DNA of 64,000 nucleotides from Rhizomicrobium sp. (GCA_035714165.1 DASTMN010000021.1:6399-70398), one strand, 5' to 3'; shown: positions 1-64,000, numbered from the stretch's first letter. Numbers and translations: made by a program. The notes: generated by a model not told the origin, from the letters alone.

Positions 1-1
1 C

Positions 2-208
2 AAGCGCCGAGACGGCGACATGCCGGGCCGGTTCAACGCGCCCGTCATCGTGCCGGTGCTGGGCGCGGCCGTCTGCCTGGTGATGATCGGCGGCCAGCTG
101 GTGCAGAGCGACTGGCGCGGCCCGGCCATCGCCATCGGCATGATCGCGGCGATCCTGGTCGCCTACCTGTTCAGCCCGCAGCGCGGACAGGCGATCCCCG
201 AAGCCTAA
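2..208 (+). CDS. C-terminal fragment of a membrane protein, probably an APC-family amino acid permease (5' end outside window)
   Basis: Frame is open from the window edge (KRRDGDMPGRFNAPVIVPVLGAAVCLVMI...). Two hydrophobic helices follow an R..D.P..F..P..P motif typical of APC permease C-termini. Confidence 0.5.
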   Translation, partial: KRRDGDMPGRFNAPVIVPVLGAAVCLVMIGGQLVQSDWRGPAIAIGMIAAILVAYLFSPQRGQAIPEA

Positions 209-1335
209 TCCAGCGTGCGGCGGAAGCGCAGCAGGGCGATGCTGCCCACCGTGACGGTGAACAGCAGCAGCGGCCAGATATCGGGCCAGCTTTCGGAAAA
301 GCCGTTATTCTTCAGCAGCACGCCCCGGATGATCCGCAGGAAATGGGTGGCGGGCAGCACCTCGCCAATCCATTGCGCCCAGACCGGCATGCCCATGAAG
401 GGAAAGGCGAAGCCCGACAGCAGGATGGCGGGCAAGAGGAAGAAGGTCGTCATCTGCATCGCCTGAAGCTGGTTCTGGGCGATGGTGGAGAAAGTATAGC
501 CCACCGCCAGGTTGGCAACGACATAGATGGCCAGCGCCCCGGCCAAGAGGCCCAGCGAGCCGATCATCGGCACATGAAAGGCAAAACGCGCCAAGAGCAG
601 GATGATCGCGCTCTGGACCGCGCCCACCACGACATTGGGCGCGATCTTGCCGATCATGATCTCCAGCGGCGTGGCCGGCATGGCGATCAGGTTTTCATAG
701 GTGCCGCGCTCGCGCTCGCGCGTCAGGGCCAGGCAGGTCATCAGCACCATCGTCATGGTCAGGATGATCGCCAGCAGGCCCGGCACGATATTGTACTGGG
801 TGTTGGATTCCGGGTTGTAGAGCAGGTGCGAGACAGTGTTGAACGGCGGCGGCCCCTGCGCCCGCCCCGCCAGCGGCCCCACCAGGTCGTCGCGCAGCGC
901 CGTACTGGCAAGCTGGTTGAAGGCCGCCAGCGCATAGGACCCGGCGGCCGGATCGGTGGCGTCGGATTCGATCAGCAGGTCCGGGCGCGCGCCGCGCACG
1001 ATGTCGCGCGAGAAGTTGGGCGGAATCTCCACCACGAACACCACCTTGCCCTCCTGCAACAGGCGGCGGGCATGGGCGGGATCGTTGGTCTGCTCGACGA
1101 TCTTGAAATAACTGGAATTGGACAGCGCCGCGACAATGGAGCGCGCGAAAGGGCCCGGATCGTTGATGGCGACAGCGGCGGGCAGGTCCTTGGGATTGAG
1201 GTTGATGGCGAAGCCGAACAGGAAAAGCTGCATCAGCGGCACGCCCACCACCATGCCCAGCGTCAGCCGGTCGCGGCGCATCTGCAGGAATTCCTTGACC
1301 AGCACGGCCCAGACCCGGCGCAGCGAGAAGTTCAT
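205..1335 (-). CDS. ABC-2 type exporter permease (YbhR/YbhS-like)
   Basis: N-terminus KEFLQMRRDR, periplasmic domain, RERERGTYENL motif, C-terminal TM bundle; 4-nt overlap with the ATPase gene. Confidence 0.9.
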   Translation of the reverse strand: MNFSLRRVWAVLVKEFLQMRRDRLTLGMVVGVPLMQLFLFGFAINLNPKDLPAAVAINDPGPFARSIVAALSNSSYFKIVEQTNDPAHARRLLQEGKVVFVVEIPPNFSRDIVRGARPDLLIESDATDPAAGSYALAAFNQLASTALRDDLVGPLAGRAQGPPPFNTVSHLLYNPESNTQYNIVPGLLAIILTMTMVLMTCLALTRERERGTYENLIAMPATPLEIMIGKIAPNVVVGAVQSAIILLLARFAFHVPMIGSLGLLAGALAIYVVANLAVGYTFSTIAQNQLQAMQMTTFFLLPAILLSGFAFPFMGMPVWAQWIGEVLPATHFLRIIRGVLLKNNGFSESWPDIWPLLLFTVTVGSIALLRFRRTLD

Positions 1336-2246
1336 CGCGCCTCCTCCTGCAGATGGATGAACACATCCTCCAGGCTGGGCGGGGATTCGAACACGGTCAG
1401 GCCGGGCCGGTCGCGATAGGGCGCAATGGCGGCTTCCAGCGCGGCGCGGTCGCGGCCGCTGACATGCAGGGCGGCGCCGAAGAAACCGGCATAATCCACG
1501 CCCGGCTTGTCCTGAAGTTCCTGCGCCAGATGGCGCACCGCATCGCCTTCCAGGGTGAAGGTGACAAGGCCGGATTCAGCGATCACCTCGGCCACCGAGC
1601 CGCGCGTCACCATTTTCCCGTTCAGGATATAGACGATGCGGTCGCAGCGTTCGGCTTCGTCCATGTAATGGGTGGAGACCAGCACGGTCAGCCCTTCGGC
1701 GGACAAAGCATGGATTTCCTCCCAGAAATCGCGCCGCGCCTTGGGGTCCACGCCCGCCGTCGGCTCGTCGAGCAGCAGCAGCTGGGGATCGTGCAACATG
1801 CAGGCCGCCAGCGCCATGCGCTGCTTCCAGCCACCGGACAGCTGGCCCGCAAGCTGGTCCTGCCGTTTCGTCAGCCCCAGCCGCTCCAGCGTTTCGTTCA
1901 CCCGCCGCTTGGGATCGGCGATGCCATAGACGCGGGCGACGAATTCCAGATTCTCGCGGATCGAAAGATCTTCCCAGAAGCTGAACTTCTGGGTCATGTA
2001 GCCGACCTGCCGCTTGATCGCCTCGGACTGGGTGCGGAAGTCCAGCCCCAGGCAGGTACCGCTGCCTTCATCGGCATGCAACAGCCCGCACAGCATGCGG
2101 ATGGTGGTGGTCTTGCCCGATCCGTTGGGGCCCAGGAATCCCCATACCTCGCCCTGCGGCACGGCGATGTCGATGTGATCTACCGCCACCTTCTTGCCGA
2201 AGCGCTTGGTGAGGCCCTTCACATCAATGGCGAGCGGCCTGCTCAA
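1332..2246 (-). CDS. ABC exporter ATP-binding protein (YbhF-like, single NBD)
   Basis: Walker A GPNGSGKTT, signature LSGGWKQR, Walker B LLLLDEPT, H-loop STHYM. Confidence 0.95.
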   Translation of the reverse strand: MSRPLAIDVKGLTKRFGKKVAVDHIDIAVPQGEVWGFLGPNGSGKTTTIRMLCGLLHADEGSGTCLGLDFRTQSEAIKRQVGYMTQKFSFWEDLSIRENLEFVARVYGIADPKRRVNETLERLGLTKRQDQLAGQLSGGWKQRMALAACMLHDPQLLLLDEPTAGVDPKARRDFWEEIHALSAEGLTVLVSTHYMDEAERCDRIVYILNGKMVTRGSVAEVIAESGLVTFTLEGDAVRHLAQELQDKPGVDYAGFFGAALHVSGRDRAALEAAIAPYRDRPGLTVFESPPSLEDVFIHLQEEAR

Positions 2247-3061
2247 AGCGGCTTCACCGTCAGGGGCTGGCCGGGATGGATGGGCAGGCCGCCGGGGGCG
2301 CGGGCCTCCAGCTTGAACACCAGCTTTTCGCGGTTGCCGATGGAGAAGATCACCGGCGGGGTGAACTCCACCTGCGCGGCGATGAAGGTGATGGTGGCGG
2401 TGATCGGCTTGCAGCCGTCACAGTTGACCTGAACCTTCTGGCCCAGCTTCACGCCCTGAAGCTGCGACTGGGGCACGAAGAAGCGGGCATAGATGTTGCC
2501 CGGCGGCAGCACCGAAACGACCGGCGTGGCGGCGGCGACATATTCGCCGGGCCGGAAATAGATGTCCTGCACCGGGCCTTCGGTCTGGGCCGTGACCTGG
2601 CGCTGCGACAGGCCATAGGAGGCGCTTTCCACGCCCGCCGCCATCTGGCTGATCTGGGCCTGCAACTGCGCCACGCGCGCCGCCGATTGCTGGGCGGTGG
2701 TGCGGGCCAGGTCGCGCTGGGTGGGCGTTCCGGCATTGGCCTTGGCCAGGCTGTCCTGCCGCGCCAGTTCGGTGCGGGCATAGGCCAGGTTCGACTGTTC
2801 CTGGCGCAGTGCGGCACGGGCCTGGGCCAGCGCACCCTGCGCCTGGTCGCGCCCGGCCTGCTGGCTGGTATTGTCGAGTACGAACAGAAGATCGCCGCGC
2901 TTCACCACCTGACCGCGCTCCACCTTCAGCTCGGTCAGCCATCCGGCCTGCGGCGCGGCGATCATCGCGCTATCGCCTTCGCCATAGCCCAGCCAGCCCT
3001 CTTCCGGTTTTTCGCCACAGGCGCCCAGCGCCAGCAGAACGACAAGGGCAAGGCGCTTCAT
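2243..3061 (-). CDS. HlyD-family periplasmic adaptor lipoprotein (YbhG-like)
   Basis: Lipobox LGAC, biotinyl-lipoyl-like halves flanking a coiled coil, EFTPP motif; coupled to the ABC genes. Confidence 0.9.
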   Translation of the reverse strand: MKRLALVVLLALGACGEKPEEGWLGYGEGDSAMIAAPQAGWLTELKVERGQVVKRGDLLFVLDNTSQQAGRDQAQGALAQARAALRQEQSNLAYARTELARQDSLAKANAGTPTQRDLARTTAQQSAARVAQLQAQISQMAAGVESASYGLSQRQVTAQTEGPVQDIYFRPGEYVAAATPVVSVLPPGNIYARFFVPQSQLQGVKLGQKVQVNCDGCKPITATITFIAAQVEFTPPVIFSIGNREKLVFKLEARAPGGLPIHPGQPLTVKPL

Positions 3062-3705
3062 GGCGCGGCTCCGGATGGCATGTCTTGGGGTGCGGCCAGG
3101 CCGCGCAACAATGTCTCGATATGGGTTTCCGACAGGCCCTCGTAATCATAGGGCGCATCGTCGAACTTGGAGAAAATGGTGCGCCAGAACACCATCACCA
3201 GGAACGGCGCGACACACAGCCGTGCCGCATGGCCGGTATCCACGGCGCGGAATTGTCCCTGCGCGATGCCACGCCGAATGATGGTCTCGAACAGTGCCAG
3301 ACCGCGGTCTATAATCTCGCGCCGCCAGAACTCGGCCAGTTCGGGGAAGTTGCCCGCCTCCGCCAGCAGCACGCGCGGCAACACGATGCGGTCGCTGGTG
3401 CGGGCGAAATGCCCCATCGCGCCGATCACCATCCGCAGCAGGTCGGCCGCCTTTGCCTCGCTGGCATTCACCTGCGCCAGGATTTCGGTCATTCGTTCGC
3501 CGATGGACTGGCGGGCCAGCGCCTTGAACACAGCTTCCTTGCTGTCGAAATAGAGATAGATGGTGCCCTTAGTGATGCCGGCGCGGGCGGCGATGTCGTC
3601 CATGCGGGTGCCCGCGAATCCCTTTTGCGCGAAACAGGCCAGCGCCGCCTCCAGGATTTCGGGGGCGCGGGCGTCCTTGCGGCGGGTCCAGCGGTGCGTG
3701 GCCAT
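3058..3705 (-). CDS. TetR/AcrR family transcriptional regulator heading the efflux operon
   Basis: HTH GFAGTRMDDIAARAGITKGTIYLYF; ATG at 3705 (in-frame TTG at 3711 also possible). Confidence 0.92.
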   Translation of the reverse strand: MATHRWTRRKDARAPEILEAALACFAQKGFAGTRMDDIAARAGITKGTIYLYFDSKEAVFKALARQSIGERMTEILAQVNASEAKAADLLRMVIGAMGHFARTSDRIVLPRVLLAEAGNFPELAEFWRREIIDRGLALFETIIRRGIAQGQFRAVDTGHAARLCVAPFLVMVFWRTIFSKFDDAPYDYEGLSETHIETLLRGLAAPQDMPSGAAP

Positions 3706-3717
3706 TCCCAATTAATA

Positions 3718-3731
3718 ACTGACCAGTCAGT
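3718..3731. promoter_or_regulatory. Palindromic operator ACTGAC-CA-GTCAGT, probable TetR autoregulatory site
   Basis: Perfect 6+2+6 inverted repeat about 13 nt upstream of the TetR ATG in an AT-rich gap; a minus-strand TTGACA lies at 3760-3755. Confidence 0.7.
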
Positions 3732-3778
3732 AATTACAAAGCGAAATATAACCTTGTCAAATCAGCAGTTTAGCTCTT

Positions 3779-4885
3779 TCAGGGGGTTTCCGGCCCGGGC
3801 CGCGCCGCCAACCGGCGCAACAGCCGGACATGGCTGACGATCGCCCCGCCCCAGGTCGCGTACTGGTGATAGGGCAGCCCGAACTCGGCCGCCGTGCGCC
3901 GCACCACCGGCCCGATCGCCGCATAATGGCTGTGGCCGATGGCGGGAAAGAGATGGTGCTCGATCTGGTGGTTCAGCCCGCCGCTGAACCAGGTCCAGGC
4001 GCGGCTGCCGGTGGCGAAATTGGCGGTGGTCTGCATCTGGTGCGCCGCCCATCCTCCAGCAAGGCGGGGCGGCGCGCCCTGCGGCGCGGGAAATGCCACC
4101 GCCTCGACCTGATGCGCCATGCTGAACACAAAGGCCAGCGAAAGCCCCAGCGTCACCTGATAGGCCAGCAGACAGAGAAGCGCATGCAGGGGCGGCAGCA
4201 GCAGGAAGGGCTGCGCCACGAAGACCGCGAGATAGGCCAGCTTGGACAGGACGAACTCCAGCTTCTCGGCCCCGGTCATGGCGGGAATGCGCTGGTGCGG
4301 ATTGATGCGCAGGGTGAAGAACTGCACCCAGTCCTTCACGAACACCATCTCGATGGCGTTGATCGCATACAGGACAAAGACGAAGACATGCTGGCCGCGA
4401 TAGCGCGGCTTCCAATCCTGCTGCGGCGACAGGCGCAGGAACCCGCGCGTCTCCAGATCGTCGTCCCAGCCCTGGATGTTGGTGAAACGGTGATGCAGGA
4501 CATGATGCTTGAAGTTCCACAGATAGCGGCTGGCGCCTAGCACCGTGGAAGCCGCCACCGCGACCATGAGATTGGCGCGCGCGCCCGGCAGCATCGCGCC
4601 GTGATTGGCATCATGGAAAATGTTGAAACCGACGGCGCTGGCGGCCAGGCCCCAGGAGGCGGCCAGCAGCAATTCCAGCCACAGCGGCGTCACCGCCAGC
4701 ATCAGCGCGAAGGAACCCAGGAACCAGACCGTGATGAAGGCCGCCTTGCGAAGCTGGCGCGGATTGCCGCGCGGCGCGCATCCCTGCAACGTCTCATGGA
4801 CACGGGCGCGAACGGTCCTGAGGAAATCGCCCTCGGCATCGAAAACGATGCGCTCCGGGCCGCAGGGCCTGACCGGTATGTTCAC
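3779..4885 (-). CDS. Membrane fatty acid (acyl-CoA) desaturase, DesA3/linoleoyl-CoA desaturase-like
   Basis: His boxes HDANH, HHVLHH, HQIEHH; GTG start at 4885 preceded by GGGAAGAGGG. This is the C-terminal part of the 932-aa track ORF. Confidence 0.88.
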   Translation of the reverse strand: MNIPVRPCGPERIVFDAEGDFLRTVRARVHETLQGCAPRGNPRQLRKAAFITVWFLGSFALMLAVTPLWLELLLAASWGLAASAVGFNIFHDANHGAMLPGARANLMVAVAASTVLGASRYLWNFKHHVLHHRFTNIQGWDDDLETRGFLRLSPQQDWKPRYRGQHVFVFVLYAINAIEMVFVKDWVQFFTLRINPHQRIPAMTGAEKLEFVLSKLAYLAVFVAQPFLLLPPLHALLCLLAYQVTLGLSLAFVFSMAHQVEAVAFPAPQGAPPRLAGGWAAHQMQTTANFATGSRAWTWFSGGLNHQIEHHLFPAIGHSHYAAIGPVVRRTAAEFGLPYHQYATWGGAIVSHVRLLRRLAARPGPETP

Positions 4886-5032
4886 GCGCGCCCTCTTCCC
4901 ATGGCGTTCAGTTAGCCCCAATCCGCGCCCGGAAGATAGCGAAATACCGTTGCGGAGACGGTGCCGGACGGAACCCACTGGACTTGGGCCAGGCCATCCC
5001 GCACCGTCGGGCGGCTTTGAGGGGGCATAACC

Positions 5033-6433
5033 ATGATCCGCGCGGCGTTCCTGTCCGTTCTTGCTGCACTGCAAGCAGCGCCTGTCTCGGCCCAGGCCCT
5101 GCGGCCCGACCAGGCGCGGTTCCGCGAAATCTATAAGGAGCTGGTGGAGACCAACACCACCCTGTCGGCGGGAAGCTGCACCCTGGCGGCGCAGAAGATG
5201 GCGGCGCGGCTGAAGGCGGCGGGCTTTTCCGACAGCGACCTCACCATTTTCTCGGTGCCGGAACATCCCAAGGAGGGTGGGCTGGTGGCGGTGATGACCG
5301 GCAGCAATCCGCACCTGAAGGCCGTGCTGCTGCTGGCACATCTGGACGTGGTGGAAGCCAGGGTCGAGGACTGGACCCGCGATCCTTTTACGCTGGTGGA
5401 GGAGGACGGTTATTTCTATGGGCGCGGCACCGCCGACGACAAGGCGCAGGCCGCCGTCTGGGTGGACATGCTGGCCCGCTTCAAGGCCGAAAAGTTCAGG
5501 CCCCGCCGCACCGTGAAGATGGCGCTGACCTGCGGCGAGGAAGGCGGGCCGTTCAACGGGGCGCGCTGGCTGGCCCAGAACCGGCGCGACCTGATCGATG
5601 CGGAATTCGCCATCAATGAAGGCGGCTGGGGCCGGATGGACGAACGCGGCCGCCGCATCGTGATGAACGTCAATGCGGGCGAGAAGCTGCCCATGAATGT
5701 GACGCTGGAAGTCGTCAATCCCGGCGGCCATGCCATGCGCCCGGTCAAGGACAACGCCATCACCCGGCTTTCGGCGGCGCTGGTGAAGATCGGCGCGCAT
5801 GACTTCCCCGTCCGCACCACCGACGCCACGCGCCAGTTCTTCGCCCGCATGGAAAAGGTGGCGGGCGGCGAGACAGGCGCGGCTATGGCGGCCTTGGCGA
5901 AAAATCCCGGCGACACGGCAGCGGCAACCGTGATCGCCCGCGACCCTGCCTATAACGCTATGCTGCGGACCACTTGCGTCGCCACCATGCTGGAGGCAGG
6001 CCATGCCACCAACGCCCTGCCCCAGCGCGCGACGGCCAACGTCAACTGCCGCATCTTCCCCGGCGACACGCCCGACGGCGTGCGCGCCGCACTGACGGCG
6101 GTGATCGGCGACCCTGCCGTCACCGTGACGGCAAAGCCCACCCGCAGCGATGCGGTGCGGACCGCGCCGCCCCTGACCGACGCCATCCTGAAGCCGGTGG
6201 AACGCGCCGCCGCGAAAATGTGGCCCGGCGTGCCGGTGATCCCCACGCTGGAGATCGGCGCGACCGACGCGGCCTTCCTGACGCCGGTGGGCATTCCCAC
6301 CTATGGCTTTACCGGCATGTTCTTCGAGCCGGACGGCAGCCGGCTGCACGGCCAGAACGAGCGGGTGCGGACGCAGGTGGTCTATGACGGCCGCGACTTC
6401 CTCACCCAGGTGGTGAAGGACTATCTGCGCTAG
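5033..6433 (+). CDS. Secreted M20/M25/M40 family metallopeptidase
   Basis: Signal peptide; metal-binding motifs AHLDVV, GRGTADDK, GEEG and C-terminal HGQNE. Confidence 0.9.
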   Translation: MIRAAFLSVLAALQAAPVSAQALRPDQARFREIYKELVETNTTLSAGSCTLAAQKMAARLKAAGFSDSDLTIFSVPEHPKEGGLVAVMTGSNPHLKAVLLLAHLDVVEARVEDWTRDPFTLVEEDGYFYGRGTADDKAQAAVWVDMLARFKAEKFRPRRTVKMALTCGEEGGPFNGARWLAQNRRDLIDAEFAINEGGWGRMDERGRRIVMNVNAGEKLPMNVTLEVVNPGGHAMRPVKDNAITRLSAALVKIGAHDFPVRTTDATRQFFARMEKVAGGETGAAMAALAKNPGDTAAATVIARDPAYNAMLRTTCVATMLEAGHATNALPQRATANVNCRIFPGDTPDGVRAALTAVIGDPAVTVTAKPTRSDAVRTAPPLTDAILKPVERAAAKMWPGVPVIPTLEIGATDAAFLTPVGIPTYGFTGMFFEPDGSRLHGQNERVRTQVVYDGRDFLTQVVKDYLR

Positions 6434-8490
6434 GGCAGAGCGAAGGCGACATAGGCCGCGCCCTGCGCCGCCTTGCGGTCGCGCTGGTTGTCGCCCTGGA
6501 TCAGCACATACTGCTTGCCGCCCGCCATATAGGTGATGGGCGTGGCGTTTCCGGCAAAGGGCAGCACCGCCTGCCACAGCAGCCTGCCGCTGGCCGCGTC
6601 GAAGGCGCGGATTTTCTTGTCGTACAAGGTCGCGCCGATGAACAGCAGCCCCGTCCGGGTCAGGATCGGGCCTCCGTAATTCTCGCTGCCCGTCACCTGG
6701 CCCTGCGCCGCCAGTTCGGGATATTCGCCCAGCGGAATCGTCCAGACATAGTCGCCGGTATTGAGGTCTATCGCGTTCAGCGTGCCCCAGGGCGGCGCCA
6801 CGGCGGGATAGCCGTCGGGATCGAGAAACTTTTTATAGCCGGTGAAGCGGTACTTGGCGGGCGCGGGATTGTCCGCCGCGACTTCCTTTTTATCCGACGG
6901 ATCGTCGCTGCCGTCGCGCAGGTAGCGGATCAGCGCCGACAGCCCATCACCGGCGATGGTGAAGGCGGGCATCCGTCCGCGTCCGGTATGGATCACATCG
7001 GCGATCTCGTCCACCGTCATGCGATCGGTGATGCCGACCAGCGACGGGAAAGCGGGCGGCGATCCCGCGCGGTTTGCGCCATGACAGGCGGCACAGTTGG
7101 TCTGGTAGGCCGTCGCGCCCACCCCGCCCCCCGCCGTCACCGGGGCCAGTCCGCCGGTCCAGGCGATGTCGTTGGCGTTGACATAGATAATGCCCCGCGC
7201 CGGATCGGCTGCCGCGCCGCCCCATTCCGCGCCGCCGTCGAAGCCGGGGAACACCAGCGTCTGCTGCCCCAGCGCCATCGGGCCATAGACGCCCAGATTG
7301 CGGAAGGTCTTGAACTGTTCGCGCGCCCATTGGTTCGCCGCGGGCGTGCGGGTGGTCAGCATCTCCTCGGTCAGGTGCTGGCGGGCAAAGGGTGCAGGCG
7401 TCGCGGCGGCGGGCTGGGTCCTGGCCGTCACCTCGCCCGGCACATCGCTTTGCGGCACGGGCGTGTCGGTGACGGGATAGACCGGCCTGCCGGTGACGCG
7501 ATCCAGCACATAGAGGAATCCCGCCTTGGTTGGCTGGGCGATGGCGTCGATCGTCTTGCCACCGCGCCGGATGGTCAGCAGCACCGGCGGCGACGGAAAA
7601 TCGCGGTCCTGCACATCATGGCGCACACCCTGGAAATGCCAGATTCGCTTGCCCGTACTGGCATCCAGCGCCAGCAGCGTATTGGCGAAAAGGTTGTCGC
7701 CCGCGTGATCCGCGCCATAAAAGTCGCTGGCCGCCGAGCCTGTGGGCGCATAGACGATGCCCCGCTTTTCATCCACCACCATGCCGGCCCAGGCGTTTGC
7801 GCCGCCCGCCGTCTTCCAGGCGTCTTTCGGCCAGGTGTCGTGCCCGAATTCGCCGGGATGCGGAATGGTGTGGAAGGCCCAGCGCAGCCTGCCGGTGCGC
7901 ACGTCGAAAGCCCGGATATCGCCCGGCGCGCTGGGCAGGTTTTCCGCCGTGCGGAAGCCGGTAATCAGCAGGTCCTTCCAGATCACGCCCGGCGTGGTCA
8001 GCGAGACATAGAGGCTTTTATCATCGCGTCCCAGATGGTCGCGCAGGTCGATGCGCCCCTTGTCGCCGAAACCGGCAATGGGCTTTCCGGTGGCGGGATC
8101 GAGCGCATAGAGGAAATGCATCACCGAGGCGAACAGGCGCTTTTCCCGGCCGTCACTCCACCAGGTCAGGCCGCGCTGCGCTCCCTGCCCCTTGATGCCG
8201 GAGTCGAAGCGCCAGATTTCGCGGCCGGTCGCGCCGTCCAGCGCCAGCACCTGAAGCGACGGCGTATAGGCATAGACGATGCCATCCATCGCCAGGGGAT
8301 GGGTCTGGGGATCGCCCGGCCCCTCCATGCGGACCATCCATGCCTGTTTCAGGTCCGCCACATTGTCTTTGGTGATCTGGCCCAGACGGGAATAGCGGTT
8401 GCCGTTTTCGCCGCCATAAATGCGCCAGTCGGCATCCTGGGCCGAAGCGGGCAGCGCGAGCAGCACAAGCGCGAGAAGGGCGCGGCGCAT
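6430..8490 (-). CDS. Periplasmic PQQ-dependent (glucose/quinate-type) dehydrogenase with an inserted c-type cytochrome domain
   Basis: Signal peptide MRRALLALVLL; PQQ propeller motifs (RYSRLGQI, WHFQGVRHD..DRD, GGAEWGG); CAACH with a downstream GRMP Met ligand. Confidence 0.88.
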   Translation of the reverse strand: MRRALLALVLLALPASAQDADWRIYGGENGNRYSRLGQITKDNVADLKQAWMVRMEGPGDPQTHPLAMDGIVYAYTPSLQVLALDGATGREIWRFDSGIKGQGAQRGLTWWSDGREKRLFASVMHFLYALDPATGKPIAGFGDKGRIDLRDHLGRDDKSLYVSLTTPGVIWKDLLITGFRTAENLPSAPGDIRAFDVRTGRLRWAFHTIPHPGEFGHDTWPKDAWKTAGGANAWAGMVVDEKRGIVYAPTGSAASDFYGADHAGDNLFANTLLALDASTGKRIWHFQGVRHDVQDRDFPSPPVLLTIRRGGKTIDAIAQPTKAGFLYVLDRVTGRPVYPVTDTPVPQSDVPGEVTARTQPAAATPAPFARQHLTEEMLTTRTPAANQWAREQFKTFRNLGVYGPMALGQQTLVFPGFDGGAEWGGAAADPARGIIYVNANDIAWTGGLAPVTAGGGVGATAYQTNCAACHGANRAGSPPAFPSLVGITDRMTVDEIADVIHTGRGRMPAFTIAGDGLSALIRYLRDGSDDPSDKKEVAADNPAPAKYRFTGYKKFLDPDGYPAVAPPWGTLNAIDLNTGDYVWTIPLGEYPELAAQGQVTGSENYGGPILTRTGLLFIGATLYDKKIRAFDAASGRLLWQAVLPFAGNATPITYMAGGKQYVLIQGDNQRDRKAAQGAAYVAFALP

Positions 8491-9815
8491 CAGTGCAGCT
8501 TCAGCCGGGGGCGGATGATGTGGTTCACCCGGCCCACCGCGATCAGCGCCAGCCCCTTGATCCAGCCATGAATGGCGACCAGGTGCATGCGATAGAGGGA
8601 CACATAGACAAAGCGCGCCAGCCGCCCCTCGATCGCCATGCGCCCGCCCACCAGATTGCCCATCAGCGAGCCGACGGTGGAGAAATGGCTGAGTGACACC
8701 AGCGATCCGTGATCGCGGTACACAAACGGCTTCAGCGGCCCGCCCCGCACCAGCGCGCGGATATTGCGGAAGGCCAGCGCCGCCATCTGGTGCGCGGACT
8801 GGGCGCGCGGCGGCACCGGGCGCTTCGCGCCTTCCGGCAGGAAGAAGGCGCAATCCCCGATGGCAAAGATGCGGTCGTCGCGCGTGGTCTGCAATGTGGG
8901 CCTGACGACAAGCTGGTTGGTGCGGGTGGTTTCCAGCCCGCCAATATCCTTCAAGATGTCCGGCCCCTTCACGCCCGCCGCCCAGACGCGCAGGTCGGCG
9001 CGGATCAGCTCGCCGGAGCCGGTGATCATGCCCTCCGCCGTGGCCTCCACCACCTGCTCGCCGGTCAGCACCCGCACGCCCAGCGCCTCCAGTTCCTTGT
9101 GCGCGGCTTCGGCCAGGTCTTCGGGCAGCGCGGGCAGGATGCGCGGTCCCGCCTCGATCAGCGTCACCTTCAGGCGGCTCTCGTCGAACACTTCCAGACC
9201 GTAATGGCGAAGCCCCGCCGCCGCGTTGTACAGTTCCGCCGCCAGCTCCACGCCGGTGGCGCCGCCGCCGACAATATCCACTTTCACGGTTTCCGCGCCG
9301 CCCGGATCGCTGCGCGACACCCGCAGGCAATGGTCCAGCAGCTTGGTGCGGAAGCGGTCGGCCTGCAACCGGCTGTCCAGGAAGATGCAATGCTCGGCGA
9401 CACCCTTGGTGCCGAAGTCATTGCTCACCGAGCCCACCGCCAGCACCAGATAGTCGTAGCGGATGCGATGGCGGCCCATGATCTCGCGCCCGTCCTCGTC
9501 CCGGATGGGGGCGATCACGACATGGCGACTTTCCCGGTCGATGCTCTCCATTGCGCCATAGAAGAAGCGATAGCCCCAGGCATGGCCGTGGCTGCGATAG
9601 CCTACCTCGTCCAGGTTGGCGTCCAGCGAACCGGCCGCCACTTCGTGCAGCAGCGGCTTCCAGATATGGGTGCGGTTCCTTTCGACCAGGATGATGTCGA
9701 AACTCTTGCGCCCGAAGGCCGCGCCCAGCCGGGTGGCCAGTTCCAGCCCGCCCGCGCCGCCGCCCACCACGAGTATCTGCGTCTTGCGCGCGGGCGCGGC
9801 CTGGGCTTGGGTCAT
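8490..9815 (-). CDS. ndh: Type II NADH:quinone oxidoreductase (NDH-2)
   Basis: GGGAGG FAD motif, WKPLLHEVAAG, GGGATGVELAAEL, PPRAQSAHQ; its stop overlaps the start of the PQQ dehydrogenase gene. Confidence 0.88.
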   Translation of the reverse strand: MTQAQAAPARKTQILVVGGGAGGLELATRLGAAFGRKSFDIILVERNRTHIWKPLLHEVAAGSLDANLDEVGYRSHGHAWGYRFFYGAMESIDRESRHVVIAPIRDEDGREIMGRHRIRYDYLVLAVGSVSNDFGTKGVAEHCIFLDSRLQADRFRTKLLDHCLRVSRSDPGGAETVKVDIVGGGATGVELAAELYNAAAGLRHYGLEVFDESRLKVTLIEAGPRILPALPEDLAEAAHKELEALGVRVLTGEQVVEATAEGMITGSGELIRADLRVWAAGVKGPDILKDIGGLETTRTNQLVVRPTLQTTRDDRIFAIGDCAFFLPEGAKRPVPPRAQSAHQMAALAFRNIRALVRGGPLKPFVYRDHGSLVSLSHFSTVGSLMGNLVGGRMAIEGRLARFVYVSLYRMHLVAIHGWIKGLALIAVGRVNHIIRPRLKLH

Positions 9816-9899
9816 GCGGCGATGCATAGCATGGCAGGCGCTTTGCGGGGCGCGAATTCTGGTCCAGTCTGGGGGCGAACCCCTCGCAGGACCGATACC

Positions 9900-10331
9900 A
9901 TGAGCGACCACCGCATCAGCCTGGACAAGGCCAACACCATCATCGCCGCCGCCTTCGCCAAGGGGCGGGAAGCGGGCATGAAGCCCCTGTCCTGCGTGGT
10001 GACCGATGCGGGCGGCCATGTCATCGCCTTCCAGCGCCAGGACGGCACCAGCTTCCTGCGTCTGGACATCGCCCGCGGCAAGGCGGCGGGCGCGCTGGCG
10101 CTGGGTGTCAATTCACGGCGGATCGGCGAGATGGCGGCGGAACGGCCCAGCTTTATCGCCTCGCTGGGCCATCTGGCCGCGAACGGCCTGGTGCCGGTGG
10201 CGGGCGGCGTGATCGTCAAGGGCGCAGACGGCCATCCCATCGGCGCGGTGGGCGTGACCGGCGACACCTCCGACAATGACGAGATCGCGGCGCTGGCGGG
10301 GATTTCGGCGGCGGGGCTTACCCCCCTCTAG
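9900..10331 (+). CDS. GlcG/HbpS-family heme-binding protein
   Basis: V.D.GG...A..R.DG, A.GKA and GG......G..IGAVGV.G.....D motifs; ATG at 9900 after AGGA. Confidence 0.88.
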   Translation: MSDHRISLDKANTIIAAAFAKGREAGMKPLSCVVTDAGGHVIAFQRQDGTSFLRLDIARGKAAGALALGVNSRRIGEMAAERPSFIASLGHLAANGLVPVAGGVIVKGADGHPIGAVGVTGDTSDNDEIAALAGISAAGLTPL

Positions 10332-10353
10332 GGGCCGCCCCGCGCGCCGCGCA

Positions 10354-11637
10354 TCACGCCTCGACCTGCGGATCCACTTTCAGGCGGCGGTTCGGGTTCA
10401 CGAAGAACCAGGGGAACACGCAGACAAAGGCCAGTCCCGCCGCGACATAGAAGGCGGTGGTCCAGCCATAGGTCGCCGCGAACCAGGGCGTGGCCGAGGC
10501 CGTCACCGCGCCCGCGATCTGGCCCGCCATGTTGATCAGGCCCGACACGACGCCGGTATAGGGACCGCCCACATCGGCGGCCACCGCCCAATAGCAGGCC
10601 TGGCCCAGATAGACCGCGCCCGCGCCGCCCGCCAGCACCAGGACCGCCAGCGTGGTGTCCTGTACCTGGCTGCCGATCACCAGGAAGATGCTGGTCAGGA
10701 ACAGGGTGGCGGCGCCGTACAGGCTGCGGCCGACATACTGGCCCTTGTGCTTGACCAGCCAGTCGCTGATCGCACCGCCTAGGACCGAGCAGGTGGTCAT
10801 GGCGATGAAGGGCAGCATGGCCAGCACCGCGCTCTGCTTCAGGTCCAGTCCGCGCGCCTCGCGCAGGTAGATGAAGAACCAGGTGTGGAAGATAAAGGCG
10901 ACATAGCAGAAGGCGACATAGGACAGCGCGCACATCAGCACGTCGCTGCTGGAGAAGATGCGCGCCCAGGGCACCGCGGCCTTGCCTTCCTTGATCTTCA
11001 CCGAGGGGTCGGACTGGATATAGGCCAGTTCCTGCGCGCTGACATTGGGATGCTCGGCGGGCGTGTCGCGCGCCAGCCACCACCAGAAGGCCGCCACCAC
11101 CAGGCCGATCGCGGCCGAGATATAGAAGACTTCGCGCCAGCCATAGAAGGCGATGATGGCGGCGACCAGCGGCGGGGCCAGGCCCGAGCCCAGGCCGACG
11201 CCGCCGAACACCCAGCCATTGGCCTTGCCGCGCTCGTGGGTGGGAAACCAGGCGGCGATGAACTGGTTGGACGACGGATAGGCCACCGCCTCGCCCAGGC
11301 CCAGCACGAAGCGCACCGCGATCAGCATCCACAGCGCCCCGCCCATGGTGGGCGGCACGAGCGCGGTGACGACGGACAGCACGCTCCACCAGATCAGGCC
11401 ATAGGTCAGGGTCTTGCGCGGGCCCAGCTTGCCCACCAGCCAGCCGGCGGGAATCTGGAAGGCGGCATAGCCCAGCAGGAAGGCGCTGAAGACCCAGCCC
11501 AGTTCGATCTTGGTGATGCCGTAATCCTCGGCGAGGTAGAGGCCGGCGATCGAGATATTGCTGCGGTCGATATAGACCACCGCGCTGATGACGAACATCA
11601 GCATGATCAGCAGATAGCGCACTCTGGTCTTCATCAT
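10354..11637 (-). CDS. MFS transporter, anion:cation symporter (sugar-acid, DgoT/GudP-like)
   Basis: YIDRSNISIA, FLLGYAAFQIPAGWL, WFP.HERG motifs; 12 predicted TM segments. Confidence 0.88.
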   Translation of the reverse strand: MMKTRVRYLLIMLMFVISAVVYIDRSNISIAGLYLAEDYGITKIELGWVFSAFLLGYAAFQIPAGWLVGKLGPRKTLTYGLIWWSVLSVVTALVPPTMGGALWMLIAVRFVLGLGEAVAYPSSNQFIAAWFPTHERGKANGWVFGGVGLGSGLAPPLVAAIIAFYGWREVFYISAAIGLVVAAFWWWLARDTPAEHPNVSAQELAYIQSDPSVKIKEGKAAVPWARIFSSSDVLMCALSYVAFCYVAFIFHTWFFIYLREARGLDLKQSAVLAMLPFIAMTTCSVLGGAISDWLVKHKGQYVGRSLYGAATLFLTSIFLVIGSQVQDTTLAVLVLAGGAGAVYLGQACYWAVAADVGGPYTGVVSGLINMAGQIAGAVTASATPWFAATYGWTTAFYVAAGLAFVCVFPWFFVNPNRRLKVDPQVEA

Positions 11638-11778
11638 GTCTCAAACCCCGCTGGCGGCGTCTTCGCGCGCCATTTCCAGACGGGAGCAAACCCTAGTTCC
11701 CGGCTTTCGTCAAAGCGGGCTTTGGGTATAGTGCGCCGGGATCATCGCACTTCGCTATTGCAATATCGGGATCGACTC

Positions 11779-12507
11779 ATGACCAAGAAACTGGACGGCA
11801 AGATCGCGCTGGTGACCGGCGCCGCGGCGGGCATCGGCCGCGCCACCTGTGAACTGTTCGCCGCCGAAGGGGCGCGCGTGATCGCCACCGACCGCGACCT
11901 GAAGGGCCTGGACGGGCTGGACGCGGACAAGCACCAGCTTGACGTCACCGACAGCGCCGCCGTCACCGCGCTGGCGGCGCGCGTGGGGCGGGTGGATGTG
12001 CTGTTCAACTGCGCCGGTTTCGTGGAGAACGGCGCCATCCTGGATAATACCGAGGCCCAGTGGCAGAAGTCGTTCGACATAAACGTCTTCGCCATGGCCC
12101 GGATGATCACCGCCTTCATGCCCGCCATGATCGCGGGCGGCGGCGGCTCGATCATCAACGTCGCCTCGGTGGCGGGTTCGATCAAGGGCGTGCCCAACCG
12201 CTGCATCTATGGCGCCAGCAAGGCGGCGGTGATCGGCATGACCAAGGCCATCGCCGCCGATTATGTGACCAAGGGCATCCGCTGCAACACCGTCTGCCCC
12301 GGCACGGTGGATTCGCCCTCGCTGCAGCAGCGCCTGAAAGACACCGGCGACTATGAGGCGGCGCGCAAGGCCTTCACCGCCCGCCAGCCGATGGGACGGC
12401 TGGGCACGGCGGAGGAAATCGCCTCCATCGTCCTCTGGCTGGCCAGCGACGAGTCCGCCTTTGCCACCGGCCAGAACTTCATTGTGGACGGCGGCATAAC
12501 CATCTGA
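11779..12507 (+). CDS. SDR oxidoreductase (2-keto-3-deoxy-L-fuconate dehydrogenase/BDH2-like)
   Basis: TGAAAGIG, catalytic YGASK, NTVCPGTVDSPS, RQPMGRLG motifs. Confidence 0.85.
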   Translation: MTKKLDGKIALVTGAAAGIGRATCELFAAEGARVIATDRDLKGLDGLDADKHQLDVTDSAAVTALAARVGRVDVLFNCAGFVENGAILDNTEAQWQKSFDINVFAMARMITAFMPAMIAGGGGSIINVASVAGSIKGVPNRCIYGASKAAVIGMTKAIAADYVTKGIRCNTVCPGTVDSPSLQQRLKDTGDYEAARKAFTARQPMGRLGTAEEIASIVLWLASDESAFATGQNFIVDGGITI

Positions 12508-12596
12508 CACCGACGTCTTCATACTTGGTCGCACGGCCGACGGCGCGCGCCGCGCGCCTGCCCGATGCTCCCGTGGACGGCGGCATAACCATCTGA
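12484..12596 (+). repeat. 24-bp exact direct repeat (GTGGACGGCGGCATAACCATCTGA) of the SDR 3' end, flanking a 65-bp insert
   Basis: Copies at 12484-12507 and 12573-12596; the insert contains a GGCGCGC/GCGCGCC hairpin at 12542-12558. Confidence 0.9.
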
Positions 12597-12667
12597 TTTC
12601 GGCTGGGTTTCGCTGCGACATAGCGCTTGCTTGACGCCCGCGCGGCGCGGGACCACAACCTTGGGCC

Positions 12668-13021
12668 ATGCAGGGAATGCTCCACGGCCTCAAGCATCTG
12701 GCGCTGATCGCGATGATCCTGCGCGCGATGCTGCCTGCCGGCTGGATGCCCGCCTCCGCGGTTCCGGGCGAGATCGCCTTCACCATCTGCTCGGTGGACA
12801 GCGCCGCCAAGCAGCAGCATGACGCCCCTGCCCGGACGGACAATCACGACAAGCCCTGCGCCTTTACCGGCGCGCCGCAGCTTGCCGCCGCGCCCGACGC
12901 GCCCGCCCTGGCGCTTCCGGCTGTCCATGCCGCTGTCGCCGAGACCGACCGCGCCATCGCCGCGCGTATCGCGGCGCAATTCCAGCCCCATTCCCCCCGC
13001 GCCCCGCCGCTGAACGCCTGA
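12668..13021 (+). CDS. DUF2946-family leader protein with C-terminal RAPP motif (CruR/CutF-like)
   Basis: N-terminal hydrophobic segment, FTICS and KPCAF Cys motifs, Ala/Pro-rich linker, ends HSPRAPPLNA; directly upstream of a TonB-dependent receptor. Confidence 0.8.
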   Translation: MQGMLHGLKHLALIAMILRAMLPAGWMPASAVPGEIAFTICSVDSAAKQQHDAPARTDNHDKPCAFTGAPQLAAAPDAPALALPAVHAAVAETDRAIAARIAAQFQPHSPRAPPLNA

Positions 13022-13076
13022 GTTTCGCCGCCGCGCCTGTCCGCGCTGCCACTCACGTTCACACCAGGGGAATCCC

Positions 13077-15137
13077 ATGACCATTTTCGCGCGCCTGTGC
13101 GCCACCGTTTCCGTTTCCACGCTCGCTCTCGCTTCGGCGGCCCAGGCGCAAATCACCGCCGATACCGCAAGCCGCGCCGATACCGTGATCGTCACCGCCA
13201 CCGCCGATCCGGGCGATCCGGCCATCGTCGCCCAGGCGCGCGAACGCCTGTCGCGCACGCCGGGCGCGGTTTCGGTGGTCGCGGCGGAAGCCTATGAGGA
13301 CCGCCTGGCGGTCGGCCTTCCCGACCTGCTGCGCGACGTGCCGGGCGTCCTGTCCAACAAGCGCTATGGCGAGGAATCGCGCCTCTCCATCCGCGGTTCG
13401 GGCATCGACCAGTCCTATCACCAGCGTGGCGTGCTGATCGCGCAGGACGGTGTGCCCTTTGCCGATGCCGATGGCTTTTCCGACTTCCAGAAAGTGGATG
13501 CGATGGGCGCGCGCTATATCGAGGTCTACAAGGGCGGCAATGCGCTGCGCTTTGGCGGCGCCCAGCTTGGCGGCGCGGTCAACCTGGTCTCGCCCACCGG
13601 CCGCACCGCCCAGTCGCCCAACCTGCTGCGCGTGGAAGGCGGCAGCTATGGCACGCTGCGCGGCACCGGCGCGGTGGCCCGCGAATATGGCAACTGGGAT
13701 GTCTATGCCTCGGTGGAAGGCCTGCGCGCCGACGGCTATCGCATCAACTCCGCCCAGGACCAGGTGCGCGGCACCCTCAATGCCGGGTATCGCTTCGGCG
13801 CGGAACAGGATGTGCGCCTGATCCTGTATGGCGCGGACATCGACCAGCAGGTGCCGGGCACGCTGAACCTGTTCGACGCGCTGAACAATCCCAAGAATGC
13901 GGGCGCGGGTGTGGTCGCCAACAAATGGGCGCGCGACCAGCAGGTGGCCCGCGCCAGCCTGCAGACCCATTGGCGCTTCGACGAAGGACTGGTGTTCGAG
14001 GGCGGCCTCTACATGACCGGCACCGCCCTGAACCATCCCATTCCCATCGTCATCAACCAGAACATCCACACCCAGGGCGCGTTCGGCCGCTTCGACTGGA
14101 CCGGCACACTGGCGGGCCACAAGGCGGACCTGTTCGCGGGCGTTTCCTATCGCCAGGGCAGCAACAACAACCGCATTTACGTCAATGCGGGTGGTAATAA
14201 GGGCCCGCAGATCGGCGACGGCCATCAGGAAGCCAGCGGCACCGATGTCTTCGCCGAGGGGCGCTGGTTCGCCACCGACGAAATCGCGCTGGTGGCGGGC
14301 GGCTCCTGGGGCCATGCCACGCGCGACTATCGCGACAACCGCAACGCCGCGAACAATGCAGCCAAGGATTTCGACTGGTTCGCGCCGCGCATCGGCCTGC
14401 TCTGGCAGGACGAAGACGGTACCCAGGTTTACGCCAACATAACCCGTTCGGTGGAACCGCCGCATTACGGCGCGCTGGTCCAGTCGCCCTTCCCCGGCTT
14501 CGTGCCGGTGCAGGCCCAGAAGGCCTGGACGGGCGAGATCGGCACGCGCGGACGCCGCGACGCCTTCACCTGGGATGTCACCTTCTACCGGTCTGCGGTG
14601 CAGGACGAACTGCTGAGCTTTAACGCCGTCACTGGCTATCCCGCGGCCTTCTTCAATGCGGGCGACACCATCCATCAGGGCGTCGAGGCCAGCCTGGACT
14701 GGGATCTGGACGCGACGCTTCTGGGCGGGCCGCTGCGCCTGCGCCAGACCTATGCCTGGTCGGATTTCACCTTCGACAATGATCCGGTCTATCGCAACAA
14801 TCGCATGCCGGTGGTGCCGGAGCATCAGTACCGCCTGTCGCTCCATTACGAGCATCCCTCGGGCCTGTTCGTCGAACCGGCGCTGGACTGGCGCATGAAG
14901 AGCGTGTTCGTGGATTACGCCAACCGCCTCAAGGCCCCCGGCTATGCCCTGGTCAATCTGGGGCTGGGCTGGAAGCTGGAGAACGGCACCACCCTCTTCG
15001 TGGATGCGCGCAACCTGGCCGACAAGCGCTACACCGCCGAATTCGGCGCGGTCACCGACGCCGCGCTGGCGGCCACCACCGTCTTCTATCCGGGTGAGGG
15101 CCGGTCGGTCTTCGCCGGCCTCGGCTATCGTTTCTAG
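13077..15137 (+). CDS. TonB-dependent outer membrane receptor (probable copper/metallophore uptake)
   Basis: Signal peptide, TonB box DTVIVTA, plug motifs RLSIRGSG and LGGAVN, C-terminal GLGYRF; copper-associated neighbours. Confidence 0.9.
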   Translation: MTIFARLCATVSVSTLALASAAQAQITADTASRADTVIVTATADPGDPAIVAQARERLSRTPGAVSVVAAEAYEDRLAVGLPDLLRDVPGVLSNKRYGEESRLSIRGSGIDQSYHQRGVLIAQDGVPFADADGFSDFQKVDAMGARYIEVYKGGNALRFGGAQLGGAVNLVSPTGRTAQSPNLLRVEGGSYGTLRGTGAVAREYGNWDVYASVEGLRADGYRINSAQDQVRGTLNAGYRFGAEQDVRLILYGADIDQQVPGTLNLFDALNNPKNAGAGVVANKWARDQQVARASLQTHWRFDEGLVFEGGLYMTGTALNHPIPIVINQNIHTQGAFGRFDWTGTLAGHKADLFAGVSYRQGSNNNRIYVNAGGNKGPQIGDGHQEASGTDVFAEGRWFATDEIALVAGGSWGHATRDYRDNRNAANNAAKDFDWFAPRIGLLWQDEDGTQVYANITRSVEPPHYGALVQSPFPGFVPVQAQKAWTGEIGTRGRRDAFTWDVTFYRSAVQDELLSFNAVTGYPAAFFNAGDTIHQGVEASLDWDLDATLLGGPLRLRQTYAWSDFTFDNDPVYRNNRMPVVPEHQYRLSLHYEHPSGLFVEPALDWRMKSVFVDYANRLKAPGYALVNLGLGWKLENGTTLFVDARNLADKRYTAEFGAVTDAALAATTVFYPGEGRSVFAGLGYRF

Positions 15138-15146
15138 GTGGCCGTG

Positions 15147-15560
15147 ATGCGATTTGGGATTGCGGCAAGCCTCGCCCTCATCCTCGCCGCCTGCGGTCCG
15201 TCCAACAAGGCGGACCAGCAGGCGGTACAGGCTGTTCTGCACGGACTGTATGACCGGCCCGGCGCGGTTCTGGAAACCGGACCGGTGGTTGTGGAGGACG
15301 ATATCGCCGTTGCGGACTGGACGCAGGGCCGGATGGGCGGACGGGCCCTGTTGCGGCGCGGGGACAAAGGCTGGCGCCTGACGCTGTGCAGCGGGGATGC
15401 GCTTCGCAGCAAGGCTGGCCTGATGGAATTGGGCGTACCTCAAGCACAGGCCGAAGCGCTGGAGCGGCAGCTTCACGCCGCCGAGGCGAAGGTCGCTCCG
15501 GAACGGCTGAAAATGATGGCCGCGTTCCGGGGCGTCATGCGGATGGAGGAACAGCCATGA
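15147..15560 (+). CDS. Copper-uptake-system-associated lipoprotein
   Basis: Lipobox LAAC; DRP....L...PVVVE.D.AVA.W.QG..GGRALLRR....W...LCSGD pattern that I recognise from proteins encoded beside PCuAC/methanobactin-type receptors. Confidence 0.7.
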   Translation: MRFGIAASLALILAACGPSNKADQQAVQAVLHGLYDRPGAVLETGPVVVEDDIAVADWTQGRMGGRALLRRGDKGWRLTLCSGDALRSKAGLMELGVPQAQAEALERQLHAAEAKVAPERLKMMAAFRGVMRMEEQP

Positions 15561-15805
15561 TCCAGCCTGGACGCAACATGCCGCATCAGGCTGCCCCGGT
15601 TCACTTCATTGCCGACCTGCCACTGCCGCGCCGGGCTATCAACGCCCTGACCAGGGGTGGCATCTTCACGCTGGAAGAGGCGGCCGCCTGGCGCGATGAA
15701 GAACTTTTGTCCCTGCCGCAATGTGGCCCCGCCGCGGTGGCAAAATTGCGGGTGCTGATGGATCATCATATTCCTGTCGAACCGGAGATTTCCCCATGCG
15801 CCTGA
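15557..15805 (+). CDS. Stand-alone RNA polymerase alpha-subunit C-terminal-domain-like (helix-hairpin-helix) protein, 82 aa
   Basis: ATGA overlap with the upstream gene and GGAGGA RBS. IADLPLPRRAINALTRGGIFTLEE...EELLSLPQCGP aligns with alpha-CTD VDDLELTVRSANCL...I..IGDL...ELLKTPNLGK. Confidence 0.72.
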   Translation: MIQPGRNMPHQAAPVHFIADLPLPRRAINALTRGGIFTLEEAAAWRDEELLSLPQCGPAAVAKLRVLMDHHIPVEPEISPCA

Positions 15806-16236
15806 CCCTGGAACACCTGCACCTGGCCATCGCCGCCCTGTTTCTGCTGGTAAGCGCACCGGGCGCGCATGCCGCCGGTACCACCGCCAATGTCGGCATC
15901 CGCGACGGCTGGTTCCGCGCCCTGCCGCCCTCCGTGCCGTCGGGCGGCTATTTCACCCTTCGCAACGGGAGCGGCGCGGCCGTGACCCTGACCGGGGTCG
16001 AAAGCCCCGGCTGCGGCAGTATGATGATGCACAAGAGCGGCCCAGGCGGCATGGAGCACATATCGGAGCTGACGGTTCCGGCGGGCGGCACCCAGGCCTT
16101 CGCGCCGGGCGGCTATCACCTGATGTGCATGGCGTCCCGGCTGGCGCCGGGCACGTCCGTGCCGGTGACGCTGATCTTCAAGGATGGCGGCAAGGTCACC
16201 GTGCCGTTCCAGGTGCGGAGCGCCACCGGCAAATAG
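15796..16236 (+). CDS. Periplasmic copper chaperone PCu(A)C
   Basis: Signal peptide; GWFRA, GYFTL.N, MMHKS...GMEH, PGGYHLM motifs; GGAG RBS. Confidence 0.88.
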   Translation: MRLTLEHLHLAIAALFLLVSAPGAHAAGTTANVGIRDGWFRALPPSVPSGGYFTLRNGSGAAVTLTGVESPGCGSMMMHKSGPGGMEHISELTVPAGGTQAFAPGGYHLMCMASRLAPGTSVPVTLIFKDGGKVTVPFQVRSATGK

Positions 16237-16244
16237 CGGCATGG

Positions 16245-16281
16245 CATGGTGCGGCCATCGCTGCTAGGACGCCGCACCATG
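16245..16281 (+). promoter_or_regulatory. 11-bp perfect hairpin whose 3' arm contains the mntP start codon
   Basis: CATGGTGCGGC (16245-16255) pairs with GCCGCACCATG (16271-16281); 15-nt loop contains AGGA. Confidence 0.6.
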
Positions 16282-16839
16282 AGCCTTGTCGCCATCCTCT
16301 TCCTGGCCCTCAGCATGTCCGCCGACGCCTTTGCCGCGGCGCTGGGCAAGGGCGCGGCGCTGCACAGGCCCCGCCTGGCCGAGGCGCTGCGGATCGGGCT
16401 GATTTTCGGCGGCATCGAAACCCTCACCCCGTTGATCGGATGGCTGCTGGGCCGGGCCGCCAGCGGCTATGTCGAGGCGTTCGATCACTGGATCGCCTTC
16501 GGCCTGCTGCTGGGCATCGGCGGCAAGATGATCTGGGAAAGCCTGAAGCGGGACGCCGCGGCGGAAAAGCCCCAGCGCCATTCCTTTCTCCTGCTGGCCC
16601 TGACGGCGGTGGGCACCAGCATTGACGCACTGGCCGTGGGTGTGACCCTGGCGCTGGTGGACGCTAACATCCTGGTCAACGCGCTGGCCATCGGCGCGGC
16701 CACCTTCACCATGACCACCATCGGCGTGATGGCGGGCCATGCGTTGGGATCGCGGTTCGGCAAATGGGCGGAAGGGATCGGCGGCCTGATCCTGATCGTG
16801 ATCGGCGCGCATATCCTGGCGCAGCACCTGTCGGCCTGA
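16279..16839 (+). CDS. mntP: Manganese efflux pump MntP
   Basis: Two DUF204 repeats with signatures [11 protein letters not shown] and TSIDALAVG; FG..E...PLIG and DHWIAF motifs. Confidence 0.9.
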
Positions 16840-16851
16840 CACCCCGGAGGT

Positions 16852-17424
16852 TCAGGACTGGCGGAAGCGGCCTTCCAGGCGGGCGATCATTTCGGCGGGT
16901 GTGAAGCCCAGCGCATCCAGCCGGCCGGACCGGGCGAACAGCGCCAGGCCCGCCAGCGAGGCCGCCAGCAGCACCACATCGCACTGGCTTTCGCGGTTGC
17001 CGGTGGGCATGCCGCCCGCGTCCGACAGCGCCTTGAGCGCCGCGATCAGGCGGCCGTTGAAAAGACGTTCGGCATCACCGCCCTGCGATCCGTTCAGCGC
17101 GCCGGAGGCGGCCGCCATGGTTTCGGCCCCGCGCAGCAGGTCCAGCGCGGCGATGCCCGCGCCCTGCAACCCGCCAGCCCCGCGCATCACCCGCGCCAGT
17201 GCCGACAGGTCGTCTGCGGCCAGCGCCAGCAGCAATTCATCCTTGTTGCGGAAATAGCCGTACAGCGCGGCGGGCGCGAAGCCCGCCTCGGCGGCGACGC
17301 CCCGCAGCGACAGGTCGCGCGCCCCGTCACGGGCGGCGACGCGGCGGGCGGCATCCAGGATGGCGACGCGGGAGGCTGCCTTGGTGCGGCGCGGCCTGGG
17401 CGTCTGGAGAGCGGCTTCCGACAT
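16852..17424 (-). CDS. TetR/AcrR family regulator
   Basis: HTH LSLRGVAAEAGFAPAALYGYFRNKDEL. Confidence 0.88.
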   Translation of the reverse strand: MSEAALQTPRPRRTKAASRVAILDAARRVAARDGARDLSLRGVAAEAGFAPAALYGYFRNKDELLLALAADDLSALARVMRGAGGLQGAGIAALDLLRGAETMAAASGALNGSQGGDAERLFNGRLIAALKALSDAGGMPTGNRESQCDVVLLAASLAGLALFARSGRLDALGFTPAEMIARLEGRFRQS

Positions 17425-17428
17425 GGCC

Positions 17429-17476
17429 GAATCATAGGTGATTCGCCGCGAATCACAGAGCGCGTCAAATGGAATC
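17429..17476 (-). promoter_or_regulatory. TetR promoter/operator: -10 TATGAT, palindrome GTGATTCG-N3-CGAATCAC, four GANTC sites
   Basis: TATGAT on the minus strand at 17436-17431 places +1 at about the ATG (17424). Inverted repeat at 17438-17456. GANTC at 17429, 17440, 17450 and 17472. Confidence 0.65.
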
Positions 17477-17492
17477 AGGCCGGGGCGCGCGA

Positions 17493-17864
17493 TCAGCGGA
17501 AATCGGGATGGGCGTGCTTGTAGACGGTGATGGCGGTGTTGATGGACAGACTCGCCTTTTCCTTGGCCCGCTGGCTGGCCTCGATCCGCTCACGGGCACC
17601 GGCTTCCAGCGCCACATCGAAGGCCCGCGCCTCGGTGGCGGCCAGCGCCTTGCCCGCCTCCACCTCGCGGCTGAGGCAGAACTGGTAGAGATCGGACTGG
17701 GCCATGAATTCGCGGACTTCGGTCATGGCGGCGCGAAGCTGCTCGGCGCCGATCCGGCTGCCATCGACCGGCTCGGGCGCCACCGGCTCCACGCACTGGC
17801 TCTGCGCCCGCGCGCCGGTGGCGAGCAGGCATAGCAATGCCGTCTGTAACAGCGTGGCTTTCAA
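17493..17864 (-). CDS. Small exported helical hypothetical protein with two Cys
   Basis: Probable TTG start (LKATLLQTALLCLLATGARA signal peptide); C..P..P..DG and LYQ.CL motifs. Confidence 0.6.
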   Translation of the reverse strand: MKATLLQTALLCLLATGARAQSQCVEPVAPEPVDGSRIGAEQLRAAMTEVREFMAQSDLYQFCLSREVEAGKALAATEARAFDVALEAGARERIEASQRAKEKASLSINTAITVYKHAHPDFR

Positions 17865-17993
17865 GCAAATCCCTTTCGATACGCCAAGTGTCGCACAGGC
17901 GAGGGAACTTGCGCCAGCCGGGGATGTGGCCCAATTTGGTACGCTACCGCGCCGCAAATCTGTCGCGAAAATGCCGATCTTGGGGAGAGCGGT

Positions 17994-18686
17994 TCAGTGT
18001 GCGGGCACGGCGGCGGGCGCCGCCTTCCCGTCCTGATGGCCTTCCGCGCGGAAGGCCAGCCAGCGGTCGGCATAGCGCAGCAGAAGCGCCGCAACCATCA
18101 GGCAAAGGCTGATTTCATAGAAAGCGTCGTGCCGGTGCGGGCCGGAAATGCGCGACAGGGCCATCAGGCTGTAGCAGGACCAGAAATAGATGGCGGCGGT
18201 GCCCAGAAGGGCGCGGCGCATCTTCTCGCCGATCACAGGCGCCCCACCCAGCCGCTTCAGCGGCGTGGCGGTCAGGGCCATCACCACAACCACCAGACTG
18301 CCGAAGGTTGTCATCAGCACCGCACCGGCGGACAGCTGGATCACATTGGGCAGGAAAACCGACAGCAGGTAGACGCCATAGCTGGCGCAGAAACCCCAGA
18401 CCAGCTTGCGGCTGACATTGGGCAAATCCAGGCCGGGGCGGAAATGATCCAGCAGCCGCAGGAGAGGCCCCGCCACCAGCGCCGCGAAAAAGACGAAGCA
18501 GGTGTAGCGCCAGGCAAGCTGGCTGCCCAGGCGGAAACCGTTTTCGGCAAAGCCGCGCGACAGGATGGCGCCCGCCACCAGAAGCACCGCGCCCAGGGCG
18601 ATGGCGCCGGTCAGGGCATGAATGGAGAGCCGCAGGCGCGGAACCTGGCGCAGGCCGAAAATGGCACTGTTGTCGAGCGCGACCAT
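17994..18686 (-). CDS. Hypothetical 6-TM membrane protein, remote ferric-reductase-like (MsrQ-type) TM fold
   Basis: Six hydrophobic segments; spacing of the G.....R.T/A, R....W.F and MA.T....KRLG motifs resembles MsrQ-like proteins. Confidence 0.5.
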   Translation of the reverse strand: MVALDNSAIFGLRQVPRLRLSIHALTGAIALGAVLLVAGAILSRGFAENGFRLGSQLAWRYTCFVFFAALVAGPLLRLLDHFRPGLDLPNVSRKLVWGFCASYGVYLLSVFLPNVIQLSAGAVLMTTFGSLVVVVMALTATPLKRLGGAPVIGEKMRRALLGTAAIYFWSCYSLMALSRISGPHRHDAFYEISLCLMVAALLLRYADRWLAFRAEGHQDGKAAPAAVPAH

Positions 18687-18774
18687 GTGCTGAAACCCCA
18701 CCAATTGCGTCCTGGTGTGGCAACGCACAATGGCGCGGAAAAGTGCCCGCCTGCCCCGATATTTCTCGCAGCCT

Positions 18775-19854
18775 TTATCGCATCAGGGCCACGGCGAAGC
18801 CCGCGACCGGCTGGTTTGCCTCATGGCGTGGCGTGGCGGCCACAAGCCCGGCCACCGACAGGCCGCTTTGTTCCGCCAGAGCGCGCAAATAGGCTTCAGA
18901 ATGCCGCCAGCGGCGCTTGGGGCCAAGCGCGAAACCTTCGCCCTCTTTGGCCTCGGTGGTGAAAAGAAAGAAACCATCCGGCGCCAGCCGGGCGCGCGCA
19001 CCCGCCAGGACGGCGGCCAGGTCGCCCAGATAGACCAGGGTGTCGGCGGCGACGATCAGGTCATAGGCCGGGCCGGGCGCAGCCAGCGCCGTTTCCAGGT
19101 CGGCCACCATCAGGTCATCGTAAATCTTCTTCTCCCGCGCCCTTGCGATCATGGCGGGCGACAGGTCCACGCCGTCCAGCCGCGCCGCCAGCGGCCGGAA
19201 GGCTTCGCCCGACAGGCCGGTGCCGCAGCCCAGGTCCAGGATCGCAAGTGCCTCGCGCCCCGGCATCACCATCGCCGCCAGGTCGCGCAGGATTTGCGGC
19301 CCGGCATAGGCCAGATGGACGGTCATGCGGCGGTCGTAATCGGCGCTGAACTGGTCGAACAGGTGACGCACATAACCGGCATCGGATCGGGGCGCGGCCT
19401 TGATGGCGCGTGCGCGCGCGGCCAGCGCCTCCACCGCCGCACCGGCTTCGATCCCCTCCAGGCTTTCCAGCGCCTTGTCCGCCTCGCCCGCCCGCAGCCA
19501 GGCCTCGGCGAGCAGAAGCCGCGCCTGCGACAGCTCCGGGTCTATCCGCAGGGCCTGTTGCAGCTCGGCGATGGCGGCAGGCAGCAGTTCGGCCGCCAGC
19601 AGGGCTTCGCCAAAGGCCAGCAGGACGGGTGCGACGTCCGGATAGGCCAGGGCAAGGTCACGCGCGTCTTCCAGCGCCGTGGCGACGTCATTGCAGGCCA
19701 GCAGCGCCCGCACCAGGGTCAGGCGCGACAGCAGGCCGCCGCGCCCTTCCCGCAGCCGCGCACGCAAATCCCGCACCGCTTCATCCGCCCGGCCCTGCGC
19801 GATCAGCGCCCCGGCGGCCGCGATGGGATCGCCCTCTGTTTCAGGATGCGCCAA
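18775..19854 (-). CDS. TPR-repeat protein fused to a class I SAM-dependent methyltransferase
   Basis: N-terminal TPR helices; YVRHLFDQFS..YD, LDLGCGTG, GVDLS..M, AADTLVYLGDL motifs; probable TTG start at 19854. Confidence 0.82.
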   Translation of the reverse strand: MAHPETEGDPIAAAGALIAQGRADEAVRDLRARLREGRGGLLSRLTLVRALLACNDVATALEDARDLALAYPDVAPVLLAFGEALLAAELLPAAIAELQQALRIDPELSQARLLLAEAWLRAGEADKALESLEGIEAGAAVEALAARARAIKAAPRSDAGYVRHLFDQFSADYDRRMTVHLAYAGPQILRDLAAMVMPGREALAILDLGCGTGLSGEAFRPLAARLDGVDLSPAMIARAREKKIYDDLMVADLETALAAPGPAYDLIVAADTLVYLGDLAAVLAGARARLAPDGFFLFTTEAKEGEGFALGPKRRWRHSEAYLRALAEQSGLSVAGLVAATPRHEANQPVAGFAVALMR

Positions 19855-20722
19855 GCAGGCACAGGCCGTTGTTGAGCACCACCGTGCCCGGGCGTTCCTT
19901 GACCGAAGCCCGCCAGGAAATCGTGCTTCCGTCCTGCCACAGCTCCACCACCAGCGTTTCGCCCGGAAAAACCGGCTTGGAGAAGCGCACATCGAACTGG
20001 GTGATCCGTTCCGGCTGGTACTGCGCGAGCGTGGACAGGATCGCCCGGCAGGCGGTGCCATAGGAACACAGCCCATGCAGGATGGGGCGCGGAAAGCCCA
20101 CCATCTTCGCGAAAGCCGGATCGCGGTGCAGCGGATTGCGGTCGCCCGACAGCGCATAGAGAAAGGCCTGGTCGGGACGGGTATCGGCCTCGGTCACCAG
20201 ATCGGGTGCGCGGTCGGGCAGCACATGCAGCGGCGGTCCACCTTCCGGCGATCCACCGAAGCCGCCATCCCCGCGCGCGAAGATCGAAGTCACGATGGTG
20301 AACAGCTTGTCGCCGGACGCGGCATCGCGGCTGACCCGCTCCTGCACCAGCACCGCGCCCTTGCCTTCGCCCTTGTCCAGGATGGCCAGCATCCGCTCGT
20401 CGGACACGACTTCGCACTTGGGCGGCAGCGGCTTGTGGAAGGTGATGCGCCGCTCGCCATCCACCACCATGGCGAAATTGATGTTGGATGTCTGCGGCAT
20501 GCGCTGGCGTTCGGGCGGGGCCTCGCCGCGCGCGATCACGCTGGCGAAGGTCGGCACGACTTTCAGCCCGTTATTCTCATAGACGAAAGGCAGTTCCTGC
20601 GCGTTCAGCGGATCGCGCCCCATGCCCACGCCCAGGGCATAGAGCATCACGTCCTTTTCGTCGTAGCGCGACGCCAGCCCGGTCGCGCCGGACTGCATCA
20701 TGTCGTCATAGTCAATCGGCAT
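19841..20722 (-). CDS. MaoC-family double hot-dog (R)-specific enoyl-CoA hydratase (MFE-2 hydratase-like)
   Basis: YDEKDVMLYALGVG, catalytic YALSGDRNPLH.DP..A, GFPRPILHGLC motifs. Confidence 0.9.
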   Translation of the reverse strand: MPIDYDDMMQSGATGLASRYDEKDVMLYALGVGMGRDPLNAQELPFVYENNGLKVVPTFASVIARGEAPPERQRMPQTSNINFAMVVDGERRITFHKPLPPKCEVVSDERMLAILDKGEGKGAVLVQERVSRDAASGDKLFTIVTSIFARGDGGFGGSPEGGPPLHVLPDRAPDLVTEADTRPDQAFLYALSGDRNPLHRDPAFAKMVGFPRPILHGLCSYGTACRAILSTLAQYQPERITQFDVRFSKPVFPGETLVVELWQDGSTISWRASVKERPGTVVLNNGLCLLGAS

Positions 20723-20767
20723 AAGCACCTCGCCGAACCAATTTAGGCGCTGTAGGATCACATTTCC

Positions 20768-21244
20768 ATGTCCCTGCCCGCGCCATCCTCCACACCGTCC
20801 GCACCGCCGCCGCCCGGCTATCCGCCCAGACGCGGCAATGGCTGCCTGTGGGGATGCCTGGGCCTGGTGGTGCTGCTGTGCCTGCCCATGATCCTGGCCG
20901 CCGGTTACGGAAGCTGGTTCCTCTGGACCGGCTACAAGCGCAATCCCGTCCTGCGGGTGGTGGGCGAGCTGGTCCGGCATGACGGCACCGCCCGCATGGT
21001 GCTGGGCGATAACATCGTCATCACCGGCGTGCAGGGCGGCGTCTTCTCCTGGGTCCAGGGCATCAGCCGGTCCGCCACGCTGGTCGAACTGGAAGGCAGC
21101 CGGGGCCAGGGCGTGCTGGCGGTGACATCCCATAACGAGGCGGGCGGGCCGAAGCTGGACAGCGCCATCCTTACCGGCCCGGACGGCGGCCGCCATGATT
21201 TGCTGCGCGGCGTCACGATCCGCGCGCCGGACGGCTCCATCTGA
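20768..21244 (+). CDS. Single-pass membrane protein, Coa1-like family
   Basis: Pro-rich N-terminus, GCL.GC TM segment, then LG..I...G......A.L...L.GS.G.G.L pattern. Confidence 0.5.
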   Translation: MSLPAPSSTPSAPPPPGYPPRRGNGCLWGCLGLVVLLCLPMILAAGYGSWFLWTGYKRNPVLRVVGELVRHDGTARMVLGDNIVITGVQGGVFSWVQGISRSATLVELEGSRGQGVLAVTSHNEAGGPKLDSAILTGPDGGRHDLLRGVTIRAPDGSI

Positions 21245-21335
21245 GCGTGTGGCCGTCCGTGCGGATTGCGTCTGGCCCTGCCGCCGCAACACCGCTAGCC
21301 TTCCCGCCAACAACAATAAAAACGGGAGGGAATGG

Positions 21336-22205
21336 ATGCGGACGATCCTTGCGGCGATGGCCGTGGCGGTGCTGGCGATTCCGGCGCTGGCGCAAGACTT
21401 CCATGTGGACCCCACCTTCCTGCATCGCCACCTGCCGGACATCGCGGTGGGCAAGGCGGGACTTTCCAGCGCCACCGCCGCCTGGCGGCCGGTCTTTGGC
21501 GAGGGCGACGCCAATTCCGGCATCCTCAAGGGCGTGTCGCGCTTCGGCGAACTGAGCGTGGCCGCCGGGGGCGCCAGCACCGCCATGCGCTATCCCCGCG
21601 AGGAGAATGTCATCGTCATCCGCGAGGGCGAAGGCAGCATCCTGTATGACGGCAAGGCCAATCCGGTGAAGGCCGACGACTTTGTCTATATCCCGCCGGG
21701 CGTGGAATTTTCCGTCCGGGCCGGGCCCAGGCCGCTGAAGGCCGTCATCACCGGATTCAGGATACCGGAAGGCACGCAGATCAAGCTGCCCGCCGCCATG
21801 CCGGTCGCCAACATTTCCGAGGTCCAGTTGACGGAAGTGGCGGGCCATCCCAACTCGGCGCGCTATCGCCTGCTGATGGGCGACACCGCCAGCAAGCGCG
21901 ACCGGCTGGCTGTGGCACACACCATGGTCAGCCTCTACCTGCTGGAACTGGCGCCGGGCGGCACCAATGCGCCGCACCATCACGAATTGCAGGAGGAAAT
22001 CTACCTGCTGCTGGACGGCAGCGGCGAGATGGTGGCGGGCAGCGGCATGAACGGCATCGAGGGCCGGTATCCGGCCAAGCCGGGCGACGCCTATTTCTAC
22101 CGCGCCAACGCCACGGTCGGTTTCTACAATGCCAAGGACAGGCCCGCGCGCATCCTGGCGCTGCGCAACACCGCGCCGCTGGGCATCGGCCTGCGCGACC
22201 GCTGA
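21336..22205 (+). CDS. Exported bicupin protein
   Basis: Sec signal (MRTILAAMAVAVLAIPALA); two cupin barrels, C-terminal one with PHHHELQEEIY; GGGAGGG RBS. Confidence 0.8.
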   Translation: MRTILAAMAVAVLAIPALAQDFHVDPTFLHRHLPDIAVGKAGLSSATAAWRPVFGEGDANSGILKGVSRFGELSVAAGGASTAMRYPREENVIVIREGEGSILYDGKANPVKADDFVYIPPGVEFSVRAGPRPLKAVITGFRIPEGTQIKLPAAMPVANISEVQLTEVAGHPNSARYRLLMGDTASKRDRLAVAHTMVSLYLLELAPGGTNAPHHHELQEEIYLLLDGSGEMVAGSGMNGIEGRYPAKPGDAYFYRANATVGFYNAKDRPARILALRNTAPLGIGLRDR

Positions 22206-22215
22206 GGAGACAGCC

Positions 22216-23466
22216 ATGCAACGCCGCGATTTCCTCCGCTATGCCGCCAGCCTTCCCGCCGCCGCGCTGTTCGCGCCGTTGAACGCGCTGGCCCAGCCCG
22301 CGCGCGGGCAGGTGAAGATCACCGCCATCCAGGCCGTCGGCCTGAAGGACCCGGGCAGCACATCGATCAAGCAGCAGTCGCTGATCCGCATCGATACCGA
22401 TGCCGGGATCAGCGGCTATGGCGAGTGCGGCGCTGATGGCCCGGTCGCCCGGCGCGTCATCGCCAATTACAACGGCGCGGGCCGCCTTCCCCATCTGGGC
22501 CTGATCGGCAAGGACCCGCTGGCGATCCAGGTCCATTTCCACAACATGTTCTATGCCTATGAGCAGCGGGACCGCGCCATCCGCGTGCTGAGCGGCATCG
22601 ACATGGCGCTGTGGGACCTGGCGGGCAAGATCCTGAACCTGCCGGTGTCGAAACTGCTGGGCGGCAACTTCCGCGACGAGATCGACCTTTACTCGCACTG
22701 TCCCGGCGGCGATTTCCTCGACAAGGGCGCCTGGCGCGCCCGCGCCGCCGAACTGAAGGCCGACCCGCACGGCTTCAAGGCCTTCAAGGTGGACACCCAC
22801 CATGTGCTGGGCGTGCCGATGCAGCAGTATACGCCCAGCCTGGGGCCGCAGGATTTCCGCAAGATGGAGCGCGCCTATGCCCTGGCACGCGAGGCGCTGG
22901 GCGACGACACCGACATACTGGTGCACTGCCATTGCGAGTTCGATGTGCCCAGCGCCATCGGCATCGCCCGCGCCATCGAGCCGATCCGGCCGCTCTATTT
23001 CGAGGACGCGCTCCAGCCGGGCTGGTCGGAGGGGTGGAACGCCCTGCGCCGCGCCACCAAAGTGCCGCTGATGACCGGCGAGAACATGGAACTGGCGGAA
23101 TGGGCCGTTCCCTTCCTGGAGAACCAGGCCGTGGACATCTTCCAGCCCGACATTATCAATTCGGGCGGCATCACCGGTACCAAGATGATCGCCGACACCG
23201 CCGCGCGCTGGCGCATTCCCATCGCCCTGCACAATGTCAGCGGCCTGTTCCTGAACCTGGCCTCGCAGCAGCTTGCCGCCGCTTTGTTCAACTGCCCGCG
23301 CATCGAATGTTCGCGCAATGCGACGAAACTCCAATGGGCCAAGACCAACCCGTTGGTGATCCAGGGCGGCAGGATGAAAGTGCTGGCCCTGCCCGGCCTG
23401 GGCGCGGAACCCGATCCCGATTTCGTCCGCGCCAACATGGCGCCGGGGGAAAGCGGCTGGGCCTGA
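22216..23466 (+). CDS. Mandelate racemase/muconate-lactonizing (enolase superfamily) acid-sugar dehydratase with Tat signal
   Basis: MQRRDFL twin-arginine leader; TDAGISGYGE, SGIDMALWDLAGK, KAFK, YFED, TGEN, IALHN motifs. Confidence 0.88.
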   Translation: MQRRDFLRYAASLPAAALFAPLNALAQPARGQVKITAIQAVGLKDPGSTSIKQQSLIRIDTDAGISGYGECGADGPVARRVIANYNGAGRLPHLGLIGKDPLAIQVHFHNMFYAYEQRDRAIRVLSGIDMALWDLAGKILNLPVSKLLGGNFRDEIDLYSHCPGGDFLDKGAWRARAAELKADPHGFKAFKVDTHHVLGVPMQQYTPSLGPQDFRKMERAYALAREALGDDTDILVHCHCEFDVPSAIGIARAIEPIRPLYFEDALQPGWSEGWNALRRATKVPLMTGENMELAEWAVPFLENQAVDIFQPDIINSGGITGTKMIADTAARWRIPIALHNVSGLFLNLASQQLAAALFNCPRIECSRNATKLQWAKTNPLVIQGGRMKVLALPGLGAEPDPDFVRANMAPGESGWA

Positions 23467-23482
23467 CCCCGGCTTGCCGGGT

Positions 23483-25264
23483 CTAGCCTTTGCGCGCGAT
23501 CGCGGTTGAAGGCCAGGGCAGGCCCGGCCCGTCGGCGGCGATATCGGCCAGCGGCACGCCGTTGCGGTCGATGCAGATGCGGGCCGTGTCATAGCCCTGC
23601 TGGATGGCGGCATCGAACTTCTTCCAGTCGCGCAACTGGATGTCCGGCATGGGCGGCTCGATCAGGAAATCGCACTGTTCGCGCACCACGCGGCGCTGGG
23701 CTTCCGATCCCACCGTGCCCGACCGCATCAGAATGGAGATGATGCTGGGATTGCCGCGCATCCGCTGGCCGATCAGCCACCACCAGGGCCGTTCGCCATA
23801 GCGGGAGTCCTGGGCCTTGAGATCGATCTCGCCGGTGATGTCGCAGGCGATGATCGGCCCTTCGCCGCCATGCTCGCGCATCACATCCACCGGCAGGTTG
23901 TTCATCACCCCGCCATCCACCAGCAGGTGCCCGTGATGAGTGACCGGCGGCAGGATGCCCGGCAGCGCCACGCTGGCGCGCAGCGCCCGCCACAGCTTGC
24001 CCTCGCGATGGACATGGATGCGGCCGTTGGTGAGGTCGGACGACACCGCGAAGAACGGCAGCGGCAGTTCCTCGATACAGGCTTCGTCGAAATGCTCGCG
24101 CAACCGGGTGCTGACCTTGCGGCCGCGCACGATGGCGATCAGGGGAAGCGTGTAATCCGACAGCGGATTGTCGTCCACGAACACCGCCCGCATCCGCTCG
24201 CGCAGTTCGTGCACATCCCATTCGCGCGCCAGCCCCGCCGCGATGATCGCGCCCATCGAGGTGCCGCCCAGCTGGTCGAAGGGCACGCCCGCTTCCTGCA
24301 GGGCGCGGATGATGCCGATATGGGCGAAGCCCCGCGCGCCACCGCCCGCCAGCACCAGCCCCACGGCGCGCCCGGCGACGAACCGCGCCACCCGCGCCAC
24401 GTCGCGCGCATGACCGGCGCGCAGGTGATGATGCGCCTTGAACAACCCGGCACGGGTGGAAAAATGCTCCGGCAAGACGGCGCTGGCGCCGTCGGGATGC
24501 AGCAGCAGCAGTTCGGGCAGGCCCGAAGCCCGCGCCTTGAAGGCCGGCATGTCCAGCGGCCGCTGCGGCAAGGGCCGGTCGGCGCGCGCCAGCAGGAAAA
24601 TGCGGTCGGCCTGGCGCAGGCACTGGTTCGTCCAGGGGCTGTCGGGCGCATCGCCGCGATAGAAAACGATATCGTGCGCCGCCTCGAAGGTGGCGAACCA
24701 GTCCGCCGTCTGGTCGCTGGAGGCGAAATCCAGCACCGCCGCCTTGATGCCGATCCGGCCCAGCGCCTCGGCCAGCCGCCGCGCGATGGGCGCATCGTTC
24801 AGGCCCGGCTGCATCGGCACGATGGCGAAGGTCTTGGGCCGGGGCTTCTCGCTGCCGCGATTGGCGTCCTTCAGCCGCTTCACCAGCATCTGCATCAGGT
24901 TCATCATCACGCGCGGATGCCGCCCGATCAGGGCCTCGAAGCCGTCCGGGCTGATGCGCAGCAGTTCGGTGTCGCGCAGCGCCACGAGCTGGGCGCTGTG
25001 ATTGGCGCTGGGCTGGATCAGCGACATCTCGCCCACCGTCTCGCCCGCGGGCACCAGCGCCACCATGCGGCGCGCGCCAGTGTCATCGGCCACGAACACG
25101 CCCAGGCTTCCGGTCACCACCAGGAACAGCGCCGCGTCATTCTCGCCGCCGCGTTCCAGCATCCAGCCGCCTGGCAGGCCGAACCAGTTGGCCTCGCTGA
25201 GCAGGTTTCGCAAAGCGGCATCGCCCACATTGTCCAGCAATGCGAAGCCGTGCAGCCTTTCCAT
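23483..25264 (-). CDS. cNMP-binding-domain patatin-like phospholipase (NTE/RssA-like)
   Basis: N-terminal CAP-type domain (GETVGEMSLI); patatin GGGARG, GTSMG, DGG motifs. Confidence 0.88.
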   Translation of the reverse strand: MERLHGFALLDNVGDAALRNLLSEANWFGLPGGWMLERGGENDAALFLVVTGSLGVFVADDTGARRMVALVPAGETVGEMSLIQPSANHSAQLVALRDTELLRISPDGFEALIGRHPRVMMNLMQMLVKRLKDANRGSEKPRPKTFAIVPMQPGLNDAPIARRLAEALGRIGIKAAVLDFASSDQTADWFATFEAAHDIVFYRGDAPDSPWTNQCLRQADRIFLLARADRPLPQRPLDMPAFKARASGLPELLLLHPDGASAVLPEHFSTRAGLFKAHHHLRAGHARDVARVARFVAGRAVGLVLAGGGARGFAHIGIIRALQEAGVPFDQLGGTSMGAIIAAGLAREWDVHELRERMRAVFVDDNPLSDYTLPLIAIVRGRKVSTRLREHFDEACIEELPLPFFAVSSDLTNGRIHVHREGKLWRALRASVALPGILPPVTHHGHLLVDGGVMNNLPVDVMREHGGEGPIIACDITGEIDLKAQDSRYGERPWWWLIGQRMRGNPSIISILMRSGTVGSEAQRRVVREQCDFLIEPPMPDIQLRDWKKFDAAIQQGYDTARICIDRNGVPLADIAADGPGLPWPSTAIARKG

Positions 25265-25350
25265 CAGTCCTTCGGGATAGACGGTCTGCTGGCCGACGCG
25301 GAAGGAAGACAGGAACGCCATCCGCTCTCTTTACCCCAGGGCTTCCAGAC

Positions 25351-26127
25351 TCACCAAGCGGTCCAGCCGCCATCCACATTGAGCGCCGCGCCGGTGACGA
25401 AGCGGGATGCGGGCGCGGCCAGGAACAGCAGCGGACCGGCGATATCCTCCGGCCTGCCCAACCGCCCCAGCATGGTGCGCGCCGCCAGCCTTTCGCCAAA
25501 GGCCGCCTCCACGCGCGCCGGAAAGGGGCCGGGCACCAGCGCGTTGACGCGAATGCCCTGCGGTCCCAGTTCGGCGGCGAGATGGCGGGTCAACTGCAAC
25601 TGCGCCGCCTTGGCGGGACCGTAATGGAAGGGGCTTTGCCGGGCCGCATCGTCATAAAGACGCGCATCGGGCGAAACCTGGCCATACATGGAGGCGATGG
25701 TGATGACACTGGCATCACCACCTGCACGGACAGCGGCGGCCAAAGCGGGCCGCGCCGCGCGCACCGCCTCGAAACCGGCGGTGACGGCGCTGGCATAGGT
25801 GGCGGCAAAATCATCGGGCGTGAGATCGGAAAAGGACTTCACCTGCATCGCCACGGCGTTGTTCACCAGGATGTCCAGCCGGTCCAGCCCACCGAAGAAG
25901 CGCCGCACGGCCGCCATGTCGAAAGCGTCGAAGGCAGCGCGACTCACCGCATGGCCGTCGCGGCGAAGCGCCGACTCGAAATCCGCCAGCGCGGCATCGT
26001 CACGGCCATTGATAATGACATGGGCGCCCGCCGCGCACAGCGCGCGGGTCATGGCCGCGCCGAGATGGCCGCGGCTGCCCGAAATAAAGGCGGTTTTGCC
26101 GTCCAGACGGAAAAGAGGCTGCGACAT
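25351..26127 (-). CDS. SDR oxidoreductase
   Basis: SGSRGHLG, NNA, YGPAK, VNALVPG motifs. Confidence 0.88.
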   Translation of the reverse strand: MSQPLFRLDGKTAFISGSRGHLGAAMTRALCAAGAHVIINGRDDAALADFESALRRDGHAVSRAAFDAFDMAAVRRFFGGLDRLDILVNNAVAMQVKSFSDLTPDDFAATYASAVTAGFEAVRAARPALAAAVRAGGDASVITIASMYGQVSPDARLYDDAARQSPFHYGPAKAAQLQLTRHLAAELGPQGIRVNALVPGPFPARVEAAFGERLAARTMLGRLGRPEDIAGPLLFLAAPASRFVTGAALNVDGGWTAW

Positions 26128-26391
26128 GAAGGGGCGGTCCGGAACCCGCAGGCAACCTGACAGGGCATGGTAAATAAGCTATTACGGCGGCGCGGTGCCC
26201 CGTCGCTTTTTCGCTGCGCCGCAACATAAGAACTTTGCGAAGCTGCGCCGGCCTGTTGCCTTCTGGCCTGTCGCCTTATTGGAAACAGCCGACCGCCACA
26301 GTAAAGTTGCAAACAGGCTCACAATGGAAACGCATCTGGGGCTTTTCTTCGCGGCGGGTGTCCTGCCGCTTCACAAGGGAACGACTTCAAC

Positions 26392-27603
26392 ATGACCATC
26401 AAACTCTTCCGCGCCGCCATGACGGCGGGCCTGATGCTGGGCTTCGCGGCCGGCGGCGCCCTGGCGCAGTCCTCCGCGCCCAAGCTGACCGCGACCGTGG
26501 GCCAGCAGCTCAACGCCGCCCAGACCGCGGGCAAGGCCAAGGACTATCCCGGCGCGCTCGCCGCGATCGAGAAGGCCAAGGGCATCAGCAGCAAGAAGCC
26601 CTATGACGAACTCTGGATCTATCGCATCGAGATGAACACCTACATCCAGATGCAGGACATGGTGGGCGCCGCCAAGGCCGCCGAAGCCGCTGCCGACCTG
26701 GATCCCGCCGTGATCCCCGATGCCGAAAAGGCGAGCGTCTACAAGCCCGCGCTGCAGCTGGCGCTGAACCAGAAGCATTATGACAAGGCGGGCAAGTACG
26801 CCAAGCTGTTCCTGGCGACCACCCCGCCGCCCTCGGCCGCCGACCGTTCGCTGGCCACCCGCGCGCTGTTCTTCAGCGGCGATTATGCGGGCGCGACCGC
26901 GATGGCGCAGCAGAGCATCGACGCCGCCACCGCCGCCGGCCAGAAGCCCAACCGCGACGACCTGGACATCGTGATGAACGCGCAGGTCAAGCAGAACGAC
27001 CAGCCCGGCGCCGAAAAGACCCTGGAAACCCTGGTCACCAACTATGGCGATGCCGATGACTGGAAGCAGATCCTGGGCGTCTCGCTGAGCACCAAGGGCA
27101 TGCGCGACGTGGACTATATCTATGTCGGCCGCCTGTGGCCGCTGACCGGCGCGCCGATGGCCGCCGCCGACGCCAGCCTGTTCGGCTCCACCGCCAGCAA
27201 GCTGGGCCTGTATGGCGACGCCGTGAACGCGGTGAAGCAGGGCGGCACCGTCACGCCGGACCCGGCGCCCCGCGCCGAGGCCGACAAGAAAACCATCCCG
27301 GCGCAGATCGCGGCGGGCAAGGGCAAGGAAGGCGGCCAGTACAACGTCAAGCTGGCCCAGGCCCTGTATGGCTATGGCATGTATGCCGAGGCCGAAGCGG
27401 CGGCGAAGCTGGCCCAGACCAAGGGCGGCGCCACCGATCCGACCGAAGCGCCGATGATGATCGGCATGTCGCAGGCCGCGCAGAACAACTATGCCGACGC
27501 TGCCACCACCTTCGCCGGTATCACCGCGGCCAACCCGGCCTCGGCCCGCGTGGTGCGCCTGTGGACGGCCTATGTGAAGCAGAAGGCCGCGCCCGCGCAG
27601 TAA
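26392..27603 (+). CDS. Exported TPR-like all-alpha protein of unknown function
   Basis: Signal peptide ending ALA-Q, repeated helix pairs, strongly biased codon usage, RBS AAGGGA, followed by a terminator. Confidence 0.75.
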   Translation: MTIKLFRAAMTAGLMLGFAAGGALAQSSAPKLTATVGQQLNAAQTAGKAKDYPGALAAIEKAKGISSKKPYDELWIYRIEMNTYIQMQDMVGAAKAAEAAADLDPAVIPDAEKASVYKPALQLALNQKHYDKAGKYAKLFLATTPPPSAADRSLATRALFFSGDYAGATAMAQQSIDAATAAGQKPNRDDLDIVMNAQVKQNDQPGAEKTLETLVTNYGDADDWKQILGVSLSTKGMRDVDYIYVGRLWPLTGAPMAAADASLFGSTASKLGLYGDAVNAVKQGGTVTPDPAPRAEADKKTIPAQIAAGKGKEGGQYNVKLAQALYGYGMYAEAEAAAKLAQTKGGATDPTEAPMMIGMSQAAQNNYADAATTFAGITAANPASARVVRLWTAYVKQKAAPAQ

Positions 27604-27617
27604 GGGCATGACATCGG

Positions 27618-27660
27618 GGCCGGGGCGCGCGATAAAAGCGCGCCCCGGCCTTTTCTTTTC
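27618..27660 (+). terminator. Rho-independent terminator
   Basis: 13-bp stem GGCCGGGGCGCGC/GCGCGCCCCGGCC, 7-nt loop, then TTTTCTTTTC. Confidence 0.9.
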
Positions 27661-27710
27661 CGCCTCTTTCGCAACAGGCCCCTTCGCAACAGACCCATGA
27701 CGCGGACCGC

Positions 27711-28256
27711 ATGAACCTGATCGTCGGCTTCGCGCCTTTCATCCTGTTCGCCTTCCTGTCCCGCCTGTCGGCGGACCTGGCGCTGTGGGTCGCCTTCGCC
27801 GCCGCCTTTGTCGTCACCATCCGCGATTTCGTCGAAAGCCCGTCCTTGCGCCTGCTGGATGCCGTCAGCCTGCTGCTGTTCGCGCTTCTGGCGCTGATCC
27901 GCGGTTTTTTCGATCCCAACCTTTCCCTGGCCGCCGTGCGCTTCATTGCCGAGGCCGTGCTGTTCCTGGCGCTGGCCGCGCCGCTGGCGGCGGGCCGCGC
28001 CTTTTCGGTGGACTATGCCCGGCTGGACCCGCGCGAGGCGGGATGGCCACCGGCGCTGTTCCTGGCCGTGAACCGGCGCGTGTCCGCGGTATGGGTGCTG
28101 GCCTTCGCCGCGATGGCGGCGGCCGACGCCGCCGTCACTTTCGATCCCGCGGTGCCGCTGTGGAGCAGCATCGCCGTCAGCATCGCGGCGCTGGGCGCGG
28201 CCATCACCGTCACGCTGCGTTATCCGCCGCTGGCGGCCAGGAAGCTGAATCGCTAA
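27711..28256 (+). CDS. Conserved hypothetical membrane protein (YciB/VC0807-like)
   Basis: Five to six TM segments with F...YA and F...NR..S.VW motifs. Confidence 0.6.
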
Positions 28257-28284
28257 CCTTTGCCTTTCCCCGGAGCATCCCCCC

Positions 28285-29493
28285 ATGAAACAGGCTGTCA
28301 TCGTCTCCACCGCGCGGACCGGCCTGGCCAAGTCGGTGCGCGGCGGCTTCAACCAGACACATGGCGCGGTGATGGGCGGTCATGCCGTCCGGCACGCCAT
28401 CGCGCGGGCGGGGATCGAAGCGGGCACGGTAGAAGACATCTATATGGGCTGCGGCTTTCCCGAAGGCGCGACCGGCAACAACATCGCCCGCGAAAGCGCC
28501 ATCTGGGCGGGATGCCCGGTTTCGACGGCGGGCGTCACCGTCAACCGCTATTGCGCATCCGGCCTCAACGCCATCGCCATGGCCGCGCAGCAGATCATCA
28601 CCGACGGCACCGATGTCGCGGTGGGTGCGGGCGTGGAATCCATCTCGCTGGTGCAGATGGCCGGTGTGAACCTGCGCAACTTCACCGAGGAGCATCTGCT
28701 TTCGGTCAAGCCCGCGCTGTGGATGACCATGATCGAAACCGCCGAGATCGTGGCCGAACGCTATGGCATCAGCCGCGAGCGCCAGGACGCATACGCCCTG
28801 CAAAGCCAGCAGCGCACGGCGGCGGCGCAGGCCGCGGGAAAATATGCCGACGAGATCGTGCCGCTGGCGACGAAAATGAAGAAAGTGGACAAGGCCACGG
28901 GCGCCGAGAGCCTGGTGGATGTCACGGTGGACCGCGATGAATGCAACCGGCCCGACACCACGCTGGAAGGCCTTGCGGCCCTGAAGCCGGTTCATGCCGG
29001 CGGCCAGCAGGTGGCGGAAGGAAAATACGTCACGGCGGGCAATGCCTCGCAATTCGCCGACGGCGCATCGGCCTGTGTGGTGATGAGCGACGCGGAAGCG
29101 GCGAAGCGAAACATCAGGCCGCTGGGCATTTTCCGCGGCTTCGCCGTGGCGGGCGTGGAGCCGGATGAAATGGGCATCGGGCCGGTGATCGCGGTGCCGC
29201 GCCTTCTGGAGCGCCACGGCCTGACGGTGCAGGACATCGACCTGTGGGAGCTGAACGAGGCTTTCGCCAGCCAGACCATCTACTGCATGGACAAGCTGGG
29301 CCTGGACCCGGCCAAGACCAATGTGAATGGCGGCGCCATCTCTATCGGCCATCCCTATGGCATGACGGGTGCGCGGCTGACCGGCCACCTGCTGATCGAG
29401 GGACGGCGGCGCGGCGCGAAGCTGGGCGTGGTCACCATGTGCGTCGGCGGCGGCATGGGCGCGGCGGGACTTTTCGAGATTCTGCCGACCTGA
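28285..29493 (+). CDS. Acetyl-CoA C-acyltransferase (thiolase)
   Basis: Catalytic NRYCASG, NEAF, GHPYG and CVGGG motifs. Confidence 0.95.
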
Positions 29494-29507
29494 TCTAAAA
29501 AGCAGCC

Positions 29508-30188
29508 ATGACGCGCCCTGTCCTGATTCCCGCACTGCTGGCCGGTCTTCTGGCGCTGGGCGCCTGCGCCCAGTTCAATACCGCCAAGGGACCGGCCCTG
29601 CCCGACCCCAGGACCCAGATGCCGGCGCTGGAGCAGCGCATCGCCCTGCTGGTGGTCGAACAGCGCCAGAAGCTGCAACCGGCGGCCAAGCCGCTGGCCC
29701 TGGACCCGGAACTGGCGCGGATCGCCCGCGCCCGCGCCGCCGACATGGCCAAAAAGAAATATCTCGCCCATGCCGCCCCCAACGGCGAGACCTCGGCCTC
29801 GCTGCTGATGAAGCAGGATGCCCGCTGGCAGGGCCTTCTGGGCGAGAATCTGGCGGCGCAGCACTACACGCGGGAGGGGGGCGTGGCGGTGGACGATTAC
29901 GCCCAGCGCTTCCTGGACGAATGGCTCAAAAGCCCGCCGCACCGCGAAAACATGACCTTCAGCCGCTATGACCGGGCCGGGGTGGGGGCGGCGGTCAACA
30001 GCGATACGGTCTATGTCGCCCTGCTGTTCTCCACCGATATGGGCCTGCCCCGGCTGACCGACCAGCAACTGGACGCGCAGCCCGGCGTGGCGACCCCCTA
30101 TGACAGCGCCGCCGCCGCCAGCAGCGCCCCGGTCCCGGAACAGCCAGATCCCCTGCGTCTGCGCGGGGCGGTGGGCGCGGGCCGGTAA
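29508..30188 (+). CDS. CAP/SCP-domain lipoprotein
   Basis: Lipobox LGAC; A.ARA.DMA...Y.AH, GENLA, W..SP.HR.N motifs. Confidence 0.85.
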   Translation: MTRPVLIPALLAGLLALGACAQFNTAKGPALPDPRTQMPALEQRIALLVVEQRQKLQPAAKPLALDPELARIARARAADMAKKKYLAHAAPNGETSASLLMKQDARWQGLLGENLAAQHYTREGGVAVDDYAQRFLDEWLKSPPHRENMTFSRYDRAGVGAAVNSDTVYVALLFSTDMGLPRLTDQQLDAQPGVATPYDSAAAASSAPVPEQPDPLRLRGAVGAGR

Positions 30189-30199
30189 CTTTCAGTTAA
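30185..30199. promoter_or_regulatory. Possible CtrA box (TTAA-N7-TTAC on the minus strand) upstream of podJ
   Basis: Plus strand GTAA-CTTTCAG-TTAA, one mismatch to TTAA-N7-TTAA, about 145 nt upstream of podJ. Confidence 0.4.
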
Positions 30200-30344
30200 G
30201 CCTGTCGAGCCAACTATCTGTGCCAATTACCTGTGTATGACCGGACACAGATTTCCCCACCCGCAGGTGGGTTGGTCAACATTCCTTTACACTATATGTG
30301 CCCGCCGGTACTTTCTGTAGCGGGTGCGGTGCCAGTGAGTCGAA

Positions 30345-32921
30345 ATGCGTGCAGAACTCCCCTGGAATGTTGCCGGCATCCCGCCTGAGGCGCGGGAAGC
30401 CGCCCGCGCGGCTGCCCGGCGCGAGGGCCTGTCGGTCGGGGAATGGCTGACCCGGCGCATTTTACGCAGCTTTTCCGGGCTGGAAGACGAGTTTTCGCCC
30501 GCCCCCTATGACAATCGCGCGCCCTCCGGGGCCGCACTGGACAGCTGGGGCCTGCCCCCGTCCGCCGCCAGCCGCCGCGATACCGAGGAGATGATGGCCC
30601 GGGTGGGTCGCTCCGAGACCGAATCAAACGAGGCCTGGCGCCGCATCGAGGACCAGCTGCGGGGCCTGGGCCGCCGCCTGGACTCCTCCGAGCGCAGCCA
30701 TTCGGAGAGCAACCGCGTCCTGTCGCGCACCGCGCAGGAAATGAACATCACCGCCCGCGAACAGGCCCAGGCCTTCGACCAGCTTGGCCTGAACGTGATG
30801 GCGCTGAACGAGCGGCTGGAGCGGCTGGAACGCAGCGCCGCCAATGACGGCATCAAGGAAGCGGTCAAGGCGCTGCACCAGGGCCTGTCGCGGCTGGCCG
30901 ACCAGATCACCGCCACCGCCAACAATTCGGCCACCCAGGTCGGCGCCCTCACCTCCAACCTGGAACAGCTTGCCGGGCGCGTCGGCCAGGCCCGGGTGGA
31001 TGCCGAGGACAATCACAGGGCGCTGGAAGCCCGGCTGGAAAACGTCCAGCAATCCATCGAAAACCGCCTGGCGGCGGCCGACCAGCGGCTGGACACGGCC
31101 GAAAAGTCCGCCCAGTTCAACACCAATGCCCTGGACCATGCGCTGGAGAAGATCGAGGCGTCGGCCAACCAGCGCGCCACCGATCAGGTGGAAAGCCAGC
31201 GCCGCCACGCCCAGTCCGAGGAAAGCCTCAACCGCCTGGAAGATTCCCTGGCGCGGCTGGAAATGCGGCTGCCCGACGGCGCGTTCGAGCGCCGCCTGGA
31301 CAGCATCGAACAGTCGGTGGGCGGCATGGCGCAGCGGCTGGAGAATTACGATCCCGCCGCACGGTTCGATTCCACCATGCAGGCCCTGTCGCACCGCCTG
31401 GAAGCGCTGGAAAAGGACCATAACGACCTTCTGATCGAGATGCGGACCCGCACCCGGCAGGAGCCGCCCGCCTATGAGCCGCCCGGTTTTCAGGCGTCCG
31501 CTTTCCAGCCGGTGGCGCAGCCCGCGCCGCAGCCCATCCCGCAGCCGGTGGTACAGCAGCCCACCCCGCCTGGCCCGACCGCCGCCGCCTTCGAAGCCCC
31601 GCCCTTTGCCGCCGAGCCGCCGCCTTTCGCCGAGGACAGCTTCGCGCCCGATGCCTTCCCGGGCGCGCCGGATACCTTCCTGGGCTATGGCGCGGACGGT
31701 GCCGACGCCTTTGCCGAACCGTCCGGTTTCGCGCCCCAGGCCGATCCTTCGGCCGAACCCTTCGCGCCCGCGCCGGACTTTTCCGATGTCTTTGCCGACC
31801 AGCCCGCCGAGCCGGAAAATTTCCTCAGCGCCGCCCGCCGCTCGGCCCGCCAGGCCAGCGAAAAAGCCGAGGGCGAACGCCGCTCGCGCTTTGCCGGATT
31901 CCGCTGGGGCAGCGAAACAGCAGCGGCCCAGGGGGAAACCCAGGCCGAAACCAAATCCCGCCCGCGTTACCTGATCCCGGTTCTGGTGGCGCTGATTGCC
32001 TTGCTGGTACTGGCCGCCGGGCTGGTGCTGAGCCAGCGCATGGGCGTGGCGCCCGCGCCGGCCCCTGCCCCGGAAGCCGCCGCCGAAAAGGGGCCGACCT
32101 TCTCCGTGCCCGCGCCGCCCGACGGCACCGAGACCCAGTATGTCGTTTCGCCTTCCGGCGCCGAGGACAATTATGTCGAGGTGCCGCGCGACGAAGCCCC
32201 GCCGCCGCCGCCGCGCACCACCGCGCCCCTGCAGCAGCGCGACGTCCGCAACGCCCCGGTCAGTTCGGTGCCCGACGCCGCGCCACGCGCGCCCGCATCG
32301 GGCGACCGCGTCATCCAGATGGCCAATGCGGGCAACCCCATCGCCCTCACCATCCTGGGCCTGCGCGCGCTGGACGGCACGAACGGCACCGCCGTCAACC
32401 TGCCGGACGCCGTGAAGTTCCTCACCCAGGCCGCCGAAAAGGGCCAGGCCGTGGCGCAGTATCGCCTGGGCACCATGTATGAACGCGGCCAGGGCGTGCC
32501 CGCCGACGGCGCGCGCGCCGCCCAGTGGTACGAACGGTCCGCCAATCAGGGCAACCGCAAGGCCATGCACAACCTGGCCGTGGCCCATGCCAGTGGCGCG
32601 GCGGGCAAGAAGAACATGGCGGAAGCGGCGCGCTGGTTCGCCCGCGCCGCCGGCCTTGGCCTGTCGGATTCCCAGTTCAACCTGGCGGTGCTGTACGAAC
32701 GCGGCGACGGCGTGCCGCAAAGCCTGCTGGACGCCTTCAAGTGGTATTCCATTGCCGCCGCCGCGGGCGACAGCGAATCCAAGCAGCGCATCAGCGTGTT
32801 GCAGACCCAGCTCAGCGACTCCGACCGCGCCGCCGCCACCAAGTCCGCCGCCACTTTCCATGCCGCGCCGCTGAACCGCAGCGCCAACGTGCCGCCGGAA
32901 GCCGCCGACCTGGGCGCCTGA
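30345..32921 (+). CDS. podJ: Polar organelle development protein PodJ-like
   Basis: N-terminus PW.V.GI...ARE.A...ARR.G.S.GEWL, long coiled coil, Pro-rich linker, one TM, Sel1 repeats (AQYRLG.MYE.G.GV). Confidence 0.82.
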   Translation: MRAELPWNVAGIPPEAREAARAAARREGLSVGEWLTRRILRSFSGLEDEFSPAPYDNRAPSGAALDSWGLPPSAASRRDTEEMMARVGRSETESNEAWRRIEDQLRGLGRRLDSSERSHSESNRVLSRTAQEMNITAREQAQAFDQLGLNVMALNERLERLERSAANDGIKEAVKALHQGLSRLADQITATANNSATQVGALTSNLEQLAGRVGQARVDAEDNHRALEARLENVQQSIENRLAAADQRLDTAEKSAQFNTNALDHALEKIEASANQRATDQVESQRRHAQSEESLNRLEDSLARLEMRLPDGAFERRLDSIEQSVGGMAQRLENYDPAARFDSTMQALSHRLEALEKDHNDLLIEMRTRTRQEPPAYEPPGFQASAFQPVAQPAPQPIPQPVVQQPTPPGPTAAAFEAPPFAAEPPPFAEDSFAPDAFPGAPDTFLGYGADGADAFAEPSGFAPQADPSAEPFAPAPDFSDVFADQPAEPENFLSAARRSARQASEKAEGERRSRFAGFRWGSETAAAQGETQAETKSRPRYLIPVLVALIALLVLAAGLVLSQRMGVAPAPAPAPEAAAEKGPTFSVPAPPDGTETQYVVSPSGAEDNYVEVPRDEAPPPPPRTTAPLQQRDVRNAPVSSVPDAAPRAPASGDRVIQMANAGNPIALTILGLRALDGTNGTAVNLPDAVKFLTQAAEKGQAVAQYRLGTMYERGQGVPADGARAAQWYERSANQGNRKAMHNLAVAHASGAAGKKNMAEAARWFARAAGLGLSDSQFNLAVLYERGDGVPQSLLDAFKWYSIAAAAGDSESKQRISVLQTQLSDSDRAAATKSAATFHAAPLNRSANVPPEAADLGA

Positions 32922-33018
32922 TCCAAGCCGATACGCCGGACTTTGTGTTGACCGCGTGCGCCGCCGCGCGCATGGTCGTTTGCAACCTGCGCCGCATCGC
33001 GGCCCCTAGAGTTGCCGC

Positions 33019-33939
33019 ATGGAGATATACCTTCCCGTCGCCGAAATGTCGGTCTACTGGCTCGTGATGATCGGGCTGGGCCTGATCGTGGGCTTCCTGT
33101 CGGGCATGTTCGGCGTGGGCGGCGGCTTCCTGATGACGCCGCTGCTGGTGTTCAGCGGCATTCCCTCCACCGTCGCCGTCGCCACCACCCTCAGCCATGT
33201 CACCGCCTCCTCCATGTCGGGCGCGCTGGCCCAGTGGCGCAAGCGCGCCATCGATTTCCCCATGGCGGGCGTGATGCTGGTGGGCGGTGTGTTCGGTACG
33301 CTGGCCGGCATCTGGCTGTTCGCGCTGATGAAGAAACAGGGCCAGATGGACCTGATCGTGGCGCTGTCCTATGTGATCATGCTGGGCAGCATCGGCACCA
33401 TCATGCTGCGTGAAAGCCTGGCGACTCTCAGGGCCTATCGCAGCGGCACCTCGGTCCCGGCACGGCGCGTCAACCATCCCTGGATCCACCGGCTGCCGCT
33501 GAAGATGCGCTTCCGCCAGTCGCGCCTCTATATCAGCGTGATCCCGCCCATCGCGATCGGCTTCGCGGTCGGCGTCCTCAGCGCCATCATGGGCATCGGC
33601 GGCGGCTTCATCATCGTGCCTGCCATGATCTACCTGCTGCGGATGCCCACCAATGTGGTGATGGGCACCTCGCTGGCGCAGATCATCGCCATCACCGCCA
33701 TCACCACCCTGCTGCAGGCCACCAGCAACTATTCGGTGGACATCGTGCTGGCGCTGCTGCTGGTGACAGGCGGCGTGGTGGGCGCCCAGCTTGGGGTGCG
33801 GGCCGGGGCGAAGCTGCGCGGCGAGCAGCTTCGCCTGCTGCTGGCGATCCTGGTGCTGGCGGTGGGAGCGGTGCTGCTGTGGCGGCTGGTGGCCAATCCC
33901 GCCGACGTCTACAGCCTGTATATGGGGCCGGCGGCATGA
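33019..33939 (+). CDS. Sulfite exporter TauE/SafE family protein
   Basis: MEIYLPVAE start, duplicated G..SG..GVGGGF..P motifs; coupled to TIGR02186. Confidence 0.9.
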   Translation: MEIYLPVAEMSVYWLVMIGLGLIVGFLSGMFGVGGGFLMTPLLVFSGIPSTVAVATTLSHVTASSMSGALAQWRKRAIDFPMAGVMLVGGVFGTLAGIWLFALMKKQGQMDLIVALSYVIMLGSIGTIMLRESLATLRAYRSGTSVPARRVNHPWIHRLPLKMRFRQSRLYISVIPPIAIGFAVGVLSAIMGIGGGFIIVPAMIYLLRMPTNVVMGTSLAQIIAITAITTLLQATSNYSVDIVLALLLVTGGVVGAQLGVRAGAKLRGEQLRLLLAILVLAVGAVLLWRLVANPADVYSLYMGPAA

Positions 33940-34676
33940 CGCGGCTGCTCCTGATCGCCCTGCTGACCCTTGCCGCGCCCGCCGCGGCGCAGGAGATCGT
34001 GTCCGGTATCAGCCAGGACGTGATCCAGATCACGTCGAACTATACAGGCACCGACATCGTGGTGTTCGGCGCCATCGACCGCATCGACACGCCGCAGAAC
34101 CGCAACATCGTGGTGGTGGTGCGCGGTCCCGACACGCCCATGACGGTACGCCGCCGCGACCGCATCGCCGGCGTGTGGGTGAACAATGACGCCGCCCGCT
34201 TCACCGGCCTGCCCTCCTTCTATTACCTGGCCAGCACCGAACCGATCGACCGCGTCGCCCCGCCCCGCGCCCTGGCGCGCTATGGCATTGGCATCGACTA
34301 TCTGCTTCCGGGGCATGTGTTCAGCCATCATGATCCCCAGCCCTTCCGGCAGGCGGCGATGCGGCATCTCAAGCAGCAGGGCCTGTATGCCGAAATGCCC
34401 GGCACCATAGACTTTCTCAGCGAGACGCTGTTCCGCACCCGCATTCCGGTGCCCGCCAATGTCACGCGCGGCCAGTACAATGTGGAAGTCTATCTGTTCC
34501 GCGACGGCGAGGTGGTGAGCGCCCAGTCCACGCCCCTGTTCGTGGACCAGACCGGGCTGGAACGGCGGCTGTTCAACATGGCGCACAATTCGCCGCTGAT
34601 CTACGGCCTGGCCTGCGTCTTCATGGCCGTGCTGCTGGGCTGGATTTCCTCGGTGCTGTTCCGCCGCCCCGTCTAG
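33936..34676 (+). CDS. TIGR02186-family conserved alphaproteobacterial protein
   Basis: ATGA overlap; I.I.S.Y.G..I.VFGA, RR..R..G.WVN, LFR....PAN...G.Y motifs; C-terminal TM. Confidence 0.82.
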   Translation: MTRLLLIALLTLAAPAAAQEIVSGISQDVIQITSNYTGTDIVVFGAIDRIDTPQNRNIVVVVRGPDTPMTVRRRDRIAGVWVNNDAARFTGLPSFYYLASTEPIDRVAPPRALARYGIGIDYLLPGHVFSHHDPQPFRQAAMRHLKQQGLYAEMPGTIDFLSETLFRTRIPVPANVTRGQYNVEVYLFRDGEVVSAQSTPLFVDQTGLERRLFNMAHNSPLIYGLACVFMAVLLGWISSVLFRRPV

Positions 34677-34682
34677 GCCGGG

Positions 34683-35399
34683 TCATCCGCCGGGCGCGCG
34701 GCGCATGGCATAGACACGGCCATAGCCCAGCATATAGGCGTGGAACGGCCCGGCGAACAGCGTGGCGATGGGCGCCTCGCCCACATCCAGCCCACCCGTG
34801 TACGCGCCGAAGGATGGCAGCACGATTCGCAGCCCGTCGGAGACGAAGCAGCGGCGGCGCACCCGGCGGCCCCATTTGGTGACGCTGGCGCAGGGGTGCA
34901 GGTGGCCCGCCACCTCGCCCGGCTCGAAGGACTTGCCCGGCGCATGGCGGAAGACAAGGCCGCCCAGACGGAATTCATCGGTCACCATGCCGCCCAGCCA
35001 CAAGGGCGGCGCGGGGTCATGGTTGCCCGCGATCCAGACCCAGTCGCTGCTCATGGCGGCCAGCGTGTCGCGCGCCGCATCGCCCAGCCGGTCGGCGGCC
35101 TGCGCATCATGGAAGGAATCGCCCAGCGCGATCACCCGCGAGGGCCGGTGGCGCGCCACGGCGCGCGCCATCCGCAGAAGCGTCGCCGCCGTGTCATAGG
35201 GCGGCAGAAGCTGGCCGGACCGGGCATAGGAACTGCCCTTTTCGAAATGCAGGTCGGCGAAAACCAGGGTGCGGTGATGCGGCAGGAAAGCCGCGCCACA
35301 GGCGTCGAGCAGCAGGCTCTCGCCATTGACGTCGATGATGACGTCGGCGCCGCTGGCCAGTTGTGCGGGCGGGCTTTCCGGTTCGGCTTCAGTCAACAC
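34683..35399 (-). CDS. pdeM: Ligase-associated DNA damage response metallophosphoesterase/endonuclease PdeM
   Basis: ADLHFEKG, LGDSFHD, WIAGNHDP, GHLHP, PSFGAYTGG motifs; overlaps the helicase stop. Confidence 0.88.
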   Translation of the reverse strand: MLTEAEPESPPAQLASGADVIIDVNGESLLLDACGAAFLPHHRTLVFADLHFEKGSSYARSGQLLPPYDTAATLLRMARAVARHRPSRVIALGDSFHDAQAADRLGDAARDTLAAMSSDWVWIAGNHDPAPPLWLGGMVTDEFRLGGLVFRHAPGKSFEPGEVAGHLHPCASVTKWGRRVRRRCFVSDGLRIVLPSFGAYTGGLDVGEAPIATLFAGPFHAYMLGYGRVYAMRRAPGG

Positions 35400-37839
35400 G
35401 CATCGCGTCCCGTATCAGCGCGTCCTCATTCTCGCGCAGGATAGCCTCATCCGCCTCGCCCGCAACCATCTCGCGGGAGATTTCCAGCAGGGCGGGAACC
35501 GCCAACGGCGAAACCCGCTCCAGCCTGCGGGTGACGATGCGCTTTTTCACCCGCGCCAGCATGTCGCCCAGCCGGGCGATATCCAGCAACCCGCTGCCTG
35601 CATCCTGATAGGTGGCGCGCAGCAGCACATGGTCAGGTTCGTGTTCGCGCAACACGTCATAGATCAGGTCCGAGGAAAAAGTGACCTGCCGCCCGGTCTT
35701 TTCCTTGCCGGGAAAACGGCGCTGGATCAGGCCGGCGATGATGGCGCAGTTGCGGAAGGTGCGCTTGTAGAGGTTGGATTCCGCCAGCCAGGCATCCAGG
35801 TCGTCGCCCAGCATGTCCTCGTCGAACAGCGCGTCCATGTCCACGCCGGACATGTCCCGGGCCGCCCACACCGCCAGCGCATATTCGTTGGCGACAAAAC
35901 CCAGCGGTTGCAGCCGCAGCCGCTCCAGCCGCCTGGTCAGCAACATGCCCAGCGTCTGGTGCGCCAGCCGCCCTTCAAACGGATAACAGACCAGATAGCG
36001 CTTGCCGCCGCGCGGAAACGTCTCCACCAGCAACTGGCCCGGCGCGGGAATGACGCTGCGCCATTCCTGGATCTTCAGCCATTCCTGCACCGGTTCGGGC
36101 AATGTGTGCCAGCGCTCCGGCGCCGACACCATCTCCCGCACGCGCTGCGCCAGGAAGGTGGAGAGCGGAAACTTGCCGCCGTTATAGCTGGGCACCTGCG
36201 CTTCGGGATCGGTGGCGCGGGTGACATGCGCGCCGGTTTCGCGCAAGCCCTCGAACCGCACGACTTCACCCGCAAAGACAAAGGTATCGCCCGGCGACAG
36301 CTGCTCGACGAAATACTCCTCGATCTGGCCCAGCTTGCGCCCGCCCGCCCCGGCGGGGCGTCCCCTGCCCTGCAGCCGCACATCCACCATCGGGTCTTCC
36401 ACGATCACACCGGCATTCAGCCGGTATTCCTGGGCGATGCGGGGATGCGCCAGCCGCCACGCCCCATCGGGCGTCAGCCGCAGGCGGGCAAAACGGTCAT
36501 AGCTTTTCAGCGCATAGCCGCCGGTGGCGACGAAATCCACCACCGCCAGGAAATCCTCGCGCGCCAGATGCGCGTAAGGCGAAGCGGTACGGATTTCCTC
36601 GAACAGGTCCTGGGACCGGAAGGGCGCGGCCACCGCCATACCCAGCACATGCTGGGCCAGCACATCCAGCGAACCGGCCTTCAGCCGTTCGCCGTCCAGT
36701 TCGCCCGCCAGCACCGCATCGCGCGCGGCATTGCATTCCAGAACCTCGAAACGGTTGGCGGGCACCAGCAGGGCCGAGGACGGCTCGTCCAGCCGGTGAT
36801 TGGCGCGGCCGATGCGCTGCACCAGCCGGGCCGCGCCCTTGGGCGCACCGATGCAGATCACCCGGTCCACCGCGCCCCAGTCTATCCCCAGGTCCAGGGT
36901 CGAGGTGCAGACCACGGCGCGCAGCGCGCCCTTGGCCATCGCCGCTTCCACCTTGCGGCGCTGTTCTGGTGCCAGGCTGCCGTGATGCAGGGCGATGGGC
37001 AGGTTGGCCTCATTGATCGCCCACAATTCCTGGAAGGTGCGTTCGGCCTGGCTGCGCGTATTAACGAAGACCAGCGCCGTTTTCGACGCCTGGATCGCCG
37101 CCATCACATCCAGCATGGCGTGGCGCGCCAGATGGCCCGCCCAGGGCACATAGGAGTCCGAGGCGCTGATCTCGATCCGCGGCATCGCGCCGCCCTGGGC
37201 CAGCACAAGCTCCGACAGCGCCTCGCCCTCCGGCGGCTGCGGCATCAGGAAACGCCGCAGCGGCGCGGGATCGCGCACGGTGGCCGACAGGCCGACGCGG
37301 CGGTGGCCGGGCGCCAGCGTCTGCAACCGCGCCAGCCCCAGCGCCAAAAGGTCGCCGCGCTTGGAATTGTGCAGCGCGTGAAGCTCGTCCAGCACGACGG
37401 TCTGCAGGCTCCCGAACATCCGGTCGCTGCGCGGATGCGCCAGCAGCAACGACAATTGCTCCGGCGTGGTCAGCAGAATGTCCGGCGGCGCATGGCGCTG
37501 GCGCTGGCGGCGGGCCAGCGGTGTGTCGCCGGTGCGGGTTTCCACCGTGACCGGCAGGTTCATGTCCGCGATGGGCGCTTCCAGATTGCGCGCCACATCC
37601 ACCGCCAGCGCCTTGAGCGGCGAGATGTAAAGCGTGTGCAGGCCGCGCGCGCGCCGTTTCGGCTTTTCGGAAAGCGCGATCAGGCTGGGCAGGAAGCCCG
37701 CCAATGTCTTGCCGCCACCCGTGGGCGCGACCAGCAGAACGCTTTCGCCCCGCGCCGCATGGCCGGCAAGCGCAAGCTGGTGCGGACGCGCCGTCCAGCC
37801 CCGCGACGCGAACCAGGCCTGAAATACCGGAGGCAGCAT
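35389..37839 (-). CDS. Ligase-associated DEXH-box Lhr-like helicase
   Basis: APTGGGKT, YISPLKALA, DELH, LSAT, HHGSL, QRIGRANH; C-terminal PFEGRLAHQTL region. Confidence 0.92.
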   Translation of the reverse strand: MLPPVFQAWFASRGWTARPHQLALAGHAARGESVLLVAPTGGGKTLAGFLPSLIALSEKPKRRARGLHTLYISPLKALAVDVARNLEAPIADMNLPVTVETRTGDTPLARRQRQRHAPPDILLTTPEQLSLLLAHPRSDRMFGSLQTVVLDELHALHNSKRGDLLALGLARLQTLAPGHRRVGLSATVRDPAPLRRFLMPQPPEGEALSELVLAQGGAMPRIEISASDSYVPWAGHLARHAMLDVMAAIQASKTALVFVNTRSQAERTFQELWAINEANLPIALHHGSLAPEQRRKVEAAMAKGALRAVVCTSTLDLGIDWGAVDRVICIGAPKGAARLVQRIGRANHRLDEPSSALLVPANRFEVLECNAARDAVLAGELDGERLKAGSLDVLAQHVLGMAVAAPFRSQDLFEEIRTASPYAHLAREDFLAVVDFVATGGYALKSYDRFARLRLTPDGAWRLAHPRIAQEYRLNAGVIVEDPMVDVRLQGRGRPAGAGGRKLGQIEEYFVEQLSPGDTFVFAGEVVRFEGLRETGAHVTRATDPEAQVPSYNGGKFPLSTFLAQRVREMVSAPERWHTLPEPVQEWLKIQEWRSVIPAPGQLLVETFPRGGKRYLVCYPFEGRLAHQTLGMLLTRRLERLRLQPLGFVANEYALAVWAARDMSGVDMDALFDEDMLGDDLDAWLAESNLYKRTFRNCAIIAGLIQRRFPGKEKTGRQVTFSSDLIYDVLREHEPDHVLLRATYQDAGSGLLDIARLGDMLARVKKRIVTRRLERVSPLAVPALLEISREMVAGEADEAILRENEDALIRDAMRVD

Positions 37840-37844
37840 GGCCG

Positions 37845-37859
37845 GAACAAACCATGCAC
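37845..37859. promoter_or_regulatory. Possible alphaproteobacterial LexA (SOS) box GAAC-N7-GCAC
   Basis: GAACAAACCATGCAC, one mismatch to GAAC-N7-GAAC, 5 nt upstream of the helicase ATG. Confidence 0.5.
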
Positions 37860-37890
37860 CGACGCCGCAAGGCGAGTCTTATTTGATGCT

Positions 37891-38616
37891 TTATTTCCCG
37901 GCCCTGTCGCCGAACAGGCGCTTCAGTTCCGCTTCCGGCGTGCCGTAAAAGCTTCCCGCCACCTGTTCGATGCCCGCCCGGTTCACCAGAGTCAGCTGGC
38001 CGCGCCGGGTGGTGACCAGCCCGCGCTGCTCGAAACCGTGGATCGCCACGGTCACGCCCGCGCGCCGCACGCCCAGCATCACGGCCAGGAATTCGTGGGT
38101 CAACGGCACCGCGTCAGTGGTCATGCGGTCATGCGCCATCAGCAGCCAGCGCGCCAGGCGCTGCTCCAGCTTGGCGCGGCCATTGGCCAGCGCGGTATGC
38201 GCGGTCTGGATCATGAAACCCTGCGCCGATTTCAGGAATAGGGCGCGCAGGCTTTCGCTTCTGCCGATGGCGCCGCACAGGGCATCGGCGGATATGCGAT
38301 GCCCGCCGCCCGCGATCTGCATATAGGTGGAATGCTGTGCACGGCTGTCGCCCATGATGAGCGGCACGCCGGTCACGCCTTCAAATCCGATCACGCCGAC
38401 CTCGATACGGTGATCTTCCGCATCCACCGCCACCACCGAGGCGACGCCCGTTTCCAGGAAATAGGCATGGGCGATGGGCTTGGTCGGCACTTCCAGGACA
38501 TGCCGCTCCTTCATCGAGACCGGCTCCAGATGCGGGCCGAGCAGGTCCCAATCCTCCAGCGCGATATTCTGCAGAAGCCGGTTGCGAATCCCGGCGCGCG
38601 CGTGTGCTTCCAGCAT
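37891..38616 (-). CDS. Crp/Fnr family transcriptional regulator
   Basis: NRLL..., EVG.IG.EG, LARWLL..HDR, LTHEFLAVMLGVRRAGVT HTH. Confidence 0.92.
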   Translation of the reverse strand: MLEAHARAGIRNRLLQNIALEDWDLLGPHLEPVSMKERHVLEVPTKPIAHAYFLETGVASVVAVDAEDHRIEVGVIGFEGVTGVPLIMGDSRAQHSTYMQIAGGGHRISADALCGAIGRSESLRALFLKSAQGFMIQTAHTALANGRAKLEQRLARWLLMAHDRMTTDAVPLTHEFLAVMLGVRRAGVTVAIHGFEQRGLVTTRRGQLTLVNRAGIEQVAGSFYGTPEAELKRLFGDRAGK

Positions 38617-38737
38617 CAGTTCAGCCCAGCCAGGATGCGGGCCGTTCCCCGATGGCGGCCCGTCTTTCCGCGCTGCGAGTCGCGCGGAACTTCGTGATCG
38701 AACTTAGCGATAACGCGCTGAAAGCAAATGGCTATTT

Positions 38738-38755
38738 CAGTACGGAACCGTACTG
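38738..38755. promoter_or_regulatory. Perfect palindrome CAGTACGG-AA-CCGTACTG in the Crp leader
   Basis: 8+2+8 inverted repeat; related G(T/C)NCG-N4-CGNAC-like copies at 38809-38822, 38844-38857 and 38866-38880. Confidence 0.6.
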
Positions 38756-38873
38756 CCTCAAATGACTGAAGAAATATCATCGGGCACCTTCCGCGCCTCA
38801 GGCAATAAGTCTGTATACGGACAATACCCACCGCTGCAGCGCGGCACGGTATCGTGCGAAACAACTGTACGGA

Positions 38874-38899
38874 AACGAATGTACGCTGGGATGGGTTCC
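38874..38899 (-). promoter_or_regulatory. Sigma-EcfG (general stress response) type promoter GGAAC-N17-CGTT
   Basis: Exact consensus on the minus strand (GGAAC 38899-38895, CGTT 38877-38874), facing the Crp gene. Confidence 0.7.
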
Positions 38900-38900
38900 G

Positions 38901-39665
38901 TCAGCCGCGGAAGAAGCCGATGACCGCCTGCCGGGTGTGCCGGTCGCCCACCGCCGACATGTGGTCGCGCCCGGCGATGGTCACGGCAATGCCGCCGGGC
39001 AGCGCGGCGGCCAGAATGTCCGGCGAACCGGCCGTGTCGTCCTCGCTGCCACAGGCGACCAGGATCGGGCCTTTGAGCGACGCCAGTATGGCATGCGGCA
39101 GGTGCGGCGACATTCCCCGCATGCAGGCGGCCAGCGCCAGCCGGTCCTTGCCGGGCTGGTCGGCGAAGGCCCGGAACATCCGGCCACGCGCATCGGTGAT
39201 GCTGTCCTTATCCGGCGTCGTCAGCGCATCGGCCAGCGCGGCGCGGGCCGCCGGATCGGTAATGCGGTCTTCCAGATAGTGCGCGCCCACGCCCGCGATC
39301 GCCAGACGCGCCACGCGATGCGGATGCGCCGCCAGCAGGCGCAGGCCGATAAACCCGCCCATCGAATAGCCCAGCACGAAGGGCGCATCCAGATCGCAGG
39401 CATCCATCACCGCAACGGCGTCATCCGCCATGCGGTCATGCCCGTAAAAGGACGCATCGTGCGGCTTGTCGCTGTGCCCGTGGCCCCGGCAATCCATCGC
39501 CACGATGGAAAAGCCTGCTTCCGTCAGGCCGCCATACCAGCCGGTGGACTTCCAGTTCTGGTTGCGGCTGGAACCGAAGCCGTGCACCAGCAGAATGGCG
39601 GGGCCTTCGCCCAGCCGTTCAAATGCGATCTTCACGCCGTCGCTGGCGGTGGCATACTCGCTCAT
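38901..39665 (-). CDS. Alpha/beta hydrolase
   Basis: HGFGS oxyanion motif, GYSMGG nucleophile elbow, C-terminal D and H. Confidence 0.9.
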   Translation of the reverse strand: MSEYATASDGVKIAFERLGEGPAILLVHGFGSSRNQNWKSTGWYGGLTEAGFSIVAMDCRGHGHSDKPHDASFYGHDRMADDAVAVMDACDLDAPFVLGYSMGGFIGLRLLAAHPHRVARLAIAGVGAHYLEDRITDPAARAALADALTTPDKDSITDARGRMFRAFADQPGKDRLALAACMRGMSPHLPHAILASLKGPILVACGSEDDTAGSPDILAAALPGGIAVTIAGRDHMSAVGDRHTRQAVIGFFRG

Positions 39666-39701
39666 GGGTCCGGCTTATAAAGCCTGTCCGGGGAGAGAGA
39701 C

Positions 39702-40082
39702 ATGAGAATCTGGCTGTTCACGGCCGCCCTGCTGGGCGCGGGCGCGGTGATGCTGGGGGCCTTCGCCGCGCACGGGCTGGCGGCCCGGCTGGATCCGCGC
39801 GCCCTGGCGGTGTTCGATACCGGCGCACGCTACCACTTGGCGCATGCGCTGGCCATGGCGCTGGCGGCATTGGCCATGCGCGGCGCGGCCCGGCCACTGG
39901 CACAGATCGCGGCGGCGCTGTTCGGCGGCGGCATCCTGCTGTTTTCCGGCTCGCTCTATCTGCTGGCCGTCACCGGAATCCGCGCCCTGGGCATGGTGAC
40001 GCCGCTGGGCGGGCTGTGCTTCATCGGCGGCTGGGTGATGCTGGCGCTGGCGGCGCTGAAACTGCCCCGGCAGGATGCCTAA
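39702..40082 (+). CDS. DUF423 (YgdD/TMEM256) small membrane protein
   Basis: GAFAAHGL, T...YH..HA, G..LFSGSLY, TP.GG motifs. Confidence 0.9.
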   Translation: MRIWLFTAALLGAGAVMLGAFAAHGLAARLDPRALAVFDTGARYHLAHALAMALAALAMRGAARPLAQIAAALFGGGILLFSGSLYLLAVTGIRALGMVTPLGGLCFIGGWVMLALAALKLPRQDA

Positions 40083-41494
40083 TAGCGCCGCGCGATAAAA
40101 TCGCTCAACGCCTTCTCGTCCTGCACCACCCCACCGTCCGGCGGCATCAGCGCCGCCAGGAAACGGTCACCCCAGTCGGCGATATCATTCCGCAGCAGCG
40201 CGCCATACAGTTCGGCATGGCGCTGGCGGCGCTCCTCCAGCGGCATGGCGATGGCGCGGGCCATCGCGGCGGCGGCGGAATCCGGATCATAGGGATTGAC
40301 CAGCAGCGCCGCGCCCAGCTCATCCGCCGCGCCCGCGAAACGCGACAGCACCAGCACGCCCGGATCCTCCGGATTCTGCGCGGCGACATATTCCTTGGCC
40401 ACCAGGTTCATACCGTCGCGCAGCGGCGTGACCAGCCCCACCTTGGCGACGCGATAGAAACCCGCCAGCGCCGTCCGGCTATAGGGCCGGTTGACATAGC
40501 GCATGGGCGTCCAGGAGGCATGGCTGTAACTGCCGTTGATGCGCCCGGCCAGCGCGTTCACCGCCTCGCCCATCTCGGAATATTCCTTGATCTGGCTGCG
40601 GCTCTTGGGCGTGATCTGCAGATAGGTGACCTTGCCATGCCATTCCGGATAGCCGGCGAGAAACCGCTCATAGGCTTCCAGCCGTGCCGGAATGCCCTTG
40701 GAATAATCCAGCCGGTCCACCCCGATCATCAGTTCGCCGGGAATGGACTCGCGCAGTTGCGTCACCATCTGGGTCCGCATGGCATGCGCCGCCGCACGGG
40801 TGAATTCGCGCGTTTCGATGCCGACCGGAAAAGTCCCGATCCGCATGGCGCGCGCCCCGCTGCCCAGCGCCAGGGACAGGTGCGACGGCGTGCCCAACTC
40901 CTTGGCCAGATAGCGCGCGAAATTGGCCGCATCGCCATCGGTCTGGAAACCCACCAGGTCATAGGCGCCCAGCGCCGGGATCAGCTTTTCATGGTTGGGC
41001 ATGGCGGTAAGCAGTTCCGGCGGCGGCAGCGGAATATGCAGGAAGAAGCCGATGCGGTTCTGCAATCCCTTTTCCCGCAGCGCCTTGGCCAGCGGGATCA
41101 GGTGATAGTCATGCACCCAGACCACATCGTCAGGCTTGAGCATCGGCGCCAGCGCATCGGCGAACTGGTTGTTCACCCGCAGATAGCCGGACAGGTCGCG
41201 GCGCGAGAACTCCGCCAGGTCCAGGCGGTAATGGAAGATCGGCCACAGCACCCGGTTGGCGAAGCCGTTGTAATACTCCTCGAAATCCTCCTGCCCCAGG
41301 TCGGTGACGACATAGGCATTGCGGCCCTTGACGATGGTCTCGGTGCGGGGCGTGTCGCTGAGTTCTCCGCTCCAGCCCAGCCAGACGCAGTGATGCTTTT
41401 TCAGCGTGGCCTTGAGCGCGACTTCAAGGCCGCCCGGCTGAAGCCCGGCCCTGGGCACCGCGACCCGGTTGGAGATTATGAAGATGCGCGCCAA
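40079..41494 (-). CDS. otsA: Trehalose-6-phosphate synthase
   Basis: SNRV, YYNGFAN..LWP.FHY, WVHDYH, GFFLHIP, GVDRLDYSKG, DGMNLVAKEY; probable TTG start at 41494. Confidence 0.93.
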   Translation of the reverse strand: MARIFIISNRVAVPRAGLQPGGLEVALKATLKKHHCVWLGWSGELSDTPRTETIVKGRNAYVVTDLGQEDFEEYYNGFANRVLWPIFHYRLDLAEFSRRDLSGYLRVNNQFADALAPMLKPDDVVWVHDYHLIPLAKALREKGLQNRIGFFLHIPLPPPELLTAMPNHEKLIPALGAYDLVGFQTDGDAANFARYLAKELGTPSHLSLALGSGARAMRIGTFPVGIETREFTRAAAHAMRTQMVTQLRESIPGELMIGVDRLDYSKGIPARLEAYERFLAGYPEWHGKVTYLQITPKSRSQIKEYSEMGEAVNALAGRINGSYSHASWTPMRYVNRPYSRTALAGFYRVAKVGLVTPLRDGMNLVAKEYVAAQNPEDPGVLVLSRFAGAADELGAALLVNPYDPDSAAAAMARAIAMPLEERRQRHAELYGALLRNDIADWGDRFLAALMPPDGGVVQDEKALSDFIARRY

Positions 41495-43275
41495 TAGCGG
41501 TCCTCCCAGCTCTGGCTCAGGCGCATGGCGCTGAGAACCACACCCGCCATCGAATAGGTCTGGGGGAAATTGCCCCACAGCGCCCCGGTCTGGGGATGGA
41601 TGTCCTCGGCCAGCAGGCCATAGGAATTGCGCAATCCCAGCGCATCCTCGAAACGCTCGCGCGCCTCCTCCTTGCGGCCCATCGCACAGAGCGCGTCGAT
41701 CAGCCAGAAGCGGCAGACCAGGAATTCGGTTTCCGGCAGGCCGAAATCGTCCTCGGCGGCATAGCGCATGACATGGCGGCCCCGCACCAAGTCCTTTTCG
41801 ATGGCGGCCACGGTGGAAACAAAACGCGGATCGTGCGGCTCCACCAGGCCCAGGTCCGGCAGCAGCAGCACGCTGGCATCCATGTCGTCCACACCCTCGG
41901 CGGCGGCGAAGGCCTGGCGCTTTTCGTTCCAGACCCGCCGCAGCAGCTCCTCGCCGATCGTGTCGGACAGGTTGTGCCAATGGGCGGCGCGGTCCATGAA
42001 CCCCAGCCGCGCCGCGATGGCGGCGGTGCGCGACAGGCCCGCCCAGCACATGGCGCCGGAATGGGTATGGATGCGCTTGCGGCCGCGGAACTCCCAGATG
42101 CCCGCATCGGGTTCCAGCGCCAGCGCCGCGCATTGCCCCGCCATCTTCTCCAGCAGGCGGAACAGCCCTTCATCGCCCGGCTGCGGCAGGCGCTTGTCGA
42201 AGAACATGGGGGTGGCGGCCAGGATCACGCTGCCATAGGCATCATGCTGCACCTGATCCACGGCGGCGTTGCCGATGCGGACCGGGCCGTGCCCCTCGAA
42301 CCCCTTGAGGTCGGGCGCAATCCATTCGGTGAGATCGTCGCTGGGCACAATGCCGTAACAAGGCGCCAGCGTGTCGGTATTGCCGGCGATGGACAGGATA
42401 TAGGCGATATACTGTTCCATGGTGCGGGTGGCGCCGATGGCGTTCAGCGCCTTGACCACGAAATAGGCGTCGCGCAGCCAGCAATAGCGGTAATCCCAGT
42501 TGCGGCCCGAATGGGGGGCTTCCGGCAGCGAGGTGGTCAGCGCCGCCACGATGCCGCCGGTTTCCTCGAAATTGGTCAGCTTCAGCGTGATGGCGGCGCG
42601 GATGCTGGCTTCCTGCCACTCATAGGCGATGGACAGGCGGCGCACCCATTCGCGCCAATAGTCACGGGTGCGCGCCGCGAAATCGCGCACGGTGGCGGCA
42701 ATGTCGCCCATGAAGGGTTCGTCCGGCCCGAACACCAGGTGCAGCGGCCGCGTCAGGGCGAACGGCGTTTCCTGCTGGATATAGGACAGCGGCGCATCGG
42801 TGGTCAGCCGGATCAGCGCCGGTTCGCCATAGGTGACATGGCTGGACCCCGCCACCCGCCGCTTCATCGGATTGCCGTAGAACTGCGTGGGCCGCACCCG
42901 GATGGTGACGCGCGGCAGGCCCGACAGCGGCTCGATCATCCGCATCAGCTGCGGCGGGCGCAGCAGGCGGTCGAAATTGCGCAGGCGCGGCGCGAAATCG
43001 GTGATCTTCACCTGCGCCCCGTCCTGGGCCGTCAGGACGGTGGTGACGATGGCGGTATTGCGGTCATACTCGGACCGGCTGGACACCTGCCGGTCCAGCA
43101 CCACATCGGAAAATCCCTTCTCCTCGTCGCCCGCCACCAGGCGGCTGAAGACCGGATCGCTGTCGAAGCGCGGGAAACACCACCACACGATCCGGCCGCC
43201 GGAATCCACCAGCGCCGCCATGCGGCCATTGCCGATCACCGCCAGGTCCGGCGGGTTCTGCGCGGGTCCGGTCAT
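41476..43275 (-). CDS. Glycoside hydrolase family 15 (probable trehalase), copy 1
   Basis: IGNG..AAL, W.C.PRFDS, RNWDYRYCWLRDA, GIWEFRG, GNFPQ.YS motifs; lies between otsB and otsA. Confidence 0.9.
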   Translation of the reverse strand: MTGPAQNPPDLAVIGNGRMAALVDSGGRIVWWCFPRFDSDPVFSRLVAGDEEKGFSDVVLDRQVSSRSEYDRNTAIVTTVLTAQDGAQVKITDFAPRLRNFDRLLRPPQLMRMIEPLSGLPRVTIRVRPTQFYGNPMKRRVAGSSHVTYGEPALIRLTTDAPLSYIQQETPFALTRPLHLVFGPDEPFMGDIAATVRDFAARTRDYWREWVRRLSIAYEWQEASIRAAITLKLTNFEETGGIVAALTTSLPEAPHSGRNWDYRYCWLRDAYFVVKALNAIGATRTMEQYIAYILSIAGNTDTLAPCYGIVPSDDLTEWIAPDLKGFEGHGPVRIGNAAVDQVQHDAYGSVILAATPMFFDKRLPQPGDEGLFRLLEKMAGQCAALALEPDAGIWEFRGRKRIHTHSGAMCWAGLSRTAAIAARLGFMDRAAHWHNLSDTIGEELLRRVWNEKRQAFAAAEGVDDMDASVLLLPDLGLVEPHDPRFVSTVAAIEKDLVRGRHVMRYAAEDDFGLPETEFLVCRFWLIDALCAMGRKEEARERFEDALGLRNSYGLLAEDIHPQTGALWGNFPQTYSMAGVVLSAMRLSQSWEDRYWRASS

Positions 43276-44015
43276 CGTACCCCCGCCTCGGCCACGCGGC
43301 ACAGCCATTGCCGCACGCCATGCGGCGATTCAAAGACATGCTCCACGCCGGGAAAGCGCTTACCCACCGAAAAGCCCCGCCCGCCCAGATGTGGCAGGAT
43401 GCGGAAGACATCCAGGTCGGTGGTGTCGTCGCCGCCGAACAGCACCCGGCGTCCGGCAAAGGGCGGCTGGCGCAACAGGCTTGTCACCGCCGTCCCCTTG
43501 TCCACGCCCTGGGGCCGCGCCTCGAACACTGCCTTGCCGTGGATCACATTGACCTTTTCGGCTTCAAACAGCCTGGCATGCTTGTCCATCGCCGACAGCA
43601 GCACCGGCAGGGCTTCCGGCGCCAGCCGGTAATGCAGCGCCACGGCGCAGGCCTTGTCTTCCAGCAGCAGTCCCGGAACATTGTCGGCCAGGCCGGTAAA
43701 GATGCTGCGGACGGCTTCGGACAGCGGCGCCACCCGCGCCACATGCCCGTCCGCGCCGCGGATTTCCCCGCCATGCGCGCCGATGGCTGCCGCGCGCAAA
43801 GGCGTGAACAGCCTGTCTATATCCTCCAGGGAACGGCCGCTGACAAAGGCCAGCGCGCCCGACAACTGCTGCGCCAGCTTTTCAAGTGCGCGTACAAGAT
43901 CGCCCGGTACCTTGACCAGGTCCGGCGTGCGCGCCAGATCCAGCAGGGTCCCGTCTATATCCAGCAGCAAGGCGGTGTTCCCACCGATAGGGGGCATCAT
44001 TCCAGCATCCGTCAT
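43272..44015 (-). CDS. otsB: Trehalose-6-phosphate phosphatase
   Basis: HAD motif LDIDGTL, VSGR, EDK...A.HYR, KG.A, GDD.TD. Confidence 0.92.
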   Translation of the reverse strand: MTDAGMMPPIGGNTALLLDIDGTLLDLARTPDLVKVPGDLVRALEKLAQQLSGALAFVSGRSLEDIDRLFTPLRAAAIGAHGGEIRGADGHVARVAPLSEAVRSIFTGLADNVPGLLLEDKACAVALHYRLAPEALPVLLSAMDKHARLFEAEKVNVIHGKAVFEARPQGVDKGTAVTSLLRQPPFAGRRVLFGGDDTTDLDVFRILPHLGGRGFSVGKRFPGVEHVFESPHGVRQWLCRVAEAGVR

Positions 44016-44085
44016 AGCGCCCATGTCATGAAGAAAAGGGTCATGACGTGCGTTTCATGAAATAGCGTTCGATCTATGGGATCGA

Positions 44086-44111
44086 AACGCATGGTCGGCT
44101 GCAAAAGTTCC
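44086..44111 (-). promoter_or_regulatory. Sigma-EcfG type promoter GGAAC-N17-CGTT upstream of otsB
   Basis: Exact consensus on the minus strand (GGAAC 44111-44107, CGTT 44089-44086). Confidence 0.75.
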
Positions 44112-44130
44112 CCGGCCTGTGCGGATTTTT

Positions 44131-44844
44131 TTATCGCACAGTGTGGCGGGTCCAGGCAAAGGCGCCGCCTTCCATGCCCGCGTCATTGTCAACGATGGTC
44201 ACATTGGACGGCAGCGTGAAATCGATGCGGGCCGAATTGCCGCCGCCGAAATAGAGGCGGTCATATTTGAACACCGTATCCAGTATGCCGATCAGTTTCC
44301 TGACCCGCTTGTTCCATTTCTTGTTGCCGATGCGCTTGCGGGTGCGCTCGCCGATATAGACGTCGAAATCGTTCCGGCGATGGGTGGTCAGGTGCGCCAG
44401 GTCCATGTGCGGCAGCAGTTCGCCATCGCGAAACCAGGCCGTGCCGAAGCCCGTGCCCAGGGTGCAGACAAGCTCCAGCCCCTTGCCCTTGATCGCGGCC
44501 AGGCCCTGCACATCGGCATCGTTCAGCAGCTTGACCGGCTTGCCCAGTTTCTTCTGCATCACCATGTCGAGCGGATAGTTCGCCCAGTCTTCCGTGCCAT
44601 AGGCCGGGCCGGTGATCACCCGGCCGCGCTTGACCATGCCGGGAAAGCCGATGGTGACATGATCGAACCGCCCCAGCGGCTTCACCAGCTTCACCAGCAA
44701 GGGCACGATATCGGCAGGCTTGCGCTTGGCCGGGGTAGCTATGCGCACGCGCTCCACCAGGAATTGCCCGTCCGGCCCGACAATGGCCGCCTTCAGTCCC
44801 GTGCCGCCGATGTCTATGCAGAGAATGCGCTTAGCGGCGGCCAT
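44131..44844 (-). CDS. ROK-family sugar kinase, polyphosphate glucokinase-like
   Basis: IDIGGTG.K, GFPG.V, NDADVQG, TLGTGFG, and a basic patch RTRKRIGNKKWNKRVRK. Confidence 0.75.
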   Translation of the reverse strand: MAAAKRILCIDIGGTGLKAAIVGPDGQFLVERVRIATPAKRKPADIVPLLVKLVKPLGRFDHVTIGFPGMVKRGRVITGPAYGTEDWANYPLDMVMQKKLGKPVKLLNDADVQGLAAIKGKGLELVCTLGTGFGTAWFRDGELLPHMDLAHLTTHRRNDFDVYIGERTRKRIGNKKWNKRVRKLIGILDTVFKYDRLYFGGGNSARIDFTLPSNVTIVDNDAGMEGGAFAWTRHTVR

Positions 44845-46645
44845 GGGCGGTTTTCCTCCTGCGCGCCTTGCGGACCGGCGCCTTCTTGCCGTCCATCATC
44901 AGCGCCAGGGCGGTGTTGATCAAGGCGACATGGCTGAAGGCCTGGGGAAAATTGCCCAGCATGCGCTTTTCCAGCGGGTCATATTCCTCGGCATACAGGC
45001 CGATATCATTGGCCAGCCGTTTCAGTTTTCCGTACAGCCGCAGCGCCTCGCGGCGGCGGCCCATCATCACATAGGCGTCGGCCAGCCAGAAACTGCAGGC
45101 CAGGAACGCGCCCTCGCCCGGCGGCAGCCCGTCCACCCCGGTCACCGTCTCGTAACGCATCACCAGGCCTTCGCACATCAGCCGCTTTTCGATCTCGCGC
45201 ACTGTCGCCTGGATGCGCCGGTCGTTGGCGGGCAGGAAACCCACCAGCGGCAGCAGCAACAGGCTGGCATCCATCGCGCTGGAGCCATAGGCCTGCACGA
45301 AACAGCCGCGCTTTTTGTCCACGCCCTTGGCGCAGATGTCCTTGTGGATGCGCCGCGCCACGGCGCGGCAATGGGCGCGTTCCTGCGGCGTGGCGTCGGG
45401 CGAGCGGGCCGCGCGATCGAACGCCACCCAGGTCATCACTTTGGAATGCACGAAATGCCGGGGCTGGCCGCGAATTTCCCAGATGCCCTCGTCCGGCAGC
45501 GACCAGATTTTTTCCAGATGCGCCATGAAGACATGGCGAAGCTCCGTCCGGCGGGACACGGGCGACAGGCCGCCGCCCCGCGCCTGGGCCATCACATCGG
45601 CCATCTCGCCATAGATATCGAGCTGAAGCTGGGTATGGGCGGCGTTGCCCACCCGCACCGGCCGCGAATTCTCATAGCCGGACAGGTGGCCCAGTTCGAT
45701 CTCGTCCAGCCGCCGCTCGCCGATCACATTGTACATGGTCTGGATCTGCTCCGGCGAACCGGCGATGGCGCGCATCAGCCAATGCTCCCACATCGTCGCT
45801 TCCTCGGTGTATCCGGCATTGAGGAAGGCCAGCAGCGTGAAGGTGGCGTCGCGCAGCCAGCAGAAGCGATAGTCCCAGTTGCGGGTGCCGCCGATCTTTT
45901 CGGGCAGCGAGGTGGTGACCGCCGCCACGATGCCGCCGGTGGGCGCATAGGAAAGCCCCTTCAGCGTGATCAGCGACCGCATGATGTCGGCGCGCCACTT
46001 GCCCTTCACCCGGCACAGCGACGCCCATTGGCGCCAGTAGCCTTCCGTCTCGTCCAGCGCGATGAAGGCGTCTATCGCCAGCGGCAGCGGCTGGAAGGAT
46101 TTTCCATAGGACATCACGAAGGGCACGCTGTCGCCCTTGCGGACCGTGAACTCCGCCACCGTGTGCATGTTCTCGCCCCGCAGCGGCACGGGCGTGCGGA
46201 TGGCCAGCAGGTTAGGTCCCGCCACGGCGGTCAGGGTGCGGCGGTCGCGCCGCGACACCCAGGGAATGGTCGCGCCATAGTCGAACCGGATGGCCAGTTC
46301 GGTCCGCATGTCCACATGCCCCGCCAGCCCTTCCACGATCCGCACGATGCAGCTGTCGGGCGTGCCGGGCGGCATGAAATCGGTGACGCGCACCTTGCCG
46401 GTGTGGGTGGTGAAGACGGTTTCCAGGATCAGGCTGTCCCCGCGATAGCTGCGCGCGGTCTTGAAGCGGGCGGCCTGCGGCGCGATCAGCCAGCGGCCAT
46501 TGCCCTTGTCACCCAGCAGCGCCGCGAAACAGGCGTCGGAATCGAAGCGCGGCAGGCACAGCCAGTCCACCGAGCCGTTATGGCAGACCAGCGCCGCCGT
46601 GCGGCAATCGCCGATGACCCCATAATCCTCGATCCGTGCCGCCAT
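44831..46645 (-). CDS. Glycoside hydrolase family 15, copy 2
   Basis: IEDYG.IGDC.TAAL, LCLPRFDS.ACFAALLG, NWDYRFCWLRDA, GIWE.RG, GNFPQAFSH motifs. Confidence 0.92.
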   Translation of the reverse strand: MAARIEDYGVIGDCRTAALVCHNGSVDWLCLPRFDSDACFAALLGDKGNGRWLIAPQAARFKTARSYRGDSLILETVFTTHTGKVRVTDFMPPGTPDSCIVRIVEGLAGHVDMRTELAIRFDYGATIPWVSRRDRRTLTAVAGPNLLAIRTPVPLRGENMHTVAEFTVRKGDSVPFVMSYGKSFQPLPLAIDAFIALDETEGYWRQWASLCRVKGKWRADIMRSLITLKGLSYAPTGGIVAAVTTSLPEKIGGTRNWDYRFCWLRDATFTLLAFLNAGYTEEATMWEHWLMRAIAGSPEQIQTMYNVIGERRLDEIELGHLSGYENSRPVRVGNAAHTQLQLDIYGEMADVMAQARGGGLSPVSRRTELRHVFMAHLEKIWSLPDEGIWEIRGQPRHFVHSKVMTWVAFDRAARSPDATPQERAHCRAVARRIHKDICAKGVDKKRGCFVQAYGSSAMDASLLLLPLVGFLPANDRRIQATVREIEKRLMCEGLVMRYETVTGVDGLPPGEGAFLACSFWLADAYVMMGRRREALRLYGKLKRLANDIGLYAEEYDPLEKRMLGNFPQAFSHVALINTALALMMDGKKAPVRKARRRKTAHGRR

Positions 46646-47370
46646 CAGAAGCCGTATCCCTCATCGTCCTCGCCCGCCGCCGCCCGGTCCACCAGCCAGA
46701 GCACCGCGCCCTGCGGTTTCAACGCGCCCGCCGGCAAGGCCCCGGCGCGAGCCTGGGCCAGCGCATCGCGCTTGGCCGCGCCGCTGACCAGGAACAGGAT
46801 CAGTTCGCTGGATTCCAGCGCCGGATAGGTCAGGGTCAGACGCGGCTCGCCGCGCCCTTCCGGCACCGCCGCGACCCAGCGGCGGCGTTCCCGCAGCACC
46901 GGCTGGCCCGGCAGCAGCGAAGCCGTGTGGCCGTCATCGCCCAACCCAAGCAAGGTGAGATGGAACAGCGGCTGGCCCGGCTGCAATTCGCCCGCGCCAT
47001 ATTGCTGGCGCAGCGCCTCGTCATAGCGGTCGGCGCAGGATTGCGGCGTTCCGTCGGTGGGCATGGCGAAAACCTTGCGGGGGCGCACCGCCGCACCCGC
47101 CAGCAGCGTCTCGCGCACCATGCGATAGTTGGAATCGGCATGATCCGGCGGCACCCAGCGCTCGTCGCTGAAGAACAGTTCGGCGCAGTCCCAGTCCAGA
47201 TTTTGTTCGGCCAGAAGCCGGTAGGTGGCGCGCGGTGTCGCGCCACCCGACAGCACCAGGCGGAAAGGATGGCGGGCGGTCCGCATGCGTCCGGCGATAA
47301 TCTCCGCCGCCCGCGCCGCCAGCGCCCCGGCATCCGCCACCACTTCCATCCGGCCCGCGATATCCGTCAA
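46645..47370 (-). CDS. pgl: 6-phosphogluconolactonase
   Basis: LSGGATP, FSDERWVP..H.DSN, LG.G.DGHTASL, RLTLT motifs. Confidence 0.93.
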   Translation of the reverse strand: MTDIAGRMEVVADAGALAARAAEIIAGRMRTARHPFRLVLSGGATPRATYRLLAEQNLDWDCAELFFSDERWVPPDHADSNYRMVRETLLAGAAVRPRKVFAMPTDGTPQSCADRYDEALRQQYGAGELQPGQPLFHLTLLGLGDDGHTASLLPGQPVLRERRRWVAAVPEGRGEPRLTLTYPALESSELILFLVSGAAKRDALAQARAGALPAGALKPQGAVLWLVDRAAAGEDDEGYGF

Positions 47371-48875
47371 TTGATCCGCCTCCAGGCACGACCGTCGCGC
47401 GCCAGAAGGTCGTTGGCGGCGCTGGGCCCCTCGCTGCCCGCGTTATAGTTGGGAAAATGGCGCGGCGTGGTGCTTTCCCAGCCGCGCAGCACCGGCTCCA
47501 CCAGCGCCCAGGCCGCTTCCACCTGGTCGGCGCGCTGGAACAGGGTGGCGTCGCCGATCAGGCAATCATAGATCAGCGTCTCATAGCCCACGGCGGGCGC
47601 CTGCTTGAAATAGTCCTTGTACTTGAACTCCATCGCCACGCTTTCCAGCGCCATGGCCGGGCCGGGCCGCTTGGCGTTGAAGCGCAGGCGGATGCCTTCA
47701 TCCGGCTGCACCCGCATGATCAGCCAGTCGGCATCCAGCTCCTCGATCGGCGTTTCGCGGAACAGGGCATGCGGGGCGCGCTTGAAGCGGATGGCGATCT
47801 CGGTGGAGCGCACCGCCAGCCGCTTGCCGGTGCGCAGATAGAAAGGCACCCCCGCCCAGCGCCAGTTGTCGATCATCAGCCGCATGGCGACGAAGGTTTC
47901 CACCGTGGAATCGGGCGCGACATTGTCCTCGGCGCGATAGGCCCTGACCGGCACATTGGCGACCGCACCGGCGTCATACTGGCCGCGCACCACATCGCTG
48001 AGCTGGAGTTCGTGCACTGCCTTGAAGATTTCCGCCTTCTTGGCGCGCACATCCTCGGCGTCGAAGGAGACCGGCGGCTCCATCGCCGTCATGGCAACAA
48101 GCTGGAACAGGTGGTTGGGCACCATGTCGCGCAGCGCCCCGGTGCTTTCATAGAACTTGCCGCGCGTTTCCACACCCAGGCTTTCGGCCACGGTGATCTG
48201 CACATGGTCGATGCGGTCGCGGTTCCAGATCGGCTCGAACAGGCCGTTGGCGAAACGCAGCGCCATGATGTTCTGCACCGTCTCCTTTCCCAGGAAATGA
48301 TCGATGCGGTAGATCTGGTCCTCGCGCAGGTATTTCAGCAGGCAGGCATTGAGCTGGCGCGCCGAGGCCAGGTCGTGGCCGAAGGGTTTTTCCACGATCA
48401 GGCGGCGGAAGCCTTTATGGTCGCCCGACACCAGCCCCGCCTCGCCCAGGCTCTTCGCGATGGTGGCGAAGAAACGGTCGGCCACCGCCATGTAGAACAG
48501 CACATTGCCGCCCAGTCCGTCCTTCGCATCATGCTCGGCCAGCAGGTCCGACAGGTTTTTATAGGTTTCCGGCTTCTCGAAATCGCCGCTGAGAAAGACC
48601 ATGCAGCGCGCCACCTGCGCCCACAGTGCCTCGTTCAGCGTCTCGTTGTTTTTCGCCAGGGTCTGGACCAGGAAATCCTTCAGCGCCGCCGACCATTCCG
48701 CGCTGGTCTTCTTGTTGTGGTCCACGCCGATCAGTGAGAAATGCGGCGGCAGCAGGCCGGTACGGGCCAGGTTGTACATGGCCGGCACGATCAGCCGCTT
48801 GGTCAGGTCGCCATTGGCGCCGAAGATCACGATGGCGCAGGGCGGCGGCGGCGATTTGTGGGACAGCGCGCTCAT
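47367..48875 (-). CDS. zwf: Glucose-6-phosphate 1-dehydrogenase
   Basis: [41 protein letters not shown] motifs. Confidence 0.95.
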
Positions 48876-49861
48876 TTGGGCCTGCTTTCGACATGGCCGC
48901 CGAATTCCTTGCGCATGGCGGACAGCAGCTTTTCACCAAAGGTATTATCGCTGCGCGAGCGGAAGCGGGCGAACAGCGCCGCGGTGATGACCGGGGCGGC
49001 CACCGCCTCGTCCACCGCCGCCTCCACCGTCCAGCGCCCTTCGCCGCTGTCATCCACCTTACCGGAAAACTCTTCCAGGGTTTCGGACTTGGCCAGGGCG
49101 ATGGCGGTCAGGTCCAGCAGCCAGGATGCCACCACGCTGCCGCGCCGCCAGACCTCGGCCACATCGGCGGCATTGATATCGAAGCGTTCCTCCGGCGGCA
49201 GCTTGTCGGAATTGCGCCCGCGCATGATGTCGAAGCCTTCCGCGAAGGCCTGCATCAACCCGTATTCGATGCCGTTATGCACCATCTTGACGAAATGCCC
49301 GGCCCCCGCCGGACCGGCATGCATATAGCCTTCGGTGACGCGCGGATCGGCCGCCTCGCGGTTCGGCGTGCGGGCGATGTCGCCCGCGCCGGGACACAAG
49401 GCGCGGAAGATCGGGTCCAGCCGCGCCACCGTTTCGGTGTCGCCGCCGATCATCATGCAATAGCCGCGCTCCAGCCCCCAGACGCCGCCGGAGGTGCCCA
49501 CATCGAGATAGTGGATGCCCTTTTCGCGCAATTGGCGAGCGCGGCGGATGTCGTCCTTGAACATGGTGTTGCCGCCATCGATGATGACGTCGCCCGCCGC
49601 CAGCAGGCGGCCCAGTTCAGCGATGGCGTCCTCGGTGATCCGCCCGGCGGGCAGCATCACCCAGACGGTGCGCGGCGCCTCCAGCCGGGCCACAAGGTCG
49701 GCCAGCGAGGCCGCGCCCGCCGCCTTGCCTTCCGGGGCGCTTTCCAGCGCCTTCACCGCTTCGGGGCTGGCGTCGAAACCCACCACCGCATGGCCACGGC
49801 TCATCAGCCGCCGCCCGATATTGGCCCCCATGCGGCCCAATCCGATAATCCCGATCTGCAT
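48872..49861 (-). CDS. gnd: Short-type decarboxylating 6-phosphogluconate dehydrogenase (YqeC/GntZ-like)
   Basis: [43 protein letters not shown]; 329 aa from ATG 49861. Confidence 0.92.
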
Positions 49862-49995
49862 GAAATCTCCTGAAGGCGAACGGCAATTGCTCTGTCGAAT
49901 GGGCCGACTTTGGCCCTGAATCGCCGCCCGGACCACCCCGCCGGCGACAGGGGTTATTCCGCCCTGTGCCGGACCGCTTGCCGCCTCCCTTTTCC

Positions 49996-50021
49996 AACGT
50001 GACCGAAGGTCGCCCGGTTCC
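49996..50021 (-). promoter_or_regulatory. Sigma-EcfG type promoter GGAAC-N17-CGTT upstream of gnd
   Basis: Exact consensus on the minus strand (GGAAC 50021-50017, CGTT 49999-49996). Confidence 0.72.
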
Positions 50022-50128
50022 GGCGAAATGTCTGGAAAACCGGGCAAAAACCGGGGCCGTGACAGCCTCGGCCATTGATTTTACCCCCCCGGCCCTGCCA
50101 ATTACCGGCGCGCATTACAGGCAGATTT

Positions 50129-52411
<2,283 letters not shown>

Positions 52412-52434
52412 CAAATCAGAAGGTGCGAACACCC

Positions 52435-54930
52435 ATGGACCTGAAATTCCTGGCCCAGCAGGCCGTCACCTTCCACCAGCAGGGCAACCTGGTCCAGGCC
52501 GAGGCGCTGTATCAGCAGATCCTGGACGCCGAACCCGGCCTGTTCGGGCCCAACTACTATATGGGCCTGATCCGCATGCAGGAGGGCCGCTTCGAGGAAG
52601 CCGCCACCTATCTGGAGACGGCGCTGCGCATCACGCCCGATGAACTGGGCGCGCTGATGAATCACGGCATGGCGCTGCGCGCCGCGCGCCGCAGCGCCGA
52701 AGCGCTCCGAAGCTTCGACCGCGCGCTGGCCATCAAGCCCGACCTTGCCGAGGCCATGTTCAATCGCGGCGTCGCGCTGGGCGACCTGGAACGCTACGAG
52801 GATGCGGTGGATGCCTATGGCCGCACCCTGACCCTGCAACCGGAATTCGTCTCGGCCATCGTCAATCGCGGCGCCGCGCTCAGCGCGATGGGGCGGCACG
52901 ACGACGCCATCGCCGATTATGACCGGGCGCTGAAGATGCAGCCCAGCAATACGCTGGCGCATTTCAATCGCGGCCTGACGCTGCGCAGCATGGGCCGTTC
53001 CGCCGAAGCGGTGGAAAGCCATGCCCGCGCCATCGCGCTGGAGCCCACCAATCCCGAACTGCACTACAATCACGGCATCGCCCTGCTGGACCTGAAGCGG
53101 GCGCAGGACGCGCTGACCACCTTCGACGCCATCGTGGCGTCCGGCGTGCGGGACGCCGAACTGCTCACCAATCGCGGCCTGGCCCTGCAGATGCTGGGAC
53201 GGGCGGACGAAGCGCTGGCCACGCTGGAAGACGCCCTGACGCTGGATTCACAGATACCCGGCACCTGGGTCAATCGCGGCCTGGCCCTGCGCGACCTGGG
53301 GCGGCTGGACGAGGCGCTGGCCAGCTTCGACATGGTGCTGAACCTCGCGCCCGGCAGCGCCTCGGCCTGGGTCAGCCGCGGCGCGATCCTGCATGCCATG
53401 AAGCGCGGCGAGGAAGCGCTGGAAAGCTTCGACAAGGCGCTGGAAGCCGCGCCCGGCCAGGCCGACGCGCTGGCCAGCCGCGCCCATATGCTCTGGACGG
53501 TCCGGCAGGATTTCGCGGGCGCCGTGAAGGACCTGGAAAAGGCCCTGCGCCAGAACCCGGACCATCCCTATGCCCTGGGCGAACTGCTGCATATCAGGAT
53601 GTATGGCGCGGACTGGACCGGCTTCGACGCCACGCGCGACCGCCTGATCGAAGGCGTGCGCGCCGGCAAGCGGATTGCGCCGCCCTTCATGTTCCAGGCG
53701 GTGGCCGACAGCCCCGCCGATCTTCAGGCCTGTTCGCGCATCTGGGCGCGGGACAAGTATCCGCAACTGCCGTCCGCGCCCCACGATCCGGCCGCGCGCA
53801 GGGACGCAGGCAAAATCCGCATCGGCTATCTGTCCGGCGAGTTCCGCGACCAGGCCACCCAGATCCTGATGGCGGGCATCTACGAAAAGCACGACCGCGA
53901 AAAGTTCGAGCTGGTGGCGATCGACAATGGCGCCGGCGACGGCAGCCCCATGCGGGCGCGGCTGGAAAAGGCGTTCGGCGAATGGCTGGACATCAGCACC
54001 CTGTCGGATGCGGACGCCGCCGCGAAGATCCGCGCCGCGAACATAGACATACTGGTCAACCTGAACGGCTATTTCGGCGCGCCGCGCATGGGGGTCTTCG
54101 CCCGCCGCGCCGCGCCCGTGCAGGTCAACTATCTGGGCTTCCCCGCCACGCTTGGCGCGCCCTATATGGACTATATCCTGGCCGATGCGGTGGTGATCCC
54201 CGACGCGGAAAAGCCCTTTTATGACGAGCAGGTGGTGCACCTGCCCGGCAGCTACCAGGCCAATGACGACAAGCGCGCCATCGCGGAGGCGAGCCTTACC
54301 CGCGCCCAGGCGGGGCTGCCGGAAAAAGGCTTCGTGTTCTGCAATTTCAACCAGAGCTACAAGCTGACGCCCGCCGTCTTCGCAAGCTGGATGCGCATCC
54401 TGAAGCAGGTGGACGGCAGCGTGCTGTGGCTGCTGGAAACCCGCCCACCCTTCGCGGACAATATCCGCAAGGCGGCCCAGGCGGCGGGCATCGCGGGCGA
54501 CCGCATCGTGATCGCCCATGACCTTCCCAATGCCGAGCATCTGGCGCGCCTGAAGCTGGCCGACCTGTTCCTGGACGAGACGCCCTACAACGCCCACACC
54601 ACCGCCAGCGACGCGCTGTGGGCGGGCCTGCCGCTGGTGACCTGCCGGGGCACGACCTTTCCGGGCCGGGTCGCCGCCAGCCTGCTGACCGCCGCCGGTG
54701 TGCCGGACCTGATCGCCGAAACGCCCGCCGACTATGAGAAGCTGGCGGTGATGCTGGCCCAGGATGCGGCGGCGCTGAAGGCGGTGAAGGACAGGCTGTC
54801 CAAGGCCCGCACCAGCGCGCTGTTCGACACCGCCCGCACCTGCCGCGCCATCGAGGCGGCCTATGCGCGGATGTGGCAGGCCTGGCTGGCCGGCAAGGCG
54901 CCGGAAGGCTTCGCCGTCCCGGACGCCTGA
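52435..54930 (+). CDS. TPR-repeat GT41 (OGT/SPINDLY-like) glycosyltransferase, paralog 1
   Basis: About 10 TPRs; RIGYLSGEF, ILVNLNGY, PVQVNYLGFP.T, CNFNQSYK, NAHTTASDALWAG motifs. Confidence 0.9.
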   Translation: MDLKFLAQQAVTFHQQGNLVQAEALYQQILDAEPGLFGPNYYMGLIRMQEGRFEEAATYLETALRITPDELGALMNHGMALRAARRSAEALRSFDRALAIKPDLAEAMFNRGVALGDLERYEDAVDAYGRTLTLQPEFVSAIVNRGAALSAMGRHDDAIADYDRALKMQPSNTLAHFNRGLTLRSMGRSAEAVESHARAIALEPTNPELHYNHGIALLDLKRAQDALTTFDAIVASGVRDAELLTNRGLALQMLGRADEALATLEDALTLDSQIPGTWVNRGLALRDLGRLDEALASFDMVLNLAPGSASAWVSRGAILHAMKRGEEALESFDKALEAAPGQADALASRAHMLWTVRQDFAGAVKDLEKALRQNPDHPYALGELLHIRMYGADWTGFDATRDRLIEGVRAGKRIAPPFMFQAVADSPADLQACSRIWARDKYPQLPSAPHDPAARRDAGKIRIGYLSGEFRDQATQILMAGIYEKHDREKFELVAIDNGAGDGSPMRARLEKAFGEWLDISTLSDADAAAKIRAANIDILVNLNGYFGAPRMGVFARRAAPVQVNYLGFPATLGAPYMDYILADAVVIPDAEKPFYDEQVVHLPGSYQANDDKRAIAEASLTRAQAGLPEKGFVFCNFNQSYKLTPAVFASWMRILKQVDGSVLWLLETRPPFADNIRKAAQAAGIAGDRIVIAHDLPNAEHLARLKLADLFLDETPYNAHTTASDALWAGLPLVTCRGTTFPGRVAASLLTAAGVPDLIAETPADYEKLAVMLAQDAAALKAVKDRLSKARTSALFDTARTCRAIEAAYARMWQAWLAGKAPEGFAVPDA

Positions 54931-54933
54931 GCC

Positions 54934-57024
54934 GTGGATATTCAGGCCCTGGGGCGTCAAGCGTTGGCCCTGCACCAGCAGGGCCAGCTGGACGAGGCCG
55001 AGGCCCTGTACCGCCGCATCCTGGCCGCCGATCCGCGCGTCTTTCCCGCGCTATACCTGCTCGGCGTGCTGCATCTGGAAAAGGGCGATGCGGCGGGCGC
55101 CGCGGCGCTGATCGAACAGGCGCTGGCCCTCAACCCCCATGATCCCAATGCCCTGACCCATCACGCGCTGGCGCTGGGCGCGCTGGCCCGGTTCGACGAG
55201 GCGCTGCGCGCCAGCGAACGCGCCCTGGCGCGCAACCCCCATTTTCCGCCCGCCCTGGCGGCGCGCGGCGCGGCGCTGCTGGGACTGGACCGGCTGGAGG
55301 AGGCGCTGGCCAGTTATGACGCCGCGCTGGCGATCGCGCCGGGCGACGCCCAGTCGCGCATGGACCGCGCCAAGATTTTGCGGAACATGGGCCTGCGCGA
55401 TGAATCCCTAGCGGACTATGAAGCGGTCCTGACCGAAGACGGCGCCAATGCTGAAGCCTGGAACGGGCGGGGCGAAATCCTGCGCCACCTCGGCCGCGCC
55501 GGCGAAGCGCAGGACAGTTTCACCCAGGCGCTGGCGCTGCGCCCCGGCTATGCTGCCGCCTTCAAGAATCGCGGCGACCTGCGCTGGAGTGACCTGCAGG
55601 ACCATGCGGGGGCCGTGGCTGATCTGGAACAGGCGCTGGCACTCGATCCGGCCTTGCCCGAACTGCGCGGCGCGCTGCTGCACCTGAAGATGTTCGGCGG
55701 CGACTGGACCGATTACGAGGAAGAAGTGGCCCGGATTAACCGGGACGTGCGGATGGGAAAGGCTGCGGTGCAGCCCTTTGTCTTCCAGGCGATCACCCAT
55801 TCGCCGGCCGATTCCCAGGCCTGTTCCCGCATCCATGGCCGGGATCACTACCCGCCCCGCGCAACCACGCAGCCGCACCTCCCGCATGACAGGCCGCGAA
55901 TCCGCATCGGTTATGTCTCCGGCGAATTCCACGAACAGGCCGTCTCCTATCTCATGGCGGGACTGTTCGAGTGCCATGACCGCGACCGGTTCGAGATCGT
56001 TGCCTTCAACACGCGCGGCCCGCACACCGGAGCCATGCGCAAGCGGCTGGTGGCGGCCTTCGATGCGTTCATTGATATAGATCGGATGAGCGATGCCGAG
56101 GCCGCCGCCCGAATCCGGGCCGAGCGCATTGACATACTGGTGACCCTGAACGGCTATTTCGGCAATCCGCGGCTGGGCATCTTCGCCCATCGGCCGGCGC
56201 CGGTGCAGGTGAGCTATCTGGGCTTCCCCGCCACGTTGGGCCTGCCTTACATGGATTATGTACTGGCCGACCGGATCGTTCTGCCCGAACCCGAGGCGGC
56301 GTTCTATGACGAAAAGGTGGTCTGGCTGCCGGACACCTATTGGGTGAACGATTCAAGGCGCGTGATCGCCTCGCATACGCCGTCGCGGGCCGATTGCGGA
56401 TTGCCCGAAGACGCTTTCGTCTTCTGCAACTTCAACAACACCTACAAGCTGACGCCCGACACCTTCGCGAGCTGGATGCGGATATTGCGGCAGGCGCCCG
56501 GCAGCGTCTTGTGGCTTTGGGATGGGGCCAACCCGGCATTTGCGGCCAACCTGCGGCGCGAAGCCGCCGCGCGGGACGTTGACCCGTCCCGCCTGATTTT
56601 CGCCGGTCCGGTCGAGGCGTCGGAGAATCTCGCGCGGCTGAAGCTGGCAGGCCTGGCGCTGGATTCCCTGCCCTATGGCGCCCATACCACCGCCGCCGAT
56701 GTGTTGTGGGCGGGCACACCCATCCTGACCTGCCTGGGCAGCACCTGGCCCGGCCGCGTCGCCGCCAGCCTGTTGCACGCCATCGCAATGCCGGAACTGG
56801 TAACGGACACTGTGCAGGAATATGAGGCGCTCGCCGTTGCGCTGGCCCAGGACCCGGCACGACTGCAGCGCTTGCGGGAAAAACTGGCCGCCAACTGCCT
56901 GACGACACCCCTGTTCAACACCGCACGCTTTGCCCGCAACATGGAAGCAGCCTATGCGGAAATGATCGCCCGCTGGCGGCGCGGCGAAGCGCCCGCGCAT
57001 TTCAGCGTCCCGCAATCGGCCTAG
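54934..57024 (+). CDS. TPR-repeat GT41 (OGT/SPINDLY-like) glycosyltransferase, paralog 2
   Basis: Fewer TPRs; RIGYVSGEF, PVQVSYLGFP.T, CNFNNTYK, GAHTTAADVLWAG motifs; GTG start 3 nt after paralog 1. Confidence 0.9.
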   Translation: MDIQALGRQALALHQQGQLDEAEALYRRILAADPRVFPALYLLGVLHLEKGDAAGAAALIEQALALNPHDPNALTHHALALGALARFDEALRASERALARNPHFPPALAARGAALLGLDRLEEALASYDAALAIAPGDAQSRMDRAKILRNMGLRDESLADYEAVLTEDGANAEAWNGRGEILRHLGRAGEAQDSFTQALALRPGYAAAFKNRGDLRWSDLQDHAGAVADLEQALALDPALPELRGALLHLKMFGGDWTDYEEEVARINRDVRMGKAAVQPFVFQAITHSPADSQACSRIHGRDHYPPRATTQPHLPHDRPRIRIGYVSGEFHEQAVSYLMAGLFECHDRDRFEIVAFNTRGPHTGAMRKRLVAAFDAFIDIDRMSDAEAAARIRAERIDILVTLNGYFGNPRLGIFAHRPAPVQVSYLGFPATLGLPYMDYVLADRIVLPEPEAAFYDEKVVWLPDTYWVNDSRRVIASHTPSRADCGLPEDAFVFCNFNNTYKLTPDTFASWMRILRQAPGSVLWLWDGANPAFAANLRREAAARDVDPSRLIFAGPVEASENLARLKLAGLALDSLPYGAHTTAADVLWAGTPILTCLGSTWPGRVAASLLHAIAMPELVTDTVQEYEALAVALAQDPARLQRLREKLAANCLTTPLFNTARFARNMEAAYAEMIARWRRGEAPAHFSVPQSA

Positions 57025-57536
57025 CGGATGAACTGGTCCACATAATCCGCGCCCAGCCCTACCTTGGCGTAATGGGCGCGGCACAGGTCGATCTTGCTGA
57101 ACACATCCTCATAGCCCTGCACGGCGCCGTCGGGGTCCACATAGATCATCACGCCATTGACCTGGAAAAGCGTGATCATCTCCTCCACATCCTCGTCCAC
57201 CACCAGCGTGTGGGTCTCGCCGGGGGCCTCATAGACATAGCCGCCTTCCTGCGCCACCCAGTCATGCTCCAGATAGCGCCAGCGGCCCTTGATGACATAG
57301 CCGTGCACCGGCTGGGGATGGCGGTGGCGCGACAGCACGCCGGACTTGCGGACCCTGAGCAGGTTCATCCAGTAGCCCCGGCTGGCGCAGAGGCACAGCG
57401 GGCGGAACCAGACATTCTCGCCCTGCGGCACCCATACCCGCTCGTCGGCGGGGATCACGGACGGGATCACCAGTTCGGGCGGCGACTCCTTGGGCTGGGG
57501 ATGGCGATAGGCAATGCGGGACTGGTCGCCGCTCAT
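57021..57536 (-). CDS. 2,4'-dihydroxyacetophenone dioxygenase-family cupin
   Basis: DER.WVP....V.FRPL, RHRHPQPV, W.Y.EHDW.A..G.YVYE.PGE.HTL motifs; start MSGDQ at 57536. Confidence 0.85.
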   Translation of the reverse strand: MSGDQSRIAYRHPQPKESPPELVIPSVIPADERVWVPQGENVWFRPLCLCASRGYWMNLLRVRKSGVLSRHRHPQPVHGYVIKGRWRYLEHDWVAQEGGYVYEAPGETHTLVVDEDVEEMITLFQVNGVMIYVDPDGAVQGYEDVFSKIDLCRAHYAKVGLGADYVDQFIR

Positions 57537-57546
57537 GGCGCTTCTC

Positions 57547-58251
57547 CTATTTGGCGCTGTAGCCGCCGTCCACCGGCAGGATGGTGCCGGTGATGAAACG
57601 GGCGGCATCGGAACACAGGAAGGCCGCCGCGCCGCCGATATCGTCCGGCCTGCCCCAGCGGCCCATCGGGGTGCGGGCGACAATCGCTTCGGACCGCGCG
57701 GCATCATCCTGCGCCGCGCGGGTCAGTTCGGTTTCCACCCAGCCGGGCGCGATGGCGTTGGCGCGGATGTCCGGCGCCCAGGCCACGGCCAGCGATTTGG
57801 TCAACTGCGCCACGCCGCCCTTGGACGCCGTGTAGGCGGGCGTCAGAGGCCCGCCGAAAAAGGACCAGACCGAGGCGATGTTGACGATGGCGCCACGCGA
57901 TTGCGCCAGCAGCGGCCTGGCCGCTACGCACAGCCGCATGGCGCCGGTGAGGTTGACGTCGATCACCTTCTGGAAACCGGCGATGGTGAACTCCTGCCCG
58001 TCGCGCAGGATCATCCCGGCGCAGTTCACCAGCGCGTCCAGCCGCGAGAAGCGCGCCACCAGTGCCGCCACCTGCGCGTCATCGGTGACGTCCAGCATGG
58101 CGGCGGCGAGATTGTCCCGCGCGGGCACCGCGGCCACCTCGTCGCCGGTCAATCCGGTCACGGTGACATCAAAGCCGTCAGCCAGTAGCGACTGGGCGAT
58201 GCCCCAGCCGATCCCCCGCGCGCCGCCCGTGATCAAGGCCGTTTTGCTCAT
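57547..58251 (-). CDS. SDR oxidoreductase
   Basis: TGGARGIG, NCAG, YTASKGG, RTPMGRWG; ATG at 58251. Confidence 0.9.
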   Translation of the reverse strand: MSKTALITGGARGIGWGIAQSLLADGFDVTVTGLTGDEVAAVPARDNLAAAMLDVTDDAQVAALVARFSRLDALVNCAGMILRDGQEFTIAGFQKVIDVNLTGAMRLCVAARPLLAQSRGAIVNIASVWSFFGGPLTPAYTASKGGVAQLTKSLAVAWAPDIRANAIAPGWVETELTRAAQDDAARSEAIVARTPMGRWGRPDDIGGAAAFLCSDAARFITGTILPVDGGYSAK

Positions 58252-58297
58252 GGCGGCACCATAGACGAGGCCCCGCCGCGATGCCATTGTCCGCGCC

Positions 58298-59251
58298 ATG
58301 ACGGGGCTTTCCATTCTCGATCTCACGCCGGTCCGCCAGGGCAGCGACGCCGCATCGGCGCTGCGCGACACGCTGGCGCTGGCGCAGCTGGCGGATTCCA
58401 GCGGCTATCACCGCTACTGGCTGGTGGAGCATCACGCCACGGCGGGCGTGGCGGGCGCGGCGACAGCGGTGGTGATCGGCCATATCGCAGCGCACACAAA
58501 AAATATCCGCGTCGGCGCGGGCGGCATCATGCTGCCCAACCATGCGCCCCTGATCGTGGCCGAACAGTTCGGAACCCTGGCCGCCTTTCATCCGGGCCGT
58601 ATTGACCTGGGGCTGGGGCGCGGCATCGCCAGCGACCCGGCCACCCTGCAGGCGCTGCGCCGCCAGCCGAACGACGCCGCCGCCTTTCCGTCCGATGTGC
58701 AGGAGCTGCTGGCCTATTTCGACGGGCGCGGGCCTGTGAAAGCGGTGCCCGGCGAAGGCGCCGATGTGCCGGTCTGGATACTCAGTTCCAGCCTGGGGGG
58801 CGCACAGCTTGCCGCCGCGATGGGGCTGCCTTACGCCTTTGCCTCGCACTTCGCGCCGGACCAGCTCGACGTGGCGCTGGCCGCCTATCGCGGCCGCTTC
58901 CAGCCCTCGGCGCGGCTGCAAAAACCACAGGTGATGCTGTCGCTGACCGCCATCGTGGCCGACACCGATGCGGAAGCACAGCTTCTGTTCTCCTCGGCCC
59001 AGCATGCCGGCGACGGCAAGCTGCCGCCGCCCGTTCCCGATTACCTGGCGTCCATCGCCGCCGAACGCGCCGCCCTCATCCAGAGGATGTTCCGCCATGC
59101 CGCGGTGGGCAGCCCCGATACCGTGGCGCGGGCGCTCGATGCCTTCCGCGAACGCTACAGGCCGGACGAAATCATCGTCACGGCGCAGATTCACGATGTG
59201 AAGGCGCGGCTGAAATCCTTCGAGATGCTGGCGAAGATCGCCGCCGCCTGA
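58298..59251 (+). CDS. LLM-class (luciferase-like) flavin-dependent oxidoreductase, YhbW-like
   Basis: LSILDL, RYWLVEHH, GAGGIMLPNH.PL..AEQFGTL, GRIDLGLGR, FASHF motifs. Confidence 0.9.
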   Translation: MTGLSILDLTPVRQGSDAASALRDTLALAQLADSSGYHRYWLVEHHATAGVAGAATAVVIGHIAAHTKNIRVGAGGIMLPNHAPLIVAEQFGTLAAFHPGRIDLGLGRGIASDPATLQALRRQPNDAAAFPSDVQELLAYFDGRGPVKAVPGEGADVPVWILSSSLGGAQLAAAMGLPYAFASHFAPDQLDVALAAYRGRFQPSARLQKPQVMLSLTAIVADTDAEAQLLFSSAQHAGDGKLPPPVPDYLASIAAERAALIQRMFRHAAVGSPDTVARALDAFRERYRPDEIIVTAQIHDVKARLKSFEMLAKIAAA

Positions 59252-59271
59252 AATTGTAAAAAGGGGGGAAG

Positions 59272-59347
59272 TGGTGGGTGATGTAGGGATCGAACCTACG
59301 ACAAGCTGATTAAGAGTCAGCTGCTCTACCAACTGAGCTAATCACCC
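59272..59347 (-). tRNA. tRNA-Lys (anticodon CTT)
   Basis: Reverse complement GGGTGATTAGCTCAGTTGGTAGAGCAGCTGACTCTTAATCAGCTTGTCGTAGGTTCGATCCCTACATCACCCACCA: 76 nt, cloverleaf, TTCGA T-loop, encoded CCA. Confidence 0.96.
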
Positions 59348-59388
59348 ACGCCGCCGCCGGGCGCTTGGTTTCGCCCGTGGGGAGCGGC

Positions 59389-59417
59389 CTAATAGCAGAG
59401 GGGGTACCCCCTGTCCA
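59389..59417 (-). promoter_or_regulatory. Probable sigma70 promoter of tRNA-Lys (TGGACA-N17-TATTAG)
   Basis: -35 at 59417-59412 and -10 at 59394-59389; the spacer contains the 14-bp palindrome AGGGGGTACCCCCT. Confidence 0.55.
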
Positions 59418-59489
59418 TACGGATGTGCGGGAACCCTTGTGGGTGGATTTTTCCAGCCGGATCAAGGGGAAACAGGCTGCCGCCGTCCC

Positions 59490-59930
59490 TTACGGAGTCC
59501 AGGAAAAATGGCGCCGGGCATGGCCGAATCGGGGATGGACATCATCGGGCGCCACCACCGCCAGTCCTTCGCGCAGATAGAAGCGGCAGGCGCCGCTGTC
59601 CACTGCCGTGGTCAGACGCAACCCCTTGGGACGCATCCGTTTGGCCCGGTCCAGCAGGCACTTGCCCAGTCCCCGGTTCTGGAATGCGGGCGCAATGAAA
59701 AGTTGTTCCAGCAAGTCACCCGCCAGCGCCATAAAGCCGGCAGGAACGCCGTCCACCGTCACGACAAGCACCTCCCAGCCGCCCGCGACCTCGCGCGGCA
59801 AGCGATCACGCAGTTCCATGCGGGTGGCAGGCGACGGCACCGAAACGCCGGTGGAGGCCCAACTGTCGAACCAGATATCGGTCAGCGCCGCCATGTCGGC
59901 GGACGCACAGGGACGAATGGCAATGGTCAT
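59490..59930 (-). CDS. GNAT-family N-acetyltransferase
   Basis: L..LFIAP.FQNRGLGK.LL acetyl-CoA loop, A.RFY.R.G; start overlaps the rodA stop. Confidence 0.85.
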   Translation of the reverse strand: MTIAIRPCASADMAALTDIWFDSWASTGVSVPSPATRMELRDRLPREVAGGWEVLVVTVDGVPAGFMALAGDLLEQLFIAPAFQNRGLGKCLLDRAKRMRPKGLRLTTAVDSGACRFYLREGLAVVAPDDVHPRFGHARRHFSWTP

Positions 59931-61084
59931 CAGATGATGCCGCCGGAATGGCGGGGAATCTCCACCTGCCGGTGGATATGCACGCTCATCAGCAGCCCGA
60001 AGCCGAACATCACCGTCAGCATGGCGCTGCCGCCATAGGACAGCAGCGGCATGGGAATGCCCACCACCGGGATCAGGCCCATCACCATCAGGCCGTTGAT
60101 CATGATGTAGAAGAAGAAGTTGAGGGTGATGCCCATCGCCAGCAGGCGGCCGAACTGGCTGCGGGCGCTGGTCGCCATCTGCACGCCATAGAACAGCACG
60201 GTGGCGAACAGGATCAGCAGCGCCACAGTGCCGACAAAGCCGAACTCCTCGGCGAAGTTGGTGAAGATGAAATCGGTCTGCTTTTCCGGCAGGAAGTTGA
60301 GGCGGCTCTGGGTGCCTTCCAGGAAGCCCTTGCCGCTGACGCCGCCCGACCCGATGGCGATCTTGGACTGGGTGATGTTCCAGCCCGCGCCCAGCGCGTC
60401 CGCCTCCGGGTTCAGGAAGGTCTCGACCCGCGCCTTTTGATAGTCATGCAGCAGGAACTCCCAGGCCAGCGGAATCGCCGCCGCCACCGCCGCCAGGGTG
60501 GGCGCGATCCAGTACCAGGACAGGCCCGCCAGGAACAGCAGCGCGCAGCCATCCATGATGATGATCAGGGTGGTGCCCAGGTTGGGCTGCAACAGCACGA
60601 AGATGGCGGGAATGCCGATCATGGCCAGGCCGATGGCCAGCGGGCCGGGCCGGGAAACCTCTTCGAGGCTCTTGCCGTGCAGGTAGCGGGCCAGCGCCAA
60701 CACCAGCCCGATCTTCATCAGTTCGGACGGCTGCAGGTCCACGCCGCCCAGGCTGATCCAGCGCTGCGCGCCCAGTCCCATATGGCCCGCCACATCCACC
60801 GCGATCAGCAGCGCCAGCGCCACGCCATAGGCGGGATAGGCCAGGCTCATCCAGATGCGGATGTCTATGCAGGCCACGGTTATCAGCACGCCCAGCCCCA
60901 GCGCGAAGCGGATCATCTGCGGCAGCGCCCAGGGGCGCAGGTGCCCGCCCGCCACCGAATAGAGCATCATGAAACCGGCACAGGCCAGAAGGGTGATCAG
61001 CAGCACCAGGCCCCAGTTGATCTCCAGCAGCTTGTCGGCGACCGACAAGGTACGCTTGGCGGCGGCATAGGGACGGAGCGCCAT
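59930..61084 (-). CDS. rodA: Rod shape-determining SEDS glycosyltransferase RodA
   Basis: GAQRW, QPSE..K, QPNLGT, YQKARV, QS.IAIGSGG, PEKQTDFIF, P..SYGGS motifs. Confidence 0.95.
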   Translation of the reverse strand: MALRPYAAAKRTLSVADKLLEINWGLVLLITLLACAGFMMLYSVAGGHLRPWALPQMIRFALGLGVLITVACIDIRIWMSLAYPAYGVALALLIAVDVAGHMGLGAQRWISLGGVDLQPSELMKIGLVLALARYLHGKSLEEVSRPGPLAIGLAMIGIPAIFVLLQPNLGTTLIIIMDGCALLFLAGLSWYWIAPTLAAVAAAIPLAWEFLLHDYQKARVETFLNPEADALGAGWNITQSKIAIGSGGVSGKGFLEGTQSRLNFLPEKQTDFIFTNFAEEFGFVGTVALLILFATVLFYGVQMATSARSQFGRLLAMGITLNFFFYIMINGLMVMGLIPVVGIPMPLLSYGGSAMLTVMFGFGLLMSVHIHRQVEIPRHSGGII

Positions 61085-63018
61085 CAGCCGCCCTCCTTCG
61101 CAGGAACGGGCTGCACCGCGCTCTGGCGGCTGGGCGTGGCAGGCGCGATTTCCGCTGCCGTCACCGGATAGGCGGTGGGCAGGCGCGACGGATCGCGCTG
61201 CTGGCAGAACAGCAGGATGTCGCGGGCGAAGCTCACATTGGGATGGGCGGGCACCGCGCCATGCTCGATCAGGGTGACGATGGCGTATTTAGGATCGTTG
61301 ACCGGCGCATAGGCGACATAGAGCGCATGGTCGCGCATCTTCCATTCCAGGTTTTCATTCCGGGTCAGGCCGCGCGCGCGTTCCTCACGGCTGAAGCGGC
61401 GCACCTGGGCGGTGCCGGTCTTGCCCGCCATCTCGAAACCCGGCTGGGTGATGCGCCAGGAATAGGCGGTGCCGCCCGGCACGTTGCAGACCATGTTGAG
61501 GCCCTGCCGCACGCTTGCCAGCACATCTTCCGACAAGCCCAGGCTGGGCGCCTGCGGCCGCGCGAAACGCCGGTCGCCCACCGAATGGACCAGGCGCGGG
61601 CTGACCGCCTTGCCGCCGGCGATGCGGGCGATCATGGTGCAGAGCTGCAAGGGCGTCACCGTGACATACCCCTGGCCGATGCCGACACTGATCGTGTCGC
61701 CCTGCTGCCAGCCCCATTTGTAGGTTTTCTGCTTCCATTCCCGGCTGGGGATCAGGCCGGTGCGCTCGCCCGGCAGTTCGATGCCGGTGGCCTCGCCCAG
61801 GCCCAGGCGGCGGGCCATTTCCTCGATCCTGTCGATACCCAGCCGGCGCGCCGTCTCCGCGAAAAAGACGTTGCAACTGTGCTGCAAGGCCCCCTGCACA
61901 TCCAGCGTGCCGTGACCGCCCTTTTTCCAGCAATGGAAGGCGTTGCCGCCGAAATTGTAAACGCCGGTGCAGGTCACGCGAAAATCGGGTGTGGCGATGC
62001 CCGCCTCCACCGCCGCCAGGGCCACAGCCGGCTTGAAGGTGGAGCCGGGTGGGTAGGTGCCGCCCATCACCTTGTTCAGCAGCGGCTTGTGATCGTCGGT
62101 GGTCAGGTCGCGCCACTGTGCGCCCGTCAGGCCGACATTGAACCAGTTGGGATCGAAGCCCGGCGTGGAGGCCAGCGCGATCACATCGCCATTGTGCACA
62201 TCCATCACCACGCAGGCGGCGCTTTCCTCGCCCAGCGTCTCGGCCACCTTCTGCTGCACCTGCCGGTCCAGGGTGAGATAGACATCCTCGCCCATCACCC
62301 CGGCATTCTTGCCCAGCTCACGGATGATGCGGCCAAAGGCGTTGACCTCGACGCGGGACGCCCCGGCGCTGCCGCGCACCAGGGTGTCGTATTCCTTTTC
62401 GACGCCGCGCTTGCCGATCCGCATCCCCGGCATGCTCATCAGGGGATCCTTGTCCTCCTCCTGCTCCTTGGGCGAAACGGCGGCGACATAGCCCAGCACA
62501 TGCACCATCTCCTTGCCGAAGGGATAATCGCGGCTTTCGCCCACATCCGGCTGCACCCCCGGCAGATAGGGCAGATGCAGGTTCACGCGGGAGAATTCCT
62601 CCCAGGTCAGGTTCTCGGCCACCGGCACCGGCACGAACTTCTTGTTGGCGGCGATGTCGCGCAGCACCTTCCTGCGCTGCTGCGGCGTGATCAGGATGAC
62701 CTTGGAAATGGTGTCCAGCGCCTTGTCCACGCCCTCGCTGGCCTGTTCGGCCACGATCAGGACGCGGTAGTTGCGGCGGTTGTTCGCCAGTTCCACGCCG
62801 AAACGGTCGATGATGCGGCCGCGCGGCGGCGCGATCAGGCGCTCGGAGACGCGGTTGTCCTCCGCCGCCACGCGGTATTCCTCGCCCTCGCGCACCTGAA
62901 GCTGGTAGAGCCGCCCGCCCAGCACCGCAAAGATGGCGGCCATGCCGCCCCCCATGCCCACCGAGCGGCGGGTGAAGGTGGCGTAACGGCTCTTGTCCTT
63001 CTTGTCGAACAACGGCAT
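61084..63018 (-). CDS. mrdA: Penicillin-binding protein 2
   Basis: N-terminal TM, PPRG.I.DR, PPGSTFK (SxxK), SCN, KTGTAQ motifs. Confidence 0.95.
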   Translation of the reverse strand: MPLFDKKDKSRYATFTRRSVGMGGGMAAIFAVLGGRLYQLQVREGEEYRVAAEDNRVSERLIAPPRGRIIDRFGVELANNRRNYRVLIVAEQASEGVDKALDTISKVILITPQQRRKVLRDIAANKKFVPVPVAENLTWEEFSRVNLHLPYLPGVQPDVGESRDYPFGKEMVHVLGYVAAVSPKEQEEDKDPLMSMPGMRIGKRGVEKEYDTLVRGSAGASRVEVNAFGRIIRELGKNAGVMGEDVYLTLDRQVQQKVAETLGEESAACVVMDVHNGDVIALASTPGFDPNWFNVGLTGAQWRDLTTDDHKPLLNKVMGGTYPPGSTFKPAVALAAVEAGIATPDFRVTCTGVYNFGGNAFHCWKKGGHGTLDVQGALQHSCNVFFAETARRLGIDRIEEMARRLGLGEATGIELPGERTGLIPSREWKQKTYKWGWQQGDTISVGIGQGYVTVTPLQLCTMIARIAGGKAVSPRLVHSVGDRRFARPQAPSLGLSEDVLASVRQGLNMVCNVPGGTAYSWRITQPGFEMAGKTGTAQVRRFSREERARGLTRNENLEWKMRDHALYVAYAPVNDPKYAIVTLIEHGAVPAHPNVSFARDILLFCQQRDPSRLPTAYPVTAAEIAPATPSRQSAVQPVPAKEGG

Positions 63019-63554
63019 CAGATGTCGCTCCGCATGGGACCGACGATGCGGTGATGAATCGCGCCCACCAGCATGGCGGCGGGCACATAGAACAGGACGG
63101 TGACCGCCAGTTCGCTGAGGATGGGCGCCAGCAGCGGCAGCCGCCAGTACAGCGCACCGATGACGAAATAGGCGCAGGCGCAGGTGACCGAGGCGGCGGC
63201 GGCGAACCCGACCACGGCGGCCGCGCCCGACAGGCCCGCGAAGCTGTCGCGCTGGCGCGCCACCAGCACATAGGTCAGCACGAAAGACAGCGTCCAGACG
63301 CCGGGCGGGCCGCCCGACAGCAGGTCCTCAAAAAAGCCGATCACCAGCGTGGCGGCCGGTGTCATCAGGTCGGGCCGCACCAGGCACCAGAAATAGACCG
63401 GCACCAGCGCCAGCAGTGGCGGCGGCACCAGCCCCCCCAGCAGCGAAACCGGAATATTGGCGATCACAACGCCCGCCAGGCCGCAGAACAGCGGCACCAG
63501 CGCCACCAGATATTTCAGGCGGGTCGGCGTGGCGCTGCGGTCCAGAGTGGTCAT
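63018..63554 (-). CDS. mreD: Rod shape-determining protein MreD
   Basis: P.L.L..VYFW...RPD, G...DLL.G.P.G motifs; lies between mreC and mrdA. Confidence 0.85.
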   Translation of the reverse strand: MTTLDRSATPTRLKYLVALVPLFCGLAGVVIANIPVSLLGGLVPPPLLALVPVYFWCLVRPDLMTPAATLVIGFFEDLLSGGPPGVWTLSFVLTYVLVARQRDSFAGLSGAAAVVGFAAAASVTCACAYFVIGALYWRLPLLAPILSELAVTVLFYVPAAMLVGAIHHRIVGPMRSDI

Positions 63555-63557
63555 GGC

Positions 63558-64000
63558 CTACTCCACGCTTCCTGCTTCATCCCCGGACGCGGCAGGCGCG
63601 GCGGCAGGCTTTGCGGTGGACGGCTTCGGCGTGGCGGCGGTGATGGTGGCGGGCGCCGCCTGTGGCGGCGGCACATGCGGCTTGAGGCCCGCCGCCTCGG
63701 CGGGAAGCTGGGCGGTGGGCGGCAGTTCCTCTGGCGGGGCGGAGAAGTTGAGGATCTCCACGTCCTGGCTTGCGGCGGGATCGGCCAGCAGCGCCACGCG
63801 CCAGCCAGCGCCATCGGCCACCACCGTGCCGATGGGAAGCCCGGCCGGCAGCAGCCCGCCATCGCCCGAACTGGTGACCTGATCGCCCGCATGCAGCGTG
63901 ACGGTGCCCGGCACCATCGCCAGGGTCGGCATGGCGGTATTGTCGCCGGTCATGATCGCCTGCACCGCATTGCCCCGGTTGACCGAACTGGCGATGGAGA
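63558..64000 (-). CDS. mreC: Rod shape-determining protein MreC (C-terminal part; 5' end outside window)
   Basis: Frame is open to the window edge; GD.V.SSG.GG..P.GLPIG motif, Pro/Ala-rich tail; operon position. Confidence 0.85.
   Translation of the reverse strand, partial: SIASSVNRGNAVQAIMTGDNTAMPTLAMVPGTVTLHAGDQVTSSGDGGLLPAGLPIGTVVADGAGWRVALLADPAASQDVEILNFSAPPEELPPTAQLPAEAAGLKPHVPPPQAAPATITAATPKPSTAKPAAAPAASGDEAGSVE

Follow-up and report, generated by a model that had tools for sequence, protein, structure and literature searches.

Bacterial copper uptake is poorly understood, and the CruR-CrtA type of operon, in which control is exerted after transcription initiation, was described only between 2022 and 2026. 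In Bordetella, CruR is the copper-sensing leader that governs Rho-dependent termination in front of the transporter CrtA (PMC9426467, PMC12914433). Its hallmarks are an invariant CXXC about 45 residues before an RAPP motif and a C>G bubble that covers the end of the leader and the intergenic region; both NusA and NusG raised Rho termination at the Bordetella cruR in vitro (PMC9426467). A few crtA operons are reported to carry genes for PCuAC and ScoI (PMC12914433). From the side of heme uptake, the closest described systems are HemP, HmuP and ChuP, small cytoplasmic regulators that are encoded in TonB-dependent heme-uptake operons (PMC9131926).

The locus described here lies in a window of 64,000 nucleotides (the whole stretch of DNA that was analysed) from Rhizomicrobium sp. 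It holds an operon that runs cruR leader, TonB-dependent transporter, periplasmic copper-binding protein, alpha-CTD-like gene, PCuAC (Table 1), the transporter being typed by the generic Plug and barrel domains of Pfam. The fourth of these genes, which encodes a free-standing relative of the C-terminal domain of the RNA polymerase alpha subunit (alpha-CTD), is mentioned in neither of the papers on the CruR-CrtA system of B. pertussis (PMC9426467, PMC12914433). The gene is an integral member of the copper-acquisition operon and is coupled to its neighbours in translation. On the upstream side, its ATG at 15557 forms an ATGA overlap with the TGA of the lipoprotein gene (15558-15560), and seven nucleotides separate the GGAGGA from this ATG. 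On the downstream side, the ORF shares its last 10 nt (15796-15805) with the PCuAC gene, whose ATG (at 15796) and GGAG ribosome-binding site (15783-15786) both lie inside the 3' tail of the alpha-CTD-like gene. These details confirm the first-pass annotation of the window, which had described an 82-aa ORF with a strong ribosome-binding site coupled on both sides. The identity that it gave to the neighbours, a copper lipoprotein and PCuAC, holds as well: the lipoprotein reaches 124 bits against NCBIfam NF033672 (cutoff 50) and PCuAC clears its Pfam model (Table 1). The 82-aa protein lacks hydrophobic segments (GRAVY over 15 residues peaks at 1.03), in agreement with the claim that it lacks a signal peptide. 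A scan of the operon strand between cruR and PCuAC found no internal terminator. The only promoter-like matches there, at 14773-14801, within the transporter coding sequence, and at 15998-16025, within that of PCuAC, were unconvincing.

Table 1. Features of the copper-acquisition operon and its surroundings, in window coordinates.
Feature	Position	Strand	Basis
Putative operon promoter	12613..12659	+	Read from sequence
cruR-like leader, DUF2946, 117 aa	12668..13021	+	Pfam DUF2946, 24.1 vs 23.7 bits
TonB-dependent outer-membrane transporter, 686 aa	13077..15137	+	Pfam Plug + TonB_dep_Rec_b-barrel
Lipoprotein, 140 aa from GTG, lipobox LAAC, 'copper uptake system-associated protein'	15138..15560	+	NCBIfam NF033672
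Ribosome-binding site GGAGGA of the alpha-CTD-like gene	15544..15549	+	Read from sequence
Alpha-CTD-like gene, 82 aa	15557..15805	+	Sequence reading, Pfam PF03118, AF2, Foldseek
Conserved core, residues 21-67, double helix-hairpin-helix	15617..15757	+	Family alignment, AF2, superposition
PCuAC periplasmic copper chaperone, 146 aa, with signal peptide	15796..16236	+	Pfam PCuAC, 100 bits
MntP-family gene, conserved downstream neighbour, synteny in most loci	16246..16839	+	Pfam Mntp
TetR-family regulator, conserved convergent neighbour	16852..17424	-	Pfam TetR_N + synteny

The head of the operon resembles that of cruR-crtA-bp2921 of Bordetella pertussis, with a DUF2946 leader, a C-terminal RAPP and a C>G skew before the TonB-dependent transporter. 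The RAPP arrest motif occupies residues 111-114 of 117, three from the C-terminus, and is kept in 11 orthologs; the conserved Cys64, the single Cys of the leader, lies 46 residues before it. The GC skew is -0.19 to -0.32 (C>G) across 12773-13240 and resembles the Rho-utilisation 'bubble' of Bordetella CruR (PMC9426467). Unlike in B. pertussis, there is no PepSY_TM gene, and the leader has an H-x3-C (H60-x3-C64) instead of the CXXC: the first Cys position is not a Cys, and in most orthologs there is a His three or four residues upstream. Because the leader is CruR-like but has exchanged the CXXC for H-x3-C, we infer expression under copper limitation by analogy; the operon, and hence the alpha-CTD-like protein, would be expressed only when copper is limiting. 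Upstream of the leader, the element CTGCGACATAGCG (12613-12625), which occurs once in the 64-kb window, stands beside a -35-like TTGACG (12631-12636), followed after a 17-nt spacer by a -10-like CACAAC (12654-12659). The ATG of cruR comes only 9 nt further, so the mRNA may be leaderless. The element and the TTGAC are kept upstream of cruR in the orthologous loci, often as two direct repeats of TGCGRCAAACCG, and the promoters of the copper type carry CTGCGRCA(A/T)A(C/G)CG adjoining the -35 box.

The ORF is a real gene and encodes a cytoplasmic, single-domain protein of the alpha-CTD fold. Against PF03118 (RNA_pol_A_CTD), the sole Pfam match at E <= 1, the window protein passes narrowly (24.4 bits for a gathering threshold of 23.8, E = 2.4e-5). 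A search of 5.8 billion proteins gave 28 relatives of 62-82 aa. Among the relatives scanned, PF03118 matches each of the 26 of the copper type and each of the 11 of the sister type (the sister subfamily is described below) at E <= 0.01, with best E of 3.9e-9 and 5.1e-11, respectively. AlphaFold2 (AF2), given the family alignment, predicts a four-helix core (helices 25-33, 39-44, 47-52 and 58-71) with a pLDDT of 86-89 over residues 21-70. The predicted core superposes on solved alpha-CTDs with an rmsd of 1.2-1.8 Å over 55-57 residues and a target-normalised TM of up to 0.85. Each of the best 50 Foldseek matches in the PDB is an RNA polymerase alpha subunit or a complex that includes one, and a profile search of PDB sequences also returned alpha subunits. 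The likeness to alpha-CTD that had been noticed from the sequence is thus borne out by the domain model, in 37 of 37 relatives, and by structure prediction.

The family alignment shows 19 invariant positions across about 50% sequence divergence (L21, L23, R25, R26, I28, N29, A30, L31, G34, G35, W45, D47, L50, L51, S52, L53, P54, Q55 and G57). The N-terminal (1-19) and C-terminal (69-82) residues are variable and modelled with low confidence. When the 47 codons of the core are compared with 17 loci, dN/dS comes to 0.06-0.40; synonymous sites are often close to saturation. Short, low-depth contigs at 15296-15641 and 15652-15884 in wastewater and biofilm runs labelled as metatranscriptomes are weak evidence for transcription of the ORF region; DNA carry-over is possible.

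In the alpha subunit, R265, N268, N294 and G296 make contacts with the minor groove and backbone of the DNA. The DNA-binding '265 determinant' consists of R265, N268, C269, G296, K298 and S299, and the sigma-contact '261 determinant' of D258, D259 and E261. We mapped the family with hmmalign onto residues 250-329 of E. coli alpha (a reference sequence entered by hand), which pairs R265 with R26, N268 with N29, L295 with C56, G296 with G57, K298 with A59 and S299 with A60. This reproduces the mapping of the first-pass annotation, with R265, N268 and G296 kept, K298 and S299 changed to Ala, and a Cys in the hairpin. Three of the six residues of the 265 determinant are therefore kept, all of them invariant (R26, N29 and G57), and C269 is replaced by A30. 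The N294 position is occupied by the invariant Q55, and the V264 position by residue 25, invariably basic (R or K), which is an extra basic residue. K297, K298 and S299 are lost, and K271 and K291 are replaced as well. At the E261 position there is a nearly invariant Pro (P22), the positions of 258 and 259 being variable. Two further invariants are specific to the family, W45 at the R284 position and D47 at the E286 position; they may have a structural role rather than belong to a binding surface, D47 as a helix cap. The net charge, like that of the E. coli alpha-CTD, is close to neutral, and this, together with the loss of K297, K298 and S299, means that DNA binding is not assured. The protein has thus preserved the scaffold, but only one half of the face that touches DNA. 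The first-pass annotation had proposed that an alpha-CTD mimic could titrate activators or UP elements. With E261 changed to Pro and K297, K298 and S299 lost, the protein does not faithfully mimic the surfaces of the alpha-CTD of the cell itself, among them those used by activators and sigma.

The fold is that of the E. coli RpoA CTD (about residues 250-329), the family HMM is passed, and the equivalents of R265, N268 and G296, with an N294-like residue, are invariant. However, the 82-aa protein has neither the N-terminal domain nor the linker of RpoA (about 300-340 aa at full length), is encoded in a copper-uptake operon whereas rpoA lies in the ribosomal-protein/rpoA cluster, and is not a member of the RpoA family TIGR02027 (15.5 bits for a cutoff of 227.8). 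Without the alpha N-terminal domain and linker it cannot be a subunit of RNA polymerase and must act in trans.

The association between the alpha-CTD-like gene and the copper operon is robust and odd. About 20 distinct loci carry the gene, and every one of them comes from uncultured Alphaproteobacteria. The family is rare: ten loci are among the 185,579 genomes of a GTDB species scan, all of them uncultured alphaproteobacterial MAGs, and a metagenome scan added eight more, with the same operon in all. No plasmid carrier was found (tblastn against PLSDB gave no match), and DNA of the window organism is present in metagenomes of soil, sludge and wastewater. In the readable copper-type contigs, the gene is always placed between a TonB-dependent transporter and a gene for PCuAC or YcnI/DUF1775, and the DUF2946 leader heads the operon in every locus whose upstream flank was long enough. 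Recurrence next to PCuAC and DUF2946, which the first-pass annotation had put forward as a check, is thus observed across these loci, with YcnI sometimes in the place of PCuAC.

The composition of the operon varies around the conserved gene. Two unrelated types of TonB-dependent transporter (about 26% identity) occupy the same position: orthologs of the window type, 79-98% identical, are found in L001-L006, L012 and L013, and the other type elsewhere. Between the transporter and the alpha-CTD-like gene there can be the NF033672 lipoprotein (the window, L004 and L013), YcnI (L001-3, L012, L024, L029-30) or no gene at all (L007-9 and others); in L015, L016, L020 and L021, YcnI is encoded 3' of the alpha-CTD-like gene. 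In relatives with 98-99% identical flanks, a DUF1775/YcnI gene stands in the place of the lipoprotein gene, and one locus, L032, has lost PCuAC and kept the alpha-CTD-like gene. The flanking genes differ in L004/L013 and in L024/L025; a trio of tyrosine recombinases in the latter pair suggests a mobile element.

Outside RpoA, the PF03118 domain is common. Searching 1.84 billion representatives with a profile gave 1123 hits in two groups, large multi-copy proteins and the sister subfamily described below. More than 1000 representative clusters carry the domain in proteins other than RpoA, among them the large proteins, in which 2-11 tandem copies are joined to Sigma70_r4, helicase or restriction domains. 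The stand-alone 'hypothetical protein' family NF005841/PRK07758 is another such case, of which the window protein is not a member (24.5 bits for a cutoff of 115). All these proteins share with the window protein an alpha-CTD module outside RNA polymerase, and all are uncharacterised. The first-pass annotation knew of no described system of this kind. This stands as regards the literature, where a search on stand-alone alpha-CTD proteins and on PF03118 outside RpoA returned nothing relevant and no description of an operon-embedded family; it does not stand as regards architecture, since a free-standing alpha-CTD is not unusual. The domain itself was already known, and stand-alone copies had been annotated and left uncharacterised. 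What is new is a subfamily under purifying selection that is fixed in copper-uptake operons of the CruR type, and a sister subfamily found in other metal loci.

The sister subfamily (112 clusters, 62-138 aa, with the motif KRAxNAL...EWSDRDLLSLPHFGP) includes members that PGAP already names 'alpha C-terminal domain-containing protein'. Its loci are not copper operons, yet they are linked to metals, and some have no cruR. The gene is close to a SIP reductase, a FecIR-TBDT set, a multicopper oxidase and a Fur-like gene in L022, to a multicopper oxidase in L026, to an iron-type ABC importer in L027 and to a heme-copper oxidase operon with SURF1 in L028. In three of five loci it lies directly 3' of a gene for a cytoplasmic protein of 156-162 aa, of which L027 holds a deleted remnant. 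This 157-aa helical partner makes up a separate family (90 clusters), and about 17 of its clusters share contig sizes with alpha-CTD-like hits. AF2 models it with confidence (pLDDT 85), and the model has no fold match in the PDB (best TM 0.35) and the protein no sequence match. The window contains neither this partner nor a second alpha-CTD-like copy, and with the partner missing the copper-type and sister subfamilies may work differently. A palindrome, TTGCGA-N5/11-TCGCAA, lies over the promoter in all five sister loci, and similar palindromic boxes are found in L022 between the Fur-like gene and the transporter gene. It looks like the operator of a metal regulator; the literature, when searched for a Fur-box consensus of Alphaproteobacteria, yielded none that could be used. 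No DNA motif common to the two kinds of loci was found, the copper type having CTGCGRCA(A/T)A(C/G)CG and the sister type the palindrome. Given the metal-linked contexts and the palindrome, the whole family appears to be wired to metal-responsive expression.

How might such a protein act? We tentatively favour, with a probability of about 0.4, a trans-acting factor of the alpha-CTD fold, made together with the envelope proteins of copper uptake, that would bind promoter-proximal DNA or the transcription complex and feed back on expression. Under copper limitation the CruR-type attenuator would open, the operon would be read through and the 82-aa protein would be made. Acting in trans, without an alpha N-terminal domain, it would use the face that carries R26 (R265), N29 (N268), Q55 (N294) and G57 (G296) to bind promoter-proximal DNA or the transcription complex, and this binding would feed back on the expression of genes for copper limitation. 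An argument against the DNA-binding form of this reading is that alpha-CTD, as a monomer, shows little preference for particular sequences. The arrangement recalls HemP, HmuP and ChuP, which are similarly small (about 60-80 aa), lack a signal peptide and are encoded together with outer-membrane metal uptake, on whose expression the HemP type acts. The likeness is one of logic only: there is no sequence relationship (PF03118 being the sole Pfam match of the window protein), and both the fold and the metal differ.

Other readings of the gene have to be set against this one. Its small size, the bare Pfam pass if taken alone and its restriction to a rare, uncultured lineage could suggest a spurious or decaying ORF without function. 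This is extremely improbable in view of the purifying selection, the 19 invariant residues, the confident fold and the retention of the gene despite several rearrangements of the operon; as far as computation goes, conservation has already refuted it. The first-pass annotation had also raised the idea that the protein senses metal through the hairpin Cys and the HH tail. Copper would be bound by Cys56 and a tail with His and Cys, and would switch the protein; the window protein does carry C56, H70, H71 and C81. However, position 56 is a Phe in 21 of the 26 copper-type relatives and a Cys in the closest clade only, more than half of these relatives (14/26) have no Cys whatsoever, and the tail of the window protein, 'EPEISPCA', is the GGAG ribosome-binding site and ATG of PCuAC read in another frame. 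Since Cys56 does not extend beyond one clade and the overlapping signals of PCuAC dictate the tail, metal sensing is not supported and is hardly credible. A terminal 'EH' was also considered as a ligand and rejected, as in most relatives it is the translation of GGAGCAY-TGA-c-ATG; among five loci without a directly following gene, four lack the terminal His and the fifth, L027, ends in Asp-His. The 82-aa protein is best read as a small regulator inside the uptake operon rather than a metal sensor.

A regulator with this fold could also work through proteins instead of DNA. As a decoy, or as a modulator of elongation or termination, the free domain would bind a protein that docks on alpha-CTD in the polymerase, for instance an activator or the AR2 of NusA. 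The fold is the same as that of alpha-CTD, the head of the operon resembles the Rho-dependent attenuator of CruR, at which NusA and NusG enhanced termination in vitro (PMC9426467), and NusA-AR2 binds alpha-CTD with a Kd < 5 µM (PMC4937328). Occupation of AR2 releases the autoinhibition of NusA and has been proposed to block Rho recruitment (PMC4937328). By acting on NusA, the protein could alter Rho-dependent termination at the cruR attenuator and so create a positive feedback. Yet the determinants of protein contacts are lost (E261 changed to Pro, and K271, K291, K297 and K298 replaced) and sister members are found in loci without cruR, and we regard this reading as unlikely. A role outside transcription, as an adaptor that targets or holds pre-PCuAC or pre-YcnI, or as an ORF that mainly couples the translation of PCuAC, would fit the position of the gene, which is almost always directly 5' of PCuAC or YcnI and coupled to it, with the stop 1-10 nt from the start of the following gene, whose ribosome-binding site lies inside the tail. 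But a coupling spacer needs neither 19 invariant residues nor a dN/dS of about 0.1-0.3, L032 has the alpha-CTD-like gene without PCuAC, and sister members are found in loci with no exported copper protein beside them. We know of no chaperone role for the alpha-CTD or helix-hairpin-helix fold, and we consider such a helper very unlikely.

A broader proposal can be made for the family as a whole, and we hold it to be quite unlikely in this full form. Free alpha-CTD paralogs might be a class of hitherto unrecognised effectors of metal limitation whose target is the transcription machinery and not one particular operator. The copper-type protein would bind NusA or a paused elongation complex, or compete with the alpha-CTD of the polymerase at promoter-proximal DNA, reinforcing read-through past Rho termination, or promoter use, once the CruR attenuator has opened; sister members would do the same in regulons of the Fur type, together with the 157-aa partner and its new fold.

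As a practical limit, every carrier known so far is uncultured. One lineage keeps, despite several rearrangements, a copy of the polymerase's domain for promoter and activator docking in its copper operon, and this points to an additional layer of connection between metal limitation and the transcription apparatus. Should DNA, NusA or RNA polymerase prove to be the target of the protein, no earlier alpha-CTD paralog would have been shown to function in trans, and the wide spread of PF03118 domains beyond RpoA would become easier to approach. A simple DNA-binding protein specific to its operon would still define a new family of small regulators in copper and iron uptake.

The copper-uptake operon of the window differs from three other copper-type loci (L001-L003) by a non-homologous segment, which carries the NF033672 lipoprotein gene in the window and a DUF1775/YcnI gene in L001-L003, whereas the DNA on either side of it is 98.8% and 97.1% identical. 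The breakpoint falls in the part of the alpha-CTD-like gene that encodes the variable N-terminus, and the products of this gene and of PCuAC are 88-90% identical in amino acid sequence, below the 98-100% of the flanks. The presence of such a segment amid near-identical flanks, together with the greater divergence shown by the alpha-CTD-like gene and by PCuAC, suggests that cassettes for two kinds of periplasmic copper-binding protein have been swapped by recombination.

One copper-type locus (L032) encodes a TonB-dependent transporter (TBDT), the alpha-CTD-like gene and MntP; PCuAC is missing, so the alpha-CTD-like gene can persist without it. In L024, L025 and the JGI 3300056388 contig of P0040, a TBDT-YcnI-alpha-CTD-like-PCuAC(-Sco1) cluster lies beside a tandem trio of tyrosine-recombinase genes and an ArdC-like gene, a neighbourhood suggesting that the cluster is carried on an integrative mobile element. 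Upstream of the window's operon, the last codons of the SDR gene form a 24-nt direct repeat, the two copies of which enclose a 65-nt GC-rich insert with a GC palindrome. Comparable inserts are present in L001, L008 and L012. The feature may have arisen as a small insertion that duplicated its target, or it may be an element resembling a terminator.

The CXXC motif reported as invariant in CruR is absent from the CruR-like leader of the window's lineage, which has instead one conserved cysteine (C64), 46 residues ahead of RAPP and preceded by a histidine 3-4 residues upstream. Since the -10-like hexamer of the cruR promoter ends only 9 nt 5' of the ATG and no ribosome-binding site precedes this codon in the window, the mRNA may be leaderless. 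The element CTGCGACATAGCG directly adjoins the -35-like TTGAC of the cruR promoter and occurs once in the 64 kb; in several relatives it takes the form of two direct repeats of TGCGRCAAACCG whose starts lie 28-43 bp apart. It is a candidate for either an operator or an activator site.

Coordinates of the features in the window and in related loci (L0xx).
Feature	Window	Related loci
Non-homologous segment	15151-15613	L001:5518-6027
Copper-type locus missing PCuAC		L032:1-2750
24-nt direct repeats	12484-12507; 12573-12596	
Repeats with insert	12484-12596	
CruR-like leader	12668-13021	
Element at cruR promoter (window: with adjoining -35-like TTGAC)	12613-12636	L008:3223-3264; L015:2200-2239; L019:2185-2239
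157-aa partner gene		L022:5424-5897; L023:5523-6011; L026:5531-6001
Divergent paralog of partner		L023:4966-5454; L026:4923-5429
Remnant of partner gene		L027:5800-5960
Promoter palindrome		L022:5362-5384; L023:5492-5508; L026:5470-5492; L027:5742-5758; L028:5941-5957
Further palindrome		L022:11747-11875

All five loci of the sister subfamily have an A+T-rich palindrome (TTGCGA-N5/11-TCGCAA) overlapping their promoters, and in L022 it recurs between the gene of a Fur-like protein and that of a TonB-dependent transporter. A metal-responsive repressor probably uses this palindrome as its box. Directly 5' of the sister alpha-CTD-like genes lies a gene for a cytoplasmic protein of about 157 aa (90 clusters), often accompanied by a divergent paralog. 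This family has no Pfam match and its invariant residues are W26, R27, R70, D86, E87, Q98 and W111; its AF2 model, of high confidence (pLDDT 85), has five helices and no match among solved structures. Between the palindrome and the alpha-CTD-like gene of L027 there is a remnant of the partner gene, in which 'FGYGEHLL', from the N-terminus, runs directly into '...ALPPIDPPTTCERQPAVA', from the C-terminus, indicating an internal deletion.

Outside the window, the proteins P0029-P0062, of 300-2200 aa, contain between 2 and 11 PF03118 alpha-CTD-like repeats in tandem, fused in some cases to Sigma70_r4, HARE-HTH, Mrr/ResIII helicase or SAP domains. These tandem-PF03118 proteins represent an extensive but uncharacterised deployment of the alpha-CTD module.
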